From: Diadema antillarum
Taxonomy: Eukaryota
Direction: 5' to 3'
DNA: 64,000 nt
Assembly (NCBI RefSeq): GCF_040938485.1
Contig: NW_027270912.1
Location: forward strand, 620,001 to 684,000
Under the pieces are notes generated by a model. The model saw only the letters and a list, made by a program, of their open reading frames with translations, did not search any database and was not told where the DNA came from. This document shows positions 1 to 64,000 of this stretch, piece after piece (within the stretch, counting starts at the first letter, position 1; each line of letters opens with the position of its first letter). Both the position numbers and the translations under genes were made by a program.

Positions 1-3000
1 TCCCCATTCTGTATAAATTTTCCTTTGTCTTGATCTACAGTGGTCTGGATACACCTACAGTGATGAAACACATTGCAGAAATATTGAATTGGTTCATCAT
101 AACTTTTAAGGAAAGTGACCAATTTATGTAAAATACCTCTTTCACTCAGTTTTCAATTACTAGTAAATCAAGACATGACTAATCAAATTTGAAAAAAAAA
201 TACTGTTTGCTGTTAGCTATACAATGAACAATCATCCTGTTCTCATGAAATAGACTTGCTTGTTTTCATATTACAATTGAAAAGAATTGGGCAAAAACTG
301 GACATCATGGGACATTTGCTTTGCTGACCATATTTATTACATAACAGCCTACATTACATATAGCCTTTAATTGTTCCTTGTGGTATCTAACTGGGCTGGA
401 ACAAAGTCTGCACTACTTTACTTCACACACTGTCAGGTTGCACAGATCGGTATGAATTCAGACCAGATGGATTTAGACATAACTGCCATTCAGTGATCTC
501 CCGAATTCTACATGGTATACACAAACAAACCGAATTTCATCAACATTACAGCTTTTCAATTTTGGTAACTGCAAGATCACGCAGCTGATAACTCACTTCC
601 ACTTTACGAAAAATGATGTATCTACTAGCGAGAGGTAGACGTAGATTTATTGCATAAGACTCTGCCAAACTCTCCAAATTATATATGTTGTGACAATTTT
701 TTCATCAATCTGTTCGCAATGTGGAACTCCGTTTGTTTGTGTGTGTGTGTGTTTTTTTTTTTTAAATCACTCGATTTTGATTTCAAGTCCATCTGGACTC
801 CGAGTTTCTAATTATTATTCTTATACTTCACTACATCGCTTCTTGTAATGCAAGTTACAAAGTCTTTCCAAGAATAAAAATGGTGGTAGATATCTGATCT
901 AAATATGCACTTACAAATTCGACAGGACAAATTAAAAGTATTATAATCTAATGCAGTCACAATCACTTATCATGACCGATCGAGCCATTGAAATAAATGA
1001 CTGCTCTTCATTTGATTGTATATCAATCTTTTTTTCAACAAAAAAAAAATCTTGCTCAACAGACTTTTACCTGCCACATTTGTGAGTTATCCTCATCAAG
1101 GCACTGTCTCCAATACGAACATACTTCCACTTATCCTGGTTAAAGGAAGAAAAAGAAACATTTTTATTCATAAAGAAGACTGTGCTGGCAAATTTCACAT
1201 GTCACCTTCAGCTGTATAATATAAACTGAAAATTCAACATATACCACATTCCTGCACACAACTAAGCGCTCGGCAATATGTTGAAAAAAAAAAACTGCTG
1301 AATCAAAGAAATCTATAATAAACCTGAATGCATTTAGTAGCGGACTTGTCTCAAACCAGTGTGCAGTTTTGTTTTGTTTTTTCTCTCCAAATCTATGGTA
1401 TGCTCCTTTAGCCTGACTGGTTCATCCCTGCACTAGCAATGTTTGTGATTGCTATTCAGTGAGGTATAGCAATTAAAGGACTAGGTTGATAATACAGACG
1501 GGATGTTGCCCTGTAATTGTCTTTACACAGCCTGGAGACTACACCTTCTGAATCCATAAATCTTCCAGAATTGGCACGCAGGTCAGAGAGGCACAAGCAA
1601 CCCATGACGTTACAGCATTTTAGAAAACGAAATGGAAAATGCATAATTCATCATAACTGAATATAGAAGATTTCTGGTAGGTTGATATGCACTATTTCAC
1701 TAGCTAAATATGCATACTCATCAACAAATGTCAAGTTTGTCAGAGTAAGATAAAAATATTTTACTTTCTGAAATTACAGCTTTTAAAAAATTCCAAGATA
1801 AATATATAATTATGACAAAGGAGAGATGGAATAATATATATATATATATATATATAGTAACACAGACTCAGGGTAAAGTGTTTGAGAATTAACTCGACCT
1901 GGAGATTTGTCATGTTTCATGCACTTACTGTAGTCTACTTCCAAATTTCTGCAATTCACTCACCTCTTCATTAGCCGTTGCACACTGTACAACAATGTTC
2001 GGTCGGAAGTTGCGGAGTTGCACGGGTTTTTCAAGCTGGGAGTTGAGCTGTTCAAGAGACTTTTCACTCAAGATGTGGACTTGAGATAGATTCTGGTAAA
2101 CAGCCTGCATATTGTTTCACAAAAACATAAATGAAAATGACACACACAATCATTCAACTGAATTTGACATATTGTGGTAGTTATACATCGCATCTGGAAC
2201 GTTACTATGGCGACGGCTTTGGCGTATGGCTTCTTATAGGGTCAGCTCGCACTCACCCTTTCATGGCTTTTGGCCTTGTGTCCCCACTTGGAGTCGTCAC
2301 AAAGCACCTTGCCACCAAGTCTGTCCAGGTGCCGCATCAGTCTGAAGCGAGGTTCACCGAGGTATTGGTTCAGCCACTGCCTGGCCTCTTGCCCACAGTC
2401 CTCCCCCTTCAGTCCAAGTCTGAACACTCTTTTGATAAAAGCAGCAAGGTCAAAGTTTCAAATGAAAGAGTCAGTTATCAGCTCTTCAAAAGAGAATAGA
2501 TATCATTTACTTTGGCATTGATTGCAAGAAACAGAGATAAACTGCCTCCTTTAGGCCCTACATTTCCTGTGTAATGTACAGTGTATGTACGGTAATGTAT
2601 AGTCTCAAGTATGACTAATAAGGAAAAGCTAAAATTTGCTCTATTTATGGCCAGTTGTTTTATTCAATCTTAGTTCAATCAGGACTTACTGCATAATCAG
2701 CCTCTGAATTGGTCAGAGAGGTTTTTTCGGACATCACTTGAATATTTTGGTCCATTCACTAACTTCATGGTGGTTGGAAAAACATGTAATTCAACGATTT
2801 GTGTATACTATTATGGGGGCTATTTGGAAAATTACAAGGATCACTTATACACGATATCAATGTCGTCATGCCATTGGAAAGTTACAAATTGCAATTGCAA
2901 CTTTTTAATGCTTTAACTAACTGTACATAGCACTATACCTCAAATATCAATCTATATCTTCCTGCCGAGGATTATGATGTCACAATCATGCAACCATGTG

Positions 3001-3403
3001 CAGTGTTGACGGAAACATGATTACTCATCTACAATACCTTCACATGTAACTTCTTGAACTATAATTTCTTCTTCCTGCGGGCAAAGTGAGAAATAAAAAA
3101 TGGCGTTCAATTTACAAACCAGAACTAACTTTAATTACCTGACATCACCAACGGCTCCACCCTGCTCTGCCAGAGGTACCTGCAATGTAGGCATCCCTGG
3201 GGCATTGATGAGAAGACTTCTCCTGTCCTCAGAGAGGGTCGGAATGATGAGGGCGATGGAAGGGTAGACCCTTTGTGTGATGAACCGCCCCTCCTCATCA
3301 ACAATGATGAAAGACCTGTATGACGAATTCAGGGCATGGCTGATAGTGAATCAAATTAAACTCATTTGAATTGCCTCTATATCCCCTTTCATGGTTTAGA
3401 AAC

Positions 3404-3467
<64 letters not shown>

Positions 3468-3955
3468 GTTATGAGATATTACGAAGGAGAAGAGGGTGTG
3501 TAGAATTTGGAATTGTTATTCCTCTTATTGTTCCTCCAATTTGGGAAAGAGATTATATCATAATTATTATCATTTTAGTGAAACTCAATTCATTCTGTTG
3601 GTACTTTCCTCTGCATGTACAGTATATGTTCATTATAATTATATCAAAATAACTTGATAATTAATGGAGTTGCATTTGTGCTTCAACAATGTGAACTTGA
3701 GAGGATCTTCGTATTATACCTGTCCAAGACACCATCACTGCTAATCCCCAAGGAGACACAGTCGGCCTCTGTGACCTCAAGCCCTCGGCACGACTTGATG
3801 GGATGCACAAAGATTCGAGAGACCACACCGACTGGGGCATACTGTCGCCGAGAACGACGAAACACAGTGTAGTAGAGAAGTCCAAATCCAACTACACCGG
3901 CCGCACACGCTGCCAGGCAGCCAAGAATCAAGTTGTTATTGTTTGTCTCAGGCAT
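1..3955 (-). CDS. MTARC: Mitochondrial amidoxime-reducing component (mARC, MOSC domain), copy A, 3'-truncated by the window edge. Coding exons 3955-3720, 3315-3139, 2428-2257, 2104-1964, 1135-1071, 54-<1
   Basis: All introns are GT-AG with consistent phase. The protein has an N-terminal TM anchor (LILGCLAACAAGVVGFGLLYY-RRSRR), HPIKSCRG, LDRSFIIVD, NFRPNIVV and the Moco-ligating C-x-R-C (KCGRC), and is collinear with copy B and with vertebrate mARC1/2 as recalled. Confidence 0.95.
3403..3464. repeat. (TA)n microsatellite in intron 1 of mARC copy A
   Basis: Direct reading of the sequence. Confidence 0.95.
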
Positions 3956-4616
3956 GGTGACTTTTCACAAAGCAATCCTGTGTAATTCATATTGTAAAGA
4001 TAAAAACAACATAACAGAAATATATCACTGTGAAAACAGCACTCATTAAACTTTATCACATTCTTATCAAAGAAAATACAAACGAGTGGTTCGAGCGTTT
4101 TACGTCGGTAGATACAATTAACACTTGAAAAATGATAAGGATTTTTTTTAATTCAAATCAATAAAACTGTTTGTCTTATCTGTGTGAGCAATCCACTTGT
4201 TGAGACAAAAGAAAATTAAGAGCAGAGGGCTTGGACTGCTTAAGCCTCACACTGTAGACAGTATATAAACAATTGAAAATGTTTTGAATTACAAAAAAAA
4301 AAATGTATATGAGCACTTTAAAGCATACCATGAAATGCACTTCAAGTATTTTTCACTGATTCTTTTTTTCCCGTCTTTTCCTTGAAATTTCCCAACAAAT
4401 TATTACGTGAAACTGAGAATTGTGTTTTACCTGTATTACTTGCACGATATCCATAAATATTGAAAACTATTTTAGCATATTCATGATAGAGAGAGAGAGG
4501 GGGGGGGGGAGAGTAGAGAGAGGGAGAGCCGAGAGAGGGAGAGCCGAGGGAAAGAAATAAAAATAGATAGCTTGGCCTATACACATGACTTTTTAAAATA
4601 ATATGTAATTACATAC

Positions 4617-4751
4617 NNNNNNNNNNNNNNNNNNNNNNNNNNNNNNNNNNNNNNNNNNNNNNNNNNNNNNNNNNNNNNNNNNNNNNNNNNNNNNNNNNNN
4701 NNNNNNNNNNNNNNNNNNNNNNNNNNNNNNNNNNNNNNNNNNNNNNNNNNN
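4617..4751. other. Assembly gap (run of N) between the two mARC copies
   Basis: 135 N characters. Confidence 0.99.
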
Positions 4752-6934
4752 ATCGAGAATGACATCGATGTATAGGCTTATTGCAATAAATACATTCCTC
4801 CCCTGTTATATATTATCTGCTAAATTGTTCTTACTGTACCTGACAAAACTTGCCTTTGAAACCCCGATAATGATGACATTCTGAGTCTGTACATATTCGT
4901 GCCTGGCAATTCAGCAATATGAGCATAGATGAAAGTAAATCTTGATACGTTTATTGTAAGTTTGATAACAATAACTTTGAAAGCAGTCATTTATGGTCTG
5001 ATAAAAGTAATATACTGAGCCGACACATTTTGATCTTTACGAAACTTCCGAGATATGTAATCACAATGCTGAAGATTATGTTAGTCGAATAATTAGAAAC
5101 ATAATAACAATTATATATACCTTAGGCCTACGTAGAAGTTAGATCGGATCATGAAACCTCGCAAGACATGTATAACCCGGGTGAACGAATCTTGAACTGA
5201 AATTATGCTCAGCTCTTTATTGTACATGCGTTGTATCATAACCCTCAGCTTATCTCATGCAGTGCTTATCGATCAGTTACTGTTGCCAGTAAAGCAAAAA
5301 CGATGTTCTGTGACTTTTGCACTTCCTACGGTTGGTGATCGGCAGTTTATTTAACCTATAAACTTGGTTCTCCAATAAACATATACGCTCATCGTTTTCG
5401 TACGAACGAACACAAGAGAGCAGAAAGTGACCAGGAAGTTACCACGTTGCAAAATGCAAAATTGAAAGGTAGACATCCCCCCCCCCCCAAAAAAAAAAAA
5501 AAAAAGATTAACAAACTGAGGCATACTCCACATGCTATACCACATGAAACAACGGAACTGAAGATCGGCCCAGCTGTCTATTTCGTCCCTGACAGTGCGC
5601 TCTTTTATTATGAGATCCGGGGTATGAGATACTAGTATATTCCGTTTGTGAGGGTATGAAACTGAGAAGCCCAAATGAACTGACACGGCCGGTGTAGTCA
5701 GTAGAAAGTATACAGAGCAGTTTTCTTGTGGTGCTTACGTATATTCTGTGAGATCGCTGTAGGCCTGTATGCAGTCATAAGATTTGCCGGTGGTATATCC
5801 TGCGAGTCTACAGCTGGGTATAAATGACAGCAACAAGACAAGATAACCTGCATGATACTCACCTTAAATACTTTGAGCTTGAACCGATGGTTGTCAAAGA
5901 AGTGAATCACTCGAAGAGATGCGTGTGAATATATCTCATGTTAACTGTATAATAACCCCGATATATTTAGTAGTCTTCATGTGCGAGTTTCCCGGACTTT
6001 GAACGCCTCTTCGCAGTGCAGTGTAATTATACGTGAGCCCACTCTGCCCGTACACGAGTTCGGTCTTTGCTATACCGCACACAATTTCACTGGATTTTGT
6101 CAGCTATAGCCCCATATAATTCCAAAGAAATTGTATCATATATATCTCTAAGTATCTCTTTGGCCAATTCTAAAGTTCGCGGCAGTGACATGCAGACCTA
6201 AATGATTGTCACGATAACGCAGTCAATAAATAGTGCGCTGACGGTCTATACCCTTTCTTCAAGACACGATGAGACATGATCTAGCCGTTTAAATATGATA
6301 GCTCGATACGGTTTTACAGATTTATAATTATTTTTTATTGCAGGCCTAATATAGATATACTACTGAGAAAATATGGGCATGGGACGTGATCTTATGGCTT
6401 CAATGAACCTCTCAAGTTTTCCCCACTTTTGCTGTGGCAATCAGTTTAGGGCCTTAGGTTCTACGATAAAAGCATAGAATTAAAAGGAATCTAAAAACAG
6501 AGCAAAACTGTGTGTGTGATTAATTAAGGAATCAGAACACATTGCAATCTACTCCGTAACCGTTTCATCTACATTATTCATCAAGCCTGTAGGCTACCTC
6601 ACGCCATGGACCTTCCTATATTGTCGTGGACATTTGATCGCTCGTTAATTATCATTCACCTGTTTCTGTAAAAAGTGTCACATAAACATCTTTTAACATG
6701 CTATCCTGCTTTGATCTCATTATTACAGGCAACATGCAACCAGTCTATAGCTGAATGTTTATGTCTGTATTATAACACCGGATATATATAATTTCCGTAA
6801 GAGATTTTCGCGCGCTATCAAGACCACGGAGGGCATTTCGTCGCGGCGGGCAAGTGGCGGTCTCGATCGCTGTGGGAGCAGGAGGGAGCGAAGCTATCTC
6901 AAGAGAGATCTGCTCCCTTCTCTCATACCATGCA

Positions 6935-7190
6935 TTCAATTCAATTCAATTCAGTTCATTTATTTTCATTCCTTTTTCCAACAGAACATAAGACAGAATA
7001 AATCAGGAATTATATCGTAGGCATATATTCAACGTTGTGCAAAGGATAAATGATTATTGACAAATAAAGATATACATGCATACCGGCAAAATACAAAGTT
7101 ATGTTTAGAAAGGAAACAAATAAAAAATGAGAGGTCCACTAAAAAACATGCACGTTATAAGTCTACTTGGTATTGAGTGGTTTTCTTCAA
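6935..7190 (-). mobile_element. LINE (CR1/L2-like) 3' UTR with (GAATT)n tail
   Basis: The minus strand ends in ..aatgaactgaattgaattgaattgaat and contains agtggacctc. Confidence 0.45.
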
Positions 7191-8339
7191 AACGCGAAAT
7201 GTGCCGAAATCGATCTTTAGTATGGCACATTAAAATGACAGTCCATTGACCTCTGATATGCAAAGACCTCCAAAATGACGTCTGTTCTCATGCTATGTAA
7301 TAATTATATAACATTACATAATAATAACATAGGAAAATAATCAGAAACCCTGTGAGGTAAAGCACATTTCCTACTTGATTGGAGTACATCATAGTGCATT
7401 CTGTAATTGCTTATTGAGTTTCTGTGCTAAAGGTTCTAAATTTGCTTGAGCTTAATCATTATAAAAGTCACTCAGTTGGATTGGACGTGTATATCGATGG
7501 GCGCAGAAAAGGTGCCGAGTTGCGGGAGCCTGATGCCGCCGCGCGGAGCTCAATTTCTCTTTGAATGCCGAAAGTGGCGACAAAATTAGATTATCATAAA
7601 TAATTATGATAAATATACTTTAACCATTAGATTGACTAAACGTGATGATGCGACTTTGAATTACCTATTCACAGAGTTTTCTATATCTAGGGTCTATATT
7701 TCAGAATGAGTGTAGGCCTAAGGATAAAGGTGTTTTATGCAATATAAGAGTTTGAAGGGACATGCAGAGTGGGAAAAAAAAATTGCTAAGACAGGACTCA
7801 GAAAACCACATTATCATCTTGACATATTGTCTTGTTTCTGGTGCATAACCTTACATAAGATTAGTTTGTCCAATTCGTCAATTTCCTGCAATAATAATGT
7901 AAACTTTCGATAAAACGACATCGGCATTTATTCCTCTGAAACTAATAAAGGCCTGCTGGAATATATCCACTAGGCCAGGGCCTATTTCATCGCGACAAAT
8001 CAAAAAACTAAATTAAAATTCTTTAGTGCTCTTCAATCATCACGGTAGTTTACATTGATTTGAAATCTGAAGGACAACATTTCGCTGTAACAAACGTTTG
8101 AAATTGGCAGGAAAGTTATAATCCCAAGTTAAACCGAAATGAAGACAAAATCTGGATGATAATAATTTATGGAGTAGTAATCATCAGGGACGAGAGTCCG
8201 CAATCAACTATGGAACGCCATGTGATTGCAAGGTACAGGACTGGTGTATTGTACTGTAAATTATCGCAAGGATCCCGATGATTTATGAAGTTACTGATTT
8301 TATGGTCCCGGCACTTGAACCCATCATTAAGAAGAAATC

Positions 8340-8550
8340 AATTTCAATTTCAGTTCATTAGAACCGAATAATTCATTGATTGACACAAAGTAACAATAAT
8401 GAATAGTGATGAGTATTAACAATCTGGTGTGATAATGAAGTTTTAAAACATGCATGTTTACCACTCGAAGGAGCACAGTGATGAAGGCCATGGACCCCAA
8501 AGAAGCACATTTTATGAGCTCATATATATCATTGGGGTCCATTGTCTATA
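8340..8550 (-). mobile_element. LINE (CR1/L2-like) 3' UTR with stem-loop and (GAAATT)n tail
   Basis: tggacccca..tggggtcca hairpin, with tail aatgaactgaaattgaaattga. Confidence 0.4.
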
Positions 8551-9575
8551 GTGAATCAAAGATTAGAAAAAAAAAAAGACGGGGCTCAAACAGCAAATTT
8601 GAAAATAGAGAGCTATATGGGCACAGATGACAAGATTTTCTCAGGGACCTGGATCCACCACATGGGTCAATGCTTATTGAGATAATTATGGTACATATTT
8701 TACTCACAGAATTAAAAAAGAGACTCTTTTAGTAATAAGGTTGAAATCACTTAAATTTGAAGGTGGAATTACCCGAATGAAATTCCCACAAGTTTATAGC
8801 AATGAGATCCCCGCAAGTTTAAATACTTTGTGCAGGCTCCACTTTTTAAAGGAGAAAATCGAGAAAAGTGAGAGAAAAACCTCAGTGATTTAAAAAAAAA
8901 ATTACATTTAATCAATCAATTTATTTATTTATCTATTTATTCATTCATTTATTTATTTAAAAAAACTTGTGATTGATTTCTATCACAAGTCTTTATATTA
9001 AATAAGACAGGCCCAGATGTTTTAATGAGTTTTGGAACACACGGTATGCCATACTTTCTGCACTCTTGCACTCGACTCATGTTCGCTCCGATCAGCGATC
9101 CACCCATAGACGGCCGCGGAACCTGCAGGGAGGTGCGGTCTGCATGCAAGGTGGACACCGTACCACGGAAAAGATCATCTGGAGATCGAGAAATCACACA
9201 TTAGTACACGGCGGGATCTGGAATGTACCGGGGGGTATGCGGTGCAGATTTTGTATGTGATAAATGGCAGATATCGGAGGGTAGAGAGCTGTCAGCTGTG
9301 CAGGGTTTCAGTTTCGTGTAAGTATCAAAGCACGTAGTCCTTACTGTTTCAAGGGAAGTCTTTCTGTAAGTGTATAGACTCTAGTGCAAATATATTGAGC
9401 ATCACCGTAAAGAAAAAATAAAAAGTGTGGCCTCAGCTCTTCATTGCATGGTGTATTTTCCTTTGAAAGAATGTGATAAAAGAGGGCTCTTTTAGTGTTA
9501 TCACATTGATACATTCATCTTTTTAAAAATGAATTTATGTGAATTTCACAGGATTGCCTATTGAAGAGAGTCATC

Positions 9576-12500
9576 ATGCCTGAGTCAAGCAATAACAACT
9601 TGATTCTTGGCTGCCTGGCGGCATGTGCGGCCGGTGTGGTTGGGTTTGGACTTCTCTACTATGCCGTGTTTCGTCGTTCTCGGCGACAGTATGCCCCAGT
9701 CGGTGTGGTCTCGCGAATCTTTGTGCATCCCATCAAGTCGTGCCGAGGGCTGGAGGTCACAGAGGCCGACTGTGTCTCCCTAGGGATTAGCAGTGATGGT
9801 GTCTTGGACAGGTTTGATCCCCCTCATGTTTTTGTTTGTTTTTTACATAAGTGCATCGCAATTTCATATTCATACTAGCTGCAACTCCACTTTATTTTAG
9901 GTGACTTTAATAGAGTTGTAGAGTAGAATTACGTCAGCAGAATAATGAAAGCTTCACTGAAATAGGTTATGAAATAAAAGGATGTGGACTAGTTTGCATT
10001 TCTCATTTTTCATCAAACATTGACATTTAGTCACAATGACATAGAAACTAAATGATTTTGAATTTGTGTAGATGCTGCAAGATTTAATGCTTGTTCCATA
10101 CTCGATCATCTTTGATACAGCTCTTGGTATGAATATAGTTATGTCAAGAGAAAATAAAGGCAGTTCAAACGTAAAATGCACTTTTAGCAAAGTCCCCGCT
10201 ATTCCATTTTTCAAACCACAGGTCTTTCATCATTGTTGATGAGGAGGGGAGGTTAGTATCACAGAGGGTATACCCTTCCATCGCCCTCATCATTCCGACC
10301 CTCTCCGAGGACAGGAGAAGTCTTCTCATCAACGCCCCAGGGATGCCTACATTGCAGGTACCTCTGGCAGAGCAGGGTGGAGCCATTGGTGATGTCAGGT
10401 AAGTAGTAAACTGGGTTCTGGTCTGTAAGCTGAACAACGTCTTTTTTTTCCTCACAATGTTCACTGGAAATGAGACATTATAGCGCAAGAGGTGACCTGT
10501 GATATCAGATGTAAAAAAAAAGAGTGCATTTTCTTTTAACCTAATCCTCAGGTGCAAGTTTATGTTTGCGGCATTGTAAAATGTAATTTATCACCAAATA
10601 TTTCATAGTCATGTAAATATAAATATTTTGTAAGATTTGAAGAAACAAGTTTCAACATGACTTCATGTAATACTGAATGATTAATCATTTTCAGGAATAG
10701 CAACAGAAATGATTTATGTTTTCCCATGCCAGTTATACTGAAATCAGTTCAGTGCTTTTGACATTTGGTCTCAGCAAAGATTTAGTTCATATGATTTGTG
10801 CTACATTTGATGGAGAATTATTTCATCTCCATACTATGCTCAGTGCTGTAAATTAAAAAATCATGTGACTGAAGGAGTGTAGAGTCTGTTACATTCTGTA
10901 CCAATGCATTTTAGTTCATTGGAAGTAACAGTATGTCCCCGCAATCTTTGCATACTCTTGAATTATCAAGCCCAAGATTTATTCTGTACTGCACAATTTC
11001 TTGCCCATTCTACCATCATTCCCTGCAAAACAAAGATTGCATGTTTTTAGATGCAAAAACTCTTGAAAGGCAAGTCTTTTTGTTCTTGTAGAATATGTGT
11101 TTGTTTTTGTAATAAATACTTTTGCATTGTCTAAATATAGAAATATAGACAAAGAGACATATAATATGGAAAAATATGTACTGCTTCCACCACTAAGTAA
11201 TGAAAGTACCAGAATTTTCCAATGGTATGAAGAAAATTCTCTGATCAATTCAGATAGGGACTGATCGCTGTGAATCTTTCATGAACCAGGGTTGTATCAA
11301 CCAACTGCCTTGGCTCTTGGACATTGCCAGAGCAAGTAAAGTAGCTTCTCCATATATTCACAGAGACTTCAACCCTAAGCACCTTCTGATCTGGAGATTC
11401 TCCCGCCTGAAACCCCTAGCAAACGGGTGACTCCAAGTTGAATGTGCGCTTCGCGCACATCACGAGCGCGAAGTGCAAAGTTCCTTGCGGCCGGGGTCCA
11501 GGGCCAGCTTAAGGACCCTGGAGGCTCTAGGGTTTTAGATGCCCTCTTGTGCTATCTAAGGTTTATTTTTCACCATACGATGGCAATAAGTAAGAAATCC
11601 TTTCCAACGGGAGACACAGAGCCAGGGCGGGAGAAATTAAATCTCAAGTGGGAGAACGGGAGATTTTGCAAAAATGGGTTTTCGGCGGGAGATCTCCCAT
11701 TGAAAGCGGGAGAGTTGGAGTCTCTGTATTCAATCTTCAGGCTACTTGCAGAGCCCACTGTGCATTATGACATATAACATGTAAAGGAGGCAATTTATCT
11801 CTTTGTTTTTCTTGTGATGGTGCAAAGTTAAATGATACCAATTCATTTCATTCTCTTTTGAAGAGCTGATAACTGGCTATTTCCAATGCTGACTTCTCTG
11901 CTTTCATCAAAAGGGTGTTCAGACTTGGACTGAAGGGGGAGGATTGTGGACCCGAGGCCAGTCAGTGGCTGAACCAGTACCTAGGTAAACCTCGCTTCAG
12001 GCTGATGCGGCACCTAGACAGACTTGGTGGCAAGGTGCTCTCTGACGACTCCAAGTGGGGACACAAGGCCAAGAGCCATGAAAGGGTGAGGGCAAGCTGA
12101 CCCCAAGATGCCCAGATTTTTGGGGTCATCAGGTTATTGGTGAAAGAAGTTGTAATCTTGTTAATAGTGTGAAATGAAGACATAATATACCTTGTGGTTA
12201 TGGTGTGGCATCTTATGATAATGACTGCAGGGCATTACAAAAAGTTAAGAAATCAGAAAAATGTGAAATTCTTTGTGCTACTGTGGGGATGCAGCTTGAG
12301 TTGACATGTGATGTGGACACTTGTCGCCTATATTATGTAAAACATATGTCAAAATTAGTAAGGGTTATAAATATAGTGGCTTTAAAGCTTGACCCATTTT
12401 GTCATTTCAATCACTCTCTGCAAGTTTGGTCGGAACACAACATCAAATAATATGACTTAGTTTACATTGCAACTGTATTAGTCTTGTGCTTGTGGTTTCT

Positions 12501-15500
12501 TTTTAACTCTGAAAGTAATATTTTCTTTTTCTTTTTATGAATGTTTTGTTTATATCTTCAGGGTGCTACATAGCTTTTTTTTTTTTTTTTTTTAAACACT
12601 TGCCCGGTCAGACAAGCAGATTTTTATATTGTTGCAGAACGTGGATGTTACTCGTCCAAAAAGAAAGTCCAAAAATGTAAGAAAATGGTATAGAAAATCA
12701 CTCAAAGGCTTGATAAAACCATGAAGATACAAGCTCCGTGACGAAACACATTCATTTGAATGAATGCACCCATTGATTCAAACTTAAACACATTAGAGTA
12801 ACAAACTTGGTTCGATCAAGTGTTGGTGTGGCATTGCATTGGGGCTTCTTCACGTAAGTGTTTGAAAGTTGCTGAAATGAATTTTTAACCTGCTGCATTA
12901 CTAAACAGTTAATATCTTTTGTATGGCTGACTTTGTGGGTTAGAAGGGGGAAAAGTGAAAGAATATGGCTTCAAAACTTTTTGCTTACCCAATTGGGGAA
13001 AGCATTTTTTTTTTCTCATTGTTCCAAAAAACTCGCCCGACTTTGATTCTCACTTGCCTCAGGCAATTGGGCAAGCACTTATGTAGCACCTTGATCTTGT
13101 AGTACACTAAAAATGCAACTGATTGACAAATTGCCCTCCATCGACGTAAATAAGCACTGAATTGATCAGTGTTATAGTAGTAGCCATGATAAAAAATCAT
13201 GGGCGTACATACTCGAGCAGGATTCGAACCTACGACCTCCTGATCACCGGACAGGCGTCATCTCCACTAGACCACCGAGCTTTCGCCCGACAGCAAGTGT
13301 TGGTTCTAATCCTTATAGCATGCAGCGGGTACTGCTTTTGTTATTCAAATTCATGAAAATTCTTCCGTTGACGCCTGTCCGGTGATCAGGAGGTCGTAGG
13401 TTCGAATCCTGCTCGAGTATGTACGCCCATGATTTTTTATCATGGCTACTACTATAACACTGATCAATTCAGTGCTTATTTACGTCGATGGAGGGCAATT
13501 TGTCAATCAGTTGCAATGAAAACACCTCGACGGAAGAATTTTCATGAATTTGAATTACACTAAAGTTGTTGTTTCCACTGCATGTTAAGCTTTCATAATG
13601 GCAGAGATGTCTGCAATTTTGAATGCTTTGCATTTGTTAAAATGGAAATGGCATAATCTAAATCGAATATCTAGATCAGAGCTACTCTATTTTTAGTGAG
13701 TTTATTATATTTTTGTGAAATAATGTGCAGGCTGTTTACCAGGATCTATCTCAAGTCAACATCCTGGGTGAAAAGTCACTTGAGCAGCTCAACTCCCATC
13801 TTGATGAACCGGTTACAATCCGCAACTTCCGACCGAACATTGTTGTGCAGTGTGAAACGGCTCATGAAGAGGTGAGTGAATTCTCGGTCTTGCCAATGCG
13901 CAGAAAATGCGCACGCTGAAGAGCTCTATCACAGATGCACTGTGGGATTCCTCGGTGCCCTTCTTCGCTTCAGGTTGTCTCACGCGAGTCGCAGTTCCCA
14001 TACGATTCAGTGGAGTTATTTGTCTGCTTTTCCATTAGTACCCCCTTTTTTCTTGGCTATAAGAGTTTCTAAGTTTTACTGATTTGCAGTCACTAGAGTC
14101 ATGGTTCACTACTGCAAGGCTTCAATGTGCTGGTCACATGATGGAAAGCGAAGAAATCTTCAACAAAAAATACCTCTGGATAAAGACAGAGTGTGATCTG
14201 AGTGCATGTGCAGCAAAACTGGGGCAAGTTTGTCCCATGAGCTATCCCATAATACATCTAAAACGCTGCTCTGCGCACAGCATCAAGGTATTGGTGATAT
14301 CGAGAATTGCAGACATGAGGAAGTACAATACTAAAGTTCTGTGAAAAAAGGCTCACTTTTTTGCACCATGGAAGACATCAAAAATTTGGGATGCACCTCA
14401 TAAAGAACACAAGAAAATCTTGGCAATGGTATCCAAACCTAATGTATGTCAGTGTTAGATTACTTGGATTTGGCCATTTCGTAACATTCCCAAATGCCTT
14501 TGTGGAAGAATGAGATAATGAAATGTAAATGTACACAGCTGTAGGTTACATTCTCAAATTAAATGGCAAACTCTCCATAATCATTGAAACTTTTCCTTTT
14601 CTTCCTTCTATCAGGATAAGTGGAAGTATGTGCGTATAGGAGACAGTGCCTTGATGAGGATAACTCACAAATGTGACAGGTAGGTATTGAGCAGTATGAT
14701 TTGTTGGATGATGGCATCCGCAGTCAAACTGGCAAAACTTTGTGAAGTTTGACCCGTTAAAGACTAGTCCCAAGCGTACTCGGGCAGTTGTCCATTGAAA
14801 ATGCATGTAATAACAAAATCAGCTTATCCTCAACAGGTTTAATAAGTTCTTACAGTCTTGCCAGTGTGATCACAAACTTCTCCCAAAACTTCCTGTTCAA
14901 CTAGGGACATTTCCTGAACCCTCGCAAATCTTCTCAAAGTTTGTGCAGGCTCAATGCTTGCAGCTGAAACTCTACAAACTTTGTCATGTGAGCAGTCCTC
15001 TTCCTGTCTTTGTGCCTGCAAAGCATGCACTCATTGAGATGTACGCTTGTGTATTGTTTATGTGACAGTCGTTAGCTTGTATACGGTGCACTCTTTCTCT
15101 TTTGTTGTGCATGCACACCGGCGACTCTAAACTTCAAGAACTTATTGAGAACTGAAACTTTAAGAAGCTTGGCCACCAGTGTGAACAGACAAGCAAAATT
15201 TGCAAAGAGTTCTCGAAATTAAACTTTGAGAAGTTTTGCCATTTTGACTGTGGCTTTTGTGTTGGACTGAAATATGTGTCAATTGTAGAATTAAAGTGAC
15301 TGCGAAGATGAATTCTTTTACTGCCTTAAAAGCATTGTAAAATAATTGCATTGTAAGAAAGTGAATCTAAGGTCTATAGACTTGAAAGCAAGATTGGATG
15401 AAAAAACAGGAACTCGGGGGAATAAATCATCAGAAGATAATGAATGTAGTGTAACGAACCTTGGTACACGAAGCCATTAGCCAACATTCTTCCAATCCAA

Positions 15501-17001
15501 CCAGATACCTCCATGGCACAAGACTTTTGTATGTTTATGAGATTAATGTAGCTGGCAGAGCTTACGAAGTGGTCAATGAATTGATGTCTGTTTCAGGGTA
15601 GTCCAATATACATGTTAAAAAAATCAACAAAACAAAAATGAAAGTTTGTTGCATATGTGTGCTAGATGATGTTGTCATTCCGACAAACTGAATACAAAAG
15701 TTATGAAGACAGGACATCACCGACTGTTCTGATCTCCTATCCGGCAGAGATGCTCTTGTCCAGAACTGTACAATTCCTGCCTTTTCAATGGATCATTCAA
15801 TTTTCCTTGGACTTCACTAATATGATTTTATAGTTTTCATGCAATCGTTGAATTTCCATGATGTCATACATGTATGCATGTACACCGATAAGTACTATTT
15901 TTGTCAGTAAGATCTTTATGTGATTTAAAACTCTTCATGAATGAGAGAGAGATTTATATTTGTATAAAATCTTGTGGTCTCATTCTTTAAAAGTAATGAT
16001 GGACAGGGTTATCCAGTAAAAGAATTGTCCTGAACAATGTGCTTCTTCACCGTAGGTGTATGCTGACCACTGTGGACCAGGACAAAGGAAAATTCATACA
16101 GAATGGGGACCCACTGGCCACACTCAAGAAGTATGTACATTATACAAAGTATGCACTGTTATGGGCAGAGATCTTGTCGTGTGGTTGACACAACTTCTAC
16201 CATCAATTGTTTCAGTGTTACATATTACCTTTTTGAATGCATGATCAATGAGTACACTCTAAAAGTGTCTTTGCTCAAGACATGTATTTTTTTTTCTTTA
16301 TGCGCTTCTTCTCTCATAGATTTTTTTCCCTTTAAACAGTGAAGTGTAAGACGATGTTCGAGGTCATATTCAGTTCTTGTGACTGAAAGTCATGAGCCAT
16401 TGAGTGGCTTCAACTAGAAAACATTGCATGAAATAATTGAACAGTGTGTAATGAAAGACAAGTGCTAACTCTAAAGGAGACTATCATTTGAATATATACA
16501 TTATCATTTTCATCACATTCATTATGTATCATTATTTTTTGTCGTCCTCATCATCACAGTTTGTTGTCATCATCGTTGTGAGTATCTTAATAAGATATAG
16601 TTAGCTGCAGTTCCAACAACTAGCAAGCCCAACCCATGCTCAGGTAGCCGTTGATGTCTAAATAAATCGGGCAACACAGAATTGTAGCAATTTCATCAAA
16701 CTCAAATTACATTTGTCGAAGTCAGTTTGAAAATGGTATGAATTCCACTAAAAACTTTTTTACTTTCGAATCGGGTTGTTTTGTGGTTTATGCAGTCGTG
16801 ATCTGTGGCACCTCTCATCACTGTTCATTGTGCCTTTTCCCCCTTTTTGATGTTGTTCACTTGCATAGGATAAGGATGGCTCCACCCGACAGCCCAGACA
16901 AGAAATCGCACGGCTCTTCCCCACTCTTTGGAGTTAACCTGGCTGTGGAGTCGACTGGGGCCATCAAGCTAGGGGATGTCGTTTATGCCTCAATGGATTG
17001 A
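9576..17001 (+). CDS. MTARC: Mitochondrial amidoxime-reducing component (mARC), copy B, complete, 332 aa. Coding exons 9576-9811, 10222-10398, 11914-12085, 13731-13871, 14615-14679, 16056-16130, 16869-17001
   Basis: Exons sum to 999 nt (332 aa + TGA) with canonical splice sites. Motifs are HPIKSCRG, AVYQD, NFRPNIVV, KCDRCMLTTVD, SPLFGVNL and IKLGDVVY. An acceptor at 9551/9552 and a gtaagt donor at 9318 imply a 5' UTR exon ending at 9317. Confidence 0.96.
10960..11355 (-). mobile_element. Degraded L1/Tx1-type LINE ORF2 3' fragment
   Basis: The minus-strand frame ..LLYLLWQCPRAKAV.. resembles the C-terminal zinc-knuckle (HLFWxCPxAxxxW), and the sequence downstream is broken by stops. Confidence 0.4.
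11360..11727. mobile_element. MITE-like element in intron 2 of mARC copy B
   Basis: Termini are acagagacttcaac..ctcccgc and gcgggagagttggagtctctgt. The GC-rich core gcgcgaag..gcggccggggtccagggcc..aaggaccctgga is a repeat I recall from marine invertebrate genomes. Confidence 0.6.
13112..13555 (-). mobile_element. tRNA-derived SINE-like element inserted as a fold-back in intron 3 of mARC copy B
   Basis: The tRNA-like head (minus 13280-13210) has an A-box TGGTCTAGTGG and a B-box GGTTCGAATCC. There is a perfect 147-bp inverted repeat (13114-13260 / 13369-13515), a second 26-bp inverted repeat (13343-13368 / 13530-13555) and a flanking direct repeat tacactaaa (13103-13111 / 13556-13564). Confidence 0.85.
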
Positions 17002-20000
17002 TGTGATAGATTGATGTGATCAGTGTCTTCCTATTTTTTTTTTTTTTTTTTTTTTTTGGGGGGGGGGGATGACTTAATCATTTTGTAATTTTCAAGCAAG
17101 TTTACCAGATGATATGTTCACACATAAGCTCTTGGACCATATGGATTAAACTTATTGGACTTGTGGTATTTTGGTCGAAAATGGCAACACAATACAGGTC
17201 TGGTCTATTTCTATTGCTTTGTTTTTGTCTCTAGTGAGATGATTAGTGACTTTATCATTTACAGTATCTGAAGGGAACTTTGAAATGACTAACACTGAAA
17301 TAGTAGCCATGGGTTTCCACAGATTTGATTGAACACATTATAGTTTAGATACAGAGTCACACTATATACTGGTAAATCATTTTTACATGTCACAAGTAGG
17401 CCACATACTGGCATTGCGTGTACAGTAATAGAATTCTGTACACAGGTATGCAGAATGTTGCGCTTTTTTCATATGCAGTGTTTAGTGAGAATGCTTATGA
17501 AGGCAATGTAACATTAGGTTGCTGATACAAATAACATTTGTCTTGTGCCTTTGGAAATAACTGTGCTTGGAATAGCATTGTTGTTGCAGGGATAGTTTGA
17601 CGCAAACTGATCTGTATCTACAGCTCACCCTGTATATTGTTGAAAAAGTTGGTGTCGGTTATAAGTACATGTATGTACACATATGTATGTATCAAAACCA
17701 AAAACAAAAATCATGAAAAGAGAAAGTTATAGCATGTGCCATTGGTGTTGTATATACACACGTAGCTGCAAGCTTTAAATTGCATTAAAAAAAAAAAAAA
17801 ACAAATGATACAGTCTGCCTCTTAATACAGAAATGAGACAATATATTGTAAGTACCGTGTGCCTTAATGTAATTAGCTTAATAGTGATATGTGACCAAGC
17901 CTGTATTGGTAAGTTTAATGAAACTATTATCTGCAAATGACTTGTGATAATTGAAGGCAATGTGTTCAATGTAACTTTAAACAACTGTGCTGAATTTGTC
18001 TTCTGGATATATAATACCAGAAAAGGCATGAAGTATGAACAACGAAATTTTTCCCAATCACAACTTTAACACTACAATAGAGATTGGACCAAGTCAACTT
18101 GTTATAATCATACAGTAGTAAAAAGTACATGTCCATGTGAATGTGCACCAGATTTTTCCAAATTTCATGTACACTGTACTGGGTATTGACTGATTTATCA
18201 CTCGGTCAAAGTTCGAATCCTAGGCCAGTGTTAATCCCAACGGAGATGCAGTGACCCTCCAATCTGCTCCAGAGGTCACAAAATGCCTGCCAGAATCAAT
18301 TTGGGTCGAGAATTTACACTCATTGCCTCATAGCAGTGAAACTATGCATCATACGTAGGCACTGAACAAGTCAGTACACTCTTTACACTGTATAACTATA
18401 CATACCATGTTGGAAATGCTAATCAAGGTCGATTATGATGTGACACGAGAAAAAAAATACACTGTACATGTATATGAAATGTGGAATTGATGTTTGCCTT
18501 TAATACATTTTTTGCTGCCACTGCCATAAAGGAACTCTTGTTCATTTTCCATACATGTGTAATGTGTATTTCTTTAAAATGAAAGCACATGCACATCCTA
18601 GTTATTTTAGAGTGAGCAGTTCATATCTTATAGAAGGGACTACCTGAAAGAAATGTATGTATCTCTTTCCTTTATTCTGTCCATTTCAAAGATATGCATT
18701 TTTAGTGATTTTTTAAAACCATGTACACATGAATTTTTTTTTCTTGTGTGTATACATGTATCCCTAAAAACTAGCACTATACAAGTACTTGTACACTGTC
18801 CAGTTGAAGAATTCTCGTTATGTTATACTTCTTGCACAAGGTTTTCCAATTCATAGGGAGACGCAAGTTTTATACTGCTCTACAAAAGTCATATGTCACT
18901 TTTGAATTGTACATCATGAGGCTTCTATTTTTTATTGCTGCTGAAATATAATTTTCTGAAATGAAGACATTTCTGTTTTCTGTGTAATCACTACTAGGAT
19001 ATGCTGAAAAACATCTCAGTGCATTATTGATGACATCATGCCTTTCATTTCTTAGATTTGCATCTCAACTCGGGGCTGAGAGTCTTGAAACCATAGGCAA
19101 AGATGTGAGACATGTGAGACCAGATCCAGTCAAATCTACTTCACTGACCACTTTTGGCTCATGACCATGAACTGTTGGGGACCCCGGAAGACACTGAATG
19201 TCCTCAACGCAGTTTACTGTAGCACCCATCTCTCCAAATCCCACTTGTCCTCTTGCTTCCCTTTGTACTTATTCATAATACTTCTAATAAAATCCTTTAA
19301 AAAATAAGTCAAAACCAATTGCATCTCGGATGAGAGGCAGTGGTCTTGGAAGAATTTCATTTCATTACCTTGGCTTAATGAACCAGTATTCAGTACAGAA
19401 ATAAGGATGTGATTACGTCCAATTAAACATATTACATGTATATAGAAAGCAGGTCCAAGTCAATCACCATTTGTATCTTTGAAATACACATTAATGCACT
19501 TTGACATTTTGCTGAAATCTTGAATAATAGCAAGCCGGTGGAGTAAAACAGAGACAAATGGGGCCTGAGCTTATTACTCGATCCTAGCAGAATCTTCATA
19601 AGATGCAAAATGACAAACAGGAGTATCGCAGATCAATGAAAATGCAAAAAGTGTATACACTGTCGATAGCGAACACGATCATTCTGATGGCTTTGATGTC
19701 AACATCTGTAGTGATGTTGACAATGGAACTGCGGTGAAATGGACATGCAATTCGTACCCCCGACGTGAAAGACAGAAACCCACTTACTACAGTTTTTCAT
19801 GAACAGACTTGAACTTGACCATGATTAAAGACTGATTTATAGACTTGGAGGTACTGTAATTGGATGCATGAATCAAAGTTTAAACCTTGTGAGGTTAGAA
19901 AACACTAGACAACAAAAGTGTTGGTATGATATGCCCTCATCACTACATTTTCAAAATTACAGTTTAAAATAATTTCAGGCAAAAACAAAAAACTGAATGC

Positions 20001-20461
20001 AACAACAAAGAGGAATGAAGAAAAATGTATACTCTATATGCCAAATATTTCGTGAGACTTTATTTTTGCGAATTTTGCGAGTTGGGTGCTATTCGCAAAT
20101 TGAAAACAACACAAAATTATTAACCCTGATCCCCAACAAGAATGGATGTGCACGCATACATCTCTCTGTTCAGAAATGTACTTTTCGATTGCAAATTTAA
20201 CCACGAGCTAAATTGTCCGGAAGTCCTGATTCGCGAAATATTAGACTAGCTAAATATAGTCCTCCATAGTTATGATAAACCCGATATGTGAACAAAAGAT
20301 GCATTGTTGGATACCAACACACTTTGACAATCTTTTGAGGATTTTGTAGGAAATCAAATGGAATTTTGAGCCAAGGGGGAGAGATATGTATGAAGAATTA
20401 ACAATACGACAGTCATCATTTCCCTTACTTGCTCTACTCATCACAAGAAGATTGGAAAGAC

Positions 20462-20722
20462 GTGGAAAATAAAACAAATTTTCTAGGTAAAATGTTGGAT
20501 GGTTTAAAAGCATGTTAACAAGTAACGGTACAACATGTTAACAAAACTATTCGTCCATACACCCTTTTCTGACACACAACCATGCCAACAGAATGTGGAA
20601 AGTAAAACAAATATTCTAAATATAATGTCAGATGGTCTAAAAGCATGTTAACAAATAACGGTACAAAATGTTAACAAAACTATTCGTCCATACACCCTTT
20701 TCTGACACAAACACGCCAACAA
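20462..20722. repeat. Tandem duplication, two ~133-bp units
   Basis: aaaagcatgttaacaa.taacggtacaa.atgttaacaaaactattcgtccatacacccttttctgacaca occurs at ~20507 and ~20639. Confidence 0.9.
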
Positions 20723-21154
20723 GACAATGTTTTCACCCGCAATACTGCAAATGAGGTTTCACGTATTGTAAGTTTGTAATTTTTATGAGTTGTGTGAACA
20801 CGGAATATACTAACAAATGCATCAAATGATGAACATCAAGTTTCATGACACTTTCTGTAGTTCTCACTCGTGATCTAGTTGCATTACAGGACTAGCTGTT
20901 ATCTCATTGTAGTAAGTTCCGTCGACTCTGAGAACTTTCCACATCATTTCGGCTGCTTATAGTTCATCGTCCATTAGACTTGCACAGTGACTTAAGCCTC
21001 CACATTTCTGTCAGTTTTTGTCAACACATGTGCAAATGATGCTTGACTGCTGTACAGATCTCCCAAGTGTGGACCGGCTGTAGATTGGCATGCGCCAGTA
21101 TCATTCCCAAACTTGCCATTTATGTAAAGTTCATGTCGAATCAACCCACATTCG

Positions 21155-22205
21155 TCATCTTGACTTCTTTGATGGGCCTGGTGAATCTTCAGCTTTCCTC
21201 TTTGCTGGAGAGGATTTGGCTGCAACAAGACAGGAAAATAATGCACATGTCATGGAGAACAAACATAACACACAGATTGCCCATACACTAACATGAATAC
21301 AGGTTGTATCTTGTAAAGTGTACAACTTTACATGTTAAAGTCTTCCCTATGTGCTCATATTTTGTTACTTTCCCTTTGTCAGAATTTTGTGCCACAAACA
21401 TTCGGATTGAACAAGGTTGTGCATTGTATTGGCACAGTTATACAATTTTATCTAATAAATGAAGTAAAGTTTTTGCCTATGTATACTGATTTAGTGGACT
21501 AAAAATTCAACATGTCACAATTCAGTATGATGCCAGTAGCCAACATAAAGACTTCCAAACTGTAAAGTCAAAAGTGAGATGAGGACACCACTTTTTTTGG
21601 CTCATTTATTCAACATCATGATTTTTGCCTTGTTGATGTGTCAAATGACCCCATTTCAATGGGTAAAAAGTAATTACTGTAAAACGAGGAATATTCACAT
21701 GCATTTTAATTTCACGAATTTCGCGAGCGGCAACATTTACAAAATTAAAATGCACGCGAAAGTTCTTGCCTACGCAATATGCATTGGATGCCAGTGGCAA
21801 GTCGCGAAAATTTCATGCTGTGTGAAAGGCTGTCGGCTCAAATTCGCAAAATTTTCATGCTGCGAAAATATTGTGTTTTACAGTATCATCAGGGATTTGC
21901 ATATTTGAATCTAAGTTTGGAATGATCACATGATGAAAGTGACCATAAATTCGGAACATTCATGTCTGTTCAATAGAGGGTAAATTTTGATACGTAAATC
22001 AATATTGAAAGGTAAATTGCTAATGCATGGAGTGCTTCTCACCTTCTTCTTCATTCTCCCAGAGCGCATTCCTGACAAATCTCTTTGCAGCATCTTTGTC
22101 CAGTTTGGCCGCTGGCAGAAAGGAACAGTATCTGACTTCAGCATGTTTTCATTATAAAATGCACTACATAAACTAGCAGATGCACATGTACTTGTGACAG
22201 GGAAT

Positions 22206-22274
<69 letters not shown>

Positions 22275-25200
22275 CAACCCAACAACAATATATCTAACAG
22301 GACTTTGAACAACATTTCAAGAATATTTTGATTTTCCTTTTGTATTTTTTTTTCTAAGTATAAGGATAATGAAACATAAGATTGTGATTCCCTGCGTTCA
22401 CATTGGTCCCCGTGACGCGGGGACAGCCACAAGCGATCTTATCTTTTTTACGACTGACCGTTCACATTGGTATCTCATCTGTCCCTGAGCTGTGGGGGCA
22501 TTTTGGGGCTTGGAGCGAGCTCTGCCACTTGAATCCAAGCATAGCGCATGCGCACATTTGATGACCACAGCTGGACGCTATCAATTGCGCCCCAAGGTCA
22601 CTCTCCCCTCCAAATCTTGTCCCCGTACCCGATTTGCTTCGCGGGGACGAGGGGACAAGTCCCAGTGAGCGTTCACATTATAGTTTTGGAGGAGAAAGTC
22701 CCGCGGCATGGGACTTTCCCCGCATCGTGGGGACCAATGTGAACGCGGGGATAGATTGTCATCATTGTACAAAAATTCATATATACATGTACGTACATAT
22801 ATAATAGACTTCAGATGCTTGGGGGGGGGGGGGGATCGGAGCCCCTTGCTGTGAATTCAAACCACTCATCATTGCCTTGCTGAAGGTTTAAACATTTGCC
22901 ATACATGCATTATTCATACCTGCTTATGTGCTACTGACCAGAGGTTTGTCTTCTTCCCCCTCTAAAGTTTGAAAAGTGTGATGTTGAAACGATGACATTA
23001 CAGCCTGCATTTCACGAGATTTGCTTCCTCGTGAAGTACACTTTCATTTAGTCTTCACGTGCTGCCAAAATCTCTGGACTGCATCATACTCAATTGGTGC
23101 ATAACCTATAAACTGCACTTGCCATTATTAAACTTTACTGTTTTATGCATGGAATGCAGCAACAGCCTCTGGATTCAAGTCTGTGAGCTGTTCATTCTTA
23201 AGTCTATGTGATGTCCACTTTTCTCGCACATCTCAGGTCAATTCATGAATGACCCAACACGTCTGAACTCACCTTTCTTCTTGTCCGTTATCTCTTTGAC
23301 TTTGCCCATGTATTCCTGTATCCTGCGCTGTAGGTGAACCAACCAATACAGGGTACAATTATAAGAAAGAGTACTTGCAAATGCATAATAAACCTGGTAG
23401 GTTACCTTATAAATTAAAACGGATAATAAAGTCTTTTAATTGATTTGATTTATTCCTCATGCTTCACAAAATACAATATTCGATAACATCACATAACAGG
23501 TATCACATTGAGTCTTTCCACTTGGACATGGAGCATCAAGAGAGAGAAGTTCTGGCCATCTCTAATCAACTCAAGCACCTCCATTGGAGACTTAATGAAG
23601 TCAACAAAGAAATCGATAACGTAGCGGAACAGCCATTGAAAGTGCTTGGTCATCCATAGTCTCCCCAAGAACCAGAACGAGCGCACAAATGCAATCCTCT
23701 CACAGTTTGCTAAAAAGGAACTTGGCATTGGCCTCTACACCAAGGACATCGACACAGCCATAGACTTGCACAAAGACCTCCATTCACTGTTGAAAACACC
23801 TTAGAAAATGGACCACTGAATCTGAGAACAATAATTTGTAGTATTCTCATTAATACACTACATAATAGACAGCAAAAATTTCTTGAAACATAACATGCAT
23901 GCATAGCGATAAAGTTATTCAAAGTTTGCTTCTACTATTAACAAAAACAGGAATACAATGTACCAGAGCCTTTGACATGAAATATGCGCTGAATTACAAG
24001 AGACTGTCAACAGAGCTGCCTATGTCACTTGGTATACATCATATTGTGCATGAATCGCTGGGACAGAATATTACAATTTTCAGAAACACAAATATTACTT
24101 ACTAAATTATTACATTATATGACAGAAAAATTCAGCTGCAAGTCTTGCAACATGCAAGAGGAAATTTGAACACATAATTCCCATCCTGCTCACTGCAAAG
24201 TCACCACTGGTTGCGGATAAAGGATCGTATCAAGTTTCAGGTTCTTTCACGAGTATTTAAATGCTTTCGTGGAAATGTCCCTGCCTATCACAGTGAATTT
24301 AGTAAAGCCATATATCAGTCTGGTTGCAATGTATATGTAGAGTCCAAAAATCTCCTCTCCGAAATACATAGTACTATGTATGTGTGAAATCCAGGACATT
24401 TGACGACAGAGTGTTTGTAAAAATAATATCAGCTTAAGCAGTCAACATTTTGCAGATTTTGAAAAACTCCAATGAATACTGATAACTTATCATTTTGATT
24501 ATATTGTTGTTACGTTATGAATGTTGAAATCTTATATTATTATATTCTTATGGTACAGGCAACTCCTGTTATAACAAAGTCCTTGGGACCAGCAGTTTTC
24601 TCATTATCTTTAAATTTCATTATAGTGGAACAGCAAAGTGTACAAAAATAGCAGATCATGCTACTTCTGCGACATACACCTATACATTTTTACTTTGTTT
24701 GAACAAGAATTTTGATACCAGCAATCATGTTCATTATAACAGGAGTGCACTGTATTATTCTTTTCTGAGAATTTATTATTAATATCATAATTACCAACTC
24801 TTGCTTGATAGGATGCTGCCTGGGGTCAACGCCTTGTGTGCAAAGATACACTGCATAGGGGAAAAGGATAATGTCACTGGTAAAGAATACATCATTATAC
24901 AAATACAGAACACTGATGACAATCTGGTTCGACACAAACATACATGAATAAGGTATGAATATAATGTGTTCATCACTCTAAAGCCCATTTTAACAACAAT
25001 TACAAAAATGGAGTTCGACATTGTGAGCCATTGAATACAACAAAAGGAGATTAAAGTTTGGCCAGGTTGATTTCCTTTAAAAAGTTAGGACATTACTGTA
25101 TATCCATATTCTTCTGTTCTAATTCCATGTACAATAAGATTAATCAATGTACTCGCGAAGCACATAAGTGCCAAGGAAAAGATGCCATAACTTTTCACCT

Positions 25201-28200
25201 TCTCGACCTTTTCACGTTTGACAAGATGAGATCCAAGTTCTTGTCTTCTGGAATTCTCGGGTCCAAGAAGACAAAATGGAGAGGTACAATTACAAGATCT
25301 CATCTACACGTCTTCTCAGACCCAAGAATTTTGAGAAGACAAGAAGACGAGATCTTGGATCTCGCCTATATGGATCCGATAAGGTTGAGAGGGATAGGAG
25401 TTATCTTGTCTTCTCAATGGCACTTAAGGAATGTGAGTGTGAGGCAATCTTTGGTTTCCAGATTTCCCTTCCTCCTCCTTGCCCTGTCCAAGTCTGGTAT
25501 GATGCTGGCCTGTTAGAAGGCTTTTGTCAGATATGTGCATAGATGTGATGAATGCCTTTCTATATATGTGGGTACATTTTCTTGTCAGGCAGAGCTCTGT
25601 GGCGACTTACTGGAGTCTTCTAGCCACCTTAACCTCATTAAATTGCAAATCACGTCAAAGACAGAAAATAGTACATGTAGTTGGTTTAGACTGATTTTGA
25701 TATCTGACTTCAAATTTGAATTTCATCCTCAACTGTTTCCAGCTTACACAAGTATATGGTTCCTTTTATCATGGGTGGCCACATCTGGGCACATGAAATT
25801 ACATAAAACAGAACTTACTCCAGAACAGTGAGTTGATGGCATATGCAGAAACCAGCTGCAGCTTTGCTTTATCAAGCACATCCATCTGTGATCAAGTACA
25901 ATGTACGTGAGAATTGACGATAAACTTCATATTACAGCAAGTCAAATGGGAATTGACAAAACAAATCAACAAATAAAACTGCATAAAGTCATAAATCTTT
26001 AATGTAAGGCAGAAGTAGGCATGGTGTTACATAACACAAATACCTACAGTGAATCATAGCAACTGTTCAAACTGCTCAGCATAGCAATAGCCCTCTGCTG
26101 ATTGTTTATTTCAATCACATTTACACTTCACCACATCACAAGATGGTCAGGTTTTCTAGGTCATTTTTCTTTTTTCTCCAAGGCAATATCAATAATCCCT
26201 TGCAAAACTAGTAAAAGCCTAGAACTTTGGACGGTCTAAAGGATATAAAATCAGACTACATTGTATGCTTGAGGGGATGCATGATCAGCCACAATGCACA
26301 AGTTGTAGTTGTATGTACATTATGTACAATGTAGCAGAACAAACCTAAGACACAAGCTGAAGTGAATCATTGTCATTCGTTGGAGTATGAAACACGTAAG
26401 CTTTACTGTATGTGTGCACTGCCTGTAAACTACTTATATCTTTAAGTTTGTCCTTGTGCGCTTGCTATCGTTACACACTATCAAATCATCTCACCACAGA
26501 CAACATACACAACTAGTATTAATTGTAGCATGACTTAAAAAATAAAGTAGTATCTAATATTCATACCACATGCCACACTGCCATGCCCACATTGTGCAGT
26601 ATTCATAAGCGCATACACTGTCAGGCAATCGTGCACTTTACGGCCCTATTTTATTGGTGCGAGATTATACCCCAATCGAGCAGTGCGTGTGGATTAGAGT
26701 ACCTATCAGGCACCGCAGGTTCCACAGCATGTGTTCCGGTACTGTACTGTGTGCATGTGTGTGATATTTCACGTTGGGATGCAATGTGTGTATGTGTCAA
26801 CGTGAGTGTGCATAATGAAAGCACTTAATATGGTATGCCACATGGTTGCTCTATCGCCCTTCCCTGCGTGGCGTAATTGAGCAGAGACAAACAGGGTTTT
26901 CTGCATATTGGCACACAATGGAACACAGAACACAAGCAGTGGAAAACTTTCATCCTTCTTTCATGATATTAAATGAATGGATGGTGCATTATATCTCAAG
27001 CAGATCACCAATTAACCCATTGCAGAGGACATAATCACATATATCCACTGTCTTGGCGAAATTATTCTGTGAAATAATGAAAATGTTTACATCGTCTACA
27101 CAGTAACCGATTTACGGGCAGTCACAACAAGGACACACACACACACAAGCCTTGCCCGCGTGGCGTGGGTGATTTGCGCGATTTGTGATGGGGTTAGAAT
27201 GGATGAAGGAGCGGGATAAAAATGTATTCACTGTTGTGGCTAGCTAGGACGTTCAAAAAAGGAAGCTATTGTATTGCAGACTTACTGCCAACTTTCTCAC
27301 ACTTTCCTGCAGTGGAGAGCATTGGCAAAGGCATGTGATATCACACACGGTGTTCCTAAGTGTTTACTGTGTGATCGATGTGTCAGAAGCGCAGTGAGGT
27401 AGGCTTTAATGAACTTAGCACTCGTCAAACAGCATTCCATACAGCAAGAGAAGCTCGCCAGCTGCTCAGTGCGTGGTGGTTCATGGGATATCAGTCCCTC
27501 ACCTAACTGCGACCAGCCCCAACGCATAGCGTCGGGGTTGAGCATTGTAGGATTTTGGATCTGGAAAGGCGTAGTATCGCGGTTAAATTTAACCTTATAT
27601 AGTAAAAATGTGTCAATTTGAATACTTACCGATGTATTCCAATTATTGACAAGAGAATACGCGGACATTATAGTCCGTTAATATTCCATTTCTGTCTAAA
27701 TTGATGACTTTAAATGATTCAGTCAGCAGGGAACTCCGAGATCGACAACTGCTCACGAAGACGGGATTTGAAACCTCTGCGCTTGCAGGAGTCGGTAGCA
27801 CTGTAGCCTTTTTGACCAGGCACTCTTGCTGCATGACATCGTGTGGCGCCCGATGGTGTGGGCGTTTCACTCAAACCCTGTCGCCCGCCACTACACTGCG
27901 CGCAGCGAAAGGGCCTGGTCCAAAGGCTAAAATCATTGCGACTCTCATGCCTTATTCATATCGCCAATCGCCAATGCGTAAAGTGCCACGCAAGGTTGCA
28001 TTGAAAGCCAAAGAATGAACGGGAGGTACATCTACATGGGATAAATGTGGAAATTAACAAGGGAACGAATTGTATGAATAAGGTAAAAAATGTACGCACA
28101 TTATAAAAGTAAGCCTTTTGCTGGTAAATTACGAAACTTATAGTTACGCAAAAATTTGTGTTGCTTTTCCAACTTACACTTACAGAAATACTATAGCACT

Positions 28201-29184
28201 CTTTTTACTTGGGGCGCTCCCACAGTATAACTGTGTACAAGGAGCGCCCCGGGGTTACTATCTATGTTATCGACTATAGTATCCCTCACCTTCCCTTGGC
28301 CTTGGCGTATGAGGAATGAGGTACCAATAATCTTGGGCCGTAAAGTGCACGATTATCCACTGCCATATCCTTGCACACCACCACCATACACGCCCACTAA
28401 ATTTACAAATGGTAAAACCTTCACATCACACTGTGCAATGTCAATGGGACGAGGACCGGACAAACACAGGCGCAGGCACAGCACTTCCACTCCGGCATTC
28501 TGACCACAGTCCGTCTCCAGTTGCAGTCACACTCACAGCCAGTCAGTGTTACAGTCTTGATTGAAGACAGTTGAATATCCAGGAATACACAGAGTGATGA
28601 ATGGGCCAAATCGTGATATCGGTCCCCAGTCCCTTCTTGTTCTGTGTGTGCGTCTTAACCGTAAAATTTCACGTCTTCACCATGTAATGTGCAAAGTCTA
28701 TGGTCGTATGGAGGTTGAATTTGAAAGCATGTTGATGTAGTCACCGGCTATGATAAACTTATGACGAAATGAATGGCGGTGAATGGAGTGGTGGACTATT
28801 TCACGATAATGCCAATGAATGTAAGAACCTTGAGATCTACTCCATAGGCCTATAAATGTACATACATGTATTGTAGACAGCAGGTTGCTGAAAACTGATT
28901 CACTCAGCACGAGGTTGATGAGCATGAGCGCATGAGCTACATAAAAGTACTGAGGTGCCTCCTAACGTGAATCTCCATACATGGGACCAGTCTAAAGAAT
29001 GAATCGAGTAGACAGGCACGGCACGGAAGCGTGGAACTTTCACATCTCCGTTTCTACTATAACTTACCTTCCTGTGTATATCTGCAAGACTAACTGAAAA
29101 CAGAGATTCAAATGTTTCTTCTACATCATGCAGAGACGATTTGAAGACCTCCAAACTTTTGCTTATTTCCTTGGGAGCCTCCAT
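21155..29184 (-). CDS. C1D: Nuclear nucleic acid-binding protein C1D (Rrp47 family, exosome cofactor), complete, 142 aa. Exons 29184-29068, 25885-25819, 24850-24795, 23327-23273, 22111-22043, 21219-21155
   Basis: The spliced translation MEAPKEISKSLEVFKSSLHDVEETFESLFSVSLADIHRK-MDVLDKAKLQLVSAYAINSLFWM-YLCTQGVDPRQHPIKQEL-RRIQEYMGKVKEITDKKK-AAKLDKDAAKRFVRNALWENEEE-AKSSPAKRKAEDSPGPSKKSR* matches the C1D pattern (AKxxLVSAYxxNSxFW, YLxTQGVxPxxHPxKQEL, RFVxNALW). Exons total 429 nt with consistent phases. Confidence 0.95.
21675..21885. mobile_element. Tc1/mariner-like MITE (TA-flanked) in the last C1D intron
   Basis: Ends are tactgtaaaac and gttttacagta, with internal ttcgcga/cgcgaaaa motifs. Related degenerate copies lie near 20030-20245, 55500-55715 and 59323-59545. 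Confidence 0.7.
22210..22273. repeat. (CA)n microsatellite; (TG)n on the C1D sense strand ~100 nt upstream of the exon 5 acceptor
   Basis: Direct reading. Other (CA)n tracts lie at 29562-29594, 30516-30585 and 62487-62537. Confidence 0.95.
22390..22750. mobile_element. MITE (PIF/Harbinger-like TIR) in C1D intron 4
   Basis: TIRs are cctgcgttcacattggtccccgtgacgcgggga and tccccgcatcgtggggaccaatgtgaacgcggg. Confidence 0.75.
23510..23770 (+). mobile_element. Degraded LINE ORF1 fragment (coiled coil + RRM) in C1D intron 3
   Basis: With a frameshift it reads ..LNEVNKEIDNV..H*KCLVIHSLPKNQNERTNAILSQFAKKELGIGLYTKDIDTA(H)RL, similar to the CR1/L2-type ORF1 RRM pattern RRNCLxIxGIPE..LGI..xDIDRxHRL. Confidence 0.6.
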
Positions 29185-29199
29185 GTCGACATCGTTTGT

Positions 29200-29391
29200 C
29201 CACGTCGCGTCAGCGCTGGTTGATCGTGCGTGCGTACCGCGTGAAGAGTTCTGTGGTGAGATGTCGATCGAAATCCTCCGCAAAGCGCAAGCGCTCGTCG
29301 CTGCATCGCATGCTTGGCTTAGATCGCATCGCGATTGCATCGCGAGCAATCGCGATCGCATGAGGAACGAATGAATCTGAATTTTAGAGGA

Positions 29392-29434
<43 letters not shown>
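29200..29434 (-). promoter_or_regulatory. Probable C1D promoter/5' UTR: CpG-rich island with a triple TCGCGA palindrome, bounded by a poly(dA) tract
   Basis: CpG-dense stretch immediately upstream of the C1D ATG. TCGCGA occurs at 29329, 29340 and 29350, and an A-run at 29394-29433. Confidence 0.55.
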
Positions 29435-29436
<2 letters not shown>

Positions 29437-29556
29437 CATTTTTTTTTTTTAAAATTGTGTCCCACCTAATAACTTTGGTAGTTGCCGCACTTGTTGAGGA
29501 TTATTGTTGGCTTATCGCTGAATTGCATACTATTGAGTACTTTAAATACGGAATGT

Positions 29557-29596
<40 letters not shown>

Positions 29597-32310
29597 TAAA
29601 AAAAAAAACTGGTACATTCAAACAGCTTGTACTGGTTTTATTTTTCTGTCACTCGCATTGCTTCATTTCTTGAAAATTATGCTACAATCTCTCAATTCAA
29701 AATTTCCAGACAGGTTCATTGGTTTGAGCAAGGAGGTTCAAGGGATGGAGTTACAACAGTGTCATTTTCTTTGATTCCATGTTTGATGCCGCCACAAAGA
29801 AATATTTGAAGTATGTGCTAAACTGGAGCTGCCTCACAGATAGGATGACAATTGATTTATGCGGCATTGCATCATGACTCATCACTCTCAATGGAAGATA
29901 TGTCTTCATGATGATAATTAATTTTCGCTGTCCCTTCTTATGAAACATGAGCGGTACATAGGGTACAGACAAAGGGGTGTGCGAATAAAAATTCCACAAA
30001 AATTGACGAATTAAGAATTAAAATTACCCGACTCTACATGTTTTTTTACACTAATCTAACATTATGAATTAATAAAGAACTACACTTGAAGATTATACCA
30101 TATCAGTTTCATTTGTCGGAAGTGATCGTAAAGATGACGAAATCGACTTTCCAGTAAGGGTGCAGTTCAAAATTCACATTTTCACAACGTACGGCTCAGA
30201 TTTACACTTTTTGACATAATTCTGGACAGGAGTTACTTTCTTTATCATAATTATGCCTTATCATTAGCTGAAATTTAATTTCCTTTAATACAAAAACAAA
30301 CAAAATATAGCCAACATTATGTTAGCGTTCCAAATGAATCATTTCTTTGCTCGGAAAGACGGCGGCATCGAACCCCGATCATCAAAGTCACAAATGCACC
30401 TGTGGAATTCTTTTGTATACGTCAAAAGAAAACTGACAGCTGTTTGAATGTTTACAGCCAGTTGGAACTTCATTTCTCAAACCTCCTTGGTTTGAGTAAA
30501 ATCAGTTCGTTGTTTACACGCACGCGGACACACACACGCGCACACACACACGCACACACACACACACACACATACACACACACACAGTACACAGACAACT
30601 TACAAATACATACACACACAAATAGAAATGATTTTGTATATAAAAATATATATATATTGTAGGCCTATGATAGGCCTATATCTCTTATTGGTTTCGAAGG
30701 CCAATATTATTCAAGTTGCTTAACTTGGTTATGATTAATAGTATTCCAGTTTTTATAGCATTTTTTCAAAGTGAATCAACTGATAAATTGTCCAGTTCTG
30801 ACCAGTGGAATCCAATTGGTATGAATATGCCCAGTTTGGTCCTTTTTGTCCTAACTGGAGTCAACTCATGTACTGGTTTGCTTTTCAGTGTGCCTGTTCA
30901 TTCCATTGTTTTCAAGTCGAATCAACTATGATATATAGGTAGGCCTAATTTACGTCCAGTCGATTCCAACTGGTATCAAAGGGCACTATTGTTTCTATTT
31001 GGAATCAACAGGTTGATGTACCGTTTTATATCATCGCCGGCAAGAAAGTGAAGTATATCTGCAAGTGTGTCAAGAATAGTCCTTTCTACTGGTATATGAT
31101 TGGCCAGCTCTTATCTAAACATTAGTTTCAATTAAAATAAGTGATATTAGGCTTATATTTTAGACGTGTCAGTTAATTCAAATTGTTTTAGCGGGATTTC
31201 TTAGACTGTAAATCTGCCACCGTGTTTCCAAATGACAGGCCTATAGAATTACTCAATCTGTTCAATTTGTTTCACCTGGAATTAACTGGTATATTTCACG
31301 GCTTGCCAGTTCATTCCATTCGTTTCAGCCAGAATGGTGTCGAATCAGTATAATAGGCTTATGTTAACTTTCAGTTATCCAGCCCAACGGACCGGCGTAT
31401 GATATAGTAGCTGCATGGGTGCAATGGATTCAACCGAGACCAATAATGATACCAGTTAAAATTTCCTTGGTGGTATAAATGTTTCCCGACCCGAATATTG
31501 ATGTAACATAAACATTTGAAAAATGATGGTCAATAATAAAGTGGACGGTAAAAGTGACTTTGATACACTAAGTCTATATACATACATGTCTATTTTTTTT
31601 TTTCTGGTTAAACAACGTAACGTACTGGTTGAATAATTTATGAAAAGTGGCCGTCATATTGATAGTGGTCATAAATAAAGAACATTTTGTTCATAAATTC
31701 GCCATATTTTGACTCCATATCTCTGTAGTTTAAGACGATTAACGACTGCTGTTACGATCGCACCTACAGGAATTCGAATATTGACGTAAGACACATTTAC
31801 GTCATGAATATGAAAAAAGATGTAAATGATTTCCATGAAAATCACTTCATTTTGAGGACATAAAAACAACGTGAAATGTGTGAAATAAAGTTGTCCTTAT
31901 TACCTCATGACTTGTAGGGCCTAAGGGCTAATATAGTCCATGTGATAATAATTATGGTCAACCAGTCTGACGCTCAAATGATTATCATGCAATCGAAAGG
32001 ACAAAAGAATGGGAAATCTTTTTGAATTGTCTTAGTCAGAGGTTATTAATTGGTGAAGCTATTAACGTAGATCTCCCATATTTCATATTGATCATGAAAA
32101 TAATGCAATTATGCAAGGACGTCTATACTAGGCCTATACGACATAAAATTGTCACCTTTTGACTTATGAAAAGTCTTTGACTTGCTGGGCATCGTCATTT
32201 TTATGTATTTCACGTCAATTTTTTAACACTTAGAAATTGAGCACTGTAAAAATATAGGTCGGTGGACAAATATTTGACATAATTCCCAAAATAAACGTTG
32301 TAGTTAACAT

Positions 32311-32426
32311 TAGGGCGTTTTCACATCAGCCCGATAAAAATCCAAGCTCGAGATATTTTTTTTTAATTTCCCAAGTCAGAAAATAGCGCGCTATTTCGAA
32401 ACATCGGGCTGATGTGAAAACGCCTA
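32311..32426. mobile_element. Short MITE (Harbinger-like TIR)
   Basis: TIRs are ggcgttttcacatcagcccgat and atcgggctgatgtgaaaacgcc. Confidence 0.7.
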
Positions 32427-33075
32427 TTGCGTCACCACCGGAGACGTGTCCAGAGAACTCTGACGAATACGTGTACAAAATTGTACTGGATATGTATGGA
32501 TAGCCAAATGTCCCACAATCGAAAAACTCGGTTAATCGTCCGATACACTTAGTTTATCGCCCCCCCCCCCCCCCCCCCCACAGAAGACCTGAATCGCTTA
32601 AAAGCTATAAAGTCTATCGATAAACTATGTCTGTCAAGTGAAAACTAAGTTTATCGAGCGAAAACTTTGCTTATCCTAATGAACTTAGTTCAACAACCAG
32701 CAAACTCAGTTTCTCGCGAAAAACAGAGAATTTTTTTTTCGACGATCTAAGTTCATCAAGTGATTAATTTTGTTCATGAAGCAATAACCAGGGTTTTTCA
32801 GTAAACTCTGTTTGCAAGCAATAAGCCGAGATTTTATCGAGCGATAAACTAAGTTTTTTTTTTACCTGGAAAAAAATGAGTTTTTGTATTGACAAAACTA
32901 TGCTCACTGAGCCATAAACTAAGTTTATTGCAAGATAAAAAGAGTTTATCGATAAAGCGACTTAGTTTTTCACTCGATAAATGATAGTGTTTTCAATACC
33001 ATATTAAAACTAACAAAATATTAAACCAAAAATCTAATCATTCTAAAGTCCGTTTATTAAGTAGTAACTAAGTTT

Positions 33076-33265
33076 ACTCTGTTATCAAGTGCAAAATTAA
33101 GTTTATCAATAACTCTGTTATCAAGTGCAAAATTAAGTTTATCAATAAACTCTGTTATCAAGTGCAAATTAAGTTTATCAATAAACTCTGTTATCAAGTG
33201 CAAAATTACGTTTATCAATAAACTCTGTTATCAAGTGCAAAATTAAGTTTATCAATAAACTCTGT
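33076..33265. repeat. 37-bp minisatellite, ~5 copies
   Basis: Unit actctgttatcaagtgcaaaattaagtttatcaataa, head-to-tail with single-base indels. Confidence 0.95.
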
Positions 33266-34424
33266 TTGTAATAACTAAGCTAACAGAATAGGAAACTCTG
33301 TTAATCAATTGGAAAACAAAGTTATTCGTGATAATCTAACTGAAAGTTAAGTTCTTTTTGTTTAATAAAATGTGTTATTTCGATTCATCATCCATGATCG
33401 ATTACAAATGGAACTTTCTGTAACAGCTGAAACATTTATAGTATACAAAATGCAACTGTCATTGTGTCAAATGATAATTATCATACGTTACAATAACATA
33501 TATCAATAAATGCATCCATCATCAAGGCAATAATTATTAAACAATGGAATCAAGATAATTAATAAGGGGTCAAACAATAAGCGTATACATGTATGAACTA
33601 TGCATTCAATACCTATGCATAGGTGTACATATTCAATGTCTGTACATAATCCATGCCTATATTTAAAACGTTGTTACCCTCGATCGCTCACTCCGGCTAT
33701 TAAACATTTCCACTCTGGGCACACCACATCAGGTTTACCTCATTCAAGCACAAATGCACAAGCACACAGACAAACACACAGAGCCTGTTCACCATGAACA
33801 CAAATAACCACACATAATCATGCAATGTAAATGGTATAGCTATAGATGTACAGTATAGACTTAAAAGCAACGTGTTAATATCCACAAAAAATTGGTTCCA
33901 TTTCTTGCTGTTCGCTGTTGATGTTCCTGCTTTACTTCGTTTCATTGTGAATTTCTCGAATTTCCGACATTCTTTCCTATACTTCCTTTATCAATTGGGG
34001 CCTGCTCTTTGCAGGGCAGGAAAATACACCATCATTGAGTTCCTCAATAATATCAATCAAATGGTTTATGAGTTGCCCCTTTTCCGATATCTGTATTTTA
34101 GTATACATACATGAACAGATTGCCAATTTGTATTTGCATGGTACCTGGGCTAAAACAAACACTTCACTGCATAATTTCGAAAGATTATTAACTTTTTTGA
34201 AATGAAAAAAAAAATACCCAAATGTTCATAGGTCTCAACCTTAGAGTGACAAAACGCATATTCATTGTTTCCTGTTAAACCCAAAAAGAAATAACTTTCC
34301 CTTAAGTATCAAACCATACAACATTTGATATTGAAATTCACGTAACTTGCAACGAGAGAAGACATCCTCGAGGCGTATGAAATCCAATCTAATACATGTA
34401 TCTCTTTCCTGAAAATCCTATGAT

Positions 34425-34673
34425 AGAGTTTGTTCGCAAAAACCGATAAGTCCATATTTGCCAAATGGAGATATTTGCGATTAGGGCCTAAGGTCAAGAA
34501 AAATAGAGAGAATACTAAGAAAATTTTTGCTTCTTTTGACCATAACTTCAAAAATGTACCTTTATATGTAATGACCAATATATCATTCAAAAGGCATTAT
34601 TTTGTACTTTATGACAGAGACCGTAATTCAAAATCTTCAAAAATGGACTTATCGGTTTTTGCAAACAAACTCT
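34425..34673. mobile_element. MITE
   Basis: TIRs are agagtttgttcgcaaaaaccgataagtccat and atggacttatcggtttttgcaaacaaactct. Confidence 0.75.
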
Positions 34674-35259
34674 TCAATACCGGTATGTCAACTAAATTAT
34701 TAAATGCTGTTGATGTTTTAATTTGTCAATTCATCCCTCATCAATGCTTTATAGATAAGTTTTGATATACATTGTATCCCATCCTTTGTATGATGTACCT
34801 GTATCTCATTCTGCAAATAAATTCATTTTATTACGTACATGTACTGCTAACTGTATCCTCCATGATTTAATATTTACACACTGGTATTCCGCACCCTTCC
34901 TCGCCCTTTATAGAGCATTTGGCTTGCCATACATGTAAATGGATGCACTTGACATGCAGTTCCAGTGTACAGAGGATAAAGGATCGTCGTCGGAGACAGG
35001 ATGCGATGGTCTAACTGGGTCTAGACGTCTCTCGACTCGAACTCCGCAGCAGCAGATTCACTCTACGTACAAGTGCAGGTATAATGTGTGTACGTGTGGC
35101 AGCGAGGAGCACTCCGAATCAGATGTCCCATACTCAATCAAGCTACACAACTAGTGTAGTACAACTGAAGTCGAAATCTCGTGGTGTGTGGGCGTACTGA
35201 GATTTCGAGTTTATTTGTCTGATTGTTTCCCGGTGTCCAAAACTCTCTAAGTGTTTACG

Positions 35260-35634
35260 ACTTTTGTGACGGAGTGCCGGTTGGATTATAAAGTGTACAG
35301 TGCAGTGCATTATCGACATCATCACTACTACTGCACTACCCGTGCCGTGGGCTGTTCGTTCACCAGTCAGTCTACGCTACCGACACGACGTACGGTGTCA
35401 CTGTCAGTGTCAGTAAACTTGTCGTCACAACTGGTGGTCATTAATATACGGCAAGCAATCGAGCTAGTGCGTGGATGCCCAGCGAGTACTTGACGGTGAC
35501 AGGTAGACATCTATGATATTAACAACCATCCACTTTTTTCTTCTTTTTTTTTCAGCCTCGTCACTATATCGTGGTGCACGAGAACAGATATTTATTATAG
35601 GCAACCTAGAGAGTTCTATACCGGCACGTGACCG
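35260..35634 (+). promoter_or_regulatory. Probable promoter and non-coding 5' exons of the mucin-like gene
   Basis: CpG-rich stretch with candidate donor cag|gtagac (35502), acceptor tttttttcag (35555) and donor ccg|gtatta (35634), upstream of the coding-exon acceptor at 37582. Confidence 0.4.
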
Positions 35635-35934
35635 GTATTATTATTACTATTACTATAGGAAATAGGAAACTGCAGTGCTGGTACTATGAAACAGCTGATG
35701 CTGTACTGTCTGTAGTTTACATTCAACAAAGGAATCATGGTGTCTTTTACAAGCAGAAAACAAACTAAACTTACTGTTGATCATAAAATAGACTAAATAG
35801 TAATCACCTGGAACAACTTCACAGTTCAGGCTAATTAAAATTCTTGTGGAATGAAAGCCTGTTAGATGTCCCAAGACGGAAATCTATTTCTGTAAAGAAA
35901 TAAAGAAACATAGCTTGATGTTGCTTGAATTTCG

Positions 35935-36378
35935 TTAAAGGTGCATGGTCCCGGTGTTTAAGTCAAATGCATACGCGGGCGCACGGTGCAAGTTTCGTAT
36001 AGAGACCTACGCTGTCGACTCCTCTTTGGCGCTTATGCTTTGGCCCACTCCCCGAGTCCGAAGAAGTCCGATTCACTGTAGAAGCAAATCTAGTCAGTGG
36101 TCCGATCATAGTTCGGCTCATGATTCGGCTGAGGGGGAAGACAGCTTTAGCGAACTTCTTTTGTGATGTCATAATGAGAAGCACATATGCACACACCCTG
36201 GCATTACTACAGACTGCACGATGCGCAGAGAAGACAACGAAGGCAACGTTACTTAGCAACACCTATGCACTTTACTCTTGATGACAGCTTAACTCGGTAA
36301 TCTTCGTATCAATGCTAACGGTGATCAGCAGTATCATCAACAGCGCCCTCTACACTACTGGGACTATGCCCCTTTTAA
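35935..36378. mobile_element. TTAA-flanked MITE (Kolobok-like termini)
   Basis: Ends are ttaa-aggtgcatggtccc and gggactatgcccctt-ttaa. Confidence 0.65.
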
Positions 36379-36915
36379 AGTACACTATGTCCAGAGATTT
36401 GCGCCAGATCATAACTGCCAGTCCATACTGCAGTATGAGATGCGCTGCCTGCCTGCCAAAAAGAAAACTTACAAATTGTACAAATTCCGATGGAGACAAT
36501 TTCAAGGCAGTTGCAATGTGAATTCTACAGCACTGTTAGAAAGTCAGCAAAATACTCTTAGATTGTTAGTATTACACTTAATGAAGTTGTAAGATTTACA
36601 TTGCATTGTTGCATTGCGTAGCTGCTTCTTTGTATACGTGTAAGTGTTGGATAGTTGCTGAAATGAAATTATAGTGTGTTGCATCACTAAACAGTCATCT
36701 TTGGGCTTCTGCATGGTTGACTTCGTGGGTTTGTGGGGGGAAAAGTGAAAAAAAAGTGGTTTCAAAACAGACAGAAGTTTGATAATGCTTGTCTGATGTA
36801 CTCAAATGTTTGTTCATCTGTTCCTTATAACTTTTGTGTATTTTCACTCATCACAGATTTCCCAGCTATTTATGAATTTTCTTTTAAAAGTGTCTGGGAG
36901 TATACTAACAGTGTG

Positions 36916-37478
36916 TTAAAGGACAAGTTCACCTTCATAGACATGTGGGTTGAGTGAAATGCAGCAATATTAGTAGAACACAGTGAGATTTTGAGGAAAA
37001 TTGGACAATCCATTCAAAAGTTACGAATTTTTGAAGTTTCTGCACAATCTAGACTGGATGAAAAGACTACTGTAGCTTTTGATGTCACGTGTACAACGAT
37101 ATAAAGAAAGAATAAAGAAAATTCAACATATTTTCACTTTTCTCGCATAACAAATGAACACTTGACTTCTCTCTTTCAGAAGGCAGGGGGAATAATCTTA
37201 CCCTTAACATATGCCAGTAACAAGTTCAAGAAATGTGCACTTTATTCAAAAAGTGAAGTTATGTGAAATTCTCTTTTTGTTTTCTTTACATAGTTGTACG
37301 GATATGGCATCATTCACTGTAGTAGTCTTCTCATCTAGCAGTGACTGCCCAGATACTGTAAAAATTCGTAACTTTTGAACGGAATGTCTGATTTTCCCCA
37401 AACTTTCACTTATGTGTTCTACTAATATTACCGCATTCACTCAATCCACATGTATATGAAGGTGGACGTGTCCTTTAA
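36916..37478. mobile_element. TTAA-flanked palindromic MITE (Kolobok-like), family copy 1
   Basis: Ends are ttaa-aggacaagttcacc and ggtggacgtgtcct-ttaa, with long imperfect TIRs. A second copy in the opposite orientation lies at 53891-54458. Confidence 0.85.
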
Positions 37479-37587
37479 TTTCATGATCAAGAGTAAAAAA
37501 ACCCCTTGAAACAAAATAATACAAATGCATTTAAACCTTGTGATTTACTTGAAACTTGAAATTGTTTTCTTTGTACTTTTAGGGTAC

Positions 37588-63757: not shown

Positions 63758-64000
63758 ATGGATGCAGCCAGGATAGCCGACATGATTGACTCTAAAGTCA
63801 ATCAGAGCCAAAACCGTCTTTTATCAGACCTCGATAATTTAATTTCAAACAGACTGAGCAATTTTCAGCAATCTTTGAATGAATCCCAGAAAGCTCTCAG
63901 TGACGCGCAAGTAGCCAAAATTGAAGAAATGCATACTGACAACTACAAATTTCAACGCAAGGGCAACGAGGAGCAATTCAAAATCAACATCAAAGTTCAG
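63758..64000 (+). mobile_element. 5' part of ORF1 (gag-like) of a Ngaro/DIRS tyrosine-recombinase retrotransposon, inside a sulfatase intron and antisense to it
   Basis: Uninterrupted frame from ATG 63758 to the window end: MDAARIADMIDSKVNQSQNRLLSDLDNLISNRLSNFQQSLNESQKALSDAQVAKIEEMHTDNYKFQRKGNEEQFKINIKVQ. The coiled coil followed by YKFxRKGNEEQFKxN resembles Ngaro ORF1 as recalled; not verified by search. Confidence 0.7.

Follow-up and report, generated by a model that had tools for sequence, protein, structure and literature searches.

An Asp-to-Asn replacement at a conserved position in one of two head-to-head mARC genes of Diadema

mARC proteins and the Diadema gene pair

Human mARC1 and mARC2 (MTARC1, MTARC2; PDB 6FW2, 7P41) combine a MOSC_N and a MOSC domain with a predicted N-terminal helix anchor, an RC motif that holds the Mo-ligand Cys, and an FRPN motif. 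The human genes matter in drug metabolism and liver-disease genetics, and both the physiological substrate of mARC and its catalytic residues are unsettled. In the Chlamydomonas member of the same family, crARC, replacement of Asp182 by Ala abolished activity with dithionite as well as with NADH, and Moco was kept (PMC5372681). That experiment concerned Ala rather than Asn, in an algal enzyme assayed in vitro, and no natural Asn form was studied (PMC5372681). As to the role of the corresponding human residue, Asp209, the literature searched contained no Asp209 or D209 alongside mARC1 (the 2018 structure paper lay outside the search), and the 2023 mARC review and the M187K preprint held nothing on this Asp.

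The window analysed here, a 64,000 nucleotide stretch of Diadema antillarum DNA, contains two mARC genes placed head-to-head, each of seven exons and 332 amino acids, which are 89% identical paralogs. The gene-model translation of copy A was identical to XP_071498842.1 (P0047) and that of copy B to XP_071511892.1 (P0046), and the introns of both models are GT-AG. Both genes already carry a mARC2-like annotation, and the pair does not represent a novel type of system. The head-to-head synteny is also present in D. setosum, and no more than three mARC paralogs (A, B and C) were found for either of the two Diadema species.

Copy A is read from the minus strand. Its exon 1 (3720–3955, ATG at 3955) encodes a predicted N-terminal membrane anchor and the start of MOSC_N, and is followed by exon 2 (3139–3315, AG/GT borders), exon 3 (2257–2428), exon 4 (1964–2104, residues 196–242, the start of the MOSC domain and the stretch singled out by the initial annotation), exon 5 (1071–1135) and exon 6 (1–54), which is cut by the window start. 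The missing part of exon 6 and the whole of exon 7 are outside the window and were taken from L001, whose sequence matches the window without difference where the two overlap. In copy B, on the plus strand, the gene model places exons 1 to 7 at 9576–9811, 10222–10398, 11914–12085, 13731–13871, 14615–14679, 16056–16130 and 16869–17001, the last including the stop codon. A blastn match between 1218–1068 and 14532–14682 was considered as an intronic repeat and rejected, as it consists of exon 5 and its flank.

Both copies scored above the curated Pfam cut-offs for MOSC_N (PF03476; 104.8 bits for A, 100.4 for B) and MOSC (PF03473; 73.3 and 71.1 bits). The Mo-ligand Cys (human mARC1 Cys273, crARC C252) is Cys265 in both, encoded at 53–51 in A and at 16057–16059 in B, and the pair R264-C265 was invariant in a 58-sequence alignment. 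The FRPN motif, of which F210, R211 and N213 are needed for Moco binding in crARC, lies in a segment NFRPNIVV shared without change by both copies. Conservation is complete at R229 and P230 and at least 90% at F228 and N231. An AF2 (AlphaFold) model of A (pLDDT 92.6, pTM 0.87) has the fold of the human proteins, with Foldseek matches to 29aj, 7p41 and 6fw2 at E values of about 1e-29 to 1e-30 (TMq 0.81, rmsd 2.1 Å). A helix at residues 7–35 of this model, where pLDDT is low, runs across the hydrophobic stretch LILGCLAACAAGVVGFGLLYY. Identity between the Diadema copies and non-echinoid animal mARC homologs is only about 35–40%.

The Asn200 codon of copy A

The Asp conserved at the start of the MOSC domain (crARC D182; human mARC1 Asp209 in the numbering of the initial annotation) is present in B and absent in A. 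As first annotated, exon 4 begins AVYQD in B, with GAT at 13743–13745, and AVYQN in A, with AAT at 2092–2090 on the minus strand. The 6FW2 chain of human mARC1 aligns to this exon through AYSD...NFRPNIV, and thus has Asp opposite the Asn of A. In crARC, the 28 residues from D182 to F210 equal the spacing from D200 to F228, and E224-D225 stands 14 residues past F210, as E242-D243 does past F228, which makes D182 the equivalent residue. The initial statement that this Asp is needed in algal ARC is thereby borne out for a change to Ala, not Asn (PMC5372681). Since the Asp is missing in A only, its loss weakens the case for a canonical active mARC, not that for family membership by descent.

An assembly or sequencing error, a private allele or a decaying duplicate could be suspected, given that A evolved about three times faster than B in protein and is polymorphic at residue 240; we consider this extremely improbable, and the reading is refuted by what follows. 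Asn200 was found in the window and in the DNA runs X1 and X2. P0177, the protein of another D. antillarum haplotig, has it as well, as does the ortholog from D. setosum, where the codon is again AAT. In all, AAT has the backing of four independent data sets plus a second species. The initial annotation had described the frame, splice sites and Cys ligand of A as intact in the window; this holds, the splice sites being GT-AG, and the gene as a whole is intact, with 7/7 exons. Correctly spliced transcripts carrying AAT were recovered from run X3, which has no intron coverage and is therefore a transcript library. The evidence of expression consists of assembled contigs from this single run: a spliced contig of exons 5, 4 and 3 of A without differences, in which joints 1134 to 1963 and 2103 to 2256 bound exon 4 with no other letters across it, and further contigs with exon 3–exon 2 joints (2428 to 3139). 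Exon 3 is covered, again with 0 other letters, by a spliced X3 contig (record 20). Other letters at exons 1 and 2 in the read layout were considered as alleles of A and rejected, as they come from contigs of B aligned over these exons: the alternative letters are those of B throughout, and the loose ends correspond to introns of B.

True polymorphism was found at codon 240 (1970–1972, minus strand), which is AAT (Asn) in the window and CAT (His, as in B) in X1 and X2; P0177 and D. setosum A have His as well. The two D. antillarum haplotypes differ by 5 amino acids in A and by 0 in B.

In a homolog alignment in which full-length matches are mixed with exon pieces, column 200 was Asp in 129/139 homologs, including every non-animal one of the survey. 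Other animal paralogs have Glu or His at this position; Asn is found in a camarodont urchin paralog clade, where it is conserved, and in Ptychodera. At the 57 columns that are at least 75% conserved, A departs alone at D200N and V327I only. Both Diadema copies carry Cys at position 236, right after FRPNIVV, where 94% of homologs have Gly (G236C).

Divergence and selection since the duplication

Between A and B, exon 4 differs at 17/141 nucleotides and 10/47 amino acids. The hand counts of the initial annotation were reproduced exactly by the Nei-Gojobori method (11 non-synonymous and 6 synonymous differences in exon 4, 3 and 10 in exon 1), and correspond to a dN/dS of 0.50 for exon 4, 0.09 for exon 1 and 0.12 for the in-window exons besides exon 4. 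Within the window, the excess in exon 4 was significant as determined by Fisher tests, both on the ratio of non-synonymous to synonymous differences (p = 0.02) and on non-synonymous differences per non-synonymous site (p = 0.001). The proposed concentration of amino-acid change in exon 4 therefore stands for the window; it does not extend to the gene, where the divergence of exon 7 equals or exceeds that of exon 4 (12/43 amino acids; dN 0.155 versus 0.108 for exon 4), and comparison of exon 4 with all other exons, the off-window exon 7 of A included, gave p = 0.06. The cluster of fixed differences in exon 7 means that exon 4 is not the sole hotspot. Position 240, one of the 10 amino-acid differences in exon 4, is polymorphic in A and not fixed relative to B, and position 237 is likewise not fixed. 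Among the exon-4 changes that could be polarised, about 3 were derived in A and about 3 in B, so the divergence is not all due to A. Amino-acid divergence of exon 4 is 1.96 times the gene mean for A/B; in other echinoderm ortholog pairs it is 0.8–1.0 times the mean, and the exon does not stand out there as fast-evolving.

The initial annotation had argued against patchy gene conversion, and this has to be revised: conversion is not absent, as exons 1–6 look homogenised and exon 7 does not. The evidence is a dS of 0.08 for exon 3 in D. setosum and a fixed synonymous divergence about nine-fold higher in exon 7 than elsewhere. The possibility that exon 4 of A came by conversion from some distant paralog of the Asn type was also considered, and rejected because the exon is 88% identical to that of B, with a dS of 0.22; the limit of three paralogs per Diadema species counts against it too.

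Comparison of D. antillarum with D. setosum gave an ortholog dN/dS of 0.07 for A, measured over a dS of 0.27, and of 0.03 for B. Both copies are therefore constrained, and decay or relaxed constraint on A was rejected on this value. Differences between A and B that are fixed in both species, the ratios of which are complicated by A-B gene conversion, numbered 9 non-synonymous and 1 synonymous in exon 4, 14 and 7 in exon 7, and 9 and 4 in the remaining five exons. In the protein, 8 fixed amino-acid differences fall in exon 4 and 12 in exon 7. Lineage-specific changes numbered 15 and 61 overall, and the contrast between fixed and lineage-specific changes was highly significant gene-wide (p = 1.8e-8) and significant for exon 4 alone (p = 0.002). 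On the stem, the protein branch was 0.065 for A versus 0.021 for B. Positive selection (dN/dS > 1) was not shown for the exon-4 stem, with a dN/dS of 2.6 from 10 changes (p = 0.30). At the sequence level, strong purifying selection together with heavily non-synonymous fixed differences fits functional divergence rather than decay.

A is kept, transcribed and conserved, which points to a functionally diverged copy and not to an error or a dying gene. We consider it probable that A is an Asn-type mARC, expressed and kept up by selection, whose function diverged in a burst of change after the duplication, with likely altered catalysis. The duplication would be older than the split between D. antillarum and D. 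setosum, and replacements in the protein would have followed as a burst in both copies, in exons 4 and 7 of the MOSC domain. This burst would include Asp200 to Asn in A, by a single G-to-A change, and strong purifying selection would have acted on A and B afterwards. A still has its Mo-ligand Cys and FRPN motif as well as the predicted N-terminal anchor, the conservative V327I being the only other conserved residue lost. The change from carboxylate to amide most likely lowers or re-tunes the classical N-hydroxy reductase activity, with Moco binding kept, and may do so by affecting how protons are delivered, the redox potential of Mo or the choice of substrate. An altered activity is suggested by the near-invariance of the Asp among homologs and by the inactive yet Moco-bearing crARC D182A.

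D-to-A in the alga is a harsher change than D-to-N, so Asn may be tolerated. A could be catalytically ordinary: its near-isosteric Asn would matter little, the copies would for the most part have divided expression between them (subfunctionalisation), and what separates them in exons 4 and 7 would be nearly neutral change from a brief relaxed phase after the duplication. Such an outcome would agree with the retention in A of all conserved residues apart from D200N and V327I, with the Glu or His of other animal paralogs, which indicate that the site is not absolutely fixed, with a stem dN/dS not significantly above 1, and with several exon-4 differences falling at columns variable among echinoderm orthologs. 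We regard it as rather unlikely, in view of the 129 Asp-bearing homologs, the inactivity of D182A (PMC5372681), the keeping of Asn in two Diadema species, and an apparently separate urchin clade with the same Asn and the same exon-4 excess.

Improbable in our judgement is a non-catalytic pseudo-enzyme, which would fold, be anchored to the membrane and bind Moco and/or cytochrome b5 in a binding, storage or regulatory role. D-to-N is the classic change that kills activity and spares structure, crARC D182A has Moco and no activity (PMC5372681), and A, although constrained, is less so than B in dN/dS and in the differences between haplotypes. However, the Mo-ligand Cys, FRPN and other active-site-type residues, needless for a mere binder, are conserved in A, and the literature searched gave no precedent for a mARC pseudo-enzyme.

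Asn-type mARCs in Diadema and in other lineages

The preferred reading, a functionally diverged Asn-type mARC, has a parallel in camarodont urchins. The Asn-type proteins of S. purpuratus (P0053) and L. variegatus (P0167) also carry Asn in this column, with a His five positions further on, and Asp-type paralogs coexist with them in those genomes, as in Diadema. Their divergence between genera (13% of amino acids) is similar to that of the Asp-type pair (16%). Exon 4 is their most diverged exon relative to their own Asp-type paralogs; for L. variegatus P0049 (D-type) and P0167 (N-type), its divergence is 1.5 times the gene mean. They are only 55% identical to copy A, and group within a camarodont clade (support 95/97), whereas Diadema A and B form a clade of their own (100/100). 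The Asn state thus needs separate origins on the best tree, with three changes in all, and the separateness of the two urchin events is not firm, the alternative grouping being only borderline rejected (AU p = 0.055). Recurrence of the replacement in one or more further urchin paralog clades, apparently separately, suggests selection rather than accident.

We advance only tentatively the wider idea that Asn-type mARCs are a recurrent, so far unrecognised functional class across ambulacrarians (Diadema, camarodont urchins, Ptychodera). After duplication, the catalytic-site carboxylate would be turned into an amide and the exon-4-encoded segment remodelled, perhaps so that the paralog prefers other substrates or charges (e.g. 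anions like nitrite), that the redox potential of its Mo is shifted, or that its role is non-catalytic. If so, natural Asp/Asn pairs would offer a handle on the physiological role of mARC. The A/B pair, so similar overall and differing at an activity-critical Asp in two species, is a ready-made experiment on that residue. It is also a case study in gene evolution, with a burst of replacements after duplication, strict constraint regained, and conversion homogenising the gene in part.

Among more distant relatives, Diadema paralog C (P0050 / XP_071479054.1), on another D. antillarum contig and 61% identical to A and B, has the same domain pair and conserved residues and is canonical in bearing both the Asp and the Gly. 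The domain pair and conserved residues of A and B are likewise found in bacterial YcbX; YcbX-type proteins lack the animal N-terminal anchor. The human mARC1/mARC2 pair has the architecture and fold of copy A, with Asp at the aligned position versus Asn in A, and stems from a duplication that we take to be separate from that of the Diadema pair.

Gene structure, transcription and the Asn200 codon

Gene models of copies A and B were derived from blastn matches between the two and from splice signals. Copy B (plus strand) consists of seven GT-AG exons (9576–9811, 10222–10398, 11914–12085, 13731–13871, 14615–14679, 16056–16130 and 16869–17001), and its 332 aa product is 100% identical to XP_071511892.1 (protein P0046). 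Copy A (minus strand) has the same exon lengths, with exons 1 to 6 at 3955–3720, 3315–3139, 2428–2257, 2104–1964, 1135–1071 and 54–1, the window edge cutting the gene within exon 6. Its in-window 281 aa are 100% identical to XP_071498842.1 (P0047). A and B are arranged head to head and separated by 5.6 kb. The rest of exon 6 and exon 7 of A were found in JBFRCO010000024.1 of GCA_040938485.1 (locus L001), which does not differ from the window across their overlap. Copy A is therefore intact over all 332 codons, so that the intactness claimed in the initial annotation extends to its off-window exons. Both proteins carry the Pfam MOSC_N and MOSC domains and are annotated as Diadema antillarum "mitochondrial amidoxime reducing component 2-like". 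The structure predicted for A by AlphaFold is confident (pLDDT 92.6) and fits crystal structures of human mARC1 with a TMq of 0.81 and an rmsd of 2.1 Å.

Copy A exon 4 begins AVYQN, with AAT at 2092–2090, whereas copy B exon 4 begins AVYQD, with GAT at 13743–13745; the Asn/Asp difference first reported at this position was thus seen again on re-reading both exon starts. Four public runs were compared with window positions 1–4000. In one of them (X3), only exons were covered, a 370-letter contig joined exons 5, 4 and 3 of A at the predicted junctions (1134 to 1963, 2103 to 2256) with no differing letter, and joints between exons 3 and 2 were also present. This identifies X3 as a transcript library and shows that A gives rise to correctly spliced transcripts bearing AAT. 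Two DNA runs from different studies (X1 and X2) gave contigs spanning the A introns through exon 4, where the sole difference from the window was 1972 T>G, which turns codon 240 (AAT, Asn) into CAT (His). Asn200 is thus confirmed and is no sequencing error, and of the ten differences between A and B in exon 4, one is polymorphic. The protein of a second D. antillarum haplotig (P0177) has Asn200 too. Candidate A alleles in exons 1 and 2 were rejected, as all their "other letters" were B letters and their loose ends matched B introns, which identifies them as B contigs.

Several other features of the locus were recorded. A run of 135 N (4617–4751) lies in the space separating the divergent genes, and reads seem cut at skipped repeats in A introns (725–770, 1360–1390, 1825–1866). 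ORF translations with YIYIYI runs (1761–1959 and 3366–3652) correspond to AT-rich microsatellite, and 3366–3500 was named with the AT-rich repeat stretches. Intron 3 of B contains a tRNA-Thr(GGU)-like sequence detected by ARAGORN (13208–13282, minus strand); ORFs at 12985–13200 (minus) and 13429–13563 (plus) share their first 29 residues, which is consistent with an inverted duplication. An NCBI model on the same contig (P0178, XP_071498854.1, 367 aa) corresponds to copy B with 35 extra N-terminal residues, the first 27 of which match an ORF at 9066–9260, within the region upstream of the B ATG (9066–9575). The 332 aa form starts at 9576, as do likewise A and the D. setosum genes, and the additional residues seem to stem from a start further upstream, within the 5' leader, rather than from conserved coding sequence.

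A burst of replacements in exons 4 and 7

Substitutions between A and B were counted by the Nei-Gojobori method. Exon 4 had 11 non-synonymous and 6 synonymous differences (dN/dS 0.50) and exon 1 had 3 and 10, exactly the earlier hand counts; the remaining in-window exons, pooled, had a dN/dS of 0.12. Inside the window, the concentration of amino-acid change in exon 4 proposed initially was above chance (Fisher test, p = 0.02 for non-synonymous to synonymous counts, p = 0.001 per non-synonymous site), but it was not exclusive to this exon. In exon 7, 12 of 43 residues differed (dN 0.155), versus 10 of 47 in exon 4 (dN 0.108), and with exon 7 counted in, the contrast of exon 4 with all other exons fell to p = 0.06. 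Amino-acid divergence of exon 4 relative to the gene mean was 0.8–1.0 in other echinoderm ortholog pairs versus 1.96 for A/B, so that exon 4 is not intrinsically fast.

A cluster look-up provided the D. setosum orthologs of A (P0175), B (P0176) and the canonical paralog C (P0179). The D. setosum loci (L002 and L003) show the same head-to-head order, the neighbour beyond A being a GOST_TM gene and that beyond B, on the opposite strand, a Sas10/Utp3-domain gene. Codon 200 of D. setosum A is AAT, and of the ten A/B differences in exon 4 this gene shares eight, positions 237 and 240 not being fixed. The duplication and the D-to-N change therefore took place before the two species diverged.

Selection was examined on the four coding sequences. 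A orthologs had a dS of 0.265, a dN of 0.018 and a dN/dS of 0.07, and B orthologs 0.165, 0.005 and 0.03; given these ratios, purifying selection is strong on both copies, and decay of A is rejected. Variable sites were then sorted into A/B differences fixed in both species and changes private to one gene. Fixed non-synonymous/synonymous counts were 9/1 in exon 4, 14/7 in exon 7 and 9/4 in the other five exons, ratios that call for caution since exons 1–6 may have been homogenised (below), versus 15 non-synonymous and 61 synonymous private changes (whole gene, p = 1.8e-8; exon 4 only, 9/1 versus 2/10, p = 0.0019). Per site, fixed non-synonymous change was 0.082 in exon 4 and 0.146 in exon 7, significantly above the 0.016 found elsewhere (p = 8e-4 and 2.5e-7). 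The A/B differences hence arose in a burst concentrated in these two MOSC-domain exons: stem dN/dS was about 2.6 in exon 4 and 0.7 elsewhere, and 0.076 afterwards. The exon-4 value, based on ten changes, was not significantly greater than 1 (p = 0.30) and rejected 0.2 (p = 0.002). Polarised by outgroup, three exon-4 changes fell to A (D200N, N205H, D220E), three to B and four were ambiguous, and 8 of the 12 exon-7 changes were A-derived. The tree gave A a stem (0.065) three times as long as that of B (0.021).

Silent sites and probable gene conversion

Per site, synonymous differences fixed between A and B came to 0.21 in exon 7, compared with 0.03 for exon 4 and 0.023 for the remaining exons. 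Similarly, A/B paralog dS was 0.5–0.75 in exon 7 and about 0.2 elsewhere, and the introns were scarcely alignable past the exon flanks. The simplest reading is an old duplication in which exons 1–6 were homogenised until around the Diadema split, exon 7 having escaped. On this reading, exon 4 looks "young" at silent sites yet has nine fixed replacements, and this combination is the best indication that divergence was selected for. In D. setosum, exon 3 of A (L002, 12251–12422) and of B (L003, 11419–11590) had a dS of only 0.08, versus 0.2–0.3 in other comparisons, and residues 151, 154 and 181 of A are B-like, a pattern suggestive of recent gene conversion between A and B across this stretch.

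Residue 200 among homologs and its counterpart in crARC

Full-length relatives were obtained by using the exon-4 peptide in a representative search, and a profile of these plus the window exon pieces was then used as a further query. Among 139 homologs of at least 200 aa, residue 200 was Asp in 129, Asn in 3, Glu in 2 (one Asterias paralog, one frog protein), His in 2 (two Branchiostoma paralogs) and another residue in 3. Further echinoid sequences added Lytechinus variegatus P0167 to the Asn set, which comprises Diadema A, a camarodont clade kept between genera (S. purpuratus P0053 and P0167) and Ptychodera flava P0010. In this whole survey non-Asp residues were confined to animals, and Asp-type paralogs coexist with the non-Asp copies in urchin, Asterias and Branchiostoma genomes. 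The camarodont Asn clade is nested in a camarodont group (95/97) and Diadema A and B form their own clade (100/100), so that three changes are needed for Asn. Forcing A and B together with the camarodont Asn clade cost 15 log-likelihood units (AU p = 0.055); the urchin Asn origins are likely independent. Exon 4 is the most diverged exon of the camarodont Asp/Asn pair (1.5 times the gene mean). No paper dealing with echinoderm mARCs was found in the literature searched.

The third D. antillarum paralog, C (P0050), is canonical and shares 61% identity with A and B, whose lineage has a long stem (0.29) compared with it. A and B have four departures from the family in common, including a Cys for a 94%-conserved Gly right after FRPNIVV. 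This Cys236 (A, 1984–1982; B, 13851–13853; FRPNIVVQC versus FRPNIVV-x-G) is present in both copies of both species, the other departures common to the Diadema copies being T274K, E282D and Y290V/I.

Over 57 columns conserved at 75% or more, A keeps all that B keeps, except for D200N and the conservative V327I. Copy A is a real and intact mARC paralog that is transcribed and is under purifying selection, and its Asn in place of the conserved Asp is kept in two species. In Chlamydomonas ARC (crARC), D182, near the Mo centre in the authors' homology model, was replaced by Ala, and all activity was lost with dithionite and NADH while Moco content was normal (PMC5372681). We infer that an amide in place of the carboxylate would re-tune or lower classical N-reductive catalysis. 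Less probably, A may be a catalytically ordinary copy, partitioned from B by expression, or a non-catalytic, Moco-binding copy. Aligned to the mARC1 chain of 6FW2, the exon-4 peptide falls on AYSD...NFRPNIV. In crARC, D182 lies 28 residues before F210 (F210-R211-P212-N213), and E224-D225 lie 14 after it; D/N200, F228 and E242-D243 of Diadema have the same spacings, by which crARC D182 would be the equivalent of Diadema residue 200.
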